A stretch of DNA of 64,000 bases, from NCBI GenBank assembly GCA_965217585.1, contig OZ244561.1:1536001-1600000 (forward strand), given 5' to 3'. Numbering within the stretch: the stretch's first letter is position 1; the number at the start of each line of letters is the position of its first letter. The stretch comes from Candidatus Latescibacterota bacterium. GTDB taxonomy: Bacteria; Latescibacterota; UBA2968; UBA8231. A program made the translations under genes and the position numbers. Positions 1 to 64,000 of this stretch are shown here, in pieces. The notes beneath the pieces are model-generated. The model did no database searches, was not told the DNA's origin, and was given only the letters and a program-made list of their open reading frames with translations.

Positions 1-197
1 TGGGGGCTCAGTTTCGAGTTCTCGTGGTACAATTCGGCCACATGCGGCTTTGGTCTGACTTGTCGGTAGAGGTAATCCGAAGCCGCCGAGTGGCTCAGAT
101 CAATGCTGTGAGGAGAAGGTATAATCGGCGATTCCAGAAACATCTGGATGTGCTCCAAGAGGGGGTCTGGAGCGGTACGAAGAGATTCGACAGTCAT
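1..197 (-). CDS. SagB/ThcOx-like azoline dehydrogenase, N-terminal part (runs off the window edge)
   Basis: Manual translation of the minus strand from ATG 197 (GGAG SD upstream) gives MTVESLRTAPDPLLEHIQMFLESPIIPSPHSIDLSHSAASDYLYRQVRPKPHVAELYHENSKLSP, open to base 1. The ELYHENSK motif resembles the N-terminus of SagB-family proteins, and the gene lies directly downstream of the ThiF-like gene. Confidence 0.6.
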   Translation of the reverse strand, partial: MTVESLRTAPDPLLEHIQMFLESPIIPSPHSIDLSHSAASDYLYRQVRPKPHVAELYHENSKLSP

Positions 198-276
198 TTT
201 GCACTCCGTTCGGTAGTGTTATATCAGATTGACGAGACGCGCTTTGCTCTAGTCAGTCGCTACTTTTGCAAGAGGT

Positions 277-1389
277 TTAGAGAAACATGTGTCTATACCC
301 GTTGCGCATGTCAACAGATGTGGGAGACCTAGGTAGTTTCAGGATTTCTTCGTAATCGACATAGGGTTTTTCAAAATTAATGCGAAGGCATCGGCCTATC
401 AGGGAAGATTTTCCAGATAAAAGAAAAGACGAGGTGGTGCCTGCCACAAAACCGGCGGCTATGCTAGCGTAGGGTGGGAACGCAAATTGATGGCTGTAAA
501 GGCCATTCTTGCTCATTTCTTCTTTATAGGTATAGTACTCGCTGCGCTGGATGGACAAAGTAGCTTCCGATTGGATTTCGAATTCATTGTAGCAGCACGT
601 TTCTCCAGGTACATAAATAGGGCCGATGCAGGATTCACTGCCGTCTATAAATGCGGACATCCACGGTTTTTCGGCAGAAAGTGCAGCGAGATCGACGGTG
701 TGAAAGAGATGAGATGAGAACACTTCGGAGGTGGCGACGACGAAGTCTGAAGCACTAAACAGGCTTTCTAAGGCGTCTTGATTATGATAAGGTTCTTTGA
801 TCGCCTTGAGACTATCGTAACCGAGTTCTGACAGATGCGATCCCAGGCACTCGACATAAGGTCGTCCCTTTTCTATATAAGTCGGGGGCAGGTTAAACTG
901 AGCCTGATCAACCGTCGTGTTCTCGATACGTCGGTCATCTAGAATTTGCATCTGGCCGATCCCAACTTTTACGAGTTCTTCCGCCACGCGACTGCCGAGA
1001 TAACCGGCACCTACGATGCCAATGCAGATGTTGTCGAATGCCTGGTTTCCGCCTACGACGGCATTCAAATAGCTTACGATAGGGCTTTCATCGGCCTGGG
1101 AGAGAAACCCTTGTGAGGCCAGAGTAGCGAGGAGTTCTTCTGCATCTTCAAACTCTTCTTCCCCAATCACTTTTTGCTCTTGGAGATCTTGCAGGGAAGC
1201 TGGAGACGCCAGACGACGAAGTACCCGACCCAGAAGGTGGGTTCTTCCCTCATCGCGGATCGTTTGGTTGAATTTGGATCTCATACCGTGCAGCACTAAG
1301 ATCTCGTCTTCGCCACAAAAAATGAACTTGAGTGAGGGATTGAGTACGAAGTGATGTTCAGTAACAATAGGTTCGGTCTTGGTTCCCAT
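277..1389 (-). CDS. TOMM/LAP cyclodehydratase partner (RRE + ThiF/E1-like, leader-peptide-binding protein)
   Basis: Start re-called at MGTKTE (AGAGG SD). N-terminal ~90-aa RRE-like region, Rossmann motif GIVGAGYLGS, and the GPIYVPGETCC motif typical of ocin-ThiF/SagC proteins. Confidence 0.8.
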   Translation of the reverse strand: MGTKTEPIVTEHHFVLNPSLKFIFCGEDEILVLHGMRSKFNQTIRDEGRTHLLGRVLRRLASPASLQDLQEQKVIGEEEFEDAEELLATLASQGFLSQADESPIVSYLNAVVGGNQAFDNICIGIVGAGYLGSRVAEELVKVGIGQMQILDDRRIENTTVDQAQFNLPPTYIEKGRPYVECLGSHLSELGYDSLKAIKEPYHNQDALESLFSASDFVVATSEVFSSHLFHTVDLAALSAEKPWMSAFIDGSESCIGPIYVPGETCCYNEFEIQSEATLSIQRSEYYTYKEEMSKNGLYSHQFAFPPYASIAAGFVAGTTSSFLLSGKSSLIGRCLRINFEKPYVDYEEILKLPRSPTSVDMRNGYRHMFL

Positions 1390-1503
1390 GGATATCCTCT
1401 TTTTTGGTTTTTGTGATTTAGCCGACAATAGTTGATCGCGAACTAATGATACAACGTACACGGTATAAATCAGGGCATTCAATTCATCTCAAGTAGTTAA
1501 GTA

Positions 1504-1642
1504 CCTGCCCGCATCAGGCACAGACTGCTACGGGCAGGGCAATGCTGAATACCGTTTGGGCTCAAAATAGCCTCAGCCGTGATAAGATGCTACTACGATG
1601 ATGTGCAATGGTAGCTCTTATCTTTTACCCAAACAGTGTTCA
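1504..1642 (-). promoter_or_regulatory. Structured 3' UTR/intergenic RNA between precursor and enzyme genes
   Basis: Nested inverted repeats 1546-1560/1628-1642 and 1581-1593/1611-1622, followed by a GC-rich hairpin 1504-1513/1529-1538. Confidence 0.55.
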
Positions 1643-1649
1643 ATAGGAC

Positions 1650-1763
1650 TCACATGAGAGGTATGATGAGGCAGCAATTGCAGTTGCAGCAGCAGCCGCC
1701 ACCGCCTCTCTTTGCCGGCGACATATAGCCATCAAAAGGCTTAGATACGATTGTGAGCTTCAT
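1650..1763 (-). CDS. Cys-rich RiPP precursor peptide (37 aa), streptolysin S-like architecture
   Basis: MKLTIVSKPFDGYMSPAKRGGGGCCCNCNCCLIIPLM. AAAGGAGA SD lies 7 nt upstream of ATG 1763. Gly run followed by 6 Cys in 8 residues; gene sits upstream of the ThiF-like and SagB-like genes. Confidence 0.8.
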   Translation of the reverse strand: MKLTIVSKPFDGYMSPAKRGGGGCCCNCNCCLIIPLM

Positions 1764-1830
1764 CTTGCATTCTCCTTTGTTAAGAGTCAGCCATTTGTTT
1801 TGTAGCCGGTTGAAATGCGACACAGCAGCA

Positions 1831-1865
1831 ATGGAAGCAACAGCCGGCCGCTCTGTTGCTTCCAT
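1831..1865. repeat. Perfect 13-bp inverted repeat upstream of the precursor gene
   Basis: ATGGAAGCAACAG (1831-1843) / CTGTTGCTTCCAT (1853-1865), 9-nt loop. Confidence 0.8.
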
Positions 1866-2140
1866 GTTTTAGATACTGCTGATGGTTTGAAGCACGACTG
1901 AGGCCTCAGCGGGAACAAAAGCGAAAGACGTGCCAAGAAGCACGCCAGATAAACTAAGCCGTCGCTGGTATTCGCTAAGTCCCTGCAATTAGGCAGTTTA
2001 TCAACATAGACGGATTGTGGCCGCAGCCTCGGCTCCAAGCGGGCGATAAGCCTGGACGTATCGCCTCCGCAACACCACCGTTGCCCAAGAGATACAGAAA
2101 AAGCAGCTAAGGAACCGCTGCTGCCCGCACCCGCATTTGA

Positions 2141-2169
2141 TTGACAACTGCATTTATGTTCACTATATT
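2141..2169 (+). promoter_or_regulatory. sigma70-type promoter upstream of parE
   Basis: TTGACA (2141-2146), 17-nt spacer, TATATT (2164-2169). Confidence 0.65.
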
Positions 2170-2339
2170 GAAAAGACGGAGAATTTCTTAAATTAGCAGT
2201 CGCACCAAGGAGAGCGGCCCCCCTTCCTGCTCTCCTCCGATGCCCCTGCTTTTTTCCTGCATTTTAAGCGCTCCCATTTGTCCGCCAGCCGCCTACCTCC
2301 CCCACTGAGGCATCGCGGCACTTCTACTATAGACCACTT

Positions 2340-4172
2340 ATGGAAGCAATGGCTAAGACTCTGACCAACGGCCACGCCAACGGCAAGGCCACGTACGACG
2401 AAAGCAAGATCAAAACCCTCTCTTCGCTCGAGCACATCCGCCTGCGGACCGGCATGTACATCGGCCGCCTCGGCTCGGGCACCGATCCCGACGACGGCAT
2501 CTACATATTGCTCAAAGAGGTCGTCGACAATGCAGTCGATGAGTTCATCATGGGCTGTGGCAAGCAGATCGATGTCGAGATCGACCAAGGGCTAGTCCGA
2601 GTCCGCGACTACGGCCGCGGCATTCCCCTCGGCAAATTAGTCGAGTGCGTCTCGGTCATCAACACCGGAGCCAAATACAACGACGACGTCTTCCAGTTCA
2701 GCGTGGGGCTCAACGGCGTCGGCACCAAAGCCGTCAACGCGCTTTCGGCCCACTTCGTTGTCCGCTCCTACCGAGACGGCCGGTGCGCCGAAGTGCTCTT
2801 TGAGCGTGGCGAGCTGAAAAAGCAAAAGAAAAGCCGAGCGCCCAATGCGCCCGACGGCACGTACGTCGAGTTTTCGCCCGATCCGGTCATCTTCGGCGAA
2901 TACGCCTTCAACCACGAGTTCGTCGAGCGCCGGATGTGGAACTACGCCTGCCTCAACCGAGGTCTGCGCCTGTACTTCAACCGCCAAAAATTCGAGTCCA
3001 AACAGGGCCTGCTCGACCTCCTCAAAAGCGAGGCCGGCAGCTCGGTTCTCTACCCGCCCGCTTACCACAAAGGCCAGTACCTCGAATTTGCCTTCACCCA
3101 CGTCGATAGCTACGGAGAGTCCTATCGCTCTTTTGTCAACGGCCAGTACACGGCCGACGGCGGTACCCACCAGAGCGCGTTCCGCGAGGGCGTGCTCAAG
3201 GGCGTCAACGAATTTTACAAGAAAACCTTCAACGGCGTCGATGTCCGCGACGGAGCCTTTGGCGTCGTCTCCGTCAAGGTCAAGGAACCGGTTTTCGAGT
3301 CGCAGACCAAAAACAAGCTGGGCAATACCGACATCCGTGGCTGGATCGTCAACGAGACCCGCGAGGCCATCGTCGACTTCCTCCACAAAAACCGGGAGAC
3401 CGCGCAAAAGCTCGAAGCGCGTATCGTCCACAACGAAAAGCTGCGCAAGGAGCTAAACGCGGTTAAAAAGGAAGCCAAGGAAGCCGCTCGCCGCATCGAG
3501 ATCAAAATTCCCCAGCTCAAGGACTGCAAGTACCACAAAGGCGACAAGAAGCGCGGCGAGGAATCGACGATCTTCCTCGCCGAGGGGCAGTCGGCCGCTG
3601 GCTCGATCGTCTCCTCGCGCGACCCGGAGACCCAAGCCATCTTCACCCTCAAAGGCATGCCGCAAAACCTCTTTGGCAAAACCCGCGCCTCCATCTACAA
3701 AAACGAAGAGCTCTATAATATGATGATGGCTCTCGGGATCGAAGAAGACATCGACAACTTGCGCTACAACCAAGTCGTCATGGCTACCGACGCGGATGTT
3801 GACGGCTTCCACATCCGCAATATCCTGATGACCTTCTTCCTCACCTATTTCGAAGAGCTAATCACCTCGGGCCATGTCTATATACTCGAGACGCCGCTCT
3901 TTCGGGTCCGCAACAAACAAGAGACCCACTACTGCTACAATGAGCGCGAGCGCCAACGCGCCGCAAAGAAGCTCAAGGGTACCGCGGAAATCACCCGCTT
4001 CAAGGGCCTTGGCGAGATTTCCCCCAGGGAGTTTGGACAGTTTATCAACGGCGACATGCGGCTGGTCAAAGTCGGCGTCCGCTCACTTGCCACCGTCCCC
4101 GAAACCCTCTCCTTCTACATGGGCAAGAACACCCCCGACCGCCGCGACTACATTATGGAGCATCTAGTCTAA
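2340..4172 (+). CDS. parE: DNA topoisomerase IV subunit B (type IIA topoisomerase B subunit)
   Basis: EHIRLRTGMYIG, EVVDNAVDE, GLNGVGTKAVNALS GHKL motifs; TOPRIM motifs AEGQSA and DADVDG; RFKGLGEI. Alternative start at 2349. Confidence 0.9.
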   Translation: MEAMAKTLTNGHANGKATYDESKIKTLSSLEHIRLRTGMYIGRLGSGTDPDDGIYILLKEVVDNAVDEFIMGCGKQIDVEIDQGLVRVRDYGRGIPLGKLVECVSVINTGAKYNDDVFQFSVGLNGVGTKAVNALSAHFVVRSYRDGRCAEVLFERGELKKQKKSRAPNAPDGTYVEFSPDPVIFGEYAFNHEFVERRMWNYACLNRGLRLYFNRQKFESKQGLLDLLKSEAGSSVLYPPAYHKGQYLEFAFTHVDSYGESYRSFVNGQYTADGGTHQSAFREGVLKGVNEFYKKTFNGVDVRDGAFGVVSVKVKEPVFESQTKNKLGNTDIRGWIVNETREAIVDFLHKNRETAQKLEARIVHNEKLRKELNAVKKEAKEAARRIEIKIPQLKDCKYHKGDKKRGEESTIFLAEGQSAAGSIVSSRDPETQAIFTLKGMPQNLFGKTRASIYKNEELYNMMMALGIEEDIDNLRYNQVVMATDADVDGFHIRNILMTFFLTYFEELITSGHVYILETPLFRVRNKQETHYCYNERERQRAAKKLKGTAEITRFKGLGEISPREFGQFINGDMRLVKVGVRSLATVPETLSFYMGKNTPDRRDYIMEHLV

Positions 4173-6061
4173 TGGCCTATATCGACAGTCTCTACGACAA
4201 CTACTTCCTCGAATACGCCTCCTACTACATCAAAGACCGCGCGATTCCGCACATCGACGACGGACTTAAACCCGTCCAGCGCCGCATCCTCTACGCCCTA
4301 CAGCAGATTGACGACGGCAAGTTCCACAAGGTCGCCAATGTAGTCGGCCAAACCATGCAGTACCACCCGCACGGCGACCAGTCGATCTACGGTGCCTTAG
4401 TCGTCCTCGCAAACAAGGACCTTTTTATCGAGAAACAGGGCAATTTCGGCAATATCCACACGGGAGACGACGCCGCTGCCGCGCGCTACATCGAGTGCCG
4501 CCTCACGCCCTTGGCCAAGGAAACCCTCTTCAACAAATCGCTTACCTCATACGTTTCCTCTTACGACGGACGCAACGAGGAGCCTGTGGTTTTTCCCGCC
4601 AAGCTCCCGGTGCTCCTAGCCCAAGGGGCCGAGGGCATTGCCGTCGGCATGGCTACCAAGATATTGTCGCACAACCTCATCGAGCTCCTAGAAGCCCAAG
4701 TCGCTTACCTACAGGATCGGCCCTTTACCATTCGCCCGGATTTTCCCACCGGCGGGCTTGCCGACCTCTCGGCGTACAACGACGGCAATGGCAAAGTCTT
4801 AGTCCGCGCCCGGCTCGACACCTCCGACCCCAAGCGCATCGTCATCCGCGAGATTCCCTTTGGCACCACCACCGAACAACTCATTGGTTCCATAGAAGAC
4901 GCCGCACGCAAAAACAAAATCAAGATCGGCACCATCTCCGACTACACCGCCGAAAAAGTCGAAATCGAGATTAAGCTGCCGCGCGGCACCTATACCGAGG
5001 AGGTCGTGGATGCACTCTACGCCTTCACCGACTGCGAGCTGTCTATTTCGGCCAACCTGATGCTGATCAACGAGCATGATCGCCCCCAAGTCAGGAGCGC
5101 CACTGAAGTTCTGCAGCACAACGTCGATCGCCTCGTCGATATCCTCAAGGCCGAGCTCCATCTCGAAGCCGAGCAACTCAACGACAGGCTTCACGCCAAG
5201 ACCCTAGAACAGATTTTTATCGAAAACCGCATCTATAAGGCCATTGAGGAGCAGACCTCCACGGCCGAAGTCGACTTGGCAGTGCGCACCGGGCTTTGGC
5301 CTTTTGCCCCTCAGCTCAAACGCGATATCACCGACGACGATATCGAGACCCTGCTCAAGATCCCGATCCGCCGCATCTCGCGCTACGACATCAATCGCGC
5401 TCAAGAAGAGATGAAGGAGATCCGCGCCCGGCTGCGCCAGATCAAGAAGCATCTGGATAGCATTATCCCCTATGCCATCGCCTTTATCGAGGGTCTCGTC
5501 GACAAATACCGCGACCAATTCCCGCGCCGCACCGAAATCGTGGAAATCAAAAGAGTCGATGCGCGCTCGGCGGCCAACCGCAACCTCAAGCTCTGCTACG
5601 ACAAAAAGACCGGCTATCTCGGCCACCAAATCAACGGCACCTTCCTCTTCGACGTGTCGCTCTACGACTCTGTGCTCGCCATCCGCAAGGACGGCACCTA
5701 CTCGGTCATCCAAGTGCCGGACAAACTCTTCGTCGGCAAGGGCTTGCTCCACTGCGGCTTGGTGGACAAAGACCTAATTTTCAGCATCGTCTATAAGGAC
5801 AAGGCCGGTATCTCCTACATCAAGCGTTGCACAATTGACAAGTTCATCTTAGGCCGCAGCTACGATCTCGTGCCCGCCGAGTGCAAGCTGCTCAAGCTGA
5901 CCACCGACCCCGACAAAAAGATCGCTCTCGACTACAAGCCCAAGCCGCGCCTCCGCAAGCTCAACGAGGTCTTCCCCATCGGCCAATATCCCGTGCGCGG
6001 GCTCCGCGCCGGCGGCATCCGCCTGAGTACCAAAGAATTGGAAGGCTGCAAGCTGCTGTGA
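4172..6061 (+). CDS. parC: DNA topoisomerase IV subunit A
   Basis: [25 protein letters not shown] and AAARYIE (catalytic Tyr); TAATG coupling to parE. Confidence 0.9.
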
Positions 6062-6107
6062 GTGCAAGGTCCAGCTGGAATACGAGCGCCCGCGCCCGGC
6101 CTAATGG

Positions 6108-6752
6108 CTATCCAAGCCCGGCCAGCCACTCGCGCATCGCGCCTGGGTCCTCTTTGAACATCAGCGAGCCAGGGACGATATAGTCGGCACCGGCTCGCGC
6201 GATCTGCGGCACGGTGTGGCGGCGAATCCCGCCATCGGCCTCCACCACTGTCGCCAAGCCGCGCCGGTCGATCTCGTCTCTAGCCCGGCGGATCCTGTCG
6301 GGTGCCTGCGGGTCCATATCGGCTCCCTTGATCCCAGCAGCCGTATTCATCAGCGTCAACACATCCAATAACGGCCAACAGGGATCGAGTAGGTCGAGAT
6401 CCTCTTCCAGCAAGAGCGAGACCCCAGCCTGAAGTCCCCTTGCCTTGATCGCCTCCAGCACGGCACCCGGATCAGCGGCCGAGTCAAAGCAGAAAATGAT
6501 GGCGTCGGCACCCGCCTCGGCAAAGGGGTTGATCCACGCGGCCGGGTCGGTGGTCATCAGGTGCATTTCAAAGGGTAGGTCCGTATGCGGCCGCAGTGCC
6601 GCCACCAGATCTGGGAAGAACAGCATAGTCGGCGCATAATGGCCATCGGCCACGTCGAGATGGAAGCGCTCCGAATAGGGTGCGACGCGCCGGATATCAG
6701 CCGCGAGATTGGCCAAGTCGGCCGACCACAGGGAAGTCGCGCACTTGAGCAT
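6108..6752 (-). CDS. rpe: Ribulose-phosphate 3-epimerase family protein
   Basis: SLWSAD, FHLDVADGHY, EMHLM and ADGGI motifs; start re-called at MLKC. Confidence 0.8.
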   Translation of the reverse strand: MLKCATSLWSADLANLAADIRRVAPYSERFHLDVADGHYAPTMLFFPDLVAALRPHTDLPFEMHLMTTDPAAWINPFAEAGADAIIFCFDSAADPGAVLEAIKARGLQAGVSLLLEEDLDLLDPCWPLLDVLTLMNTAAGIKGADMDPQAPDRIRRARDEIDRRGLATVVEADGGIRRHTVPQIARAGADYIVPGSLMFKEDPGAMREWLAGLG

Positions 6753-6890
6753 TGTGGACCTCTGCAAATAAGTGGACGGGATAGAGGCGGCCAATATAGG
6801 GAGACCATCGTTTAGTGACCAATTTGCCTTTGTGCCAGAAGGCGCTGTTCTTTTTACCCGGCACTTACATCACAGCAAGGAAAACGCCCA

Positions 6891-8714
6891 ATGACCAATA
6901 CCCCTACAGCCATGGACTGGGACCTGACGAGCTATTTCGCTGAATTTGATGGCCCGGCCATGCAGCAATTCAAGGATGAACTGCAAAGAGATCTTGCGGC
7001 GGCACGTCAGCAAGCTGCCGCCCTAGCACCGCTCGCCGAGGACAATGCCGACGCTTGGGAGTCCATACTCCTCCTGACGGAAGGCCTGATCGACCGCCTC
7101 TCCCATCTGGGTTCCTATCTCGGTTGCCTTACTGCGGCGGACGCCCGCAATGAAGACTACGCCCGCGAGGAGGCGGCCTTTGCCCTGCTGGCGGCCGAGA
7201 GCGCAAAGCTCGATGTCGAACTCCTGCGTGCGCTCAAGGACGTCTCGGATGAATTTTTTGCCAAGTTCGCCCAACGGCCCGCCTTGGCCGACTGCATCCA
7301 CTTCCTCCACCGCCAGCGCGAAGACGCGCAGCGCACCATGAGCCCAGAGAAGGAGATGCTCTCTGCCGACCTCAGCGTCGATGGTCTCCACGCTTGGGGA
7401 CGCCTCTACGACTCGATCTCCGGCAAGCTCGAATTCGACATGGAATTTCCCGATGGTCGCACCGAGCGTCGCCCCATCTCGCAGCGCCGCGCCCTGATGG
7501 AAGACCCTGACCGCCGGGTCCGCCAAGCCGCCTTCGATGGCGGCAACCGGGCCTGGGAGAGCCTAGAAGATGTCGCCTGTGCCGCGCTCAACGCCATTTC
7601 GGGGACGCGGCTGACCCTCAACCATCATCGCGGCATTGATCACTTTCTCGATGTCGCCCTCTTCCAGGCATCGATTTCACCCAAGACCCTCGACGCGATG
7701 TTTGCGGCTATCGCCGAGCAAATCGAGCTGCCCCGACGCATCCTCGCCCTCAAGGCGCAGCTCATGGGCACCGAGGGCGTCGCTTGGTACGATCTGGGCG
7801 CACCGCTGCCGCTGCCCGACCAAGGGCAGCTTTCTTGGGAAGAGGGCACGGACCTCGTCACCCGCTCCTTTGCAGCGGCCTATCCACGCCTAGGCGAGTT
7901 CCTCGGCCAAGTCTGCGAACGCCAATGGATTGAGCACGCGCCCCGCCCTGGCAAGCGGCCCGGTGCCTTTTGCACTGGCTCGCTGTTGACCCGCGAGTCC
8001 CGCGTCTATATGACCTACAACGACACCCTCGGCGATGTCCTCACGCTCGCCCACGAGGTCGGCCATGCCTTCCACAGCTACATCATGCGCGACCTACGCA
8101 CCTACGCCCACTTCTACCCGATGACTCTGGCCGAGTCGGCCTCGACCTTCGGCGAAATGATCCTCACCGAGGGCATCCTCGCCGACTCTTCCTTCAGCCC
8201 GGCCCAAAAGGCCAGCGCCCTCCACCAAGAGATTGGCCACGGTGCGATCTTCCTGCTCGACATCCCCGTGCGCTACCAGTTCGAGAAAAAGCTCTACGAA
8301 GAACGCGCCGACGGCGAACTCACCGTCAGCCGTCTCAAAGAGCTAATGGTCGAAACCCAGCGCGAAGTCTTCGGCGACGCGCTCGCACAGGGGGGTGAAG
8401 ACCCCTACTTCTGGGCCTCGAAACTCCACTTCTATATCACCGGCGTGACTTTCTACAACTTCCCTTACACCTTCGGCTTCCTACTCAGCCGCGGCCTGTA
8501 TTCCATGTTTAAACAAGAAGGGGCTGCCTTTCTTCCCCGCTACGAGGAATTCCTCCGCCTCACCGGCAGTGACACCGCCGAGGGCGTCGCCCGCCGGGCC
8601 TTGGGCCGCGACCTCGAAGATACCCAGTTCTGGACCGAGGCCATCCAGACTTTGGAAGCTCCGCTGGCCGAGTTAGAGAAATTGCTACCCGAGGTGCTGC
8701 CTGAGCATTCGTAA
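6891..8714 (+). CDS. pepF: M3B oligoendopeptidase F
   Basis: WDLT N-terminus, GKRPGAFC, TLAHEVGH zinc motif, AESAS, FYNFPYTFG. Confidence 0.9.
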   Translation: MTNTPTAMDWDLTSYFAEFDGPAMQQFKDELQRDLAAARQQAAALAPLAEDNADAWESILLLTEGLIDRLSHLGSYLGCLTAADARNEDYAREEAAFALLAAESAKLDVELLRALKDVSDEFFAKFAQRPALADCIHFLHRQREDAQRTMSPEKEMLSADLSVDGLHAWGRLYDSISGKLEFDMEFPDGRTERRPISQRRALMEDPDRRVRQAAFDGGNRAWESLEDVACAALNAISGTRLTLNHHRGIDHFLDVALFQASISPKTLDAMFAAIAEQIELPRRILALKAQLMGTEGVAWYDLGAPLPLPDQGQLSWEEGTDLVTRSFAAAYPRLGEFLGQVCERQWIEHAPRPGKRPGAFCTGSLLTRESRVYMTYNDTLGDVLTLAHEVGHAFHSYIMRDLRTYAHFYPMTLAESASTFGEMILTEGILADSSFSPAQKASALHQEIGHGAIFLLDIPVRYQFEKKLYEERADGELTVSRLKELMVETQREVFGDALAQGGEDPYFWASKLHFYITGVTFYNFPYTFGFLLSRGLYSMFKQEGAAFLPRYEEFLRLTGSDTAEGVARRALGRDLEDTQFWTEAIQTLEAPLAELEKLLPEVLPEHS

Positions 8715-8781
8715 GAAGCTGTCTACAAGCATTCAGTACAGACTCTTTTAGCTCCGGCCACCACAGCCGCAAAGGATCCTC

Positions 8782-9537
8782 ATGTTGCGCTTACTTCTAG
8801 TCTTCTTCTTTTGCATCGGCCTAGCCCACGCCGCCGACAACCCTCCGTCCCCCGGCTTCAATGCCGCCGATTCCGATCCCAAGGCTATAGCCCTAGCCGA
8901 CGAAGTCATGGCTGCGATGGGCGGCCGCGCCAACTGGGACGCCACTCGCTACATCACTTGGCGCTTTTTCGGTTTCCGCTTACATGTGTGGGACAAGTGG
9001 ACGGGGGACATTCGCTTCGAGCAAGGCGACCTGACGGTGCTGATGAACATCCACACTAAAGAGGGCCGCGCCTTCGCCGCTGGTGCGGAAATAAGCGATC
9101 CCGACACCCTTGCCGCCAAACTCGACCACGGCTACCGCGCCTGGATCAACGACTCGTACTGGCTGGTCATGCCCTACAAGCTCAAGGACACCGGCGTCAC
9201 CCTGCGCTACCGGGGCCTAGAAGCCACCCAAGACGACCACCCAGCCGAAGTACTGGAACTCACGTTCAAAGACGTCGGCGTCACCCCGCAGAACAAATAC
9301 GCGGTCTGGATCGACCAAGAATCGCGGCTAGTGACCCAATGGGCGTTCTACCGCGACGCCGCTGACGCCGAACCGCGCTTTACCGGCCCTTGGGCCAACT
9401 GGCAACGCCACGGATCGATTTTGCTCTCCGACGGTCGCGGCGAGCGCCAGCACACCGATGTCGCGGTCTTCGACGAACTGCCGCGCTCGGTCTTCACAAG
9501 CCCGGCACCTGCCGCATTACCCTTGCCTTCCGAGTAG
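8782..9537 (+). CDS. Secreted hypothetical protein
   Basis: N-terminal signal peptide; AMGG..W and WINDSYWLVMPYKL motifs; codon usage matches the neighbouring genes. Confidence 0.75.
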   Translation: MLRLLLVFFFCIGLAHAADNPPSPGFNAADSDPKAIALADEVMAAMGGRANWDATRYITWRFFGFRLHVWDKWTGDIRFEQGDLTVLMNIHTKEGRAFAAGAEISDPDTLAAKLDHGYRAWINDSYWLVMPYKLKDTGVTLRYRGLEATQDDHPAEVLELTFKDVGVTPQNKYAVWIDQESRLVTQWAFYRDAADAEPRFTGPWANWQRHGSILLSDGRGERQHTDVAVFDELPRSVFTSPAPAALPLPSE

Positions 9538-9570
9538 TAGGTACCGCTAGACCAATACAATCAACACCAT

Positions 9571-9604
9571 AAAAAAAGCCGACCCAGCTATTGGGTCGGC
9601 TTTT
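9571..9604. terminator. Bidirectional intrinsic terminator
   Basis: AAAAGCCGACCCA-gctat-TGGGTCGGCTTTT between convergent genes. Confidence 0.85.
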
Positions 9605-9623
9605 GCATTGAGGCGCGTTCAGT

Positions 9624-10436
9624 TCACGCTGCCCGTAGCTCATTTTCGGGCGCGTTCTCCAGCCGCGACAGCCAATAGGACACGTCGTAGTCCTCGTCAC
9701 CGGTCAAGAAGCGCCACAGCTTGATGCGGTTGACGACCTCTAAGCGCACCTCGTTGCCGTACCAGCGATGGTTGGCATTGAGCAGCCCGGGGATTTCCGC
9801 ATCGTCGATATCGTCGGTATTCCACAGCTTCTTCTGCCGCACCGTGGGATTGAGCCGCAGCTTGAACATATAGCGCTTGCGGCCGGTTAGGTTGGGCTGG
9901 GCGCAGTGCCAGATGCCGTGGTGGGCCACGGCCACCGTGCCGGCCTTGCAGACCATCGGCATCTGTCCGAGGAAGTTTTGATAGCGGGCAATATCCGACT
10001 CGCTGACACGGCGGTAGATACTGCCGGGTAGGAACATGGTGCCGCCCATCTCCCGCGGTGTGTCGTGGGCAAAGTAGAAGAGCTGGATATCGAAGTGCAG
10101 CCGGGTGTCGATTATCGCGTCGGCGTGCCAAATCTGCCCGTGCTCGTGGTGGGCATCAACCGTATGTACGGCGTGGTGGTCGTAGAGCGAGCCGGGGCCG
10201 ACTAAGCTGTGAATGATCCCCTGGATATGGGGCAGGCGCACAACCCGGCCGATCGCTGCATCAGTCCATAGCTCGGCAAGCGGTTCGCCAGCGCGGCCCC
10301 GTGGAATCCCGGTTTCCATCTCGGCACAGGCAGCCCGATTCAGCTCGTCGGGCACCAATTCGTCGAAGCGCAAAAAGCCGTCGGCGACAAACTGCGCCAT
10401 TTGCTTAGTATTCAGGAGATATTGCTTATCGACCAT
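9624..10436 (-). CDS. Phytanoyl-CoA dioxygenase (PhyH) family Fe(II)/2OG enzyme
   Basis: QFVADGFL, WHAD (HxD), GGTMFLPGS, and the distal His in HHGIWH. Confidence 0.85.
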   Translation of the reverse strand: MVDKQYLLNTKQMAQFVADGFLRFDELVPDELNRAACAEMETGIPRGRAGEPLAELWTDAAIGRVVRLPHIQGIIHSLVGPGSLYDHHAVHTVDAHHEHGQIWHADAIIDTRLHFDIQLFYFAHDTPREMGGTMFLPGSIYRRVSESDIARYQNFLGQMPMVCKAGTVAVAHHGIWHCAQPNLTGRKRYMFKLRLNPTVRQKKLWNTDDIDDAEIPGLLNANHRWYGNEVRLEVVNRIKLWRFLTGDEDYDVSYWLSRLENAPENELRAA

Positions 10437-10710
10437 CGATTGCCTCCATCTTTTCGAGGATGTACTCGTATTTCAGATAGGACGTGTTGTATTCCATGCC
10501 TGGATAAGCCGGGTACTGCTGCGGAAACTGCACCACCCTCCATCCGTCTCGCATGGCCGCCACCACCGAAGGATAGGGCGGTTCCTCGCTATCGCCGCTG
10601 CTGGACCGCTCCTCGCCCGTGCCGTCGTAAAGCGACCAAGCCACGGTCTGGCTGTGCAAATCGGGAGAATGGGCGTAGAGCACCAATAATTTCTGTCGAA
10701 GCTGGGCCAT
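10426..10710 (-). CDS. Small hypothetical protein coupled to PhyH gene
   Basis: 94-aa ORF with GAGG SD; overlaps the PhyH start by 11 nt. Confidence 0.7.
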   Translation of the reverse strand: MAQLRQKLLVLYAHSPDLHSQTVAWSLYDGTGEERSSSGDSEEPPYPSVVAAMRDGWRVVQFPQQYPAYPGMEYNTSYLKYEYILEKMEAIDGR

Positions 10711-10780
10711 AGCGTCCTCTCATTAAGCTTATTCAATAATAGGACGCGACACAGCCCCCGGCAATGGGCCTCTCGCTCTC

Positions 10781-11626
10781 TCAGTTGCTCGAAAATTCGA
10801 TCAACTGCCCGCCGCACTCGTCTTTCATTTTTTCTAAAGCCCTGTTCCGCAACTGCCGCACGCGCTCGCGGGTGACGCCTATGGAATCGCCGATCTCTTC
10901 CAAGGTCTTGGGTGCGCTGTCGTCGAGGCCAAAATAAGCGCGGACGATCTGGGACTCGCGGGCATCGAGCACCTTCAGACAATCGGCCACAGCCGCGCGC
11001 ATTTCCCCGTCGACGAAGCGCTCGTGCGAGCTGGGTTCAGCCGAGACAAACGTCTGCGCAAACGTCATCTCGCCGTCGGCAAAGGCAGGGGCGTCTAAGG
11101 GCAAATCCGGCTGCCCCATCTCAAAGGCGTTGCGGATGCGCTCTGTCGAGAAATCGACGCAGGCGGCGATTTCCTCAACAGTCGGGGCGCGCCCTAGCTG
11201 CTGGGCAAGGAGCGCGGCCTCCTTTTCGACCTTCTGCCGATCGCTGACCCGACTCAGCGGCGGACGGGCAATTTTGCCGTGTTCGGCTAAGGCCCGGAGG
11301 ATGGCTTGGCGAATCCACCACACCGCATAGGTGATGAACTTAAAGCCGCGCGTCTCGTCAAAGCGCTGGACGGCTTCCAGCAGCCCGAGGTTGCCCTCGG
11401 AAATCAGCTCAATCAGCGAGAGGCCACAGTCCTGGTACTCGCGGGCGACGCGAACCACGAAGCGCAAATTGGCCTGTACCAGCGCCTGACGCGCCTCTTC
11501 GTCACCTGCTTTGGCGCACTTGAAGAGGGCAATTTCTTCCTCGCGACTGAGCGGCTCGGCATTTTTTATATCTCGCCAATAGAGATCGGTCGCCGAGTAC
11601 ATTGTTTCTCTATTTTGTACGTCCAT
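10781..11626 (-). CDS. RNA polymerase sigma factor, RpoD/RpoS-like (no region 1.1)
   Basis: ANLRFVV, EGNLGLLEAVQRFD, FITYAVWWIRQAI, and region 4 TLEEIG..GVTRERVRQ. Confidence 0.9.
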   Translation of the reverse strand: MDVQNRETMYSATDLYWRDIKNAEPLSREEEIALFKCAKAGDEEARQALVQANLRFVVRVAREYQDCGLSLIELISEGNLGLLEAVQRFDETRGFKFITYAVWWIRQAILRALAEHGKIARPPLSRVSDRQKVEKEAALLAQQLGRAPTVEEIAACVDFSTERIRNAFEMGQPDLPLDAPAFADGEMTFAQTFVSAEPSSHERFVDGEMRAAVADCLKVLDARESQIVRAYFGLDDSAPKTLEEIGDSIGVTRERVRQLRNRALEKMKDECGGQLIEFSSN

Positions 11627-11741
11627 TTCAGTCCCCAAAGTTTGCAGTGATCAACCTTTACGTTCACGTTAAGGTTTAAGATAGAATACTTAGTGAACAC
11701 GCGCAAATACAATCTTGTGACGCACCAAGACGGCCAAGTAT

Positions 11742-12164
11742 TCAATCCAAAGGCGTTCGGCGGCTCTTTTTTTTCTCGGAATGACGCTGCTTGCTGTCGA
11801 GGCGACGCGCTTGGGCGGCGCGGCTGGGCTTGGTTTTTTCGCGCTTGGGCGGCTTCTTGAGCGCCGCGGCGAGCAGGGCGGCCAGCTTGTTGAGGCAGTC
11901 GGCGCGATTGCGCCCCTGCGTGCGAAATCGCTCCGACTGGATCGAGAGAGCGCCGGTGCTGTTCAGCCGCACAGCGAGCTTCTCGGCAATCCGCTGGCGC
12001 TGCTCGTCGCTGAGCACCGCACTGTGGACAAAGTCAAACTGTAGTTCGACGGCGGTATTGAGCTTGTTGACGTTTTGTCCCCCCGGTCCAGAACTGCGGC
12101 GAAACTTGAAACGCAGTTCGGAAAACGGGATGGACAGAGAGGGCGAGACGTATAGGGTTTCCAT
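11742..12164 (-). CDS. arfB: Alternative ribosome rescue peptidyl-tRNA hydrolase ArfB
   Basis: RSSGPGGQNVNK (GGQ motif) and a basic C-terminal tail. Confidence 0.92.
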   Translation of the reverse strand: METLYVSPSLSIPFSELRFKFRRSSGPGGQNVNKLNTAVELQFDFVHSAVLSDEQRQRIAEKLAVRLNSTGALSIQSERFRTQGRNRADCLNKLAALLAAALKKPPKREKTKPSRAAQARRLDSKQRHSEKKKSRRTPLD

Positions 12165-12295
12165 AATTGGTGGTCGCTCCCAAGCCTGCAGGCTTGGGTT
12201 GTACGGCCTGAAGACTTGAAGATAACCTAATGCCTATCCTTTATTATGTCCCATAGTACACCCGCTATCACGTTTTCGCCAAGGAGATACTCTCT

Positions 12296-13462
12296 ATGAA
12301 ACGCTATACCGCGGCAATTGTCGGCTGTGGCTCCATAGGCAACGCCCACATGGAAGGCTACAACCTCGTGGACGAGGTCGAGGTGATCGCCGTCGCCGAC
12401 CCGGTCGCCATGGCTCGCAAAACCTACGTGGACGCATACGGCATCCCGCAGGAGTTTGAGACGGTCGAAGAGATGATGGAAAAGGCCCGGCCCGACATCG
12501 TCAGCGTCTGCACTTGGCACCTTTTGCATCCGGCACCCACCATTGCCGCGGCCGAGGGCGGTGCCCGCGCCGTCATCTGCGAAAAACCCATGGCCATCGG
12601 CATGGCCGCAGCCGACTCCATGGTCGAGGCCTGCGAAGCGCACGGCACCAAACTGGTCATCAGCCATCAGCGCCGCTTTACCCCGGGTTGGGAAAAAGCC
12701 AAGGCGCTAGTCGAAAAGGGCGCGATCGGCGAGCCGATCTTCGTCACCAACAAGGTCGCCGACGGCCTGACCAACTGGGGCACCCACTCCATTGACGGCT
12801 CGCGCTTCGTGCTCGGCGACCCCCGCGCCGAATGGGTCATGGGTGCGGTCGAGCGCCGCACCGACCGCTACGAGCGCGACACCATGATCGAAGACGCCTG
12901 CATGGGTTTGGTCCACTTCGCAGGCGATCTCCAGCTTTTCATTCAGTCCGACCTCATGCGCGAGGGAGCTGGTGCCGGCCACTTTGAAATCCGCGGCAGC
13001 GAAGGGATCTTATCGGTGAGCGAGACCCGGCTCCAGCTTATGAACGCCTCCTCTGGCGGCTGGCGGGAAGTCGATCTCGCGCTCGCCGAAGGCACCAAGG
13101 CCATTGGCGGCAACACCAACGCCGCCCAAGTCCGCGAACTCATCGCCTGTCTCGAAGGCCACAAGGCCGAGCACCGCAACGCGGGCACCACGGCCCGTGA
13201 CACCGTGGAAATTATGATGGCCCTCTACGAATCGGCGCGCCGCAACTGCGTGATCCACCTGCCGCTGCAAGAAAAGGGCTATCCCCTCCAGCTCATGGTC
13301 GAGGAGGGCGGCCTACCCGTGGAAGTCGAGGGTCGCTACGACATCCGCGGCTTTCTCAAGCGCGATGGCATCGACGAGGTCAAGTACAAAAAGCTCTGGA
13401 ACGAGGGCATGGGGCACCACCAAATCATGCGCCAGCTCCACGACGAAATGAACCCGCGTTGA
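12296..13462 (+). CDS. Gfo/Idh/MocA family oxidoreductase
   Basis: IVGCGSIG, CEKPMA, HQRRF and WGTHSID motifs; AAGGAG SD. Confidence 0.88.
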   Translation: MKRYTAAIVGCGSIGNAHMEGYNLVDEVEVIAVADPVAMARKTYVDAYGIPQEFETVEEMMEKARPDIVSVCTWHLLHPAPTIAAAEGGARAVICEKPMAIGMAAADSMVEACEAHGTKLVISHQRRFTPGWEKAKALVEKGAIGEPIFVTNKVADGLTNWGTHSIDGSRFVLGDPRAEWVMGAVERRTDRYERDTMIEDACMGLVHFAGDLQLFIQSDLMREGAGAGHFEIRGSEGILSVSETRLQLMNASSGGWREVDLALAEGTKAIGGNTNAAQVRELIACLEGHKAEHRNAGTTARDTVEIMMALYESARRNCVIHLPLQEKGYPLQLMVEEGGLPVEVEGRYDIRGFLKRDGIDEVKYKKLWNEGMGHHQIMRQLHDEMNPR

Positions 13463-13486
13463 CTGTGCCCGGACCGGGGCAACATA

Positions 13487-13515
13487 TTGACATTCCCCGG
13501 TCCCTCCAGTACTTT
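13487..13515 (+). promoter_or_regulatory. sigma70-type promoter for rpsR
   Basis: TTGACA (13487-13492), 17-nt spacer, TACTTT (13510-13515). Confidence 0.55.
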
Positions 13516-13527
13516 TTATCCTTTTGA

Positions 13528-13800
13528 ATGTACGCACCCGCCCAAGCGGGTGCCTTAACAAGGAGCGTCGTCATCAACAAGTTCCGCAGTTCGCGCCGAG
13601 AGGCCGTAGCCAAGCTCAAGTCCGAAGACATTGACTACAAGCGCCTCGATGTCCTAGTCAAGTTTATTACGCCGACCGGCAAGATCGAATCGGCCCGGCG
13701 CACCGGTGCCACGCGCAAGCAGCAGACGCGCGTCGTCCGCGCCATCAAGCGCGCCCGCTATTTAGCCCTCGTCCCCCACACCATCGACGACATTCGTTGA
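13528..13800 (+). CDS. rpsR: 30S ribosomal protein S18 (start uncertain)
   Basis: IDYKRLDVLVKFITPTGKI...RRTG...AIKRARYLALVP. Confidence 0.9.
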   Translation: MYAPAQAGALTRSVVINKFRSSRREAVAKLKSEDIDYKRLDVLVKFITPTGKIESARRTGATRKQQTRVVRAIKRARYLALVPHTIDDIR

Positions 13801-13818
13801 CCGAGCCAAGCGCGCCCA

Positions 13819-14268
13819 ATGGCTGCCATAGGGCTGATTGAGACTCGCGGTCTCGTCGGCGTCATCGAAGCAGCCGACGCGGCCGTAAAATCTGCTCCGG
13901 TAGAGCTCCTCGGTATCAAGCCCATTGGCGGCGGGCTGGTTTCAACGCACTTTAGAGGTGAGGTTGCCGCCGTCCAAGTGGCTGTGCAAGCCGGCGTTGA
14001 AGCCGCGCGCAAGGTCAGCCAAGTGATTAGCCACCGCGTCATTCCCGCCCCCCATTTAGACATAGAAAACCTGCTCCTGCACCAGCCCCAAGCAGCCACC
14101 CCGCCAACGCAGCCACCCCCCGACGAATTAGAGGGCTTGCCGGTCGCCCGCCTGCGCCAACTCGTGCGCCAGCTACCCGACGCTCAGCTCAAGGGCCGCC
14201 AAGTTTCGCGGGCCAACAAAGAGACGCTCCTCCGCGAACTGCGCCGTGCCTCGGCACCAGACACTTAA
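13819..14268 (+). CDS. BMC-H microcompartment shell protein with C-terminal helical extension
   Basis: AIGLIETRGLVGVIEAADAAVKSA...GEVAAV...VIPAPH BMC domain, then a Pro-rich linker and a helical domain. Confidence 0.88.
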   Translation: MAAIGLIETRGLVGVIEAADAAVKSAPVELLGIKPIGGGLVSTHFRGEVAAVQVAVQAGVEAARKVSQVISHRVIPAPHLDIENLLLHQPQAATPPTQPPPDELEGLPVARLRQLVRQLPDAQLKGRQVSRANKETLLRELRRASAPDT

Positions 14269-14284
14269 ACCATACGAGGTCTCA

Positions 14285-14608
14285 GTGGACAACCTGTGGA
14301 ACAATCTCGTGAAAGGGCTACAAGAAGGCGCGGCGGTCGCCGCCGACAAGGCCGGCGACCTGACCCGTCTAGCGCGTGCCCGGCTCGATATCGCCGCTGC
14401 TAGGACCCAACTCCACCGCACCCAAGCGGATCTAGGGGCGAGGGTCCACCAGCTCCTCGAAGCCGGTACCGACCCAGGGACCGACGATCAAGTACAAGCA
14501 CTGAACCAACAGATCAAGGAACAGAGTGCTGCGCTCGCGGATTGCGAGGCGGCCTATGAGGCGCTGCAGAGCACGTTGCGCACGGCTGGAGAGCGCAACG
14601 CCGATTAA
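14285..14608 (+). CDS. Hypothetical coiled-coil protein
   Basis: GTG start with GAGG SD; Ala/Leu/Gln-rich helical pattern. Confidence 0.65.
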   Translation: MDNLWNNLVKGLQEGAAVAADKAGDLTRLARARLDIAAARTQLHRTQADLGARVHQLLEAGTDPGTDDQVQALNQQIKEQSAALADCEAAYEALQSTLRTAGERNAD

Positions 14609-15744
14609 GAGCCTAGCGGCAGTAGCGTCTGCGGGGAGTCAGGCGGTGCGGCGGCCTTGCTTTTGCGCCGGTGTGCTGCAAAGCAGCCGTTCGGTTCCTC
14701 GCTGTATTGCGCCACCAGCGTCACGCCGTCGGCTTCGCCGCTGATCGAAAATTCCGTTACGTCGTTTAGCAACAAGTCCTGTTCCTGAGCCGTCATTACC
14801 GGAAATCCGTAATGGCGGCTCGCGTATTTCAACGGGCCGCTCTCTGCCGTGCGCGCGGCGGCCCACTCCGCGTGCCGAGCTAGCCGGGCGTGATTGTATT
14901 CGTTGGCGGCAGGAGGTGTGGAGCACAGCAGGTTTTGTGAGACCGGCACCAACGTCCCGTCAATTTCCATGCCAATAGAGTTTCTTCCCGCTGTTAAGGC
15001 GGCCGCCAGCGTCGTCCCAGTCCCCGCAAACGGATCGAGCACCAAGTCTTCTTTGACGGAAAACATGCAGATGAGCCGGTAGGCCAACTCGAACGGAAAG
15101 GCCGCGCTGCGCTCGCGGGTTGGCGCATCGACAAGTCCCTGCGAAGCTCCTTTTACATCGAACCACACGTCTGAGAACCAGACGTTGCGCTCCTCCCAGA
15201 AGAAGGCGCTCTCGCGCCGGTTGGCTTTCTCCGCGGCCGTTGTGAATGTTCGCCGCCGCCCTTTTCTAAGCACGAGAATGTACTCGTGCTCGTAGGTCAC
15301 ATACGCCCCTACGGGCAGCATCCCAGACCCCATAAATTTATTGGGGGCGTTGGTTTGCTTGCGCCATAGTATATCGGGCAAAGCCGCAAAACCCTGGCCG
15401 AGAAAACTGCTCAGTATGCGGGAGTGATTGGAGTAGAGCTGGAAGTCGCCATCCAAGGTTCGGGTGGCGTCGCCAATGTTGACGCAGGCAATGGCCCCCG
15501 GCTTCATGACGCGGTTACACTCCAGCCAAACCGCATCGAGCAGCTCGTGCATGAGCGCGAAAGCAGCCCGTCCGTTGTCACGAGGCAGTTGCTCTGCGAT
15601 GCGGCTGTCTTGGAGCGCGAAAATCTCATCCCACATTTCCACCATCGGATAAGGCGGCGAGGTGACGATCAAATCGACCGACTCATCCAGGATTCCTGCC
15701 ATGGACTGGGCAGGGCCGCATATTAGTTTAGCGGTGGTTTGCAT
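14605..15744 (-). CDS. Site-specific DNA methyltransferase (N4C/N6A, beta class)
   Basis: Catalytic VTSPPY precedes the SAM-binding LDPFAGTGTT. Confidence 0.88.
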   Translation of the reverse strand: MQTTAKLICGPAQSMAGILDESVDLIVTSPPYPMVEMWDEIFALQDSRIAEQLPRDNGRAAFALMHELLDAVWLECNRVMKPGAIACVNIGDATRTLDGDFQLYSNHSRILSSFLGQGFAALPDILWRKQTNAPNKFMGSGMLPVGAYVTYEHEYILVLRKGRRRTFTTAAEKANRRESAFFWEERNVWFSDVWFDVKGASQGLVDAPTRERSAAFPFELAYRLICMFSVKEDLVLDPFAGTGTTLAAALTAGRNSIGMEIDGTLVPVSQNLLCSTPPAANEYNHARLARHAEWAAARTAESGPLKYASRHYGFPVMTAQEQDLLLNDVTEFSISGEADGVTLVAQYSEEPNGCFAAHRRKSKAAAPPDSPQTLLPLGS

Positions 15745-15894
15745 GGATGTTGTAATTCATCGACGTTTCTGGGATTTTGAATAATCTCCATGAAAGCATG
15801 AAATCACTTCAGACCGCTGCGGCCTCGTCGCCGTTGATTGCGGCTGCTCGATGCCGTATCCTTTCGGTAGCACCCCTGCACAAGGAGGACAACC

Positions 15895-16734
15895 ATGGCC
15901 ACACCCCGCATTGACGACCGCGACTGGTCGGCCCTCACCACCGGCCAGCGCATCCGCCACCTCGAAGTCGAAGGCTACCTCGTCTTGCCCGACCTGCTCG
16001 ACTCCGACCACATCGCCCGCCTCAAAGCCATAACCGCAACTTTTGAGACCACGGCCGTCGATTACAGCGAACGCCAGCGCGGCCGCAGCAATATCCAATT
16101 CGACGGCGGCGAAATCACCGCCCTGCTTGGCCACCCGCCGACGCTCGCGTTCCTGCGCGAGCTTTTGGGCGACGAAGTGATCTTCATGCACTACGGCTAT
16201 GCTCGCTCCGAACCCGGCCATCCCGGCATCAGCCTCCACGCTGATGGCCAACCCTACGGCTCCAAAATTTTCGGCTTTGAAGGCTCTTGCCCGGTGTTGA
16301 TACGAGTGCTCTACTATCTCGACGACCTCATACCAGAAGTCTCGCCTTTCCGCGTGGTGCCGCGCTCGCACCTGTGCCTGCACGCCGACGCCAACCCCTA
16401 TACGCGCTACGAATCCCACCCCGAAGAAGTCATGGTTCCCTGCAAGGCCGGTTCTGCCGTGCTCATCAACCACCGCGTCTTCCACGGCAACTTCCCCAAC
16501 ATCGGCGCCTACCCGCGCGAAATGCTGGCCGTCGCCTACCGACCTGCTTGGGCCGGGCCGGTCGACGAAATCGTCCCTTGGAGCGAGGAAGATCTCCAGA
16601 CCTTGCCCGACGAAATCCGCCCGCTCTTCGCCGACCGCAACACGCGCCACTGGGACTACGACGGCGGCAACAAGCCCCCGAACATGGCCTCGGAGGCTCC
16701 GGGCATGGATCCCAGCCGTTGGGAGCACGCCTAA
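15895..16734 (+). CDS. Phytanoyl-CoA dioxygenase (PhyH) family protein
   Basis: EGYLVLPDLL, LHADG, VVPRSH and HRVFHG motifs; AAGGAGG SD. Confidence 0.85.
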   Translation: MATPRIDDRDWSALTTGQRIRHLEVEGYLVLPDLLDSDHIARLKAITATFETTAVDYSERQRGRSNIQFDGGEITALLGHPPTLAFLRELLGDEVIFMHYGYARSEPGHPGISLHADGQPYGSKIFGFEGSCPVLIRVLYYLDDLIPEVSPFRVVPRSHLCLHADANPYTRYESHPEEVMVPCKAGSAVLINHRVFHGNFPNIGAYPREMLAVAYRPAWAGPVDEIVPWSEEDLQTLPDEIRPLFADRNTRHWDYDGGNKPPNMASEAPGMDPSRWEHA

Positions 16735-16736
16735 CG

Positions 16737-17477
16737 CTACCGAGTGAACACCGTTCCCCGCACGTAAGACCCTTCCTCGGAAGCCAAAAACGCCAAGACC
16801 CGCGCCACCCCCATTGGGTCCCCCAGCACGGCGTTCCGCTTTGCTTCCTCTGGGTCGCGGCCTGCGGCCTCTGCCGCCTGCGCTATATTCTCCAGCTTCA
16901 GCGGCGTTGCAATCCCCCCAGGGCAAATCACGTGCAAGCGCACCCCTTTGGGGCCTAACTCACCTTCCAGCTTGTAGTGCAACCCGTGCTGCCCAGCCTT
17001 GCTCGCGGCATAAGCATAGGACGAGGAACCGCCCCGTACCCCCGCTCCCGAGGCGATGATCAGCAGCACGGACGTGCCGGCTGCCGCCAAGAGCGGCGTC
17101 GCGTATTTGGCCGAGAGGAAGGTGCCCTTCAAGTTGGTATCGAGCGTCGCGTCCCAATCCTCCTCCGACAGTTCCTCAATGGTCTTGTACGCTCCCGTCA
17201 AGACCCCGGCCGCGAAAACCGCCACATCGAGGTGGGTGGTGTGCTCCCTGATCTGCGCGGCCGACGCGGCCACGCTCTCTTCCAAACGCACGTCCGTTGC
17301 GTAGAAATGCGCTTGGCCCCCTGCGGCCTCGATCTGCGCCACGGCGGCTTGGCCCTCCGCTGCGTTGTAATCCACGATGTGGACGCGCGCCCCTTTTTGG
17401 GCGAAAAGCTCGGCCGTGGCCCGGCCAATGCCGGTAGCTCCGCCAGTTACCAACGCATCTTTGTTTGCTAGCTTCAC
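16737..17477 (-). CDS. SDR family oxidoreductase
   Basis: TGGATGIG and YAASK motifs; AAGGAGG SD before GTG. Confidence 0.9.
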   Translation of the reverse strand: MKLANKDALVTGGATGIGRATAELFAQKGARVHIVDYNAAEGQAAVAQIEAAGGQAHFYATDVRLEESVAASAAQIREHTTHLDVAVFAAGVLTGAYKTIEELSEEDWDATLDTNLKGTFLSAKYATPLLAAAGTSVLLIIASGAGVRGGSSSYAYAASKAGQHGLHYKLEGELGPKGVRLHVICPGGIATPLKLENIAQAAEAAGRDPEEAKRNAVLGDPMGVARVLAFLASEEGSYVRGTVFTR

Positions 17478-17573
17478 ACGTACCTCCTTCTATCGCGTGC
17501 GGCGCCGCGGCAAAAGTTGCCGATATATCGCCATGGGGTATTTTCTACAAGTGATCTGTTCAAACTCCGCCAC

Positions 17574-18578
17574 ATGACCACCAATCGCCAACTCGCCGTC
17601 TGGCTCCTCGCTGTCTCGGCCCTCATCGTCGTCCTCGTAGTGTACGGGGGCTGGGTGCGCCTGACCCGATCGGGCCTATCCATAGTCGAGTGGAACGTCG
17701 TCACCGGCGTCGTTCCGCCGCTGAGTGCTGCGGCTTGGGAAAGCGAATTCGCCAAGTACCGGCAGACACCCGAATACCAGCTCGTCAACTATGGCATGGG
17801 GCTGGACGAATTCAAGTTTATCTACTACATGGAGTTCGGCCACCGCTTGCTCGGCCGACTGGCCGGGTTGCTCTTTGTGGTGCCCCTACTCTATTTCCTC
17901 TACCGCCGAGCCATTTCCCGCGCCCACATACCCGCCTATCTGGGCATTGGCCTGCTCTTCGCCCTCCAAGGCTTGGTGGGCTGGCTAATGGTCAAAAGCG
18001 GCCTAGACGACCGGCCCCAAGTAAGTCACCTGCGCTTGACCTTGCACCTTTGTTGCGCCCTAGCCCTTTTGGCTGCTTGCCTATGGCAGGCCCTCGGCTA
18101 TCTGTCGTCTGCGGCAAAGGCCCGGCCGGTGCCCCGCACCGCACGCCAACTTTGCGCTTGGCTGTTTGCCGCCGTCTGCCTTCAGATCGCCGCTGGCGGC
18201 CTAGTCGCCGGGCTCAAGGCCGGCTACCTGTCGGACACCTTCCCCAAAATGTTCGGGGTTTGGGTGCCGGCTGGCTTGTGGTCTATGCAGCCGCCGCTCG
18301 TAAACCTGCTCGACAATGCCACTACCGTCCACTTCCAACACCGCTTCTTCGCCTTTGCGGTCCTCGGGCTGGCACTAGCTCTGTGGGCGCCCGCCCGCCG
18401 CACGGCCCTAAAAACTGGGGCCGACCTAATCCTCTGCTTGGTAGTGGTGCAGATCGGCTTGGGGATCGGCACTGTCGTCACGCATGTGCCCTTGGTCTTG
18501 GCCTCGCTGCATCAGGCAATGGCCGTGGCCCTGTTCGCTGCCGCGCTTTTTCTTTGCCACCGCGCGTACAGAGGCTAG
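17574..18578 (+). CDS. ctaA: Heme A synthase (COX15/CtaA)
   Basis: GGWVRLTRSGLSIVEW, EFGHRLLGR, GWLMVKSGL, HFQHR and LHQ; multiple transmembrane segments. Confidence 0.88.
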   Translation: MTTNRQLAVWLLAVSALIVVLVVYGGWVRLTRSGLSIVEWNVVTGVVPPLSAAAWESEFAKYRQTPEYQLVNYGMGLDEFKFIYYMEFGHRLLGRLAGLLFVVPLLYFLYRRAISRAHIPAYLGIGLLFALQGLVGWLMVKSGLDDRPQVSHLRLTLHLCCALALLAACLWQALGYLSSAAKARPVPRTARQLCAWLFAAVCLQIAAGGLVAGLKAGYLSDTFPKMFGVWVPAGLWSMQPPLVNLLDNATTVHFQHRFFAFAVLGLALALWAPARRTALKTGADLILCLVVVQIGLGIGTVVTHVPLVLASLHQAMAVALFAAALFLCHRAYRG

Positions 18579-19294
18579 ACCGCCTCATAGCGGTTGATGA
18601 TCTCGGTTTCGACCGCGCCGTCGGCCGCGATTCGGCGTACCGCAAGCGCAATCCGATGCTCGGGGTTTAGGGCTTCCCAGAGGCGGGCGGGCGCGTTGGT
18701 GAGGGGCAACAGGTAGGGAACTCCAGAAAACGAGGGCAGCGGGTCGCCATCGGAGTCGTACGTGGTAATGGCGTAACCGTAGCCCGGCTCGACGCAGTCG
18801 AAGCGGAAGAAGTGGCGTTCGCTGCGCTCGGGGTCAAAGGGGCTGGCCTTGAGTATGGCAAGCCAAGCCTCATCGACTTCCAAATCGACATAGCCCGCTA
18901 TGCGCGGCGTGTAGTTGGGCGGATCTGGCTCGTGTAACCAGCCAGCCAAGCTCTCGGCAAAACTGCGGCCGGCGGCAAAACTCTCGTGTATGGCGTCGGT
19001 ATGGACCCCATTGGAGACAATGCTGCGCCGAGCGCAAACTCGCATGGCGTTGTAAATGATGAGCGTGGGGTCGCTCAACTTCGCGGGATCCGCCGCTTCC
19101 GTCCGCAGTACGTCGCCCTCGGCGCTGAAAATGCGGTTGCGGCTGTTGGCACTGCGCCCCGCGATCCAGTAAACCTGCATCCAAGTCCCCTCCGCGGCCC
19201 GGCCGATGACAATGCCGCGGCCCACGTAGGGGTTTTCGGCCAGCCGTTGCTGCAAGTTGGCCGTTGCCTGTTCTCCTACCGTTTTTGGCACCAT
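18575..19294 (-). CDS. IMP cyclohydrolase-like protein (PurO-type Ntn fold)
   Basis: NPYVGRGIVIG, YWIAGRSANSRNR, SNGVHTD and EPDPPNYTPRI. Confidence 0.75.
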   Translation of the reverse strand: MVPKTVGEQATANLQQRLAENPYVGRGIVIGRAAEGTWMQVYWIAGRSANSRNRIFSAEGDVLRTEAADPAKLSDPTLIIYNAMRVCARRSIVSNGVHTDAIHESFAAGRSFAESLAGWLHEPDPPNYTPRIAGYVDLEVDEAWLAILKASPFDPERSERHFFRFDCVEPGYGYAITTYDSDGDPLPSFSGVPYLLPLTNAPARLWEALNPEHRIALAVRRIAADGAVETEIINRYEAV

Positions 19295-19361
19295 GCCACA
19301 TAGTATAGGACAACGCTACACTCGACAAAAGCGCCACAGCACTCGCCTTTTGGCACCCAAT

Positions 19362-19415
19362 AAAAAGGCCGGTTCTTTTTCTCGACGGGGAATTACCGAG
19401 AAAAGGCACCGGCCT
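19362..19415 (-). terminator. Intrinsic terminator
   Basis: Long stem AGGCCGGT..TTTTCTCG / CGAGAAAA..ACCGGCCT with a T-tract on the minus strand. Confidence 0.7.
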
Positions 19416-19438
19416 GAACGAGGTGCAGCCGAGGCGGC

Positions 19439-19636
19439 CTACTTACTGCGTTTTAGCACTGGCAGACCGTTTTTGCTTTCAGACACCTCATAGCCATCCG
19501 GCACCGCGTCGAGAGCACCTTCCTTTTCGGTTTTAGAAAAGAAGTAAATCGTCTGCGAGTTGCCGTTTCTGAGGGTCGTAGTCCGAGAGTGCAGAATATA
19601 CGCGACCCCCTTGGAATTTGTATGCGAAAAAGCCAT
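19439..19636 (-). CDS. Small hypothetical protein (65 aa)
   Basis: AAGGAGA SD and its own terminator; sequence MAFSHTNSKG...TIYFFSK...GYEVSESKNGLPVLKR. Confidence 0.75.
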   Translation of the reverse strand: MAFSHTNSKGVAYILHSRTTTLRNGNSQTIYFFSKTEKEGALDAVPDGYEVSESKNGLPVLKRSK

Positions 19637-19800
19637 AGCATCTCCTTACATTCAATCTAGAGGAAACATGGAAGTCGAACGGCGACGCACGACTTCTCTC
19701 TGAGTAGGGGAGTCTTTCTCCAAAAAAAGGCCATCTGCCCAAAATCGCAACTACTTTTATCGCCCCTCGTCTTGGGTCAGGACTGCCGCCAAGACGGCTC

Positions 19801-19829
19801 TTGACTAAGAGCAACCCATAGCGTAGAAT
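19801..19829 (+). promoter_or_regulatory. sigma70-type promoter for rpsU
   Basis: TTGACT, 17-nt spacer, TAGAAT. Confidence 0.65.
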
Positions 19830-19877
19830 ATATTTTCTTCATGTAGAGACTTAAAAGTCAAGGGTTAGGAGCAGTGA

Positions 19878-20225
19878 ATGAGCAATTTTAGCGTCGAGGT
19901 CAGATCGGATGAACCCTTTGAAAAGGCGCTGCGGCGCTTTACATCCAAAACCCGCAAAGCCGGCTTATTGCGCGACTTGAAGAAGCGGCGTTTCTATACT
20001 AAACCCTCGGTCCAGAAGAAGATCAACCGCCAAAAGAGCATCCGTCGGCAGCAGAAGGCCATTCGCATGGCCGAGGTCGGCTTTGTCCGTGGCGCGCGCG
20101 GGGCCGGGGCCGGTGGTGGGCGCGGGGCCGGGGCCGGGGCCGGGGCCGGGGCCGGGGCCGGGGCCGGTGGTGGGCGCGGGGCCGGTGGTGGGCGCGGGGC
20201 CGGTGGTGGGCGCAGCCCGCGTTAG
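19878..20225 (+). CDS. rpsU: 30S ribosomal protein S21 with Gly/Ala/Arg-rich C-terminal tail
   Basis: EPFEKALRRF...GLLRDLKKRRFYTKPS; AGGAG SD. Confidence 0.9.
   Translation: MSNFSVEVRSDEPFEKALRRFTSKTRKAGLLRDLKKRRFYTKPSVQKKINRQKSIRRQQKAIRMAEVGFVRGARGAGAGGGRGAGAGAGAGAGAGAGGGRGAGGGRGAGGGRSPR
20100..20213 (+). repeat. G-rich tandem repeats: (GGGGCC)7 plus 18-bp units
   Basis: (GGGGCC)7 at 20124-20165; GGGGCCGGTGGTGGGCGC at 20106, 20160, 20178 and 20196. Confidence 0.9.
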
Positions 20226-20324
20226 GTCTTTTTTGTAAGCCAACCCTGTTGGTCGGCGTCCTTAAGACCTGCTTGGAACGCTCAGCTCAACGCAATTAGC
20301 AATCGAAGGGAGGTAACCTTCATC

Positions 20325-20564
20325 ATGTCCGAACGTCAAAGTGGATCCGTCAAGTGGTTCGATAGTTCCAAGGGGTTTGGTTTCATTCAGCGCGAAGGAC
20401 AAGACGACGTCTTCGTCCATTACAGTGCGATTCGCGGCGATGGTTTCCGCTCCCTAGAGGAAGGTCAGCGGGTGGAATTTGAGACGGTCACTAGCCCCAA
20501 GGGCCTCCAAGCCAGAGACGTGGTCGTCATCGGCGCGACCCCCCAAACCGAAACACCCCAATAA
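20325..20564 (+). CDS. Cold-shock protein (CspA family)
   Basis: GSVKWF, KGFGFI (RNP1) and DVFVHYS (RNP2); GGAGG SD. Confidence 0.95.
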
Positions 20565-20583
20565 TCCCTCAGACAAACACGAC

Positions 20584-20617
20584 AAGCGCGGGGCCTTTTG
20601 GGCACCCGCGCTTTTTT
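20584..20617 (+). terminator. Intrinsic terminator
   Basis: AAGCGCGGG...CCCGCGCTT followed by a T-tract. Confidence 0.8.
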
Positions 20618-20630
20618 ATGCCAACTCAGT

Positions 20631-21053
20631 CTAGTGAGTCTGGAAAAACTCCACGACTTCGCCGTTGGGTCCTTTGAAAAAGGCGACCGTCACGTTCAGC
20701 CGGTCCAGCGTCAGATCCTTGGGTTCGACCGTGATCTCGCATCCGGCCGCTCGCACCCGCTCCGTGGCGGCACGCGCGTCTGTAACCGCCAAGGCAAAGT
20801 GCGTCACCGGATCATTCGGGCTTTCAGCTCCAGGTGCGGGTGATTCGGCCGTGGGAGCGAAGAGTTCGAGGTGGCTTCCGTCGCCCGCGTCCAAAAGCGC
20901 GATTTTGCGCTCGGGCGAACCGAATTCGGCGATGACCTCCATACCCAGCACATCTCGGTAAAAGCTCAACGAAGTTTCCCAATCGCGCGTCTGCACGGCC
21001 ACGTGGTGCATTCCACAACCGGCGATTATAGCGTTTTTATCTCCTACGGGCAT
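20631..21053 (-). CDS. VOC/glyoxalase family protein
   Basis: MHHVAV, FYRDVLG, LELF, HFAL and GPNGEVVEFF; start re-called at MPVG. Confidence 0.85.
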   Translation of the reverse strand: MPVGDKNAIIAGCGMHHVAVQTRDWETSLSFYRDVLGMEVIAEFGSPERKIALLDAGDGSHLELFAPTAESPAPGAESPNDPVTHFALAVTDARAATERVRAAGCEITVEPKDLTLDRLNVTVAFFKGPNGEVVEFFQTH

Positions 21054-21075
21054 CGACGTTCTTCCTTTCCTTGCT

Positions 21076-22203
21076 TTAGTGAAACTGCCTAGAGGCCACC
21101 AAGTGCGCGAAACGCGCGATCGTCTCCTCCAAGTCGAATCCGTACACGGCCTTGTTTCCCGCAACGACCTGCCCGACCACGTCTGCCGGCAGGGCATTGT
21201 CGCCGCAACAAGCCCCTACCAGCGCCCCGGTAATCCCGGCATAGCAGTCGATATCCGCGTAGCGGCTCCAGTACCCCTCCTCGTCGAGATCGCCTTGATT
21301 GGCCGCCACTTGCAGCGCGAGGGACGGGTCGTCGGGATGGGACAAGAGCGCGGCAAAGGCAATGGCCAGCGCCCGGAAGGGGTCGAAGACGCTAAAATGG
21401 CGCAGGTCCCACGTGAGGAACTCGGCCAATTCTGCGGCTCTTTTACCTGCGGCTCTCGCCAGTAGCGGCGGCAGCTTCTGCCGGATGAAAGCGTCCCCGA
21501 AATACCCTCCCAAGCACAGGGGATCCAGCGCCAATACCGCATCGACCAAAACCGGCGGCGACATATCGGCCAGCGCCGCACTCTGCGCCGCCGCCAATAG
21601 CGCGGTGGCCTCGCGTGCGTAGCCTACCGCAAAAAAATCTGCCTCATATGCAGCGCGATAAGCCCCTTCGGGATCACCGGGAAAAAGCAGGCCCGCCGAT
21701 GGCAGCACCAGCAGCCCGGCCAGAGTCGGATAGTTAAGCCCTATGCTCCGCGTGGCGAGCACCGCGGGCGGCACTCCTCGATAGCGCGGCGATTCCTCCC
21801 CCAGACAACCGCGGCTAACCCCTTCCCACACCTCAAACTGCTCTCGCGCCAGTTCAGCGCTGCCGGGAAAGAAATCCCCGGGCCGCTCATACACGTCCAA
21901 CAATCGCCGCGCCACCTCCCGATCCGCCGGCATCCTCCCCAGTTCGACGGCCAACTCCATAAAAAGATAATTGTAGCGCGCGTCGTCGGTACCCGTGCCC
22001 GCCGGTGCTTGGTCGGCCCATATTCCATGCGGCCCCTTTTTCCCGGCGAATGGGTGGAGCCGCCCCAGCCACGGCTCGCCCGTGCGCTTTTTAACGGCAT
22101 CTGGCGGCGCGAATTCAAACGGCGCACCCAAGGCGTCTCCCCAAGCCTGGGCGAGCACCGAGCCGCGGATCCTCGATTGCAGCGTCGGTTTCATTGAACC
22201 CAT
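21076..22203 (-). CDS. ADP-ribosylglycohydrolase family protein
   Basis: AWGDALGAPFE, GTDD and DIDCYAGITGALVGA. Confidence 0.85.
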   Translation of the reverse strand: MGSMKPTLQSRIRGSVLAQAWGDALGAPFEFAPPDAVKKRTGEPWLGRLHPFAGKKGPHGIWADQAPAGTGTDDARYNYLFMELAVELGRMPADREVARRLLDVYERPGDFFPGSAELAREQFEVWEGVSRGCLGEESPRYRGVPPAVLATRSIGLNYPTLAGLLVLPSAGLLFPGDPEGAYRAAYEADFFAVGYAREATALLAAAQSAALADMSPPVLVDAVLALDPLCLGGYFGDAFIRQKLPPLLARAAGKRAAELAEFLTWDLRHFSVFDPFRALAIAFAALLSHPDDPSLALQVAANQGDLDEEGYWSRYADIDCYAGITGALVGACCGDNALPADVVGQVVAGNKAVYGFDLEETIARFAHLVASRQFH

Positions 22204-22215
22204 CGGGGCCGACGG

Positions 22216-22578
22216 TTAAAGCAGATGGAAGAAGATATAGGCCGCCAGCCCAGTGCCGACTACGGCACCGCCGTAGCAGAAGTAGTGAATGGGAAGGATA
22301 AACTTCCGCACCCCAAACTCGTGGAGCATGAAGCGGATGCGGTGCGCTGCGTGGTAGAGAGGTAGGACGGCCACGACGAAAAAGAACACCTTGGCCAGCG
22401 GGTGGCTGAGCAACTCGCGCATGGCCTCGTATCCGCTCGCCTCCGAGCCGACCAAGCCCAGCGGCTCAGCCAGCCCGGCGAAGTAAATCAGCACGGGGAT
22501 CAACATGGCGGCTACCACGCCGCCAGCGGAAAACAGGCTCCACCAGAAAGGTTCGGTTTTGTCTTGTTTGTAGCTCAT
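22216..22578 (-). CDS. frdD: Fumarate reductase subunit D
   Basis: EPFWWSLFSAGG and HAAHRI; 3 transmembrane helices; last gene of the operon. Confidence 0.85.
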   Translation of the reverse strand: MSYKQDKTEPFWWSLFSAGGVVAAMLIPVLIYFAGLAEPLGLVGSEASGYEAMRELLSHPLAKVFFFVVAVLPLYHAAHRIRFMLHEFGVRKFILPIHYFCYGGAVVGTGLAAYIFFHLL

Positions 22579-22582
22579 GGCT

Positions 22583-22978
22583 CTACACATACAGGAAAAT
22601 GTAGCCGACGGCCGCCGACACGAGGAAAAATCCGACGAAAGCACCAGCCGTTACCAATTTGGGTGGCACAGTAAACGCGCCCATCCGCACGACCTGCACC
22701 CGGCCCATTACCCCCAGCCAAGTGATCGTGTGGTAGAGAGCAAAGACAAACGCAACCGCGTAAAAGGCCACAAACGCCGGCGTCGTCAATACGGAGCGGC
22801 AAGCCGCATACGCCTCCGGCCCCTTGGCCAGCGCAAAGAGCTGGTAGAGGAAGAGGAGGACGAAGGCGGCGATGAAGACGCTGCTCAATTCGCGCATCAT
22901 AAACAAGAAGTAGTTACGACTCTTCAGCCACCAAGTCGCAGATAGCTTTGGCTTGTAGGTTTCGTACGACTGGCTCAT
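22583..22978 (-). CDS. frdC: Fumarate reductase subunit C
   Basis: TWWLK...YFLFMMRE and YHTITW; 3 transmembrane helices. Confidence 0.85.
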
Positions 22979-23721
22979 TTGTTCCCCCAAGGCATGAGAA
23001 AGGATTTGAACCAGTTAGTCGTGGTCTCGACCTTGGTGCGCTGGATGGCGGCGGCCGGGTCCACATCCTTGGGACAAACCACCGAGCATTCCCCGATAAA
23101 GGTGCATTCCCAAATGCCCTCACTGCTAGCGGCGACGACCGTGCGCTGGGCGTAGCCTTCGTCGCGCGAGTCGAGGTTGTAGCGGTAGGAAAGCGCGAGG
23201 GCCGCTGGGCCGACGAAGACGTCTTCCAGCCCATAGACCGGACAAGCCGCGTAGCACAGCAGGCAGTTGATGCACTGGCTGAACTGCTTGAACTCCTTTA
23301 GCTCCGCGGGCGACTGCAAGTACTCTCCTTCAGAGACCGGCTTTTCTTCCTCGCGAATGATCCACGGCTGGACCGCCTTGAGCTTATCCATGAAATCTTC
23401 TACATCGACGACCAAGTCGCGGATGATCGGGAAGTGGGCGAGGGGCTGGATCACCAGCTCATTCGGATAGTAGTCCTTGAGAAAGGCTGCGCAGGTCAAC
23501 TTAGGCTCGCCGTTGACCATCATACCGCAAGAGCCGCACACACCCATGCGGCACGACCAGCGGTACGAGAGGGTGCCGTCGAGGTGATCTTTGATGTAGT
23601 TGAGCGCGTCGAGGACGACCCAGTCCTCCTGATAGGGAACCTCGTAAACCTGCTCGGTGGGTGCGTCCTCCTGCTCGGGTCGGAAGCGGGTCACCCGGAT
23701 GCCAATGGTCTTGTCGCTCAT
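22975..23721 (-). CDS. frdB: Fumarate reductase/succinate dehydrogenase iron-sulfur subunit
   Basis: [22 protein letters not shown] and [12 protein letters not shown] clusters. Confidence 0.92.
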
Positions 23722-23733
23722 AGCTCCTCTCAA

Positions 23734-25443
23734 CTAGTAGGTGCGCTCTTGGGGCTGCCAGCGGGTAATGAGGACATCTTGGTATTCAATGCGCGGCTCG
23801 CCATCGGTGCGGTACGCCAAGGAGTGGCAGAGGAAGTTTTCGTCGTCGCGTTCCTCGTAGTCCAGGCGCGAATGCGAGCCGCGCGACTCCCGGCGCAACA
23901 ATGCCGAATGGGCCACGGTCTCAGCCACATCGAGCAGCGAACCCAGTTCCAAAGCGGCGGTCAGTTCGGTATTGAAGACCGATGAGTTGTCGTCAACTTG
24001 GACGCGAGTATAGCGTTCCTTGAGCTTGGGCAACTCGGCGCAGGTCGCCTCTAGGCTCTCCTGTTGGCGGTAAATGCCCGCCCCTTGCTCCATCGTCTTC
24101 TGCAGATCCGTGCGAATGTCGGCAATTTTCTCGCTGCCTTCGTTTTTGAAAAACGCATTTTCAATCCGCTGCCACTCGTCGGCCGCCATCTGCTCTAAGC
24201 TGCTGTACGGCGGTGTGTTGGCCTCCGCGGCGTACTCGGCGGCATACCGGCCGGCCCGAGCGCCGAAGACCAAAAGCTCGGACAGCGAGTTGGAGCCGAG
24301 GCGATTGGCCCCGTTCATGGTGACACAGGCCGTTTCTCCGGCCGCGAACAGACCCGGAATCGGCGTCGCTGTAGTAATGTCGGTGTGAATGCCGCCCATC
24401 ATGTAGTGGACCACCGGGCGCACAGGTACCGGCTCGTACACGGGATCGATGCCCACGTAGTTTTTGGTCAGCTCGCGCACGAAGGGGATGCGCTCGTCGA
24501 TTTTCTTTTCGCCCAAGTGCCGCAAATCAAGATGGACGTAGGTACCGTACGGGCCAGAAAAGACCCGACCGGCCCGCTCCTCGTGGACGAACGCCCGCGA
24601 AACCATGTCGCGCGGGCCTAATTCCATTTTGTCGGGTAGGTATTCGCTGAGGTAGCGGTCGCCCTTATTGTTGATTAGGTAGCCGCCCTCGCCGCGCGAT
24701 GCCTCGGTCATTAGGATGCCCGTGCCCGGCAGCCCCGTGGGATGGTACTGCACAAATTCCATGTCCTTGAGTGGACAGCCCGCTTGGTAGGCCATGGACA
24801 TGCCGTCGCCGGTCTTGATGGCGGCATTAGTCGTAAAGGGAAAAATGCGCCCGCCGCCGCCCGTGCAGATGATCACGGCCTTGGCCGGAATCGCCTGCAT
24901 GGCACCGGAGCGCACGTTGATCGCTGCCACGCCGCAGGCCGCGCCATTGTCGTCGAGCAGCAGTCGCGTCCCGTACCACTCGTCGTAGCGCTGGATGCGG
25001 TCGTATTTGAGCGAAGTCTGGAAGAGGGCGTGCAGCATGTGGAAGCCGGTCTTGTCGGCCGCGTACAGGGTCCGCTTGACCGTCATGCCGCCGAAAGCGC
25101 GCACGCTGATCCGGCCGTCGTCGTCGCGGCTCCAAGGGCAGCCCCAATGCTCCAATTGAATCAACTCGTCGCGGGCCTCTTTGACGAAGATCTCAACTAC
25201 GTCTTGGTCAGCGAGGAAATCGCTGCCTTTAATGGTGTCGAAGGCATGGGAGTCAAAGCTGTCGTCTTCGCGTATCACCGCCGCGGAGCCACCCTCGGCT
25301 GACACCGTGTGGCTGCGCATCGGGTACACTTTGGAGACCAGGCCGACGCTGAGGTTCGGATCGAGCTCGACAGCGGCAATCGCCGCCCGCAGACCCGCAC
25401 CACCGCCGCCTACGATTAGTATGTCGTGTTCAGGTACATTCAC
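23734..25443 (-). CDS. frdA: Fumarate reductase/succinate dehydrogenase flavoprotein
   Basis: [16 protein letters not shown] (covalent FAD His), QYHPTG, HYMMGG and [10 protein letters not shown]. Confidence 0.92.
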
Positions 25444-25533
25444 GGGAAAATCTGCTTAGATAAATGGTTATGTTGCGAAGGACAAAAAAATTAAATCATA
25501 TCGCCGATAGGAGCAACTGCTAGCCCGGCGAGA

Positions 25534-26481
25534 TTACGCCGGGGCATGTAGTGCCCGCAGCCGGGCCACTTCGCGCGATGTGGCGCGCCAAGTCGGGCCG
25601 GATTCGTGGCGCAGGGCATAGCCCATCGGGGTGAGTTCTTCGACCTCGGAGAAAAAGTGGTCCTGCCCCTTTTGAATGCAGTCCATCACTTTGTCGTCAG
25701 CCGTTGGATTGCGCTGGATGCGTGCTCTAACCGTCAAGTCCGCTCCCTGGTCCAACAGATACTCAAAGGTCTCCCAGCCCGTTCCTTGGTTGGCACCAAT
25801 GGCGTGGAAGAGAGGCGTCTGGCCGCCCACGCCGTTGCGGCCGATCTCGGCGCGGGCATTCAAATCGGCACCGCGCCTCAGCAGCAGGTTCACGGCATCC
25901 AGCTCGTGATATTCAACCGCCACGTGCAGGAGGGTGACACCCCGCAGCGTGAGATGGTCGCCATAGTCGAGCGAGAAGCATGTCGCGACCAAGTCGGGAC
26001 AGCGATCGAGGCGCTGCTCCAGTTGGTCGAGATGGCCTCGGTGGATATCCATCGTCGGGCCATCCTCAAAGGTGGCTCCCGCTTCGATGAGTGCTTCGAC
26101 GCAGGCGTGCAGGTGGGCGGGAGGCGAGCGGTGGTACGTCTGCAAAAGTCCGTAGAGGACGCGGCAGTCCCAGCCTTCGTTGTACGCGTCGTCGGGGTGG
26201 ACGCCCAGCTTTAGCAGACGCTGCATGTGGTCTAGATTGTGATTCTCGCAGCACCCAAAGAGCGCTCCGTTCAATTCGCGCAGATCGGCACCGAATTCGA
26301 CCAACAGACGCATGGCGTCCAAGCTAGCGTCAATGCGGTCGGCGTATTGCAAGGGGGTATAGCTCTGCCCGTTCGCGCATTCGACGCGGTGGTGAACCAA
26401 ATGCGGGTGCTGGCGCAGCAGGGTCGCCAAGGTGTCTAAATCGCTCTCGTCGAGGGCCTTTTGCAAGTCCGTGCTATTCAT
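25534..26481 (-). CDS. Ankyrin repeat protein
   Basis: TPLQYA, TLLHVAV, GQTPLFHA and LL..GADL repeats. Confidence 0.8.
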   Translation of the reverse strand: MNSTDLQKALDESDLDTLATLLRQHPHLVHHRVECANGQSYTPLQYADRIDASLDAMRLLVEFGADLRELNGALFGCCENHNLDHMQRLLKLGVHPDDAYNEGWDCRVLYGLLQTYHRSPPAHLHACVEALIEAGATFEDGPTMDIHRGHLDQLEQRLDRCPDLVATCFSLDYGDHLTLRGVTLLHVAVEYHELDAVNLLLRRGADLNARAEIGRNGVGGQTPLFHAIGANQGTGWETFEYLLDQGADLTVRARIQRNPTADDKVMDCIQKGQDHFFSEVEELTPMGYALRHESGPTWRATSREVARLRALHAPA

Positions 26482-26842
26482 AGCCGTACTTTCTAACTGC
26501 GTCTTCGTCAAAGCCCATAAAATGCGCTAGCTCGTGTACCAAGGTGGTCTCCACCTCCCGCGCCAGTTCGCCCCGATCGGGGAAGTCTTCCTCCAAAGGC
26601 CCCTGATAGAGCGCGATTACCGGCGGCAGGTCGCCGCTGTCTTCGAGGCGGCGCTCGGGTAGAGGCGTGCCCGTGAAAAGTCCGTAGAGCACTTCTTCTG
26701 GATCGCCGGTTATCTCCTCGACCAACTCGGGGTCGGGCCAGTCCTCGACGACGATGGCTAGGTTGTCCAGCGCTTGGCGGAACTCTTCCGGTAGGCGCTG
26801 GAGGGCCTTTTCCACCAGCTTTTCAAACGCACGGCGGCGCAT
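26474..26842 (-). CDS. Zincin-like metallopeptidase (Zincin_1/DUF1025)
   Basis: LP.EF, LYGLFTG, IALYQGP and TLVHELAHFMG. Confidence 0.88.
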   Translation of the reverse strand: MRRRAFEKLVEKALQRLPEEFRQALDNLAIVVEDWPDPELVEEITGDPEEVLYGLFTGTPLPERRLEDSGDLPPVIALYQGPLEEDFPDRGELAREVETTLVHELAHFMGFDEDAVRKYGYE

Positions 26843-26876
26843 GGCTGGTTGCGCGGAAGTAATCGATGTGAAGGCC

Positions 26877-27140
26877 CTACTCGTCGTCTTCTAGGAGGGA
26901 CTGGAATGCCTTCAGACTGTCCACTTGGATCGCCGCCCGATGCAACTGCTTGAGACGCTGCAAATCCTCGATGTCCCGTATGCGAGCGGCCAACGGTTCC
27001 GCCGCGCCGAGTGCAAAACGAATCTCCAGTACGTCGAGCAGATCTTCAATGGCGCGTTCTCGGCCGCCTTGCTCAATGCCTTCCTCGCGGGCTTGTTGGG
27101 TCAAGTATTGGGCAAACGATGATTCGCGGATGAGGTCCAT
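26877..27140 (-). CDS. Putative internally initiated short Rpn form (87 aa, antitoxin-like)
   Basis: In-frame ATG (MDLIRESS) preceded by AAGGAGG 5 nt upstream. Confidence 0.5.
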   Translation of the reverse strand: MDLIRESSFAQYLTQQAREEGIEQGGRERAIEDLLDVLEIRFALGAAEPLAARIRDIEDLQRLKQLHRAAIQVDSLKAFQSLLEDDE

Positions 27141-27779
27141 GATTCCCTCCTTCAAAAGAATAGCAGCAATGACTTCGGGCGCGTACACCAACCCGCTGAG
27201 CACCGACAGACCACCGACCAAATTGCCCCGTATCGACTCCGCCAGCGGCCGTGCCAAGACCGCCTGCACACACTCACGCAACCACGCCTCGCCGGTCTGC
27301 CCCGCAGGCGGCTGCATCAACGGGGCCAACGGAAGCAGCCCCGCAGGCCCTGCCGCCAAGATGGGTCGGCCTTCCAACTCGCTCAGCCGGAGCACTTTGT
27401 ACTCAATCAGGATGCGGTGGCCGGGGTGCTCTTGGAAATAGTGGCCCGGATCGCGTCGGCCGGCGTCCGGCCGCAAATAGATGACGCTAGAAAACACCGG
27501 CAGGCCGTGCTGCTCAAGGGCGCGCCCGATATAGCCGGCCATCCGCTGCGGCATCGGCGGATGCGTACTGTCCGTGGTCTGAAATTCGGTGTGAACCAAC
27601 CCCTCCTTGCCGCCGAGCCGGACGCGCAGCAGGCTATCGGTCTGGCGCGCCTCCACGGTGAGTTGCTCCGGGTCAATCACTTCTACGACCTCGACGTCAT
27701 CGCGGCCGAGGGTGAAACGGGCAAAATCGTCGGGGTAGTGGTGAATCAGAAACTTGGAAACGCTATCAAAGTCGGCCAT
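26877..27779 (-). CDS. Rpn/YhgA-like PD-(D/E)XK nuclease (long form)
   Basis: FDSVSKFL...P.DF, QTDSLL, HTEFQT, MPQRMAGY, LLPLAPL, and a REEGIEQG C-terminal motif. Confidence 0.8.
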   Translation of the reverse strand: MADFDSVSKFLIHHYPDDFARFTLGRDDVEVVEVIDPEQLTVEARQTDSLLRVRLGGKEGLVHTEFQTTDSTHPPMPQRMAGYIGRALEQHGLPVFSSVIYLRPDAGRRDPGHYFQEHPGHRILIEYKVLRLSELEGRPILAAGPAGLLPLAPLMQPPAGQTGEAWLRECVQAVLARPLAESIRGNLVGGLSVLSGLVYAPEVIAAILLKEGIMDLIRESSFAQYLTQQAREEGIEQGGRERAIEDLLDVLEIRFALGAAEPLAARIRDIEDLQRLKQLHRAAIQVDSLKAFQSLLEDDE

Positions 27780-27837
27780 ACCCTAGCAACGTTCTACGAT
27801 ACGCACAGGGATGTCAAGGCAGCGTACCACAGCATAC

Positions 27838-27871
27838 AAAGGCCGCCGGGGTTGGAAATCCAGCGGCCTTT
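27838..27871. terminator. Intrinsic terminator-like hairpin
   Basis: AAAGGCCGC...GCGGCCTTT. Confidence 0.65.
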
Positions 27872-27875
27872 GGAA

Positions 27876-27981
27876 AGTCCTCGACGACGGTGGCTAGGTT
27901 GTCCAGCGCCTAGCGGAACTCCTCCGGCAGGCGCTGGAGGGCCTTTTCCACCAGCTTTTCAAACGCACGGCGGCGCACGGC
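27876..27981 (-). pseudogene. Degenerate duplicate of the zincin gene 5' end
   Basis: 106-bp direct repeat of 26740-26845 with 6 mismatches, including ATG>GTG and CAA>TAG. Confidence 0.85.
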
Positions 27982-27985
27982 AATG

Positions 27986-29125
27986 CTACCAGTCGGCGAC
28001 GCTGCCGTCGTTTTCGTAGTAGAGTTCGCCACCCAGTTCCTCTGAGTACTCAATCGTCTTTTCCACCTCGGACTCGATCAAATCAAACCCCAACCCCGGC
28101 TTGGTCGGCAACTCGATATGGCCATCGACCACCTGCCAAGGCGTGGCAAGCAGCCCTTCGCCCAACCCCTCGTCAACCTGTTCCTGCACGAGGAAATTGG
28201 GCACCACCGCATCGACCTGCATACAGGCGGAAAAGGCCACCGGGCCAATGGCGCAGTGCGGCATGATGTGGATGTAATAGACCTCGGCCATATTGGCGAT
28301 CTTTTTCAGCTCGGTGATCCCGCCCGCGTGCGAGCCGTCGGGTTGGATGTAGGAGACGGCCTGCTTTTCAAAAATCTCCCGGAACTCCCAGCGCGAGAGC
28401 AGGCGCTCGCCCGTGGCAATGGGGAAGGGCACGTGGTCAGAGACTTCCTTCAGCGCATCGACGTTCTCTTGGGGGATCGGCTCTTCGACGAACATCGGCC
28501 GCATCCCCGCGAGCTGGCCACACACCTCAATCGCCAGCCCCGGCGTCATCTTGCCGTGAAAGTCAAAGCATAGCTCTACCTCGTCGCCGACCCATTCGCG
28601 CATGGTATAGGCGTCTTTGACAAAGGCGTCGATTCGCGCTGGTGGCTCGTGGGCGCGCCACGTGCCCCCCGGCCCCGTCTTAAAGGCCGTGTAGCCTTTC
28701 GCCAACAGCATATCGAGCCGCGCCCGCGCCGACGCGAGTGCCTCGTCGGTCTGGCCGTGGACGCCCCAGTGCGCGTACACGCGAATCCGGTCGCGCACCG
28801 CACCGCCCAAAAGCATATAGGCGGGAACATTGTAGTACTTGCCAGCGATGTCCCACAGCGCCTGATCGATGCCCGACAGCGCGCTCATCAGCACATTGCC
28901 GCCGCGGAAAAAGGCCGAGCGATAGACGTGCTGCCAGTGGTGCTCAATGCGGAGCGGGTCCTTGCCGACGAAGTACTCGGCCAACTCTTCCACCGCCGCC
29001 CAAGTGCTCTTGGGCTTGCCCTCCAGCGTGGTCTCGCCCCAGCCGACGATACCATTGTCCGTGGTAATCTTGACCAAGCGCATGCGCTGGCGCGGGAAAA
29101 ACTGTTCAATCTTGGCGATCTTCAC
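27986..29125 (-). CDS. dgoD: Galactonate dehydratase-like (enolase superfamily)
   Basis: GWGETTLEG, SGIDQALWDIAGK, DFHG, FVEEP, ATGERL and MPHC. Confidence 0.8.
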   Translation of the reverse strand: MKIAKIEQFFPRQRMRLVKITTDNGIVGWGETTLEGKPKSTWAAVEELAEYFVGKDPLRIEHHWQHVYRSAFFRGGNVLMSALSGIDQALWDIAGKYYNVPAYMLLGGAVRDRIRVYAHWGVHGQTDEALASARARLDMLLAKGYTAFKTGPGGTWRAHEPPARIDAFVKDAYTMREWVGDEVELCFDFHGKMTPGLAIEVCGQLAGMRPMFVEEPIPQENVDALKEVSDHVPFPIATGERLLSRWEFREIFEKQAVSYIQPDGSHAGGITELKKIANMAEVYYIHIMPHCAIGPVAFSACMQVDAVVPNFLVQEQVDEGLGEGLLATPWQVVDGHIELPTKPGLGFDLIESEVEKTIEYSEELGGELYYENDGSVADW

Positions 29126-29140
29126 CGTCTAGTCCTTTCG

Positions 29141-30862
29141 TTAGTGGGCTTCGCGCGTTACGACGGCACTCGACTTGCCGACCAAAAAGTCAAAGTCAAC
29201 TCCTTTGTCGGCCTGCATCACGTGGTCGATATAGAGGCTGACGTAGCCCCGGGTATCGTGGGGCACGGGGGGCTGCCAAGCCGCGCGGCGGCGCGCCAGT
29301 TCCTCGTCCGACACGTCTAGGTGCAGCAGCCGCTCCGCGACATCCAGCTCGATCATGTCGCCGTTGCGCACCAGCGCCAGATGGCCGCCGATGGCCGCTT
29401 CGGGTGCCACGTGCAGGACGACGGTGCCGTAGGCCGTGCCGCTCATGCGGCCATCGGAAATGCGCACCATGTCCCGGACGCCCTTTTCCAGCAGCTTCTT
29501 GGGCAATCCCATATTGCCGACCTCGGCCATGCCTGGATAACCGACCGGCCCGACGTTTTGCAAGACCAATACACTCGACTCATCCACCTCCAGATCGGGG
29601 CTGTCGATCCGTTGGTGATAGTCCTCAATCGTCTCGAAGACCACCGCTCGGCCGCGGTGCTGCATCAGCTCGGGCGAGGCGGCCGACGGCTTGATAATCG
29701 CCCCATCCTCGCAGAGATTGCCCCGGAGCACGGCCAAGCCCGCGGCCTCGATCAGCGGCGCGTCTAGCGGCGCGATCACGTCGCGATTGTAGCAGACCGC
29801 CCCTTCGATATTCTCGCCGAGCGACTTACCCGTCGCCGTCAAAGCGTCCAGATGCAGGGAATCCTTCAACCCCTGGATTACCACCGGCAAACCACCGGCG
29901 TAGTAGAAATCCTCCATCAGATACTTGCCCGCGGGCATCAAATTGACCAAGAGCGGCAGCTCGCTGCCGAGGCGGTCGAAGTCGTCCAAGGACAACTCGA
30001 CGCCGACGCGCCCGGCGAGGGCCAGCAAGTGGACGACGCAGTTGGTCGAACCGCCGATGGCCGCGTTGACCTTGATGGCGTTCTCAAAGGCCGCGCGCCC
30101 GAGAATGTGGGACATCTTGAGGTCTTCGCGCACCATCTCGACGATGCGCGACCCCGCCAGATGCGCCAGCACCTTGCGCCGCGAGTCTGGCGCCGGGATC
30201 GCCGCGCCGCCGGGCAGGGTCATGCCAAGCGCCTCGACCATACAGGCCATCGTCGATGCAGTGCCCATCGTCATGCAGTGCCCATCCGAGCGCGTCATGC
30301 CGTCCTCGGCCAGCCCAAAATCCTCGCGCGTCATCTTCCCGGCGCGAAAATCCTCGCTGAACTTCCACACGTCCGTTCCCGAACCAATATCGTCGCCGCG
30401 GTACTTGCCGTTGAGCATGGGGCCGCCGGGCACGGCAATCGTCGGCAGATCGACGCTAGCCGCCCCCATCAAGCACGCCGGCGTGGTTTTGTCGCACCCG
30501 GTCAGGAGCACCACGCCGTCAACTGGATTGGCGCGAACGCACTCCTCCACGTCCATGCTCGCCAAGTTGCGGAAGAGCATAGTTGTCGGGCGCATGATGG
30601 GCTCGCCCAGCGAGGTGACCGGGAATTCCACGGGCAACCCTCCGGCTTCGTACACGCCGCGCTTGACGGCTTCGGCCAAGTCGCGAAAGTGGATATTGCA
30701 CGGCGTCAGCTCGGACCACGTGTTGCAGATGCCGATGACCGGGCGGCCATCGAATTCGTGCTCGGGCAGGCCGCGCTTCATCCAGCTACGGTGAATGAAC
30801 CCGCCTTTGTCCTCGCGTCCAAACCAGTCGGCGCTCCTTAGTTTTCCTTGCTCTGCTGCCAT
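29141..30862 (-). CDS. IlvD/Edd family sugar-acid dehydratase (L-arabinonate dehydratase-like)
   Basis: PCNIH, GCDKTTP, GHCMTMGTASTM, GGSTN and SDGRMSGT. Confidence 0.9.
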   Translation of the reverse strand: MAAEQGKLRSADWFGREDKGGFIHRSWMKRGLPEHEFDGRPVIGICNTWSELTPCNIHFRDLAEAVKRGVYEAGGLPVEFPVTSLGEPIMRPTTMLFRNLASMDVEECVRANPVDGVVLLTGCDKTTPACLMGAASVDLPTIAVPGGPMLNGKYRGDDIGSGTDVWKFSEDFRAGKMTREDFGLAEDGMTRSDGHCMTMGTASTMACMVEALGMTLPGGAAIPAPDSRRKVLAHLAGSRIVEMVREDLKMSHILGRAAFENAIKVNAAIGGSTNCVVHLLALAGRVGVELSLDDFDRLGSELPLLVNLMPAGKYLMEDFYYAGGLPVVIQGLKDSLHLDALTATGKSLGENIEGAVCYNRDVIAPLDAPLIEAAGLAVLRGNLCEDGAIIKPSAASPELMQHRGRAVVFETIEDYHQRIDSPDLEVDESSVLVLQNVGPVGYPGMAEVGNMGLPKKLLEKGVRDMVRISDGRMSGTAYGTVVLHVAPEAAIGGHLALVRNGDMIELDVAERLLHLDVSDEELARRRAAWQPPVPHDTRGYVSLYIDHVMQADKGVDFDFLVGKSSAVVTREAH

Positions 30863-31026
30863 TGATTCTCCTCTGCTTTTACTTTTCGCCTCAGCGGCGA
30901 GGCAATCAATCTAGGCGATCTCTTGGCTCTCGCAATATATTTAGTTAGTAAGCCGCTAGTTAATAACCTCTTGCGATTATGGGGTAACATGGTACGTCCG
31001 ATTAAAACCCACCTCTGGGCGATGAT

Positions 31027-31878
31027 ATGAATCTCAAACGCATTGCCGTCATCGGGGCCGGCACTATGGGACGCGGCATTGCCCAAGTTTTGGCCCAAGC
31101 CAACAGGGAAGTCCTGCTCTACGACGCAGACCCCTGCGCCCGTGAACAAGGGCTGGCCACCATCGCCGCACGCCTGCGCCAACAAGCCGCCAAAGGTTGG
31201 CTAGAGCCAGCCGCCAGCGAAGCGGCCATCGCCGCGCTGCAGGGAATCGACCAACTCGCTGCCGTCGGCACCGCCGACATGGTCGTTGAAGCCGTGCCCG
31301 AACGCCTAGACCTCAAGCTCGCCGTCTTTGCCCAACTCGGACAATGTGCCGGGCCAGAGGCCATCCTCGCCAGCAACACTTCCGGCCTGGACATCGACGC
31401 TCTCGCCGCTGCGGTCGGCCGGCCGGACAAGGTAATTGGCATGCACTTCTTCAACCCGCCTCCGATCATGCCCCTAGTCGAAGTGGTGCGCACAACTGAG
31501 ACTTCGGACGAGACCTTTGCCGCGGTCATGGCCTTGGCCCAAGACTTAGGCAAGACCCCCGTCGCGGTCGCCAATAGCCCCGGTTTTGCGGTCAACCGCA
31601 TCCTCTTTCCCATGATCAATGAGGCCATCTACGCCCTCGCCGAAGGCGTGGCCAGCGCCGAAGACATCGACCGGGTGATGGTGCTGGGGGCGAGCCATCC
31701 CCTAGGGCCGCTGGCCTTGGCCGACTACGTCGGACTCGACGTAACCTTGGATATCCTCGAATCGTTTGCCCAGCGTCTAGACAACTCCAAATACCGCCCC
31801 TGCCCCCTGCTGCGCGAGATGGTCCAACAGGGCGCGTTGGGCCGTAAGACGGGTCGGGGGTTTTTCTCTTACCCGTGA
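31027..31878 (+). CDS. 3-hydroxybutyryl-CoA/3-hydroxyacyl-CoA dehydrogenase
   Basis: GAGTMGRG, EAVPE, ASNTS, GMHFFNP and GRKTGRGF. Confidence 0.92.
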   Translation: MNLKRIAVIGAGTMGRGIAQVLAQANREVLLYDADPCAREQGLATIAARLRQQAAKGWLEPAASEAAIAALQGIDQLAAVGTADMVVEAVPERLDLKLAVFAQLGQCAGPEAILASNTSGLDIDALAAAVGRPDKVIGMHFFNPPPIMPLVEVVRTTETSDETFAAVMALAQDLGKTPVAVANSPGFAVNRILFPMINEAIYALAEGVASAEDIDRVMVLGASHPLGPLALADYVGLDVTLDILESFAQRLDNSKYRPCPLLREMVQQGALGRKTGRGFFSYP

Positions 31879-31891
31879 TAACGGGGCACCG

Positions 31892-32401
31892 ATGTTGCAC
31901 CTCTTTATCCTCTTGTGCCTCTTCGCCACCTGTAGCTGCTCCATCCGCTCGGCACCGCGTTATACCGCCGACTCCAAGGATTCGGACAGCGTGGTGCGCG
32001 AACTCAAAGAACGCCGCCGCGCCAGCCCTAGCCGCCTCGCTCGCGTCGTCGAAGGGTATCTCGGCGTACCCTACAAGTGGGGCGGCACCACCCGCGCTGG
32101 CATGGACTGCTCGGCCTTTACCCGCGCCATTTTCCGCCAGACTTATGGCATCGAATTGCCCCGCACCGCCAAGCAGATGTACGGCGTCGGCCGCACCGTC
32201 AGCCGACGACAGGACCTCAAACCAGGGGATCTGGTTTTCTTTAGGAATACCTTCTCAGGACCGGGCGTCTCCCACGTTGGGATCCATCTCGGCAAGGGGC
32301 GCTTCGCCCATGTGGGCGTGAGCACCGGCGCGACCATTACCTCGCTCAACCACCCTTATTTCCACCACCGCTATGTCGGCGCTCGGCGCGTCGAGCGCTG
32401 A
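31892..32401 (+). CDS. NlpC/P60 (C40) peptidase, lipoprotein-like
   Basis: GVPYKWGG, GMDCSAF, LPRTA, PGDLVFF and HVGI. Confidence 0.92.
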   Translation: MLHLFILLCLFATCSCSIRSAPRYTADSKDSDSVVRELKERRRASPSRLARVVEGYLGVPYKWGGTTRAGMDCSAFTRAIFRQTYGIELPRTAKQMYGVGRTVSRRQDLKPGDLVFFRNTFSGPGVSHVGIHLGKGRFAHVGVSTGATITSLNHPYFHHRYVGARRVER

Positions 32402-32402
32402 C

Positions 32403-33704
32403 GTGTCCATCCGCCTGCTACTGCTCGCCAGTGCCATTGAAGCGTGCTGCTGCTATCTGGTCTCCCTCGGCGATCTCCAGCGCCAGATCGGAGCGCTGTG
32501 GGCCGGCGTCTTTCCAGCTTTTATCTGCTGCGTACTCGCAGCCTATCTCGTCTTGCGCCAAGGTGCGCCCCCCGGACGACCACACCTGATCCTCGGAGCC
32601 GCCCTCGTCTTCCGCCTGACGCTGTGGTGGAGCCCGGCGACGCTCTCGGACGATATTTTCCGCTACGTCTGGGATGGCCGCGTCCAGCTAGCCGATATCA
32701 ACCCGTACCTCTACGCGCCCTCGGCACCGCAGGTAGCGCACCTGCGTGACGCCCTCTACCACAGTGTCAACCACGCCGCCATTCCCACGATCTATCCGCC
32801 GCTAGCGCAGCTTTTCTTTCGCGCGATTTGCCTGCTAAGCGCGACGCCGGCCGCATTCAAATTGGCCCTGCTACTCTGCGATTGGGGACTCTGCCTGCTC
32901 TTGGCACATAGCCTCGTCCGGCGCGGCCAAGATCCGCGCCGCGTCGTGCTCTACGCTTGGAATCCCCTGCCCCTAGTCGAAGTCGCCGGCAGCGGCCACA
33001 TCGACGCGCTGGGTGTCCTGCTCCTCTTCGCGGCCCTGTACGCACTCCACAGCCAGCGCTGGGCCGCAGCCGTCTGCGCCCTCGCCGGAGCCTTTCTCGT
33101 CAAACTAGTGCCCCTCGCGCTGCTGCCCACTTTTTGGCGTCGCCCTCGCGCCGCTTGGCTCAACTTTCGCAAGCGGGGTGCCCTGCTGCTGTTTCCAACA
33201 CTGGGGCTATTGGCCTTTTGGCCTTTTGCCGACGCTGGGGAAAAGCTCGCGACGGGCCTGCTGACCTACGTGCAACATTGGCACTTTAACGCGGCGGCCT
33301 ACTCACTCCTGAGTTTTGCCTTACAGCCGTGGGACGTCCATGCCTACGCACACGCTCGCTGGCTCTGCACGGCCCTGTTCGCTCTCGTGGCTCTCGGCGT
33401 CCAAATCCGCTACCGCGACCCCTACCGAGCCGCCTTTGCAACCCTCGGTGCTTACGTCTTGCTCTCGCCGACCGTGCATCCCTGGTACTTGCTTTGGGTC
33501 CTCCCGTTCCTCGTCTTTTTCCCCAGCCCCGCTTGGATGCTCCTCAGCGGCTTGATCTTTCTTGCTTACGAGGTGCAGATCGGCTATGGCAGCGAAGGCG
33601 TGTGGCGCGAAAAGCCGTGGGTTCTGTGGGCGCAATACGCGCCTTTTTACTTGCTCCTCAGCACCACGGCCTGCTACAGGCACCTCAATCGCCGCGACGC
33701 TTAG
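32403..33704 (+). CDS. GT-C membrane glycosyltransferase (GT87/DUF2029-like)
   Basis: LSDDIFRYVWDG, NPY, TIYPP, AWNPL, GHID and VHPWY; many transmembrane segments. Confidence 0.82.
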   Translation: MSIRLLLLASAIEACCCYLVSLGDLQRQIGALWAGVFPAFICCVLAAYLVLRQGAPPGRPHLILGAALVFRLTLWWSPATLSDDIFRYVWDGRVQLADINPYLYAPSAPQVAHLRDALYHSVNHAAIPTIYPPLAQLFFRAICLLSATPAAFKLALLLCDWGLCLLLAHSLVRRGQDPRRVVLYAWNPLPLVEVAGSGHIDALGVLLLFAALYALHSQRWAAAVCALAGAFLVKLVPLALLPTFWRRPRAAWLNFRKRGALLLFPTLGLLAFWPFADAGEKLATGLLTYVQHWHFNAAAYSLLSFALQPWDVHAYAHARWLCTALFALVALGVQIRYRDPYRAAFATLGAYVLLSPTVHPWYLLWVLPFLVFFPSPAWMLLSGLIFLAYEVQIGYGSEGVWREKPWVLWAQYAPFYLLLSTTACYRHLNRRDA

Positions 33705-34399
33705 CGAGCGGACGCGCGATCCCTGTCCCGCCGCTGCCACGCGAAGGGCAGGTGCATTAGAGCGAAAACGGTGAGAAAAATGGCGGAGACGGCCACTAGG
33801 AAGAGCCAGTGCGGGTAGGCGTGGATAAAGGCGAGCTGTTTCGGTGCCGAGAGCGTAAAAAAATAATTGGTCCCGAGATAGAGATTGATCGGGGTAATGG
33901 CCAAGGCGTAGAGGTGGACGGCGATATAGCTGCGCAGGATCGCCCGCACCGGCGGGCGGTAGCGGCACCCAAAGGTGAAATAGAACCCCGCGCCGACCAA
34001 GGCGACATGGGTCAGGAAATAGCGGATCTCGGCGATGAGGCGGATCGACCCGGTCTCCGAGATTGCCGGGAAACACACCGCCAGCAGAGCACCGACCACC
34101 CCCGCGTAATACGCCAACTCAGACCACAACCTCCCACCGGTTGCCAGCCCGGCGAACAGGACGAATACCGACAGGTCGCACAGGTGCAGGGGCAAGTTGT
34201 CGGCGATGGGGATGCCAGCGGCGAAGTGCCGATAGGCGAACCAGCCGAGTTCGTTGACCAGCACCAGGGCGAAAAGCGCGAGCCGGAAGGCCGCATGGGC
34301 TCGCCCAACCGGCGGCCACCGCCTCATATTGGCGCAGCCCGCAGCGAAGAGCGCGGCCACCCCGATCCAGAACAGGTGGCGCGCCGAGAATAGTTCCAT
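33701..34399 (-). CDS. YwaF/TIGR02206-like integral membrane protein
   Basis: ELFS..H, LPLHLCD, YFLTH and GTNYFF. Confidence 0.8.
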   Translation of the reverse strand: MELFSARHLFWIGVAALFAAGCANMRRWPPVGRAHAAFRLALFALVLVNELGWFAYRHFAAGIPIADNLPLHLCDLSVFVLFAGLATGGRLWSELAYYAGVVGALLAVCFPAISETGSIRLIAEIRYFLTHVALVGAGFYFTFGCRYRPPVRAILRSYIAVHLYALAITPINLYLGTNYFFTLSAPKQLAFIHAYPHWLFLVAVSAIFLTVFALMHLPFAWQRRDRDRASAR

Positions 34400-34417
34400 G
34401 CCGCCCCGAGGTCCTCA

Positions 34418-34539
34418 GCAGCCGTCTCAAAATTCTAAGTGCGCTCCGCCCAACGTCATTTCACCTCTGCGTTCATCTGCGTTCATCTGCGGATACCTTG
34501 CCGTCGGGAGACAGCCGATAGGGGTTTTGAGACCGCTTC
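34418..34539. mobile_element. MITE-like element (122 bp)
   Basis: Imperfect TIRs GCAGCCGTCTCAAAA / GAAGCGGTCTCAAAA (13/15), TCA on both flanks, and an internal TCTGCGTTCA repeat. Confidence 0.55.
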
Positions 34540-35643
34540 TCAGAAAACCTGCGAAAAAGTGATGTATAGTGCCCTGCGGCCGCCCGAGGTGCCGTAATCG
34601 GCCCGCACGATCGTGCTCTGCCAGTGGCAACGCACTCCCATGCCGCTGCCGCCGCGCCACCCACTGCTCGTCGGCAGTGCGTCGCGGGCGAAGATCTGCC
34701 CGATGTCGCCGAAGGCCACTAGCCCCAGATACAGGTGCTGCCGGCGCCATACCGGTAGCCCGCGCCAGCGCAGCTCGCCGTTGAACACTATCCGCGCCTC
34801 GCCCCGGTCCCTAGCGCTGGCCATGCCGCGGACCGTGCCGCTGCCCCCCATGTCCAGTTCCTCGTAGAAGGGTAGGGCACCGATGGTCCAATTGACGCGC
34901 AGGCGGTTGGCGGCCACCAGCCCGCGCCCCAAGGTATGGAAGTGCCGGTGGTCGAAACTGAGCGTCCCCCCCCGGTAATCTCCGCCGCCGCCAACCCCGA
35001 AGTCCACCAGTAACTCCTCCAGCACGCCCGAAGTCGCGTTGTTGTAGTTGTCGCGCGTGTCGTAGCGCAGCGAGCCGACGAACTGGGCGAACGCGCCCCC
35101 ATCTGCGCCGAGGGGGTCGAGCGCGGAGAGGATGCCATCGGCGGCATTCGGCTCGATATCGCTGTGGCTCAAACGCCCCCCGATGCGCAGACGCCAGGGG
35201 AAGCGCAGGGTGCGGATCCACTTGACCTTGAACTCCGGGAAAGCGTGCCGGAACGTCCTCTGGGCCCGCGAATACCCGGCGATATCCTCGTCGCTGAGGC
35301 CGCCGTAGTAATTGGCGAAATCTTCCTTCTCGTAGACCAGTTCGACCTCGAGCCGCCGGCCGGGCCGGAATTCGGGCGTGTCGACGAGCAGGCGGTGTAC
35401 CCACTTGCCCTTGGTTGAGATAAATACTTGGGCGCTGTATTTGCGGCGATAGGGTACGCTCTGGCCGTCGTATTCGAAGAGATTGGCCCGCAGCCCGTAT
35501 CCGGTGCCGTCGTCCGAGCTGAAATTCAGCAGCGGCACCATGGTCGGGCGCCGGCCGACTGTCTCGTGGACCGGCTGGGCGCCGCTCGGACAAGCCCACG
35601 CGAACGCCAAGGCCGCCGCAATATTAAGGACCCGATTCAGCAT
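34540..35643 (-). CDS. Omp85/BamA-TamA family barrel protein without POTRA domains
   Basis: Signal peptide; SSDDGTGYG, RYDTRDN, LPFYE..GG..VRG, and C-terminal ITFSQVF. Confidence 0.8.
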   Translation of the reverse strand: MLNRVLNIAAALAFAWACPSGAQPVHETVGRRPTMVPLLNFSSDDGTGYGLRANLFEYDGQSVPYRRKYSAQVFISTKGKWVHRLLVDTPEFRPGRRLEVELVYEKEDFANYYGGLSDEDIAGYSRAQRTFRHAFPEFKVKWIRTLRFPWRLRIGGRLSHSDIEPNAADGILSALDPLGADGGAFAQFVGSLRYDTRDNYNNATSGVLEELLVDFGVGGGGDYRGGTLSFDHRHFHTLGRGLVAANRLRVNWTIGALPFYEELDMGGSGTVRGMASARDRGEARIVFNGELRWRGLPVWRRQHLYLGLVAFGDIGQIFARDALPTSSGWRGGSGMGVRCHWQSTIVRADYGTSGGRRALYITFSQVF

Positions 35644-35996
35644 AGATCGCCCCTCGCTAAAGTAGTTTTATACGCTATGCAGTAGTCCGCATTGCCCGCA
35701 TTAAGTATGGTCAATCCGCAGATGGGGTGCTACCGGTCCGCGCAGCTTGCGGTGGACCGCCAGCGGACGGCGGTAAAAGGAACGAATCGCCCCCTTGCGA
35801 TGTCTCTCTATAACCAAGCTCTGCCATAACGCGCCTTTTTACTTGCTCTTATGCGGCACCGAATTAGCTCGTCGCCGGATGGGAACAGATAGCTCGTGAA
35901 GGCAGAAGTGTGAAAAATAGTTCAAAGCGCTTCTGTGTGTTATATTCCTAATTATAACAATGGCGCAAGGCGATAACGACCTCGCGCCGGGGAAAA

Positions 35997-36584
35997 TTGC
36001 GCGTGAATTGCTCGATAAAAAATACCTTGCACCTCGTGGCCTTTGGCCTGGGCGCGCTGTGTCTGCACGGCTGTCTAGAGCTGGTCCGCAGGCCGCCAGC
36101 GGGCGAACCCTTCGGCTACGAGCAAGCCCAAGCCGCCGACACCACGGCCACGAGCGCAGCAGCCGTCCAACCCACGCCGGCGCTAGTCGTCATAGATCGC
36201 CCCAAGCGCTCGCGCCAGCAGTTGCAAAACATCGAGCAGGTCAACAAATACGCGCTCTGGTGCATCGAGAACGCCATGTGGAACGAGGCCCAATCGCACA
36301 TGGAACGCGCCCTAGCGCAAGACAGCTCGTCGGCCAGCCTGCACAACAACCTCGGGGTCATCTACGAGCGGCTCGGCATGACCGACAAAGCCACTGAATT
36401 CTACGGCCGGGCGTGGGCCCTCAACCCTGCCCAAGAAGTCTATGCAGCCAATTTGCGCCACTTGCAACAATACCAGCAGGCCAGCAGCGACTCCACAGGC
36501 TCACTTGATATATTCAAGTTGGACCATGGCCAGCCGCCGCGGACCGGACGCCCGGACAATTCACCTACATCCACGGGAGAGTGA
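35997..36584 (+). CDS. TPR-containing lipoprotein
   Basis: LHGC lipobox; W.EA...ERAL...LHNNLGVIYE TPR pattern; start uncertain. Confidence 0.75.
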   Translation: MRVNCSIKNTLHLVAFGLGALCLHGCLELVRRPPAGEPFGYEQAQAADTTATSAAAVQPTPALVVIDRPKRSRQQLQNIEQVNKYALWCIENAMWNEAQSHMERALAQDSSSASLHNNLGVIYERLGMTDKATEFYGRAWALNPAQEVYAANLRHLQQYQQASSDSTGSLDIFKLDHGQPPRTGRPDNSPTSTGE

Positions 36585-39500
36585 ACGTGCAGGCTATAAC
36601 GAGATTCCGCAGCCTCGCCTGCGCCGCCCTGCTCGCTTGGGGCACCGCAGACCTCGGCGCCCAAGACATCCTCACCTTGCAGCTACAGCAGGGATTCGGG
36701 AAAAACAAGGTCCGCTACCGAGACTTCCAGTGGGAGATCCTCGAAAGCGAGCACATAGAGCTTCACTTCGAGCCTGAATTCCAGAATCTGGCCGTGCAGG
36801 CGATCGAGTCCCTCGAAGAGGGCTACGATCACATCAGCCAAATCCTGCACCACGAGCTTTCGCACCGGCCGCCGGTCGTCATCTATCAGTCTCACTACCA
36901 GTTCCAGCAGACCAATATCTTCCCCGACTTTCTGCCACCCGGCGTCGCCGGTTTTGCCGAGCCACTGCGCTTCCGCATGGTCGTCCCCTTTGCGGGCGAC
37001 CTCGACGAGTTCCGCAATGTCCTCGTCCACGAGCTGACCCACATTTTCCAGTACGACATCGTTCACAAAGGCCCCATTCGCCGCATTACCAGCCCGATCG
37101 TTCAGCCGCCCACTTGGCTCATGGAGGGCATGGCCGAATACACCACCCCGGGCCGCAACACCGTCGATGAGATGGTCCTCCGCGACGCCGTGCTCACCGA
37201 TGGCCTCATCCCCGTCGAAACCATGAATCAGGCTTGGGGCCAAGGCAACGTATTCCTCGCATACAAGCAGAGCCACGCGCTCATGGAATACATTGCCCAG
37301 CAGTACGGCCCCGAAAAAATCAGCCGCATCCTCCGCCTGTGGGACAGCCAGCACGACACCGACAAGCTCATGGATCGCCTGATCGGCATGGACTTGAAAA
37401 CCCTCGACGAGCGCTGGTCGGCCCAGATGCGCAAAACCTACTGGCCTCTCTTGCAGACGCGCGACTACACCTCCGAATTTGCCGAGGAAATAGGCGACGA
37501 CGAGAATATCCACAGTTTCTCTAGCGCCTGCTGGTCGCTCAGCGGCGACATGCTCGCCGTCCACTCCTCAGACGGGATCGAACAGCACGTGGACATCATC
37601 CGCCTGCGCGATGCCTCGCTCGTCGAGCGCGTCACCGAGAGCATGCGCGCCGCCGACTACGATCACCTCAGCATCGGCAGCGGCACCGTGGCTTGGGCAC
37701 AGGACGGCCAGACCATCGCCTTTGTCGCCAAAGAAGGCCCCCGCGACCGCATCATGCTGTGGGATCTCTACGACAAGGAGCTTGTGGAGACCCTGACCAT
37801 GCCCGATATGGATCTCGTCGAGAGCCTAACCTGGGCACCCGACAGCCGCCAACTTGCCTTTATAGGCACCGGGCAGGGCCAGAGCGATCTCTACATCATT
37901 GACGTGCAGAGCGGCGAGCGGCGCCAGCTCACGGGCACGCCCGAGCGCGAAGATTATCCGAGCTGGTCGCCCGACGGCCAGCACATCGCCTTTAGCACCA
38001 AGTACCGCAACCAGTTCGACATCAAAATTTACGATCTAACCGAGGGCATGGCGCACGCGGCCATATCTAGCCCCACCGACGACCTGTGGCCTCAGTGGCT
38101 GCCCGAAGGTAACAAGCTGCTCTTTGTCTCCACCCGCGACAAGATCAACGATCTCTTCGTCTATCACCTCGACGAGGGCCGCGAATTCCGCCTGACCCGC
38201 AGCCTCAGCGGCATTATGAACCCCGCCCTCTCGCCCGATGGGCGGCAGATCGTGTTCAACACCTACTTCAAGGGCCGCAGCCACCTCTACCGGATGGCCA
38301 TGCCCGAATGGCCCGAGGTCAAGCGCAAAGACGCACAGCTACTGGCGCGCGTGGCCGAAGCAGCGCCGCCAGCCGAAGCAGCGCCGCCAGCCGAAGTAGC
38401 GCCGCCAGCCGCCGAGGAGCCAGCCCCAGAGACGCCCCCGGCGCGGCCCGTAGTACTGGGCGACGCCACGCTCTCCGACCAAGGCGGCATCCCAAACCTA
38501 GGGCAGGTCTCGGCCCTGAAGGATCAGGGGCTCTCGGACGACGCCGTGCTCCTAGCCGGTGCCAGCGGCCCGTTGCCCCCCACCGAATCCCAAGAGCCGC
38601 AAGCCCCCGTCCAACTCGCCGCTGCCGACGACGACGACGGCGAATTGGAACTGCGCCGTCGCCGCTACACCCCCAAGCTCGAATTCGACGGCATCTCCGT
38701 ACAGATGGGCTATTTCGATGGGTTCTTATCGTCGGTTGCCCAGTTGAGCATGAGCGACCTTTTGGGCAATCACTCGCTGATCTTGGCCACGGATTACGTG
38801 GCCGCGCAGGACATCAGCAATGACTTCAACTTTGCCGCTAGCTACAACTACTACGGCAAGCGGCCCACATACCGCGTATCCATTTTCAATTGGAACCAGT
38901 ACTTCTTCAACGACCGCAACTTCATCGTCCCAGGCCGCCCCCCGACTCGGGGCACGAGCCGTGTCCAGCAACGCGGTGCCTTGGCCAACGCCAGCTATCC
39001 GCTCGACCTCTATCGCCGCCTCGATCTGAGCTATACCTATGTCGGCGAGCAAGAAGAACAGGTCCATCCCTTCTACGAAGCAGATTCTACTGCTACCAGT
39101 ACTCATCTGTTCAAGACCGCATACGTCCACGACTCCATTACCTACGGTCTTTTGGGCGCCACCGCCGGCAAGCGCTACTTCCTCTCGGTGGGGCGCACGC
39201 TCGATCTCGGGTCGGCCACGCGCTCTTTCTCGCACCTCGAATTCGACTATCGTCACTACTTGCGGCTAGGGCGTTGGTCGGTGCTGGGCCTGAGAGCCTA
39301 TAGCGTGGGGTCTTTGGGCCGCGACGCCCTCGAATACAACCTAGGGGGGCCGACTTGGTACTTGCCCTTCTATACGGGCTTCAACCTCAATACCGGCCCG
39401 CTGCGCGGCTATCAGTTCTCGGCCTTCACTGGCAGCCGGGTCCTGCTGACCAATGCCGAGCTGCGCGTCCCCTTTGTGCGTGGCATCCTCTTTGGCTGGC

Positions 39501-39769
39501 CCGGCACCTTTCTGATTCCGGCGGTTGACGGCAGCCTGTTTGTGGATGTGGGCATGGCTTGGGACAAGGGCGACGAAATCGACCTGTGGCCCTTCCACAA
39601 TCCACACGCCCCACCCGCGTCCTCCCCGCGGCAGGTACACGCCAGCGTCGGTTTCGGCCTCTTAATGTACTTCTTGCTGCCGATGAACTTTGAATTCGCC
39701 AAGCAGATGGACCTACAAGGCAACTTCTCGGACTTCAAGTTCCACTTCAGCTTTGGACGGAGCTTTTGA
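36581..39769 (+). CDS. Zn-peptidase + PD40/TolB beta-propeller + Omp85 barrel protein
   Basis: FGKNKV, HELTH...WLMEGMAEY, repeated WSPDG, LRGY, and C-terminal FSFGRSF. Confidence 0.85.
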   Translation: MNVQAITRFRSLACAALLAWGTADLGAQDILTLQLQQGFGKNKVRYRDFQWEILESEHIELHFEPEFQNLAVQAIESLEEGYDHISQILHHELSHRPPVVIYQSHYQFQQTNIFPDFLPPGVAGFAEPLRFRMVVPFAGDLDEFRNVLVHELTHIFQYDIVHKGPIRRITSPIVQPPTWLMEGMAEYTTPGRNTVDEMVLRDAVLTDGLIPVETMNQAWGQGNVFLAYKQSHALMEYIAQQYGPEKISRILRLWDSQHDTDKLMDRLIGMDLKTLDERWSAQMRKTYWPLLQTRDYTSEFAEEIGDDENIHSFSSACWSLSGDMLAVHSSDGIEQHVDIIRLRDASLVERVTESMRAADYDHLSIGSGTVAWAQDGQTIAFVAKEGPRDRIMLWDLYDKELVETLTMPDMDLVESLTWAPDSRQLAFIGTGQGQSDLYIIDVQSGERRQLTGTPEREDYPSWSPDGQHIAFSTKYRNQFDIKIYDLTEGMAHAAISSPTDDLWPQWLPEGNKLLFVSTRDKINDLFVYHLDEGREFRLTRSLSGIMNPALSPDGRQIVFNTYFKGRSHLYRMAMPEWPEVKRKDAQLLARVAEAAPPAEAAPPAEVAPPAAEEPAPETPPARPVVLGDATLSDQGGIPNLGQVSALKDQGLSDDAVLLAGASGPLPPTESQEPQAPVQLAAADDDDGELELRRRRYTPKLEFDGISVQMGYFDGFLSSVAQLSMSDLLGNHSLILATDYVAAQDISNDFNFAASYNYYGKRPTYRVSIFNWNQYFFNDRNFIVPGRPPTRGTSRVQQRGALANASYPLDLYRRLDLSYTYVGEQEEQVHPFYEADSTATSTHLFKTAYVHDSITYGLLGATAGKRYFLSVGRTLDLGSATRSFSHLEFDYRHYLRLGRWSVLGLRAYSVGSLGRDALEYNLGGPTWYLPFYTGFNLNTGPLRGYQFSAFTGSRVLLTNAELRVPFVRGILFGWPGTFLIPAVDGSLFVDVGMAWDKGDEIDLWPFHNPHAPPASSPRQVHASVGFGLLMYFLLPMNFEFAKQMDLQGNFSDFKFHFSFGRSF
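38354..38407 (+). repeat. 18-bp tandem repeat x3 (AEAAPP linker)
   Basis: GCCGAAGCAGCGCCGCCA x2 plus one variant copy. Confidence 0.85.
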
Positions 39770-40455
39770 TCCGCGCTACTGCCCTTGCACTGCTTATTGG
39801 CCTAGCGGGCTGCAGCGGCCGCGGAGCTTTCACGCGAGTGGAATTCCGCGCCCCGTCGCAACCCGACCCGGTCTTGCGCCCCTTCCTCGCTGAAGTCGAT
39901 CACATCGGCGTCGTTTGCGCGACCAACATCGAACCCTTCCGAGAGCTAGACATCGAGAAGGTCCTGGCGCGTCTGTCCAACGCCGTGGTCCGGAGCCTCG
40001 GCAACATGCCCAAGACCGAGGTGATGAACCAAGACGAAATCACCTACAAGCTCAAGGATATTCGCCTCGACTCGACGAGCGTCCACCAAGACTCGATACA
40101 GGCCGTTCTCAGGGAAGAACTCGAGCTCGACGCCTTAGTCTTCGTCGAGCTGAGGCACTTACAGGCGCGGATGATGCCCATGTCGCCCACGCCCTACGGC
40201 ATGTCGCCCAACCCCGGCATAGACCTGACGATAGATCTCAAGGTCAGCCTGATCAACCTCAACACCCACCAAGTCTGGCAACAGGGGGGCACGCAGCGCA
40301 ACTACCAGCCGGTGCAACTACAGCTCTTCGGCGGCAATAAACAAGGCGAGCGCCAACTGCTCATGGCCCTCGCCCGCCCGCTGCAACGCTTCCTCTTCCG
40401 CATCGCCCCGCCGCCCAAGCCGCAGGCCCGCCACTTTGATCTAAGCGGCGACTAA
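39766..40455 (+). CDS. Hypothetical lipoprotein
   Basis: LAGC lipobox; 4-nt overlap with the upstream gene. Confidence 0.75.
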   Translation: MIRATALALLIGLAGCSGRGAFTRVEFRAPSQPDPVLRPFLAEVDHIGVVCATNIEPFRELDIEKVLARLSNAVVRSLGNMPKTEVMNQDEITYKLKDIRLDSTSVHQDSIQAVLREELELDALVFVELRHLQARMMPMSPTPYGMSPNPGIDLTIDLKVSLINLNTHQVWQQGGTQRNYQPVQLQLFGGNKQGERQLLMALARPLQRFLFRIAPPPKPQARHFDLSGD

Positions 40456-40497
40456 CAAAAGAAGCGGAGAGCCTTTCGTGGCCCTCCGCTTCTTTTG
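40456..40497. terminator. Bidirectional intrinsic terminator
   Basis: CAAAAGAAGCGGAG...CTCCGCTTCTTTTG between convergent genes. Confidence 0.85.
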
Positions 40498-40513
40498 CGT
40501 CTCTATCGAAAAA

Positions 40514-41227
40514 TCAGCGCCGTCGCTTCTTGGGCTTGGCCGACTCCTTTGTCGCGGACGATTTGGAGGCTGGTGCCGACGTCGTTGCGGGCGCTTTCGT
40601 CGCTGACGCACTCGGCGGCGAGCTGACCGAGGACCGCGGCGTGGGCGTAGGCGCATTGCGGACCCGAGGTTCTACCCGCCGCTGCCACACTTCTTCTTCG
40701 CGGCGCTGTACTCGGGTAGCCGCTGCGGGGTCGGTAGTCATCGGCGTCGTATTCAGCCGGCTCGCCGCGCGCAAATCGTCGAGCTGGCGCGTGTTGACCA
40801 GTTCATAACCTGGTGGCACATAGTAACCCCCCGAACTCCGATAGTACGGATCGTAGCCATAACTATAGGGCCCATAGCCGCCATAGTAGGGATTGTAGCT
40901 GCCGTAGTAGGAAGGATAGCCATAGCCACCATAGCCACCATAGCCACCATAGCCACCATAGCCACCATAGCCACCGTAGCCACCATAGCCACCATAGCCA
41001 CCGTAGCCACCGCGCACACCCGGATAGCGGTAGAAATCGTCCATGTAGTCGCGGTCGTCGAACTGGCCAATCGTCGGTGCCTCTACATCGCGGCTCTTGG
41101 CGCGGGCCAGATCCTCGTCGTGCAGGTTGGCCACCTCGTACGGGCTGCTGAGCACCGTGTAGCAGCCGCTGGCCATCAGCGCGGTTAGCGACAGGGCCGA
41201 GCACAAAATCAAAGCCTTCGTTTTCAT
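40514..41227 (-). CDS. Lipoprotein with (GGY)10 low-complexity tract and basic tail
   Basis: GAGGAGG SD; ASGC-YT lipobox; Tyr/Gly-rich middle; KPKKRRR end. Confidence 0.75.
   Translation of the reverse strand: MKTKALILCSALSLTALMASGCYTVLSSPYEVANLHDEDLARAKSRDVEAPTIGQFDDRDYMDDFYRYPGVRGGYGGYGGYGGYGGYGGYGGYGGYGGYGGYGYPSYYGSYNPYYGGYGPYSYGYDPYYRSSGGYYVPPGYELVNTRQLDDLRAASRLNTTPMTTDPAAATRVQRREEEVWQRRVEPRVRNAPTPTPRSSVSSPPSASATKAPATTSAPASKSSATKESAKPKKRRR
40921..41010. repeat. 9-bp tandem repeat x10
   Basis: CATAGCCAC / CGTAGCCAC units, in frame (GGY). Confidence 0.9.
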
Positions 41228-41311
41228 GGACTTAACCCTCCTCAAGGGGCGTTAAACTCATCTCTGGACCTGAAATATACACAAACCGGCGACTGAAGCA
41301 AAAAAAGATCC

Positions 41312-42658
41312 CTAAAAGTTGTAGCCCACGCCGACGACGAGGCGATTGATTGCGTAGTCCTCGCTAAGGACGTTGTCTGAGTATTTTTCTACTTGCTTAA
41401 ACGCACCCCACACCCAAGCTATATCTATTTGCATGGCCTCGTCGATCAATATCCCGGCCCCGAGAGTGATAAAGCGCCGGTCTTCCTCAATGTGGATGGG
41501 CGGATCGTCGGAGCCGGGGTCGCGCGGGCCGATAAAGGGAACCGGGTCCACGAAGTAGCCTGCCCTCAGATCCAGCGCGACGACCGGCACCCGGTACTCG
41601 ACGCCGAAGTGGTAGCGCAAGACGTCTCTGTACTGCGTCTCAAACGAGGTGTCAGCGCGCAAGCCATCGTCGTCGGCCCCCTTGTATTCGCTCTGCGACC
41701 ACTCGGCCAAATGCAGGCTGCCAGCCAGCGTCAGGCCCGGCAGGGCCTCGGCCGAAGCGCCCACGCCAAACTCAAAAGGTAGCGCGAGCTGGTACGTGTT
41801 GTTCACCTCTTCGTCCGCGAATTTTTTTACAGTCCCGTCATCGCACTCAATTAAGCCAAGGTCAGCTTCGAGTAAGTCGTCTGGGTTACAGGGATTTATT
41901 TCATCATAGGATACAGGACCGTTAAACTTGTAGCGAATTTTGTGCGTCCCCCCGGTGGCAAACGTCGCGCCCAACCTGTAGCGGGGCTTGTCCCGCGGTG
42001 TGCGCAGCATCGCGCCCAAGACGGCATACGGAGTCCACTGGTATTCGTCTGTAAAGGTGTCGCGCGCGAAATAGCGCTGCCCGTGGAATTTGTCTTGCGA
42101 ATCCGCCCAGTCAAATTCATTGACGGCTTGGTCTTCGCCGCTGACCAAACCCAAGGTCGCACCCAGCGAAACGGCCGGCGACACGTCAATGGCCGCAGAC
42201 ACACCGGCCAAGGCCAACTCGCCCTCGTGCTGGAAGGCGTGATCGGCAGCAAGGCCCTGGTCGTCGCCTTGGCGATTGAGGCTCCAGTCGAAGTCCTTGA
42301 TGCGGGTCAGGCCAGCCGCCAAGACCAAGCTACCGCGATAAACCGGATAGGGATAGACAAAGCCCAGTGAGCCAAAGCGCGTATTGGTCAACTCGCTTCT
42401 CCCCGCAGTGCCGTTGAAAACCGAGTCATTGGCGCGGCTATTGCGCAGGAAAGACACCTGCACCTCGCGATGCTGCATCTGGGCCAAGCCCGCCGGATTC
42501 CAGTACATGGCCGTGAAGTCATCGGCCACCCCAACAAAGGCACCGCCCATACCCATGGCCCGCACCCCGACCCCGGCGAAATTGTCGATGGCCCGCTCCT
42601 CCTGAGCCACTGCGCCACGGCCCCAAACGCAAAGCAAAGCAATAGCCAGTATCTTCAT
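41312..42658 (-). CDS. OmpP1/FadL family outer membrane protein
   Basis: GVRAMGMGGAFVGVADD..AMYWNPAGL, LRAGY, and C-terminal GYNF; start re-called at MKIL. Confidence 0.85.
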   Translation of the reverse strand: MKILAIALLCVWGRGAVAQEERAIDNFAGVGVRAMGMGGAFVGVADDFTAMYWNPAGLAQMQHREVQVSFLRNSRANDSVFNGTAGRSELTNTRFGSLGFVYPYPVYRGSLVLAAGLTRIKDFDWSLNRQGDDQGLAADHAFQHEGELALAGVSAAIDVSPAVSLGATLGLVSGEDQAVNEFDWADSQDKFHGQRYFARDTFTDEYQWTPYAVLGAMLRTPRDKPRYRLGATFATGGTHKIRYKFNGPVSYDEINPCNPDDLLEADLGLIECDDGTVKKFADEEVNNTYQLALPFEFGVGASAEALPGLTLAGSLHLAEWSQSEYKGADDDGLRADTSFETQYRDVLRYHFGVEYRVPVVALDLRAGYFVDPVPFIGPRDPGSDDPPIHIEEDRRFITLGAGILIDEAMQIDIAWVWGAFKQVEKYSDNVLSEDYAINRLVVGVGYNF

Positions 42659-43383
42659 CGGAATTTCCTCCTGTAAGTGACGGACAACTCCCGAATGGAT
42701 TGGGAGCTGAAGTGATCGCTTTCCAGCGCGTTTTTGAGATAGTACGCGACCCTTAGCTGCGGCGATACGGCCCAAGCCCCTCCGACATTCAAATAGCCTC
42801 CTCCCACGCCCTGATTCTGTAGGCCGTTGTTGCGGCCCAAGTCGTACTCGGCGAATAGGGCCATGAACCTCAAACTCTTGTCTATACCAAACCACGCCGA
42901 CCAGTCGCCATCGTCGTCGTCCTCGCGCGACAGATTGGCACCCGCGTGGATGCCGAGTTCCCCAAGCATTGAGGTATAATTCTTGCTCAACACCAAGTAG
43001 ATTCCCTTGGATTTGACTTGGTAGCGCCGGCTTCTATACGGCCCGACGCCTTGAGTATCGAAGCCCAAGAGCAGCGCCGGCCACGTGTAGCCCTCTTCGA
43101 GGATCCGGCATCGAGCGGCCACTCCCACTCGCGGGTACCAATCAACCGCACCCGTACCAATAAGCTGCTCGCCACCAAAAGACACGCCCACGCTCAGACG
43201 CTTGAGCACGCCGACGTGCAAGCGACCGACAGCCCCCCCGTCGGCAAACAGGCGAACATTCACCGCATAGTGGCCTTTGTTGACTAGCCCGGCCGTCGGG
43301 CTATCGACCAAGCTCGTCAACTCGGCTCTGTCGGCCGCTGCCGGTCCAGCGGTAATGCAAAGGCACAGTATCAGCCGCTGCAA
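42655..43383 (-). CDS. Putative outer membrane beta-barrel protein (YjbH-like)
   Basis: Signal peptide, LVDSPTAG, and alternating beta-strand pattern. Confidence 0.65.
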   Translation of the reverse strand: MQRLILCLCITAGPAAADRAELTSLVDSPTAGLVNKGHYAVNVRLFADGGAVGRLHVGVLKRLSVGVSFGGEQLIGTGAVDWYPRVGVAARCRILEEGYTWPALLLGFDTQGVGPYRSRRYQVKSKGIYLVLSKNYTSMLGELGIHAGANLSREDDDDGDWSAWFGIDKSLRFMALFAEYDLGRNNGLQNQGVGGGYLNVGGAWAVSPQLRVAYYLKNALESDHFSSQSIRELSVTYRRKFR

Positions 43384-43407
43384 AGTCCCCTCCCTTTGGC
43401 CAATTTC

Positions 43408-43863
43408 TCAGAACTCTATTTCGTCCACCCCATCCCCTTGCAAAGTAATCCGCCGCTCACAAGCCTCGCCGTGCTCTAGCCATACATGGCAGCACCTATC
43501 GGGCAACGAGCCATCGGCGCGCTCGGCCCACTCGACCAAGCAGACACCACGGCCGTAAAAGTACTCTTCTGCCCCTAATTCCTCAAGCTCGTCAGCGCCC
43601 CCCAGCCTATAGAGATCAAAGTGATAGACGGGCAGATCGCGGCCTCTACATTGCCCGGCGTATTCGTTAATCAGGATAAAAGTCGGGCTCGTGACGTAAT
43701 CGGCCACTTGCAGAGCCTCGCACACGCCTTGGATCATGCAGGTCTTGCCACTGCCCAATTCGCCGCGAAAGGCAACCACATCGCCCGGTGCCAAACGCCG
43801 GCCCAGCGCAGCGCCCAGCGCGTGGGTCTGGGCCGCCGAGTGCGTGGTGAAAACCTTTTTCAC
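43408..43863 (-). CDS. tsaE: tRNA t6A biosynthesis ATPase TsaE
   Basis: GELGSGKT, VTSPTF, YHFDLYRL and VEWAE. Confidence 0.95.
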   Translation of the reverse strand: MKKVFTTHSAAQTHALGAALGRRLAPGDVVAFRGELGSGKTCMIQGVCEALQVADYVTSPTFILINEYAGQCRGRDLPVYHFDLYRLGGADELEELGAEEYFYGRGVCLVEWAERADGSLPDRCCHVWLEHGEACERRITLQGDGVDEIEF

Positions 43864-43868
43864 TTTCC

Positions 43869-45431
43869 CTACTTGGGCTCCATAATCGCCACGGGCAAAA
43901 TCATCTCCTCCAGAGATACGCCGCCGTGCTGAAAGCTGCCCTTGTAGCGGCGTTGGTACTTGTTGAACTGGGTCGGATAGACGAAGTAGAAGTCCTCGCG
44001 GGCGACGACGAAGCTATGACCGAGGCCCGTCGAAGGCAGCCCGTAGGCCTCCGGGTCGGCGATCAGCAGCGCGTCTTTTTCCTCGCAACGGAGATTCTGG
44101 CCATACTTGTAGCGCAGGCTCGAAGACGTGCTGCGGTCCCCGTACACCACCGAAGCGCGCGTGCCGCGCATTGAGCCGTGGTCGGTCGTCAGCACCACAA
44201 CCGCATCGGTCTGGGCAATATTCTTGAGGGTCTCAAAGAGCGACGCATTGCCAAACCACGTCTGCACCAATGCGCGAAAGGCCGCCTCATTAGGTGCCAT
44301 TTCCTTGAGCAGATCCGACTGCGCCTGGCTGTGTACCAGCATGTCGAGGAAATTGTACACCACCGACACGAGCGGCCACTTGCCCAGCGATGGTATCTTG
44401 CGGGTCAATTTCCGCGCCTCACTCGTGTCTAGCACCTTGACGTAGTGCGAACCCGGTTTGAGCGCGATGCCCATGTCGCGGACCAAGTCGTCGATGAATT
44501 GGTGCTCGTGCCGGTTGAGACTGTATTCGTTGTCTTGGGCCTCGCCCCACATGGTGCGGTACTTGTCGGCGATCTCTTTGGGGAACAGCCCGCTGAAAAT
44601 CGCGTTGCGCGCAAAGGGTGTAGCCGTAGGCAAAATCGAGTAGTGGTAGGAACGCTTGATGTTGAAGTACTCGGCCAATTGGGGCTCCATCACCATCCAG
44701 TGATCTAAGCGCAGGCAATCGACCACAACAAAGAATACCTGCCGGCCCTGTTCGAGATAGGGCACCACGAACTCGGGCACCACATCCACTGACAGCGGCG
44801 GCGAATCGCCTTCGTCCGCTATCCAGCGCGTGTAATGCTGCTCGACAAAGCGCCCAAACTCGCGATTGCATTCGCGCCGCTGATCCCCAATCATCTGGCC
44901 GAGACCTGCGTCGCCCAAGCGCTCCACTTCGATGTCCCACTCGCAGAGCTGTCGATGTACGTCAACCCAAGTCTGCCAAGTGCCTGCGCCCGCAATCTGG
45001 TCGCGGATCTGGCCGGCCCTAGAGACGTAGTGCTGCCCGGCTTGGCTTTGGCGAATCTGCCGCGTGTCGAGGAGCTGTTTGCAAGCCATGAAGATCTGGC
45101 TGGGGTTGACCGGCTTTGTCAGGTAGTCGTCAATGCGGCGGCCAATGGCCTCATCCATCAAGTGTTCTTCTTCGTTTTTGGTGATCATAATCACCGGCAC
45201 GTTGGGATCGGCCCTCTTGATCTGTTCCAAGGTCGAAAGCCCGTCCAGCCCCGGCATCATCTCGTCGAGCAGCACGATGTCAAAGGGGGCTTGGGCAATC
45301 AGGGCGATGGCATCCTTGCCGTTGCTCACCGGCGTCACCGCGTAGCCCCTTTCATCGAGAAAGCGCCGGTGAGCACGCAATAGGTCAATCTCGTCGTCGG
45401 CCCAGAGTATCTTTCGCTTATCCCCTTCCAT
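43869..45431 (-). CDS. porX: PorX-like response regulator (REC + PglZ/alkaline phosphatase domain)
   Basis: ILWADDEIDLL, LLDEMMPG, VDCLRLD, SILPTATPFARNAIFSG, TTDHG and FQHGGVSLEEM. Confidence 0.85.
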   Translation of the reverse strand: MEGDKRKILWADDEIDLLRAHRRFLDERGYAVTPVSNGKDAIALIAQAPFDIVLLDEMMPGLDGLSTLEQIKRADPNVPVIMITKNEEEHLMDEAIGRRIDDYLTKPVNPSQIFMACKQLLDTRQIRQSQAGQHYVSRAGQIRDQIAGAGTWQTWVDVHRQLCEWDIEVERLGDAGLGQMIGDQRRECNREFGRFVEQHYTRWIADEGDSPPLSVDVVPEFVVPYLEQGRQVFFVVVDCLRLDHWMVMEPQLAEYFNIKRSYHYSILPTATPFARNAIFSGLFPKEIADKYRTMWGEAQDNEYSLNRHEHQFIDDLVRDMGIALKPGSHYVKVLDTSEARKLTRKIPSLGKWPLVSVVYNFLDMLVHSQAQSDLLKEMAPNEAAFRALVQTWFGNASLFETLKNIAQTDAVVVLTTDHGSMRGTRASVVYGDRSTSSSLRYKYGQNLRCEEKDALLIADPEAYGLPSTGLGHSFVVAREDFYFVYPTQFNKYQRRYKGSFQHGGVSLEEMILPVAIMEPK

Positions 45432-45492
45432 GCGCCGCCTTTATCTGTAAAATGTCATTCTTAATATGACGATCTAAGCCCGCGCCCGTTCC

Positions 45493-47268
45493 TCAACCCA
45501 AGGGCAAAATCACCTCAAAGGTCGTGCCCTCGTCCGGCGCGCTCTGCACCAAGCTGATCTTGCCCTTGTGGTATTCTTCAACGATGCGCTTGACAAACAC
45601 CAGCCCCAGCCCCCAGCCGCGCTTCTTGGTGCTGAACCCCGGCTCGAAGATGCGCTTGACGTACTCGGGTTCAATGCCGCGCCCGTCGTCCTGAAACGCG
45701 ATCTGCACGGCGCGGCCTTCGGGCAAAAGCTCCATGCGGATGCGCAAGCTGCCCGTCTGGCCATCCATGGCGTCGATGGCGTTCTTGCACAGATTCTCAA
45801 AAGCCCAGCTCATCAATTCGGCGTTGATCGGCACCGGAGGCAACTCGCCTAGGCATTCCAGTTCGATTTCCTGCCGCCCGAACTGCGAGACGCGACGCCG
45901 GAAGTACTCGATCGTCTCCTTCAGCACGACGGCTACGTCCTCTTCCTTTAGTTCGGGCACTGAGCCGATCTGGCTGAAGCGCGAGGCAATTTGGTCGAGG
46001 CGGCGCATGTCCTGCTGTATCTCCCCGATCATCTGATCGACGCGTTCCCAACGCTCGTCTCGGTCCGGCCTCGGGGCGGTGGCGACCTCACCGCGCAGCA
46101 GCTCTAGCCACCCGGACAGCGAGGAGAGAGGAGTCCCGAGTTGGTGAGCTGTCTCCTTGGCCATGCCCACCCAGAGCGAGCGCTGTTGGCTGCGCTTGAT
46201 GTTGCGGTAGCCGATATAGCCGACGAGCATAAAGAGGAACAACACGCCGATCTGCACGAAAGGAGCGAGGGAAATGCGGCCGACTAAGCTCGTATCGCCG
46301 TAGTGAATATAGTGCTCGGCCGGGATTCTGAACTCTAGGGGGGCGCGCTGACTGGCCAAGCTATCGACAAAGGCCCGGAGTTGATCTTGGACCGCTTGGG
46401 TGGGGTCATCGCTGGCCGGCGGTAGCCCAGCCCCCACCCAAGCCCTAAATCGGCCCTCAATGTCTGCGATGATCGCGTTGGTCCCGTCCCAATGCAGAGA
46501 GCTGAAGCTAACAGCCGGCACGCTGAAGGGCAGCGGTTGTCCGCCCTCCATCTCCTGCAACGCCCGTTGCACTTCGGCGAGGGCAGTCGCCGAAGTGTCG
46601 CTGTTCACGGGCAGGCCTGTTCCCTGCCAAGCCGCGATAGCCCCTTGCGTATCCGCGATGATGACTCGGCCTCCCTCGCAGTAGAGCCGCCCCAGGGTCT
46701 CTGGCGACCAATAAAAGGAAATAGGCGGATTCTGGAGGTCCATTTCCTCGATCAGCCTGTGTAGCCGAGCGGTCGATACGGCGTGCGCGTCCGCCGCTTC
46801 GCTGCGCCAAAAGGCCCAGTTATCCAAGAAACTCGAAGTATCGATGTCCTCGGCTTGGATGATCTCGCCGCGGTGATTGGTGATGATGCGCGGGAAATCG
46901 ACCTTGGTAATCACCTCGGTAAAGAGGGTGGGAATCTGGCCTTCCGATGCCTGCGGCGTGAACGAGATCAGGTGTGCATAGAGATCGACCCGGTTCTTTT
47001 CGTGTTCGCGCAATTCGGCGATGATCGACTCGTTGTAGAGCAGGAAGGCCAGAATAGCGGCAATGCTGCCGAGAAAGATATACGCACGGAAAACCGGCGA
47101 CGCGCCCAAGCTGGCTAGGGCACCGCGCCGCCAGCGCCGCCAGCCGCCTGTAGGCGACGCGCCCTTTGCCGGCCGATTCCGAGCACTCGGAGGTACCGCG
47201 ATCTCCTCCACTGGAGCCGAGCGGCGGTGGCGGCGGCGCTTGGACGCGGTATGGTCGCGTTGGCTCAT
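45493..47268 (-). CDS. Sensor histidine kinase
   Basis: Two transmembrane helices; H-box ETAHQLGTPL, N-box ENLCKNAIDA, DDGRGI and GWGLGL. Confidence 0.9.
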   Translation of the reverse strand: MSQRDHTASKRRRHRRSAPVEEIAVPPSARNRPAKGASPTGGWRRWRRGALASLGASPVFRAYIFLGSIAAILAFLLYNESIIAELREHEKNRVDLYAHLISFTPQASEGQIPTLFTEVITKVDFPRIITNHRGEIIQAEDIDTSSFLDNWAFWRSEAADAHAVSTARLHRLIEEMDLQNPPISFYWSPETLGRLYCEGGRVIIADTQGAIAAWQGTGLPVNSDTSATALAEVQRALQEMEGGQPLPFSVPAVSFSSLHWDGTNAIIADIEGRFRAWVGAGLPPASDDPTQAVQDQLRAFVDSLASQRAPLEFRIPAEHYIHYGDTSLVGRISLAPFVQIGVLFLFMLVGYIGYRNIKRSQQRSLWVGMAKETAHQLGTPLSSLSGWLELLRGEVATAPRPDRDERWERVDQMIGEIQQDMRRLDQIASRFSQIGSVPELKEEDVAVVLKETIEYFRRRVSQFGRQEIELECLGELPPVPINAELMSWAFENLCKNAIDAMDGQTGSLRIRMELLPEGRAVQIAFQDDGRGIEPEYVKRIFEPGFSTKKRGWGLGLVFVKRIVEEYHKGKISLVQSAPDEGTTFEVILPLG

Positions 47269-47278
47269 CGGCAATAAG

Positions 47279-47317
47279 AAAAAATCCATCGGCAGCACGC
47301 GGTGCAGATGGATTTTT
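47279..47317 (-). terminator. Terminator-like hairpin after bactofilin gene
   Basis: AAAAATCCATC...GATGGATTTTT. Confidence 0.6.
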
Positions 47318-47342
47318 CACGCAAAAACGAGGTGGTAAAGCG

Positions 47343-47798
47343 CTATTTCTTTTGTACTTGGGGTTTAGGCGCGGACGGGAAGGGCTTTGCAGCGTCGCCG
47401 CCTTGGGCACCTGCTGTCGGCGACGCCCCCTTCTTCTCGTGGTTTTCCATCGAACAAGACCCGTGGAAGATCGCGCCCTCGGAGACTGTGAACGAGTCGG
47501 TGTGCACTTCACCGGTAAAGCGCGACTGCGTGTCCAACCGCACCTTATCGGCGCGCACGGTGCCATTCACGACGCCGTCGATGTACGCGTCTTTGCACTG
47601 TAAAGTAGCATCGGCCTCGCCCGACTGGCTGATCGTCAGCTCCCCTGAGCAGGTCAGTTCGCCCTTGAATACGCCGTCTATTCTGACGCTGTTCTCCACC
47701 GTCAGCTTTCCTTCAAAGCAGCTACCGCGGCCGATAATCGTATTGAGCGCTTGGCCGTTGCTAGAAGTGGAACCCCCTTTCTTTTTGCTGCTCAGCAT
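47343..47798 (-). CDS. Bactofilin (polymer-forming cytoskeletal protein)
   Basis: TIIGRG..FEGKL, VRIDG, IDGVVNG and EGAIFHGSCSM; start re-called at MLSS. Confidence 0.9.
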   Translation of the reverse strand: MLSSKKKGGSTSSNGQALNTIIGRGSCFEGKLTVENSVRIDGVFKGELTCSGELTISQSGEADATLQCKDAYIDGVVNGTVRADKVRLDTQSRFTGEVHTDSFTVSEGAIFHGSCSMENHEKKGASPTAGAQGGDAAKPFPSAPKPQVQKK

Positions 47799-47901
47799 TT
47801 CTATCCTAACTTGGTTACGCGTTTTCACGGCTAAGAAGCCGTGATTTTTGGAATATACAATACAATCTATGGTTGGGCGAATCAACGAGCGGCGCGCCGC
47901 T

Positions 47902-49077
47902 TCAATTGGCCGCGCGCTTCTTGCGGGAGGCACTCAGGGCCTTGCGGATTTCCTCCTGCTCCTGCAACTGCTCGCTCACTACCATGGCGACCTCGCTCGT
48001 CAGGCTCTCGACCGAGGTCGTGGTAATCACCGGAATGCCGTGGGCAGCACTCGTTTCAATGAGATAGTCCTGAATTTTGAGAATATCCTCCAAGTGCTCC
48101 ATATAGCGATGGGCCGAGCGCGACGGAGCCTCGCTGGCGCGCTGGGCAAAGCGATTCTCAAAGGCGTCGCGGCCAGGAAGCTCCAAACACACCGGCGTGA
48201 TAAAGGCGTCGCCAGCGTATCCCTCTAAGTCCAGCATGTCGCTGATTAAGTGTACACCGTCGATGATGACGCTGGTGTTTTCCTCGATGCAGCGGCTGAT
48301 GATGGCCTTGACCCCAACGCAGACGCTACGCGCCTGCTCGCGAAATCCGGCGACAACCGCGTCGTGATGACCGGCCGCAGGGGCGACCTTCCAAGCGGTG
48401 TACGAGGAGGCATGCAGGGCCGGCATCAGCTCCTGTGCAAGCGTCAGGCGCATGACTTGGCGCAAGTCATCGGTAGCTACCACCCGAGGAATATCGAGCA
48501 AATTGGCCAGCGCAATCGCCAACGTAGTCTTGCCGACCCCGCTGGCACCGCCGATGAGGATAATCAGGGGTTTATCTACATCGCCCCAAGCCCGCCACAA
48601 GCGGTAGCGCTCGGCAAAGGACTTGTCAAAGGACTTTTCGATCAGCTCGGCCGCCAGATCTTCCAGCTCCCAGTGCGCGATATGCTGGCGACGCTGGTCG
48701 ATCAAGCGCGCTTCAATCGTCTGCGCAATCTCGTAGCTCTGGTCTGGAGGCAGCCCAGACGCCTGAATGGAATCCGACAGCAACTCCTTGGAGAAAGGCC
48801 GCGACCCGCTCTTGCGCTCGACGGTGATAGTGGTGGGTTGGCGCTCCCAGAAAATTAGGTCGCCGGCCTCGTACGTGCCGAACCCCTTGCGAATGGCACT
48901 ATGTACGAGCTGCACCATGTCCTTCTTGCGTACGAACTCTACTTTGCCCAAAGACGCGCGCACCGCATTGGCCACAGCGCGGGCGTCTTCGTAGCTGAAG
49001 CCGCGTTCGATTAGGTAGTGCACCAGCATCCCGCGCATAAAGGGGATGCGCTTTTTGCCATCGACTATGGTTGCCAC
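47902..49077 (-). CDS. ATP-cone domain(s) + 2-phosphoglycerate kinase-like P-loop kinase
   Basis: PFMRGML and PFSKELL ATP-cone starts; ILIGGASGVGKTT, TDDLRQVMR, LHASSY and IIDGVH. Confidence 0.75.
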   Translation of the reverse strand: MATIVDGKKRIPFMRGMLVHYLIERGFSYEDARAVANAVRASLGKVEFVRKKDMVQLVHSAIRKGFGTYEAGDLIFWERQPTTITVERKSGSRPFSKELLSDSIQASGLPPDQSYEIAQTIEARLIDQRRQHIAHWELEDLAAELIEKSFDKSFAERYRLWRAWGDVDKPLIILIGGASGVGKTTLAIALANLLDIPRVVATDDLRQVMRLTLAQELMPALHASSYTAWKVAPAAGHHDAVVAGFREQARSVCVGVKAIISRCIEENTSVIIDGVHLISDMLDLEGYAGDAFITPVCLELPGRDAFENRFAQRASEAPSRSAHRYMEHLEDILKIQDYLIETSAAHGIPVITTTSVESLTSEVAMVVSEQLQEQEEIRKALSASRKKRAAN

Positions 49078-49092
49078 GATAAGCGATCCCTT

Positions 49093-50040
49093 TTATTGCT
49101 GCGCGGCGGTGGAGTCTTCCCACGCCGCAATCGTCCGCTCCAACCCTTCGGCAAGCCCGACCCTCGGCTCGTAGCCCAACTCGGCCCGGGCGCGCGATAT
49201 ATCGGCTGACGAGAAGCGGATATCACCAGCCCGAGGCGGGGCGAACATCGGCACCAGCTCGGTCCCCAAAATCTGGTTGAGCGCGGCGATCAATTCCAGC
49301 AGTGACGCGCTGCGGCCGCAGCCGATATTGTATATCCGCCCAGCGACTCCCGGAGTAGTACTAGCCCTCATATTGGCCTCGACCACATCGCCGACATAGA
49401 CAAAATCGCGCGATTGGTGGCCATCGCCGCAAACGGTCGGCGCCTCGCCTGTCCGCATCCGAGCGACAAAAATCGAAATGACGCCCGAGTACGGAGAAGA
49501 CGGCACCTGCCTAGGGCCAAAAACATTGAAGTAGCGCAAGCCAACCACCTCCAAGCCGTAGACTCGGCTGTACACTCGAGCGTAGTGCTCGCCCATGACC
49601 TTGGAAACCGCGTAGGGCGACTCGGGTTCAGGCACCATGTCCTCGCGCTTGGGCATTTGCGGGTTATTGCCATACGCCGAGGCAGAACTGGCAAAAACCA
49701 CGCGGCGCACCCCGGCCTGCCGCGCCGCTTGCAAAAGCCGCAGCGTTCCCACGGCGTTGACTTCCTGCTCGACGAGAGGATGATCGACCGAAACCGGCAC
49801 CGAGCCGATGGCTGCGTGGTGCAGGACGCAATCGACCTGTTGCACCACCTCGGCGAGCAAGGCCGCGTCGCGGATATCGCCCTCGACGAACTCTATCTCG
49901 CCTAGGATTCCGGCCAAGTTTTCGCGCCGCCCCGTGCTCAAGTCGTCGAGCACTCGCACCGCGTGCCCTTCTGCACACAAGCGCTGACAGAGATGAGAAC
50001 CAATAAACCCCGCCCCACCCGTGACCAAATACCGACCCAT
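49093..50040 (-). CDS. NAD-dependent nucleotide-sugar epimerase/dehydratase
   Basis: VTGGAGFIGS, YAVSK and LRYFNVFGPRQ; start re-called at MGRY. Confidence 0.9.
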   Translation of the reverse strand: MGRYLVTGGAGFIGSHLCQRLCAEGHAVRVLDDLSTGRRENLAGILGEIEFVEGDIRDAALLAEVVQQVDCVLHHAAIGSVPVSVDHPLVEQEVNAVGTLRLLQAARQAGVRRVVFASSASAYGNNPQMPKREDMVPEPESPYAVSKVMGEHYARVYSRVYGLEVVGLRYFNVFGPRQVPSSPYSGVISIFVARMRTGEAPTVCGDGHQSRDFVYVGDVVEANMRASTTPGVAGRIYNIGCGRSASLLELIAALNQILGTELVPMFAPPRAGDIRFSSADISRARAELGYEPRVGLAEGLERTIAAWEDSTAAQQ

Positions 50041-50220
50041 ATTCCCTCGTATCAAAGTTGGCCGACTAATATAGCAACAGCCGGGTGGCCGCGCACAGCG
50101 CCTTGAGCGGCGCAATCGACTTGTTGATTTGCGCCTACGCTTGTATATTTGCAAAGCTCACACGAGGCGGTGTGGGGGGCCATGGCGTTCGCTGTGGCCT
50201 TTTTTTATTGACTATACGTT

Positions 50221-51705
50221 ATGATCCAACAACGCATCCCCGATCCCTGTGCCCTCGTCATCTTCGGTGCCTCGGGCGACCTGACCCGGCGCAAACTGGT
50301 GCCGGCTATCTGGCACTTGCAACACCAAGGTCGCCTGCCCCAAGCCTTTCACCTAGTGGGCGTAGCCCGCCGCGCCTGGGACGACGACCTCTTTCGCCAA
50401 AAGATGCGGGAGTCCTTGGCCGAATTCGTCGGCCCGCTCGACGATAGCGCGCGCGACGCCTTCCTCGCCAAGTTCCACTACGTGCGCGGCGACCCGGGCG
50501 ACCCGGTGACCTACGCCGCGCTCAAAGCACGACTCGAAACCCTCGACCGCGAATGCGGCACCGAGGGCAATCGCTGCTTTTACTGCTCGGTGCCGCCGCA
50601 GATATACCTCGACATCGTCGAGCAGCTAGGGCGCGCCGGCCTCAGCTACCAACACCGAGACCACCAAGGCTGGTGCCGGATCATCGTCGAAAAGCCCTTT
50701 GGCCACGACCACGACTCGGCCCGCGAACTCAACCAAGCCCTGCATTCGGTCTTTGTCGAAGAGCAGATTTACCGCATCGACCACTACCTCGGCAAGGAGA
50801 CCGTGCAGAACATCCTCGTCTTTCGCCTCGGCAATTCAATTTTTGAGCCACTGTGGAACAGGCGCTACGTCGATCACGTGCAGATCACCGCGGCCGAGCG
50901 CGTCGGCGTGGAGCACCGCGCTGGCTACTACGACCAATCGGGTGCCTTGCGCGACATGATCCAAAACCACCTCTTGCAGGTTCTCTGCGTCATTGCCATG
51001 GAGCCACCTTCCTCGTTTGACGCCGAGAGCGTGCGCCTCGAAAAGCTCAAGGTGCTCAAGGCGATCCGCTCCATCCGCATCGGTCAAGTTGACCGCTATG
51101 CGGTCCGCGGCCAATACGGACCCGGTGAGAACGCGCCGGGCTACCTGCAGGAACAAGACGTGCCCCCCAACTCGCGCACCGAGACCTTCGCCGCCCTCGA
51201 ATTCACTGTGGACAACTGGCGCTGGCAAGGGGTGCCGTTCTACGTGCGCACGGGCAAGCGCATGGCCAAGCGCACCAGCACGATCACCCTGCAATTCCAC
51301 CAGCCTCCACACCTGATTTTCTCCCGAGCCGACGCCCTATCCCCCAGCACCCTCACCATCCGCATCCAACCCGAAGAGGGCATCTCGCTTTCCTTCAACG
51401 GCAAGATCCCCGGTCCCGATGTCAACTTAGGCACCGTCAACATGGACTTCAGCTACGCCGATTCGTTCGGCGGACGCACGCCCGAAGCTTACGAGACCCT
51501 GATCCTCGACTGCCTGCTCGGCGACGCGACTCTCTACTCAGACAGCGATTGGATCGAGCAGTCGTGGGCACTCCTAACGCCCATCCTCGACGCTTGGCAA
51601 GCACCTTCATCGGGCGAGGTGCCGTCCTATCCGGTCGGTGCCGCCGGCCCCGAGGAAGCCAACGATCTGCTCGGGGAGGCTTGGAGAAAGTGGGCACCCC
51701 TGTGA
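50221..51705 (+). CDS. zwf: Glucose-6-phosphate 1-dehydrogenase
   Basis: IFGASGDL, VEKPFG, RIDHYLGKE, RDMIQNH and RWQGVPF. Confidence 0.96.
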   Translation: MIQQRIPDPCALVIFGASGDLTRRKLVPAIWHLQHQGRLPQAFHLVGVARRAWDDDLFRQKMRESLAEFVGPLDDSARDAFLAKFHYVRGDPGDPVTYAALKARLETLDRECGTEGNRCFYCSVPPQIYLDIVEQLGRAGLSYQHRDHQGWCRIIVEKPFGHDHDSARELNQALHSVFVEEQIYRIDHYLGKETVQNILVFRLGNSIFEPLWNRRYVDHVQITAAERVGVEHRAGYYDQSGALRDMIQNHLLQVLCVIAMEPPSSFDAESVRLEKLKVLKAIRSIRIGQVDRYAVRGQYGPGENAPGYLQEQDVPPNSRTETFAALEFTVDNWRWQGVPFYVRTGKRMAKRTSTITLQFHQPPHLIFSRADALSPSTLTIRIQPEEGISLSFNGKIPGPDVNLGTVNMDFSYADSFGGRTPEAYETLILDCLLGDATLYSDSDWIEQSWALLTPILDAWQAPSSGEVPSYPVGAAGPEEANDLLGEAWRKWAPL

Positions 51706-52676
51706 TCATCGCCGGTGATGTCGGCGGCACCAAAACGTACCTCGCCGCTTTTGACCCAGCCGCCCAAGGCTTTGACCCCCTCGTCGAACGGCGCTACCAA
51801 ACTGCGTCCTACTCCAGCGCCGGTGCGCTGCTCAAAGCCTTCGCCGACGAGACGCAGATCGATCCCAGCCGCACGGTCTTAGGCGTACCCGGCCCCGTCC
51901 ATCAGCTTCCCGTTCGCGCCGTCAATCTGCCCTGGCTCATCGACCCCAGCGAAATTTCGGCGGTACTCAACGGCACCGAAGTACATCTGCTCAACGACCT
52001 GCAAGCGACTTCCTACGGCACCTTGGTGTTGGAGCCGGACGACCTGTGTCCGCTCAACCAAGGTCAGCGTGACCCCAAGGGTAACATCGCCGTCATCGCC
52101 GCCGGCACCGGGCTAGGTGAGGGGGGCTTGTGCTGGACCGAGGGCCGCTACGCAGCCATCGCCTCTGAGGGAGGACACGCGACCTTCGGTCCTAGTTCCG
52201 CGCTTGAAGTCGAGCTTTGGCGTTTCCTCAACGAGCGCTATGGCCACGTTAGCTGGGAACGGGTCGTCTCGGGCCAGGGCTTGGCCGCAATCTACGACTT
52301 CCTGTGCAAACGACATCCCGACCGCGCCGACGCTTCTCTGGCCCCCGAGGCAGAACAGCCCGACCGCGCCGATGCCATCGCTCGCGCCGGTCTCGAAAGC
52401 CACTCTGCGCTGGCCGTAGCGGCCCTCGACCTCTTCGCGCTCCTCTACGGTCGCGAAGCGGGGAACTTGGCGCTGAAGCTGATGTCTTCGGGGGGGGGTT
52501 TCGTCGGCGGCGGCATCGCGCCCAAGATCCTCGCCAAGCTGCGCGACGGCCGCTTTATGGAGGGCTTTATGGACAAAGGCCGCATGGGCGAGCCGCTAGC
52601 GGCCATTCCCGTCCACGTCGTGCTCAACGACAAGACCGCGCTGCTGGGTGCCGCCTATTGGGGGGCGCAGTTTTAG
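51702..52676 (+). CDS. glk: Glucokinase
   Basis: AGDVGGTKT, LLNDL, AGTGLGE, SEGGH and GGGIAPK; GTGA overlap with zwf. Confidence 0.92.
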   Translation: MIIAGDVGGTKTYLAAFDPAAQGFDPLVERRYQTASYSSAGALLKAFADETQIDPSRTVLGVPGPVHQLPVRAVNLPWLIDPSEISAVLNGTEVHLLNDLQATSYGTLVLEPDDLCPLNQGQRDPKGNIAVIAAGTGLGEGGLCWTEGRYAAIASEGGHATFGPSSALEVELWRFLNERYGHVSWERVVSGQGLAAIYDFLCKRHPDRADASLAPEAEQPDRADAIARAGLESHSALAVAALDLFALLYGREAGNLALKLMSSGGGFVGGGIAPKILAKLRDGRFMEGFMDKGRMGEPLAAIPVHVVLNDKTALLGAAYWGAQF

Positions 52677-52680
52677 TCTG

Positions 52681-53880
52681 CTAGCCGAGCAATTCCCTGA
52701 GCCGTCGGGCGATCTGTTCAGGCTCGCCCTCCTTGAGACACATCGGCCCAAAAATCACCGCACCTTCGTAAACATCGGTCGGGTTAGCGGCGATCTGCGG
52801 TCGGCCTTCCTGTAGCGCCTTAACCAGTTCCAGCGCCGTCATGCCTGCGCCTTCCTCGTCGAGTACCAGCCGCGCGGTCGGAATCTCGACGCGCTTGCGG
52901 TCGGCTACCACCGCGATCTCGGCGTGTCGCAGCACTCCACACGCGGCGACCAGTTCCTCCATCAGCGCAGACCAGCGCCGCCGTCGCGCCGCCGGGTCCT
53001 CGGCGACAAAAAGACGCAGTGCCTTCACCAAACCCGCGATCTCTTCCTTGCCGACCTTGCAAGGCCGCCCAATGCCATGCTGTGGGGCACCGGGTAGCTG
53101 CGACTTATCGATCAAACTCGCCGGTGGTTCCCACAGCTCGGGCATCACGTCGAGGTCCTGGTGTTGCAGCGCTGCCGAGGCGATCAAATCCCGCCGCCCG
53201 CACAAAATCCCCGAAGCTTGCGGCCCGCCTATGGTCTTGCCACCGCTAAAGGCAACCAGATCGGCTCCGGTGGCAATGAAGCGCTGCAAGTTGCTCGCCG
53301 GCGGGAGCTGACCGGCTGCATCCACAATCACCGGCACGCCGCCCTTGCGCGCCGCAGCCACCACCTCCTCCAGCGACGGCTGCGTGTGCGCGTATGCCAC
53401 GTACACGATCGCTGCCGTCCGCTCGCTGATCGCCGCCTCGATCTCCCATCCTTCCGCATCGCGCACTCCGGCCCCGGAAAAGCGGTCGGCAATCCCCACT
53501 TCCACCAACTCAATCCCCACCGAACGCACCGCGTGGTCGTAGAAGTTCCGGTGGCTGCGCGCCATGATCACTTCGCTCTTCATCCCGGACGTATCCGGCA
53601 AGCGGTTCATCTTCCCTGGGTCCAATCCGGTCACACAAGCCGCCGTCCCTAGCAACAAACCCGCCGCCGCCCCGCTCGTCACATACCCGGCCTCCGCGCC
53701 GGTGATCTCGGCGATAATCTCCCCAGCCCGCGCCTGCATCTGCGCTATATCCACGCAGCGCTCCGAAGCCTGCCGCATCGCCTCGGCCACCTCCGGGTGC
53801 ATGATCGACCCGCTCAATCGCGTCGCCGGTCCCACGGCGTTGATAATGGGATCGACGCCTAGTTCTTGATATATGTCCAT
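52681..53880 (-). CDS. SelA-like PLP-dependent enzyme (DgaE family)
   Basis: IINAVG..T.LSGS, VTSGAAAG, VDAA, FSGGK and IGRPCKVGKE. Confidence 0.8.
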   Translation of the reverse strand: MDIYQELGVDPIINAVGPATRLSGSIMHPEVAEAMRQASERCVDIAQMQARAGEIIAEITGAEAGYVTSGAAAGLLLGTAACVTGLDPGKMNRLPDTSGMKSEVIMARSHRNFYDHAVRSVGIELVEVGIADRFSGAGVRDAEGWEIEAAISERTAAIVYVAYAHTQPSLEEVVAAARKGGVPVIVDAAGQLPPASNLQRFIATGADLVAFSGGKTIGGPQASGILCGRRDLIASAALQHQDLDVMPELWEPPASLIDKSQLPGAPQHGIGRPCKVGKEEIAGLVKALRLFVAEDPAARRRRWSALMEELVAACGVLRHAEIAVVADRKRVEIPTARLVLDEEGAGMTALELVKALQEGRPQIAANPTDVYEGAVIFGPMCLKEGEPEQIARRLRELLG

Positions 53881-53882
53881 TT

Positions 53883-55202
53883 TTAGAGCGGCCTTCCCCC
53901 GCCGTCGTAGAGTAAGCCAGGTGCCGGAAAACGGGCGCAGAGTGCCCGCACTTCAGCTGCCACTTCGGCGTACTCCGCTTTCCGGTCGTCGAGTTCCAGC
54001 GCTTTATTGGCCCGCACCTCGGCCACCCGCTCCATCCACTCGGCCAACTGTCTCATCTCCTCGGTGCCAAAGCCCCGGCTGGTAATCGCCGGCGTGCCGA
54101 TGCGGATGCCGCTGGGCTTGCGCGCCGGCCGCGGATCAAAGGGCACGCGATTGAAATTGCAGACGATACCCGCCGCGTCCAGCGCCTTGGCCATCGCATA
54201 ACCCGTAATGCCTTTATCGGTCATGTCCATGAGGATCAGGTGGTTGTCGGTGCCGCCCGAGCTGAGGGCAAAACCGCGCGCCGACAGGGCGACGGCCAAG
54301 GTCTGGGCATTGGCGACGATCTGTTGGGCATACCGCTTAAACTCCTCGCTCATCGCCTCCTTGAGCGCGACTGCAATCGCCGCCGTGGTGTTGTTGTGCG
54401 GCCCGCCCTGCAACCCTGGGAACACCGCCTTATCGAGGGCCTCAGCGTACTGCGCCCGGCATAAGATCATCCCGCCGCGCGGCCCCCGCAGCGACTTGTG
54501 AGTTGTGGTCGTTACCACATCCACGTGCGGCACGGGGCTGGGATGCACCCCGGCGACCACCAACCCGGCAATATGCGCCATATCGGCGACCACGATGGCC
54601 CCCACGGAATGCCCGATCTCGGCAAAGCGCGCAAAGTCAATGATGCGCGGATAGGCCGTGCCCCCGCAGAAGATCAGCTTGGGCCGGTGCTCTTTGGCCA
54701 GCGCTTCGACTTGGTCGAAGTCGATCTGGCCGGTGTCCCGGCACACCCCGTATTGCACGGACTTGTAGTGCATCCCCGAGATACTGACCCGGTCGCCGTG
54801 CGTCAGGTGGCCTCCGTGCGCCAGCGCCAAGCCCATGACCGTATCGCCCGGCGCGCACAAGCCGACGTACACGGCCTGATTGGCCGGCGAGCCCGAATAG
54901 GGCTGCACATTGACGTGCTGGGCACCAAAAACCTCCTTGGCGCGCTCGACGCAAAGCCGCTCGATCTTGTCGATTTCTCGCTGGCCCTCGTAGTAGCGCA
55001 CGCCTGCGTATCCTTCGGAGTACTTATTCGTCAGGATTGAACCGCTGGCTTCGAGTACGGCTTGACTGGCGTAATTTTCAGATGGGATCAGGCGAATTTT
55101 ATTGTGCTGACGTCTGTTTTCAGCGCGAATGATGGCCTCGACTTCTGGGTCCACTGTCGCCAGCGTCCCCGCGATTTCGGGCTGCACCGCCACTACTTCC
55201 AT
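53883..55202 (-). CDS. glyA: Serine hydroxymethyltransferase
   Basis: LIPSEN, NKYSEGY, GGHLTHG, TTTTHKSLRGPRGG, FPGLQGGP and SGIRIGT. Confidence 0.96.
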   Translation of the reverse strand: MEVVAVQPEIAGTLATVDPEVEAIIRAENRRQHNKIRLIPSENYASQAVLEASGSILTNKYSEGYAGVRYYEGQREIDKIERLCVERAKEVFGAQHVNVQPYSGSPANQAVYVGLCAPGDTVMGLALAHGGHLTHGDRVSISGMHYKSVQYGVCRDTGQIDFDQVEALAKEHRPKLIFCGGTAYPRIIDFARFAEIGHSVGAIVVADMAHIAGLVVAGVHPSPVPHVDVVTTTTHKSLRGPRGGMILCRAQYAEALDKAVFPGLQGGPHNNTTAAIAVALKEAMSEEFKRYAQQIVANAQTLAVALSARGFALSSGGTDNHLILMDMTDKGITGYAMAKALDAAGIVCNFNRVPFDPRPARKPSGIRIGTPAITSRGFGTEEMRQLAEWMERVAEVRANKALELDDRKAEYAEVAAEVRALCARFPAPGLLYDGGGRPL

Positions 55203-55279
55203 TGGTTTTGTTCTCCCCAGCGCGTTTGTTTGTTAATTTTGGTGTAAATAGCTCACAAAAACTACGCCGGGACATTTCT

Positions 55280-56848
55280 ATGAGCAAGTATTTGGGCATT
55301 GACTCTAGCACCCAATCCATCACCGGTCTGCTCATCGACGCGGAGCAGCGCACCATCGTCGCCGAAGCGTCCATCAACTTCGACGAGCACTTCAAAGCCA
55401 CGTATGGGGTCGTCAACGGCGTCTTCGATCTCGGCGAGGGCGCGGTCCACAGTGCACCTCTAATGTGGGCCGAAGCGCTGGACCTGCTCCTGCAAACGCT
55501 CGCCAACCAAGGCCACGATCTCGGTGCAGTGCGGGCTGTCGCCGGCAGCGGCCAGCAGCACGGCACCGTCTATCTCAACGCCAGCGCCGGCCCAGCCCTA
55601 GCGCGCCTGTCGCTCGGCCAGCCGCTCAAGGACCAGCTCGCCGCCATCTTCGCTCGCCCAACTTCTCCCATCTGGATGGACACTTCCACGGCCTCGCAAT
55701 GCGCCGAGATCGAAGCGGGCGTCGGCGGGCGCGCAAGCCTGCTCGCACTCACGGGCAACGCGGCCTTTGAGCGCTTCAGCGGCCCGCAGATCCGCAAGTT
55801 TTACCAAACCGAACCCGCTGCTTACGCCGACACTACCTACATCGGCTTGGTCAGCTCCTATGTCGCCAGCCTGCTCGCAGGACAGCTCGTCGGCGTTGAT
55901 CCCGGCGATGGCAGCGGCACCAACATGATGGACATTGCCGCTCGCCAGTGGAGTGCGCTCGCGCTCGACGCTACGGCTCCCGGCCTAGCCGCCAAACTCC
56001 TGCCCATCGCCCCCTCGGGCCAGCCCGTCGGCCCCATCAGCCCTTATTATGTGGGTCGCTACGGCTTTGCGGACGACTGCCTCGTGTTGCCCTTTTCGGG
56101 CGACAATCCGTGCAGCCTCATCGGTCTCGGCCTCGTCGTCCCGGGGCAAGTCGCCCTGAGCTTGGGCACTTCGGACACCCTGTTTGCCTGCATGGACCAG
56201 CCGCGTACCTCCGCGGCTGGCGAGGGTGCGGTCTTCGCCTCGCCCGACGGCACGCACTACATGGCCCTGACTTGCTATCTCAACGGCAGCTTGGCCCGCG
56301 AGGCCGTGCGCGACCAATACGGCATGGACTGGCAGCAGTTTACCCAAGCCTTACACGCCACGCCGCCGGGCAACAACGGCGCGCTCATGCTCCCTTACTT
56401 CGCGCCGGAAATCGTCCCCAAAGTCCCCCGGTCCAACGTCGTCCGCCAAAACCTCGACCCCACCGATGCGCCGGCCAATGTCCGCGCCGTCATCGAGGCT
56501 CAAGCCCTTTCCTCGCGCATCCACGCGCGTTGGATGGGTGTGGACATTTCCTCGCTCTACGTCACCGGCGGCGCATCGGCCAACGCCGAAATCCTGCGCG
56601 TCTTCGCCAACGTCCACAACTGCCCGGTCCACCGCTTCGAGACGACCAATTCAGCGGCCCTAGGCGCAGCCTTGCGCGCCGCCCACGCCCACCAATCCTC
56701 AGCCGGCCATGCGCCTTCGTGGGCGGAAGTTGTCGAGCCATTCGCGCAGCCGGTCGCCGGATCAACGATTGAGCCAGAACCAAGGGCCGTAGCCGCATAC
56801 GACGAACTCATCGGCCAGTACGCCGCTTTAGAGCAAGCGCACACTTAG
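55280..56848 (+). CDS. Xylulokinase (FGGY family, eukaryote-like subtype)
   Basis: LGIDSSTQS, GSGQQHG, PIWMD, ERFSGPQIRK, GDNP, SLGTSDT and TGGAS. Confidence 0.82.
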   Translation: MSKYLGIDSSTQSITGLLIDAEQRTIVAEASINFDEHFKATYGVVNGVFDLGEGAVHSAPLMWAEALDLLLQTLANQGHDLGAVRAVAGSGQQHGTVYLNASAGPALARLSLGQPLKDQLAAIFARPTSPIWMDTSTASQCAEIEAGVGGRASLLALTGNAAFERFSGPQIRKFYQTEPAAYADTTYIGLVSSYVASLLAGQLVGVDPGDGSGTNMMDIAARQWSALALDATAPGLAAKLLPIAPSGQPVGPISPYYVGRYGFADDCLVLPFSGDNPCSLIGLGLVVPGQVALSLGTSDTLFACMDQPRTSAAGEGAVFASPDGTHYMALTCYLNGSLAREAVRDQYGMDWQQFTQALHATPPGNNGALMLPYFAPEIVPKVPRSNVVRQNLDPTDAPANVRAVIEAQALSSRIHARWMGVDISSLYVTGGASANAEILRVFANVHNCPVHRFETTNSAALGAALRAAHAHQSSAGHAPSWAEVVEPFAQPVAGSTIEPEPRAVAAYDELIGQYAALEQAHT

Positions 56849-56972
56849 GGCGCGGTCCGACGCAAAAAGATCGGGTTATATGCGTAGGCCCGTTGGCGTC
56901 TGGGAGTCGCCAGCGAAGACTGCTAGCAGCCCGACCGCCGCTGAGACAAGCAATTACAGGAAAGGATGAACA

Positions 56973-57884
56973 ATGACGCGATTTGACGACATGAAGGGGG
57001 TCTTCGGACTGCTGCCGACCCCGTACAGGGACGACCTCGAGATCCACATCGACGACCTGAAGAAGGTGGCCAACTTCTGCTGCGAGAGCGGCCAGCACGG
57101 CATCGTCTGGCCGGTTATGGTCGGGGAGTTTTGGTTTTTGGGCGAGGAAGAACGGGTCCGGGGGCTAGACGCGGTGCTGGAGGAGGTCAACGGCCGCCTG
57201 CCCGTGGTCTTCGGCTGTTCTGGGATCTCGGTGCCGCAGGTGCTGCTCTATGCGCGGGCGGCGCAAAAAGCCGGGGTGGATTCGATTATCGCCATGACGC
57301 CGGCGCGCACCGACCCCGCCACGGCGATGGACATGTACCGGCGGTTGGCTGGGGTGTTCGACGGGCCGATCATGGTGCAGAACGCCGATATGTACGCGCC
57401 GTTGCGCGGCGAGCAGGTGGCGCAATTGGTCGACGAGATCCCGCAGGTCGAATACGTCAAGGAGGAGCGGCAGCCCGGCCCTAAGCACATCGCCGAGGTG
57501 GCCGAGATGGTCGGCGACCGGGTCAAGTGCATCTTCGGCGGGGCAGCGGGCAAGTTTTTGCCCGACGAGATGCGCCGCGGCGCCAATGGCAATATGCCAG
57601 CCTGCGAACTGGCCGATGTGCTGGCCAAAATCACCGAGCTGTGGTGGGCCGGGCAGGAGGAGGATGCGCGCGCGATGCACCGCCGCCTGTTGCCGCTGAT
57701 CATTCTCGAAACCCACCCCTTTATGCGCTATATCCTCAAGCGCCGAGGGGTGTTCAGCACACTGGTGGAACGAGCACCAGCAGGCAAGCTGGCGCTGGAC
57801 GAGGGCGACAAGCAGGAGATCGCGACCCTGCTGGAAACCGTCGCGGAGGATATCGAGTCGTTTCCGATATTACCGGAGCACTAG
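56973..57884 (+). CDS. Dihydrodipicolinate synthase family lyase
   Basis: GVFGLLPTPY, VGEF..L, MVQN and YVKEE (Schiff-base Lys). Confidence 0.85.
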   Translation: MTRFDDMKGVFGLLPTPYRDDLEIHIDDLKKVANFCCESGQHGIVWPVMVGEFWFLGEEERVRGLDAVLEEVNGRLPVVFGCSGISVPQVLLYARAAQKAGVDSIIAMTPARTDPATAMDMYRRLAGVFDGPIMVQNADMYAPLRGEQVAQLVDEIPQVEYVKEERQPGPKHIAEVAEMVGDRVKCIFGGAAGKFLPDEMRRGANGNMPACELADVLAKITELWWAGQEEDARAMHRRLLPLIILETHPFMRYILKRRGVFSTLVERAPAGKLALDEGDKQEIATLLETVAEDIESFPILPEH

Positions 57885-58020
57885 CGCGTGTCGTGCAGGT
57901 ATCCAACAATTGCGGTTCCTGGCTGCTCATATTCGATCCTGTTCGCAGCGACGGACCGTTGAGCTAGGCCGCTCCATCTTCGACTACCAAGTTGCGCCCA
58001 ACGGCTCGGAGAGATCACCT

Positions 58021-58863
58021 CTATGCCAATTCTGGGTATTGCGCCGCGTAGATCGTCAACTTCGTCGCCTCCCCGATTTGTTCCAATTCCGGCCGCCGCC
58101 CCGACAAGCGCAGGCTGTCGCGGACCAAATTCAAAAACCCCTCGCCCCGTGCTTCCAGAAAACTAGAGCCCGTAACCGGGCTTTCGTAGTAGCGCATAAA
58201 GCCGGTGAGAAACTGATTCCGGCGCGCCGGCTGACACCCGGCGTACAAATTTTCGATGGTCAATGTGTTGTAGAGCGCCCCGGGATTTTGGAACTCGATG
58301 CGGTCGGGGAACATGCGAATGATGATCTGCGATCCGGCGACTCCGTAGTCCCGATGAATGACGGCGTTTACGACGGCCTCTTGGAGTGCAGTGTCTATAT
58401 AGCTGGGGTAATCTCGCCGGCCGTCACCGCTTTTCCGCGATGCGATCGGCGTCAAAGGAGAGGCTTGGAAATACGACGCGATCTTGGCGATTTGCTCGGG
58501 TAAAGGCCCGGTGATTTGCCGGCTATCCACGGTGTTGCCGTCGGGAATGTCGTGGTTGTACACGGCCAGATCGATGTACGCGCCGGAAATGTACTGCTCG
58601 GGCTGCTTGGCAAACAGCAGGATGCCCAAGTGCGTCGGCGTGGCCCCCACCTCCGCGATCGCAGCGAGTTTGTGCGCCGCCAGCGTGGAAGCCCAGTCTT
58701 CTGGCGGGGACCAGTCGGGGAAGCGCCGACTGAAGTACTGTTCGAGTCGGGTTTTGTCCAAGTCGTCGAGACTGCTGCCGACTAGGGGGCGCACCTCAAG
58801 CGGGATAGCCAAGCGACTTTCCGTCAATCGGATGGATGAAATGAGTTGGGTTTTGTCGATCAT
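58021..58863 (-). CDS. HATPase_c_4 ('RecG C-terminal') domain protein, apparently N-terminally truncated
   Basis: PTHLGILLF, ALQEAVVNAVIHRDY, DRIEFQNPG, RNQ and EARGEG; no AlbA_2 domain seen. Confidence 0.7.
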   Translation of the reverse strand: MIDKTQLISSIRLTESRLAIPLEVRPLVGSSLDDLDKTRLEQYFSRRFPDWSPPEDWASTLAAHKLAAIAEVGATPTHLGILLFAKQPEQYISGAYIDLAVYNHDIPDGNTVDSRQITGPLPEQIAKIASYFQASPLTPIASRKSGDGRRDYPSYIDTALQEAVVNAVIHRDYGVAGSQIIIRMFPDRIEFQNPGALYNTLTIENLYAGCQPARRNQFLTGFMRYYESPVTGSSFLEARGEGFLNLVRDSLRLSGRRPELEQIGEATKLTIYAAQYPELA

Positions 58864-58865
58864 GA

Positions 58866-59783
58866 TCAATCCGCGTTTTTAAGCTGCTCCAGAATGTCCA
58901 TCCCCACCCGCTGACTCCACGCCTCCATCACTCGCCCGAACAGAGGGCCGGGCTTCCCGTCGCCAATCGGCGTATTGTTGATGCGCGTACACGGCGCTAG
59001 ACAATAGGGCGTGCTAGTCAACCAAGCCTCGTCGGCATTGACCGCGTCGTAGGGCTGCAATTCCTTCTCGACCCAACCCAACCCCAACTCGGGTGCCAAT
59101 TCCCGTAGCGTCACCAAGCTCACCCCTTCTAAGATATTGCGGCTGGTGGGCGTAAAGATCGCATCGTTTTCTACCACGACGAAGTTGGCCCCCGAGCACT
59201 CGGTGAGGTTGCCGTCCAAATCGAGCAGCAGCGAAGTGGCTGCGGGATCGACTGCCTGCGATTGCTTATCGGCCAGCCAATAGTGCAAGCGCGAGCGGTT
59301 TTTGGTCTTGGGGTCAACGCATTGGGGCGGCACGTGGCGGATGGAGGGCGTGACCGCGTGGACGCCCTGCTCAAAATAGGGCCGCCACACGGCAAAGGGC
59401 AGCGGAAAGGAGTGGATGCACAACGTGGGCGTCAGGCGCGCCGTTTTCCCAGCACTGCCAGCGTAGATCTGGTTTTCCCCCGGCGTTACAAAGTGGACGA
59501 TTCCCAAATCCTGCTCGGGATCTATCAGTTTGCTATTGGTCTCGATCAAGGTCCGCGTGCATTCGGCCAACCCCTCGTGGTCCAATGCCAGCTCAATGCC
59601 GGCGTACTTACACGACCGCAACAGCCGCCGCACGTGCTCCTCCAAGCGGAACGGTTGGTGCCTGAACGTGCGGGTCATTTCGGTCAGGGTGGCACCCAGT
59701 ACGATCCCCAAATCGTAGATCTTGAGATGGGCCTGGGAAGCGGGGACGAAGCCATCGTTGAGATAGACGACCGGTTCGTTCAT
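58866..59783 (-). CDS. Class IV aminotransferase (BCAT/ADC lyase-like)
   Basis: FRLEEHVRRL, KTKNR, ECSGANF, ILEGVS and ADEAWLTST. Confidence 0.88.
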   Translation of the reverse strand: MNEPVVYLNDGFVPASQAHLKIYDLGIVLGATLTEMTRTFRHQPFRLEEHVRRLLRSCKYAGIELALDHEGLAECTRTLIETNSKLIDPEQDLGIVHFVTPGENQIYAGSAGKTARLTPTLCIHSFPLPFAVWRPYFEQGVHAVTPSIRHVPPQCVDPKTKNRSRLHYWLADKQSQAVDPAATSLLLDLDGNLTECSGANFVVVENDAIFTPTSRNILEGVSLVTLRELAPELGLGWVEKELQPYDAVNADEAWLTSTPYCLAPCTRINNTPIGDGKPGPLFGRVMEAWSQRVGMDILEQLKNAD

Positions 59784-60592
59784 AGCGCGTTACTCTCCTG
59801 TGAATTCAAGGCGGCACAGGCAGCGTAAAAATCGGCCGTCGAGGTAGAAAAACCATGCACCTGTTCGACCTCGCGCACGGCCAATTCCGTGGCCCACCGC
59901 GCCTTTAGGGTATCGGGAAATTCCACTCCTTCGGTGGCGTCGCGCACCAAAATGGTATTATAGCCCCGCCCGCGCATGGCGCGGATGCCGTAGTCGCGGC
60001 CCAAAATACACCAATTGGTCGCAAAGCCGGCGAAAAGCAAATGCATAATGCCGCGCTCATCGCACAAATCGTGCAGTTGCTGGCCCGTGCCGACGACGAA
60101 ATCGCCCTCCTCCACGGCGATATGGGGCGAAAGATCGAGTTGCCCGGTTAGGCTCTTCCAATAGGGACCAATGCCCGGCTCTTGGTCGCGCGGTCCCCGG
60201 AAACAGGCGTACGCTCCCTGCCGGTTGCGGAACTCAGTCGGCGGCCAACTCGGCGGCGGCCCCGGCTCAGGCTCAGGCGTGCAGCCTTGGTACACTTCGT
60301 ACTTATCCGGGAAATTGGCCAGCACTCCGGGACTAGGTGCCTGCACAATGGTCAGGCCGCACTTCCGCGCCCGCCCGATGAGCGGCGCAATCACTTCCTT
60401 GGTCACCGCCTCGGCGCGCTCGATCCAGCTATCGATGTGATGCACGTTCCACAGGTCGATCAGCACCAGCGCCGTCTGCCCGACCGGCAGGGGGAAGCCC
60501 AGTTCCCGCACGACGAAATTCTCTTCGCGGCAGGGCACGTCCGCGGGCGTGCTATCTTGGAAGTACTGCACTTTCAGTCGTAAAGTCTCCAT
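59780..60592 (-). CDS. Isochorismatase/cysteine hydrolase family protein
   Basis: TALVLIDLW, AGFATNWC and LVRDAT. Confidence 0.8.
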   Translation of the reverse strand: METLRLKVQYFQDSTPADVPCREENFVVRELGFPLPVGQTALVLIDLWNVHHIDSWIERAEAVTKEVIAPLIGRARKCGLTIVQAPSPGVLANFPDKYEVYQGCTPEPEPGPPPSWPPTEFRNRQGAYACFRGPRDQEPGIGPYWKSLTGQLDLSPHIAVEEGDFVVGTGQQLHDLCDERGIMHLLFAGFATNWCILGRDYGIRAMRGRGYNTILVRDATEGVEFPDTLKARWATELAVREVEQVHGFSTSTADFYAACAALNSQESNAL

Positions 60593-60606
60593 GGTCTCTC
60601 CTCTTA

Positions 60607-61230
60607 TCACAACTCTGCGATCATGTCGTAATTATTGGTGCCCCCGGCCTCGAAATCGCCCACGCGCCGAAAACCGAATTTGGTGTAGAAGTGGACGGCG
60701 CGGGGATTGTCCGCGCGCACTCCGCCCCACAGCAGCAGGCGCTGCCGCCCCAGCCGTGGCAACAGTCTCAGCAGATGCTGCATCATCAAACTGCCGAGCC
60801 CCTCGCTCTGGTACGCGTCGGCCACGGAAGGAGCCAAGGTGCAATCGGTCTCGTCGTGCAGAGCCAAGCCCAATGCTTCGTAGCGCCGGCGATCCCCGGC
60901 CCGCACGCCCAGTTCGACGACGAAATACCCCACAATGCGCTCGACCCCCTCCTCCTCGATCCAAGCCAACATACGCAGCGTGTGGGCGCTGTCCAACGCG
61001 GCGCAAAAACCATCGGCCGTCTCCTGGTCAAACCGGTGCGGTCCGTACACCCGGCGGGTGGCTTGCGACAAGCCGGTGAAATACGCGCCCAAGGCAGCGG
61101 CCTGATCGGCGCGCAACGGGCGGAAATAAACCCGTTGGCCCGAAGCCAGTACCTCGCTGGACGAGACCAGATCGGGGTGCGCATCTATGGTATTGGGATC
61201 AATCTGCATGAGGACATTGTTCCCGCACAT
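60607..61230 (-). CDS. GNAT family N-acetyltransferase
   Basis: VADAYQSEGLGS and NPRAVHFYTKFGF; TAATG coupling (alternative start at 61209). Confidence 0.85.
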   Translation of the reverse strand: MCGNNVLMQIDPNTIDAHPDLVSSSEVLASGQRVYFRPLRADQAAALGAYFTGLSQATRRVYGPHRFDQETADGFCAALDSAHTLRMLAWIEEEGVERIVGYFVVELGVRAGDRRRYEALGLALHDETDCTLAPSVADAYQSEGLGSLMMQHLLRLLPRLGRQRLLLWGGVRADNPRAVHFYTKFGFRRVGDFEAGGTNNYDMIAEL

Positions 61231-62156
61231 TAAATCAAGCCATGCTCTTCCAGAAACTCGGTGGTCATGGTCGCGCATTCTTGCGAGAATTCGAGCGGCA
61301 GAAAGTGGGTTGAGTCCGGGATAAAGTCATAGTCCATCATGGAAAGCGTACCTAATTTTATGCCGGGCAGGAATGAGAATGGGACTGTGGGGTCGGCACC
61401 GATTGCCTTTGCAGGGCAGGAAAGGCCAAGGCGTTCCATTTCTTCGTACGCTTGCATGGTCCAGCCAAAGTAGTAGTCGCAGACTTGCGCTTCGTACTCT
61501 CGCGGACAACGCAACTCATATCCCCCGTCGCCATCGGGACGCAGCGTGGTCTGGCTGAATAGCTCTATCACGCCCGGTTGGAGACGCTGGAACGTGCGCG
61601 AACGTCTGAGGGATTCACTAAAATCCTCCAAACTAGCGAATTTGACCGTGCGCTGGCGCGCTCGTTCTCCCATGGTGTAGCCGATTTCCAGATTGTCCTC
61701 GGGCGTGTTGCGGGAAGGACAAATGGGCACGTCGAGCAGCACTAGGGCCGCAAAGCCGCTTTCACCTTGCAGTTGATGCAGCAGTGCTATCAACGCCGAC
61801 ATGGAATGAAATACGCCAATCTGCGGTTTCGCTCCAAAGTGAGCGTCGATCTCCCGTGCGATGCTTTGGCTGTCGCTGACGAACGTGGGGAAATTATGCG
61901 TTTGACGATCCCAGACCGGATTCCAGCCATGGCTGCGGATATCATAGAGCATGATGTCAAAGCGATCCATTAGCAATGACCAGAATGGATAGTACAGGTC
62001 AGCGGCGAGCGCATTGCCGTGGCTGAGCACCATCCGCGGGCCGGAGGGGTTGCCGTGCCGGCGCAGCGCGATAGGTGCGCCGTCCGCCATCTGAACCCTC
62101 ACAGTCTCCAAGGGAGTGGGTACGTTCCAACGTTCGGGCGGTGTTGACCTTTGCAT
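61230..62156 (-). CDS. Alpha/beta fold hydrolase
   Basis: LSHGN, YDIRSHG, FHSMS nucleophile elbow and THFLPLE; GGAG SD before MQRS. Confidence 0.82.
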   Translation of the reverse strand: MQRSTPPERWNVPTPLETVRVQMADGAPIALRRHGNPSGPRMVLSHGNALAADLYYPFWSLLMDRFDIMLYDIRSHGWNPVWDRQTHNFPTFVSDSQSIAREIDAHFGAKPQIGVFHSMSALIALLHQLQGESGFAALVLLDVPICPSRNTPEDNLEIGYTMGERARQRTVKFASLEDFSESLRRSRTFQRLQPGVIELFSQTTLRPDGDGGYELRCPREYEAQVCDYYFGWTMQAYEEMERLGLSCPAKAIGADPTVPFSFLPGIKLGTLSMMDYDFIPDSTHFLPLEFSQECATMTTEFLEEHGLI

Positions 62157-62178
62157 TTTGTCAGCACTCCTACTCTGC

Positions 62179-62727
62179 CTAAACTTCCCGGGCAACTCGG
62201 ATATTGCCTTTCCCCAGCAACGCCTGATACGCCACCAACGCCCCCGCCACGTGAACATTCATCGACGGCCCCTTGCCGTACATGGGGATATAAACTGCCC
62301 CATCGCACAGCGCCAAGGTCTGTCGATAGACACCTTTGGTCTCGTTGCCGAGCACCAAACACACTTTGTCGGGGAAATCGTATTCCAAATAGCACATCGC
62401 CCCCTGCACCATTTCCAACGCCACCAAGTGATACCCCTCGTCCCGCAGTGCGTTGGCCGCTTCGTCCATGCGCCCGATCCGCCGCCACGCCACCCGCCGC
62501 TCATGCCCCCGCGCCGTGCGTTCAATATCCTCGTGCGGCGGCGAGGGCGTTGCGCCCGTAAAAACCAACTCGCGCGCCCCGCACGCATCGGCAATGCGAA
62601 ACATCGAGCCGACATTGAGCGGGTCTTCGACACTCTGCAGTAAGAAGGCTAGCTCCACCTTGGGCGGGTAGCTCTTCGCCGCGTCCGCAAAGAGCCGCTT
62701 GACCTCAACCTTGCGCAAGGGGCGCAT
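62179..62727 (-). CDS. TrmH/SpoU family RNA methyltransferase
   Basis: NVGSMFRIADA, VLGNETKG and IPMYG..SMNV. Confidence 0.9.
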   Translation of the reverse strand: MRPLRKVEVKRLFADAAKSYPPKVELAFLLQSVEDPLNVGSMFRIADACGARELVFTGATPSPPHEDIERTARGHERRVAWRRIGRMDEAANALRDEGYHLVALEMVQGAMCYLEYDFPDKVCLVLGNETKGVYRQTLALCDGAVYIPMYGKGPSMNVHVAGALVAYQALLGKGNIRVAREV

Positions 62728-62746
62728 CGGCTTCAATAGGGCCGGA

Positions 62747-63574
62747 TCAAAAGCGGATGGCCTTGTACTTCTTCACGTGCTCGGTAATGGCCACTTCTAC
62801 CGGCAACCGCTCCATGCTCGACGCGCCGTAGAAGCCATCGACGCCCCGCGTGTTTTGCAACACGTATTCGGCGTCCTCTGGCTCTGAAATCGGCCCCCCG
62901 TGGCACAGCACAATCACCTCTTTGGACACCCCGCGTGCCGCGTCGCATATCGCCTGCACAAACCCCACTGATTCCTCCAGAGTCAGCGCGGTCGTCGCGC
63001 CAATCACGCCCTTTGTAGTAAGCCCAGTGTGCGCCACCACAATGTCGGCACCGGCCGCCGCCATCTGCTCGCCCTCTTGGGGATTAAACGCATACGGCGT
63101 CGTCAACAACCCCATCTCGTGCGCCGTGCGGATCATCTCCACCTCCTCCCCATAGCCCATCCCGGTCTCCTCCAAGTTCTGCCGATACAACCCGTCAATC
63201 AGCCCCACGGTCGGAAAATTCTGCACGCCGGAAAACCCGATTGCCGCAACTTCGCGCAAGAAAACGTCCATCTGCCGGAACGGGTCCGTCCCGCACACAC
63301 CGGCCAGCACCGGCGTATCCTCCACTACCGTTAACACCTCCCCAGCCATATCCATCACAATCGCATTGGCATCCCCATACGGCATGGTCCCGGCCAGCGA
63401 CCCCCGGCCCGCCATGCGAAATCGCCCGGAATTGTAAATCACAATCAAGTCAACCCCGCCGGCCTCCTCGAACTTTGCGCTGATCCCGGTGCCAGCCCCC
63501 GCGCCGATAATGGGAACCCCATCGGCGATGTTCTGCCGCAACCTCGCGAGTACTTCTTCTCTAGTAAAAGCCAT
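62747..63574 (-). CDS. Phosphoenolpyruvate hydrolase-like TIM-barrel protein (Tm-1-associated family)
   Basis: [35 protein letters not shown] and GASSMERLP. Confidence 0.88.
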
Positions 63575-63580
63575 GGCCGC

Positions 63581-63994
63581 CTATCCGTTTAATGCCTTTT
63601 CTATCTGCACCCCTTCCATCTTCCGCAACTCGGCCTCCGGCCCAAACGGCGCGTATATGGCGATCAACTTCATCGGGGCGTCCCCATTGTTGACCGTCGA
63701 GTGATACACGGCCGTCGGAATGTGTACTAGTTCCCCTGGGCCGATCTCCTTTTCCAGCATGCCCGACTCCAGCTCTACTGTCTGAATCCCGGTGCCCTCT
63801 ATCACGTAGAGGATTTCCTCGCTGTAAGGATGGTTGTGGCGCACGTGGCCCTTGCCCGACTCCAGCTCCACCACGCCGCAGCTAAAGTGCTCGGCCGCGG
63901 TCACCAGCGGCTCGGAAAGCCAGTTCAGCCGACCCCAGTCAAAGACTTGGGTTTCCACATCGGCGCACTGGATGAATGTCTTTTTCTCGCTCAT
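63581..63994 (-). CDS. Cupin domain protein
   Basis: GHVRHNHPYSEEILYV and HIPTAVYHST; GGAG SD. Confidence 0.88.
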   Translation of the reverse strand: MSEKKTFIQCADVETQVFDWGRLNWLSEPLVTAAEHFSCGVVELESGKGHVRHNHPYSEEILYVIEGTGIQTVELESGMLEKEIGPGELVHIPTAVYHSTVNNGDAPMKLIAIYAPFGPEAELRKMEGVQIEKALNG

Positions 63995-64000
63995 AACTCC

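Follow-up and report, generated by a model that had tools for sequence, protein, structure and literature searches.

A short cysteine-rich reading frame beside a ThiF-like gene in a Latescibacterota genome raises the question of whether a whole pathway for a ribosomal thiazole peptide is encoded there and what its product might do. The window analysed here is the entire 64,000-nucleotide stretch of contig OZ244561.1 (assembly GCA_965217585.1, positions 1,536,001 to 1,600,000). The original prediction described three co-oriented minus-strand genes in an AT-rich island at its beginning as a candidate thiazole RiPP (TOMM/LAP) cluster. All three open reading frames were found, all on the minus strand, and GC content is 0.45-0.51 over window positions 1-2200 against 0.55-0.64 rightward of 2200. 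Seen from the window, the low-GC island (~8.3 kb) starts at the left edge, with most of it to the left of base 1, where the tract extends for another ~6.3 kb. GC values are 0.446-0.516 for the cluster genes, 0.45-0.52 for the island and 0.595 for the genome. Based on its sequence, we interpret the locus, at a rough probability of 0.78, as a complete LAP/TOMM cluster of streptolysin-S-like architecture in a low-GC island kept by the genus, its likeliest role being membrane-active or otherwise antagonistic. Gene positions are collected in Table 1.

Table 1. Features of the locus listed in minus-strand gene order; subtracting 18000 converts L001 coordinates to window positions.
Feature	Coordinates	Strand	Details
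5' UTR hairpin of first precursor copy, imperfect	1823..1881	-	outer stem CAGCAG/CTGCTG, inner stem ATGGAAGCAACAG/CTGTTGCTTCCAT
Precursor peptide gene, 37 aa	1650..1763	-	leader MKLTIVSKPFDGYMSPA, spacer KRGGGG, Cys block CCCNCNCC, tail LIIPLM
GC-rich stem-loop between last precursor and C gene	1504..1538	-	CCTGCCCG...CGGGCAGG
C protein, 370 aa	277..1389	-	N-terminal RRE/peptide-clamp + E1/ThiF-like domain
B1, nitroreductase-fold, 267 aa	window 1..197; L001 17394-18197	-	window part = first 65 codons
B2/SagB	L001 16446-17390	-	
ABC-2 permease	L001 15634-16407	-	
YcaO	L001 14161-15624	-	
CPBP (CaaX-like) protease	L001 13416-14144	-	
ABC ATPase fused to TPR domain	L001 11740-13428	-	

The proposed precursor, a 37-aa peptide with a GGGG spacer, an LIIPLM tail and a strong SD, is present (MKLTIVSKPFDGYMSPAKRGGGGCCCNCNCCLIIPLM), and an AGGAG ends 8 nt upstream of its ATG. 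A longer mechanical ORF reaches an ATG at 1865 (71 aa) and was rejected as the true precursor: in orthologues the stretch upstream of the 37-aa start falls in other frames, so it is the start of the shorter form that is conserved. The genome holds no second precursor, the next-best match (E 0.026) containing a stop, and the peptide matched no curated precursor family, TIGR03602 included, at E<=10. This missing family match is the single point in favor of a small ORF arisen by chance or a cluster that is a decaying relic. In the genus, 15 orthologous loci were fetched which, together with the window's own, hold 26 precursors at one to three copies per genome. These share the leader MKLRIVSKPFDGYMSPA, which is conserved in 26/26 and has an SD ahead of each copy, with a mean pairwise identity of 0.83 and 8 of 17 positions invariant (M1, K2, L3, I5, S7, F10, P16 and A17). 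All eight genes recur in the same order in 15/15 fetched loci at 70-92% identity and are intact in 16 genomes, and catalytic-type motifs are present in both the CPBP protease and the ABC ATPase. Because the whole set and the precursor recur in this way, the gene set is not due to chance, and conservation already effectively refutes the notion of a fortuitous ORF or relic, to which we assign almost no weight. Of the 24 other species genomes in the genus, 16 have a YcaO orthologue, as against none of 16 genomes from other genera of the class.

Behind the constant leader, the poly-Cys cores of the genus are hypervariable, with 24 distinct post-leader sequences among 26, and short (5-12 residues). 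The core had been described as Cys-only, which holds for the analysed genome and fails for its orthologues, whose cores include Ser, His and Asn besides Cys; several alternate Cys and His (CCCCCHCHCC, CCCCHCHC). In the analysed genome, GGGG is followed by CCCNCNCC, giving no more than 3 contiguous heterocyclisable residues, while the longest contiguous run in the genus is 8 Cys, or 11 residues if, in one copy of L021, the Thr/Ser ahead of the Cys are included. Hypervariable cores and one to three copies per genome fit diversifying selection.

Two predicted RNA elements frame the precursor genes. The stem-loop preceding the C gene was found in 16/16 loci and has 13 predicted pairs, the basal 10 of which are kept in all 16; its changes are C-G/U-G and U-G/U-A, with one pair compensatory. 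No T-run follows it, and the scan for intrinsic terminators passed it over; it is probably an attenuator or mRNA-stability element. The 5' hairpin lies within 120 nt upstream of the first precursor that show a mean column identity of 84% in the 16-locus alignment. RNAalifold yielded 21 pairs overall, 17 in the hairpin and 4 in a separate small downstream stem, with 1/21 compensatory; the element is conserved in sequence and its RNA structure is a prediction only. With one compensatory pair in each hairpin, covariation counts neither for nor against RNA structure. Flank homology of G007, a genome without the cluster, begins at window position 1881. Rfam returned no match across the whole window, and the promoter and terminator scan stood at shuffled expectation (3 vs 2.2 and 2 vs 2.3) and flagged neither conserved hairpin. 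No RNA-type sequencing runs carrying the sequence are listed; DNA-type runs come from 10 studies.

The 370-aa protein read as RRE/ThiF-like scores 51.1 bits against PF00899 (ThiF, cut-off 28.1). Its ORF (277-1482, minus strand) opens at a TTG, and the start at ATG 1389 was chosen because close homologues have 369-372 aa. Domain profile searches gave no sequence-level RRE/PqqD match in this protein, and the leader-binding part is recognized through its fold: in the structural model (pLDDT 83.8), residues 14-92 form strands followed by three helices, and Foldseek aligns the model at full length, including the N-terminal peptide clamp, with MccB (4.5e-19, 364 columns), LynD (1.1e-13), PaaA and TruD. 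The C-protein profile likewise retrieves MccB (2.4e-17), PaaA (2.6e-8) and TruD (1e-5) among solved structures, and McbB does not figure in the list of 39 chains at E<=0.01. Given these nearest relatives, and a Gly-rich loop (G124, G127, G129, G132), D151 and R153 that are invariant or nearly so across 21 homologues, the protein could be a working adenylating E1 like MccB or PaaA, adding chemistry of its own (C-terminal activation, cyclisation) to YcaO heterocyclisation. We consider this improbable, as the alignment with MccB shows no counterpart in the C family of the ENTNLTRQ segment, which we take to carry the E1 phosphate-binding Arg, source annotations name it a TOMM leader-binding or SagC-type protein, and the YcaO has ATP-site motifs of its own. 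Where the family consensus is LPRCPAC, the C protein of the analysed genome has LPRSPTS, and a possible metal site may have been lost.

An ORF missing from the original gene list was proposed to start at 197 with an ELYHENSK motif. It is present, with 65 aa visible before it leaves the window's left edge and AELYHENSK at residues 54-62 of a 267-aa gene. This protein (B1) was rejected as the SagB itself, since the next gene, B2, encodes the SagB-family dehydrogenase (TIGR03605 143.4 bits, cut-off 78.4; PF00881 72.3 bits). B1 is nitroreductase-like by fold: Foldseek places its model closest to 3EO7 (4.7e-9) and also matches it to McbC (3.9e-7), ThcOx and BmdC, and its family profile matches 3EO7 residues 146-236 (7.3e-11). 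B2 matches residues 329-499 of the same structure (5e-34) as well as the azoline oxidases ThcOx, BmdC and, weakly by sequence, McbC. BLASTP detects no significant similarity between B1 and B2 (E 0.9), and their kinship is visible only via 3EO7, profile and fold. B2 retains R118-x-S120-x-R and W236-K-Y, and B1 has W194-R-Y; we read RxSxR and Lys-Tyr as motifs of the dehydrogenase. Complex prediction for B1+B2 scored 0.73 and the best of three controls 0.00, on a scale whose mark is reached by 58/80 solved complexes and 2/110 mismatched pairs, counts that are rough because custom alignments were used. The runs share at least 58% of contacts with a partner pLDDT of at least 66. In the model, B1 residues 53-64 (ELYHENSK) contact B2 residues 115/120; when B1 is folded alone, its first 69 residues, the motif included, are of low confidence (pLDDT about 40). 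B1 and B2 are therefore predicted to form a heterodimer, with B1 the apparent partner subunit of the B2 dehydrogenase, and the score may mean no more than that the two resemble known nitroreductase dimer structures (McbC, 3EO7). At E<=1e-10 the B1 family, which has no Pfam model, numbers 325 representative clusters. Nearly all of its best 150 representatives are stand-alone proteins of 240-300 aa; only two reach a length that would allow a fusion (609 and 586 aa), and one is intermediate (412 aa).

A YcaO, a protease and an ABC exporter were to be sought left of base 1, and all are encoded there. The YcaO gene, the only one found in the genome, belongs to the same operon-like run, 4 kb further downstream, and its product scores 159.3 bits against PF02624 (cut-off 25.7). 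Alignment with LynD spans two acidic ExxER-type segments (ESVER, ELFERD), and a C-terminal GPVPFP aligns with the Pro-rich C-terminus of LynD; we take the ExxER segments and the PxPxP tail to be functional YcaO motifs (ATP-site and C-terminal, respectively). The CPBP protease (PF02517, 67.5 bits) contains EEILWR, FGMNH and HQVFN, which we assume to be catalytic-type motifs. An ABC-2 permease (PF01061, 78.3 bits) is accompanied by an ABC ATPase (PF00005, 106.8 bits) with what we take to be a Walker A (GPNGAGKT), signature (LSGGE) and Walker B (ILDEP) motif. The enzymes are not close to studied ones, because C and D stay under their NCBIfam cut-offs (TIGR03603, SagC family, 49.7 vs 187.65 bits; TIGR03604, SagD family, 205.7 vs 219.25 bits).

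The locus thus combines a YcaO-type D protein, an E1-like C protein beside it with a leader-binding RRE in the form of a fold-level clamp, a small precursor with conserved leader and Cys/Ser/Thr-rich core beside the enzymes, and a FMN-dependent azoline dehydrogenase (B2, with RxSxR and WKY conserved). Three tests had been proposed for the LAP reading, namely a YcaO in the vicinity, nitroreductase likeness of the 1-197 ORF and conservation of the precursor next to the ThiF-like gene. All were run and none spoke against it; for the last, the precursor adjoins the C gene in 15/15 genus loci and Cys-rich precursors occur at 14/14 distant loci examined. As judged by sequence comparison, the cluster is real and an uncharacterised LAP/TOMM variant.

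A wider family, with C proteins 27-46% identical, extends to ~10 other lineages, among them a Nostoc MAG (L055), and retains the C-B1-B2 trio. Among the distant loci, the trio is kept in 15/16 and YcaO in 14/16. A small ORF precedes C in 14/14 examined, with leader ends of the A/SPGG type, usually APGGW, and poly-Cys cores in 13 of the 14. Five of eight precursors scanned match the streptolysin S family TIGR03602, the best at 31.1 bits (E 1.6e-7), under the cut-off of 35; BorA is also matched weakly, and no microcin precursor model is among the matches.

These data bear on the nature of the product. According to Cox et al. 2015 (PMC4603692), the cytolysin group of TOMM clusters encodes C and D as discrete proteins together with a CaaX-like protease, an ABC transporter and an FMN dehydrogenase, and section 8 of that paper gives cytolysin cores as Gly followed by at least 10 contiguous heterocyclisable residues. 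The genus cores, at 5-12 residues, are far shorter than those in section 8, and that of the analysed genome is broken by Asn. McbC is matched by B1 in structure and by B2 in sequence, and the producers are diderm, as for microcins; along with the short cores, this could indicate a non-lytic antibiotic with an intracellular target, as for microcin B17 (gyrase) or phazolicin (ribosome). We regard such a product as unlikely: the distant precursors match the streptolysin S model and weakly BorA and no microcin model, the pairing of a CPBP protease with an ABC-2 pump is what PMC4603692 lists for cytolysin clusters, and the island carries no gene of a resistance type such as a pentapeptide repeat protein or an extra gyrase. 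The adjoining GyrB/ParE-like genes were rejected as self-resistance, being a conserved flank also kept by the cluster-less G007.

Metal binding was considered as a further function, in which the ABC pump exports a metallophore or metal-buffer peptide and a TonB-dependent receptor retakes it. Such a receptor opens 6 nt past the ATPase stop on the same strand and follows the cluster in 15/15 genus loci and in a 64%-identical locus (L053). A periplasmic TPR protein beside it is 41-42% identical to the ATPase C-terminal domain (L025, L026, L028 and L053, where the best match of the TPR query is the ATPase gene), and the Cys/His alternation of several cores would also suit metal binding. However, receptor and TPR gene persist in G007, their GC3 of 0.649 differs from the 0.49-0.56 of seven cluster enzyme and transporter genes, and none of 15 distant clusters has a TonB-dependent receptor beside it. 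The receptor also carries a CarboxypepD_reg N-domain, which is typical of SusC-like nutrient receptors and not of siderophore receptors, and an FMN dehydrogenase aromatising every ring would be unneeded for metal binding. A metal-binding product thus appears quite improbable.

For the preferred LAP pathway, we propose the following steps, all derived from homology. The 37-aa precursor would be translated from its strong SD, and the precursor:enzyme ratio is probably raised by the conserved stem-loop that follows the precursor gene(s). The N-terminal RRE of the C protein would bind the conserved leader MKLxIVSKPFxGYMSPA, and YcaO and C protein together would convert core cysteines to thiazolines by ATP-dependent cyclodehydration. 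A two-subunit flavin oxidase would then generate thiazoles, B2 providing a canonical FMN site and B1, a diverged paralogue, occupying the second place of the nitroreductase dimer. After leader removal by the CPBP protease, the DrrAB-like ABC-2 transporter would export the product and probably shield the producer. In the analysed genome, the expected product is a short peptide in which CCCNCNCC would yield up to six thiazoles, followed by the hydrophobic LIIPLM tail. Use against competitors or host cells is its most likely role and the weakest link of this account, as a cytolysin or antagonist function is suggested only by the architecture and by sub-threshold HMM matches of distant relatives.

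On a broader scale, we tentatively hypothesize, with odds somewhat against it, a phylum-spanning LAP family with an MccB-like C protein, an obligate B1/B2 heterodimeric azoline oxidase with one canonical flavin site, and APGGW-type leader ends. In the Latescibacterota branch, a different leader end would have taken over, the export ATPase would have gained a TPR module by fusion, and short poly-thiazole 'warheads' (one to three in each genome) would be diversifying at a chromosomal slot of whole-island swaps, making the product a fast-evolving weapon or host-interaction factor. For a phylum without cultured producers, one 37-aa peptide and four enzymes represent a testable natural-product pathway compact enough for heterologous expression, and the 24 different cores on one leader are a natural library for studying how contiguous cysteines become contiguous thiazoles. 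The B1 family suggests a two-subunit form of TOMM dehydrogenase, and for annotation, 'hypothetical' ELYHENSK proteins beside SagB-type genes may be predicted to be part of the oxidase.

LAP clusters were counted earlier by antiSMASH in Latescibacterota MAGs (PMC12993501), therefore their presence in the phylum is not new; the cluster anatomy is not described in the corresponding passages of that paper. Our literature searches returned no publication describing the cluster or its leader, nor one on a split TOMM dehydrogenase. The 'anabaenasin' TOMM group, a name found in the searched literature only in PMC4603692, is outlined in section 25 of that paper: it covers 11 varied species whose clusters encode a discrete cyclodehydratase and a unique C protein, and whose precursors are rich in Gly and Cys. 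The wider family, with its Nostoc MAG locus, fits this published description; the section makes no mention of a second dehydrogenase subunit.

Among solved proteins, 3EO7 (Ava_2154 of Anabaena variabilis, 511 aa, a tandem 'putative nitroreductase') joins in one fused polypeptide of uncharacterised function what are separate genes here, B1 corresponding to its N-terminal and B2 to its C-terminal half. A 3EO7 domain is noted in PMC5108345 to resemble the FMN domain of the azoline oxidase ThcOx. The solved structures that come nearest to the C protein, both in sequence and in full-length fold, clamp included, are those of MccB (microcin C7) and PaaA (pantocin A). These two are adenylating enzymes acting alone, whereas the C protein stands beside a YcaO and lacks an NLTRQ counterpart. 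McbBCD of microcin B17 (PDB 6GOS/6GRH) is alike in pairing an E1-like leader binder and a YcaO with a nitroreductase-fold azoline oxidase, McbC being one of the top structural matches of B1. It differs in that McbB is not among the sequence matches of the C protein and that no McbG-like immunity gene is found here. McbC, a single protein, works as a homodimer within the McbBCD complex, whereas the pair predicted here consists of two diverged paralogues.

Streptolysin S-type clusters (sagA-I) differ in several respects. Their leader is unrelated, their dehydrogenase is one gene and not two, their ATPase lacks the TPR domain found here, and their hosts are Firmicutes or Spirochaetes and not a Latescibacterota MAG lineage. 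The analysed precursor is without a TIGR03602 match, a cut-off that even the best distant relative does not reach, its core is much shorter and does not place at least 10 contiguous heterocyclisable residues after Gly, and the C and D proteins remain below the SagC and SagD family cut-offs. At the same time, the likeness is broad: the C and D proteins are discrete and share a cluster with an FMN dehydrogenase, an ABC transporter and a CaaX-like (CPBP) protease, as in the published outline of the cytolysin group. The small precursor has a Gly run before its Cys run, a stem-loop follows the precursor gene much as a terminator follows sagA, and distant relatives connect the family to streptolysin S through their sub-threshold TIGR03602 matches.

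All three minus-strand ORFs of the original prediction were found where it had placed them, together with the AT-rich island surrounding them, where GC content is 0.45-0.51 to about window position 2200 and 0.55-0.64 past that point. The low-GC stretch extends about 6.3 kb to the left of window base 1 with co-oriented genes, and the YcaO, CAAX-type protease and ABC exporter genes for which a search in this direction had been proposed are all present there. The cluster genes have a GC content of 0.446-0.516 compared with 0.595 for the genome, and the GC3 of the seven enzyme and transporter genes is 0.49-0.56 versus about 0.77 in neighbouring housekeeping genes, with a value of 0.63 for the short precursor gene. 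Both the YcaO and the precursor gene are single copy genome-wide. This is a real, complete and conserved linear azol(in)e-containing peptide (LAP) cluster, and its predicted biosynthetic logic is well supported by homology.

Coordinates of cluster genes, RNA-level elements and neighbouring features. L001 is the 20-kb stretch upstream of window base 1 (window coordinate = L001 coordinate minus 18000); other L numbers are fetched loci.
Feature	Location	Strand	Details
Precursor gene	window 1650-1763	-	AGGAG 8 nt upstream of ATG
C (RRE/ThiF-like)	window 277-1389	-	370 aa; PF00899 51.1 bits
B1 (nitroreductase fold)	L001 17394-18197	-	267 aa; no Pfam match; TIGR03605 at E 5e-4 only
B2 (SagB-type dehydrogenase)	L001 16446-17390	-	314 aa; TIGR03605 SagB family 143.4 bits; PF00881
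ABC-2 permease	L001 15634-16407	-	257 aa; PF01061 78.3 bits
YcaO	L001 14161-15624	-	487 aa; PF02624 159.3 bits; TIGR03604 205.7 bits
CPBP/CaaX-like protease	L001 13416-14144	-	242 aa; PF02517 67.5 bits
ABC ATPase with TPR-like C-terminal domain	L001 11740-13428	-	562 aa; PF00005 106.8 bits
Imperfect hairpin, 59 nt	window 1881-1823	-	before first precursor in 16/16 loci
GC-rich stem-loop	window 1538-1504	-	between last precursor and C in 16/16 loci
TonB-dependent receptor with CarboxypepD_reg domain	L001 8680-11733		left of window; starts 6 nt after ATPase stop
GyrB/ParE-like (610 aa) and GyrA/ParC-like (629 aa) genes	window 2340-6061	+	diverge from island
Island in G007	L077 (G007:C2:4360501-4370500) ~880-8990		893-aa transglutaminase/GT-like, 856-aa GT2-TPR, C39 peptidase, CPBP protease, Yip1
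Insertion, ~1.1 kb	L025, L026, L028 ~10880-12000		between ATPase gene and TonB-dependent receptor
Extra ORF, ~220 aa	L054 3570-4223; L056 7927-8586; L058 8002-8676		between YcaO and precursor

Of the 24 genomes from other species in the genus, 16 encode a YcaO orthologue with 78-85% identity; none of 16 genomes representing four further genera of the class does. Fifteen of these 16 loci were fetched, G020 being omitted as its gene is split across two small contigs, and in all 15 the eight genes are present and collinear, with identities of 70-92%. Cluster GC is 0.424-0.477 in every genus genome versus 0.554-0.576 in the adjacent receptor gene. The precursor had been expected to be conserved next to homologues of the ThiF-like gene, and one to three precursor genes do lie upstream of C at every genus locus, giving 26 precursors in 16 loci including the window's own (one copy in eight loci, two in six, three in two). 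Their leaders (residues 1-17) share a mean pairwise identity of 83%, with M1, K2, L3, I5, S7, F10, P16 and A17 invariant, and 24 of the 26 sequences past residue 17 are distinct. After the leader come a spacer 4-22 residues long, a block containing 5-8 Cys, such as CCCCCCCC, CCCCCHCHCC, CCSCSCSSCC or CCCNCNCC, and a tail of 0-9 residues. A leader that is conserved while the core varies freely marks a real RiPP precursor family.

Two RNA-level elements accompany the precursors. The 120 nt upstream of the first precursor, which include the 59-nt hairpin, show 84% mean identity across the 16 loci, with a compensatory change in only one of 21 predicted pairs (17 in the hairpin, 4 in a small downstream stem). 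Read in another frame, this 5' region (window 1823-1900, minus strand) encodes the Cys/His-rich string GCCFHCCCV (GCCCHFCCV in orthologues), resembling real cores such as CCCCCHCHCC. The string may be what is left of an earlier precursor core, now retained as one arm of the hairpin; alternatively, it may be a by-product of the TGC-rich stem. The 10 basal pairs of the GC-rich stem-loop are always kept in the 16 loci via wobble-compatible changes; the stem-loop lacks a trailing T-run, and a terminator scan did not flag it. By analogy with other RiPP operons, it is read as a putative attenuator or stabiliser favouring the precursor transcript.

The C protein has the same length as its close homologues, and its profile matches MccB (2.4e-17), PaaA (2.6e-8), TruD (1e-5) and LynD (0.002), McbB being absent from the matches. 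In the structural model (pLDDT 83.8), residues 14-92 form strands and then three helices, followed by an E1-like fold. The model aligns best to MccB (364 columns, 4.5e-19), then to PaaA, LynD and TruD, so that the label RRE/ThiF-like given to it originally is supported at the level of predicted fold. A Gly-rich loop is conserved in the C family; the ENTNLTRQ segment of MccB has no counterpart in the C alignment, so independent adenylation by C appears unlikely. The C family consensus ends in LPRCPAC...GYRHTFL. At this position the window's own protein has LPRSPTS, and both consensus cysteines are thus lost; a possible structural metal site may be absent from it. The alignment of YcaO to LynD spans ESVER and ELFERD, and the GPVPFP that ends YcaO pairs with the Pro-rich C-terminal end of LynD. 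The protease sequence includes EEILWR, FGMNH and HQVFN, and the ATPase GPNGAGKT, LSGGE and ILDEP.

The ORF beginning at window position 197, which contains AELYHENSK and continues past the left edge, had been proposed to be nitroreductase-like. The B1 model does show a nitroreductase fold, but the SagB family match belongs to the next gene, B2. BLASTP detects no similarity between B1 and B2, and both match 3EO7, a 511-aa tandem 'putative nitroreductase' from Anabaena variabilis. B2 aligns to its residues 329-499 (5e-34), and a 16-member B1 profile to residues 146-236 (7.3e-11) and, more weakly, to the second half. The B1 model (pLDDT 70.6) is confident for residues 70-263 but not 1-69; its best fold matches are 3EO7 (4.7e-9) and the azoline oxidases McbC (3.9e-7), ThcOx and BmdC. 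A passage of the ThcOx paper likens its FMN domain to 3EO7 (PMC5108345). Conserved residues are R118-x-S120-x-R and W236-K237-Y238 in B2, and W194-R195-Y as well as E55, N60 and K62 within ELYHENSK in B1. Complex prediction for B2 and B1 scored 0.73 (best of three controls, 0.00), a mark that 58 of 80 solved complexes but also 2 of 110 mismatched pairs attained, counts that are approximate owing to custom alignments; contact agreement between runs was at least 58% and partner pLDDT at least 66. The predicted interface pairs central helices (B2 240-260 with B1 206-221) and has B1 residues 53-64 lying against B2 residues 115/120. As nitroreductase dimers have already been solved, this result indicates likeness, not proof. 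In our reading, the dehydrogenase would be a tandem enzyme split into two subunits, with a single canonical flavin site. B1 belongs to a large, unnamed family: the number of representatives is 1871 at E ≤ 0.001, 325 at ≤ 1e-10 and 79 at ≤ 1e-30. Among the best 150, almost every one is a stand-alone protein of 240-300 aa, only two being of fused size (609 and 586 aa) and one intermediate (412 aa).

One genus genome, G007 (2 contigs, 95% complete), lacks YcaO and keeps both flanks; other genus genomes without a YcaO match are fragmented (210-770 contigs). The homology of G007 to the window's genome ends at window 1881 on the right; on the left it ends within the ATPase gene, 210 nt from the 3' end. 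Between these flanks lie 7.9 kb of a different low-GC island (GC 0.38-0.49). The ATPase remnant suggests replacement of an ancestral cluster, and the chromosomal slot looks like a site of island swapping. After the receptor comes a TPR protein with a signal peptide, 41-42% identical to the ATPase C-terminal domain, and both genes are still in place in G007. Free-standing homologues of the TPR module are found inside distant clusters (L059, L062, L064, L066); no free TPR gene was seen within the fetched stretches of the three genus loci carrying the 1.1-kb insertion. The gyrase-like pair was rejected as a peptide resistance determinant, being a normal-GC conserved flank with 87% DNA identity in G007.

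C proteins with 80-87% identity occur in 20 public records, of which 18 bear the title of a Candidatus Latescibacterota/Latescibacteria MAG and two that of Gemmatimonadetes/-ota; for a 64% relative (L053) the title names Gemmatimonadota. Distant loci (27-46% identity) are titled as MAGs or genomes of Thermoanaerobaculia, Acidobacteriota, Nostoc, Deltaproteobacteria, Nitrospira, Herpetosiphonaceae, Lysobacterales, Pseudoalteromonas shioyasakiensis, Rheinheimera riviphila, Egibacteraceae, Solirubrobacterales and Dormiibacterota. Below 70% identity, the C-B1-B2 order is kept in 15 and YcaO in 14 of 16 loci, the exceptions being one 4.5-kb contig and one doubtful archaeal match. In contrast to the Latescibacterota genus, cluster GC in distant lineages matches that of the surroundings. 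The extra ORF of three Acidobacteriota/Thermoanaerobaculia clusters is without counterpart in the Latescibacterota cluster. All 14 distant loci examined have a small ORF before C, poly-Cys in 13, with leaders of the type MKL...EEKYDS..VVVAPGGW and cores such as CCCTCCHSWCHCH. Five of eight scanned precursors match TIGR03602 (streptolysin S family TOMM toxin, NCBIfam), all below the 35-bit cut-off (the highest score being 31.1 bits, E 1.6e-7), and two of the five also weakly match BorA; the wider family is therefore streptolysin-S-like at a distance. The window's own peptide and the L053 precursor gave no match in the same precursor-family scan, and the Latescibacterota leader end has diverged further.

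Our literature search found no paper on the present leader, cores or a split TOMM dehydrogenase; an excerpt of PMC12993501 counts antiSMASH 'LAP' regions in Latescibacterota MAGs without describing them. The wider family may correspond to the 'anabaenasin' TOMM group, compared here by description only: an uncharacterised group of 11 species whose C protein is unique and whose precursors are rich in Gly and Cys (PMC4603692, section 25). [quoted passage not shown] 2015, PMC4603692, section 8). The present cluster shares this gene set with the streptolysin S (SLS)/cytolysin group, but its core departs from that rule, its precursor escapes the TIGR03602 model and its proteins fall below the SagC/SagD family cut-offs. 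Judged by these comparisons, the cluster is predicted to work like an SLS cluster yet stands outside the SLS family.
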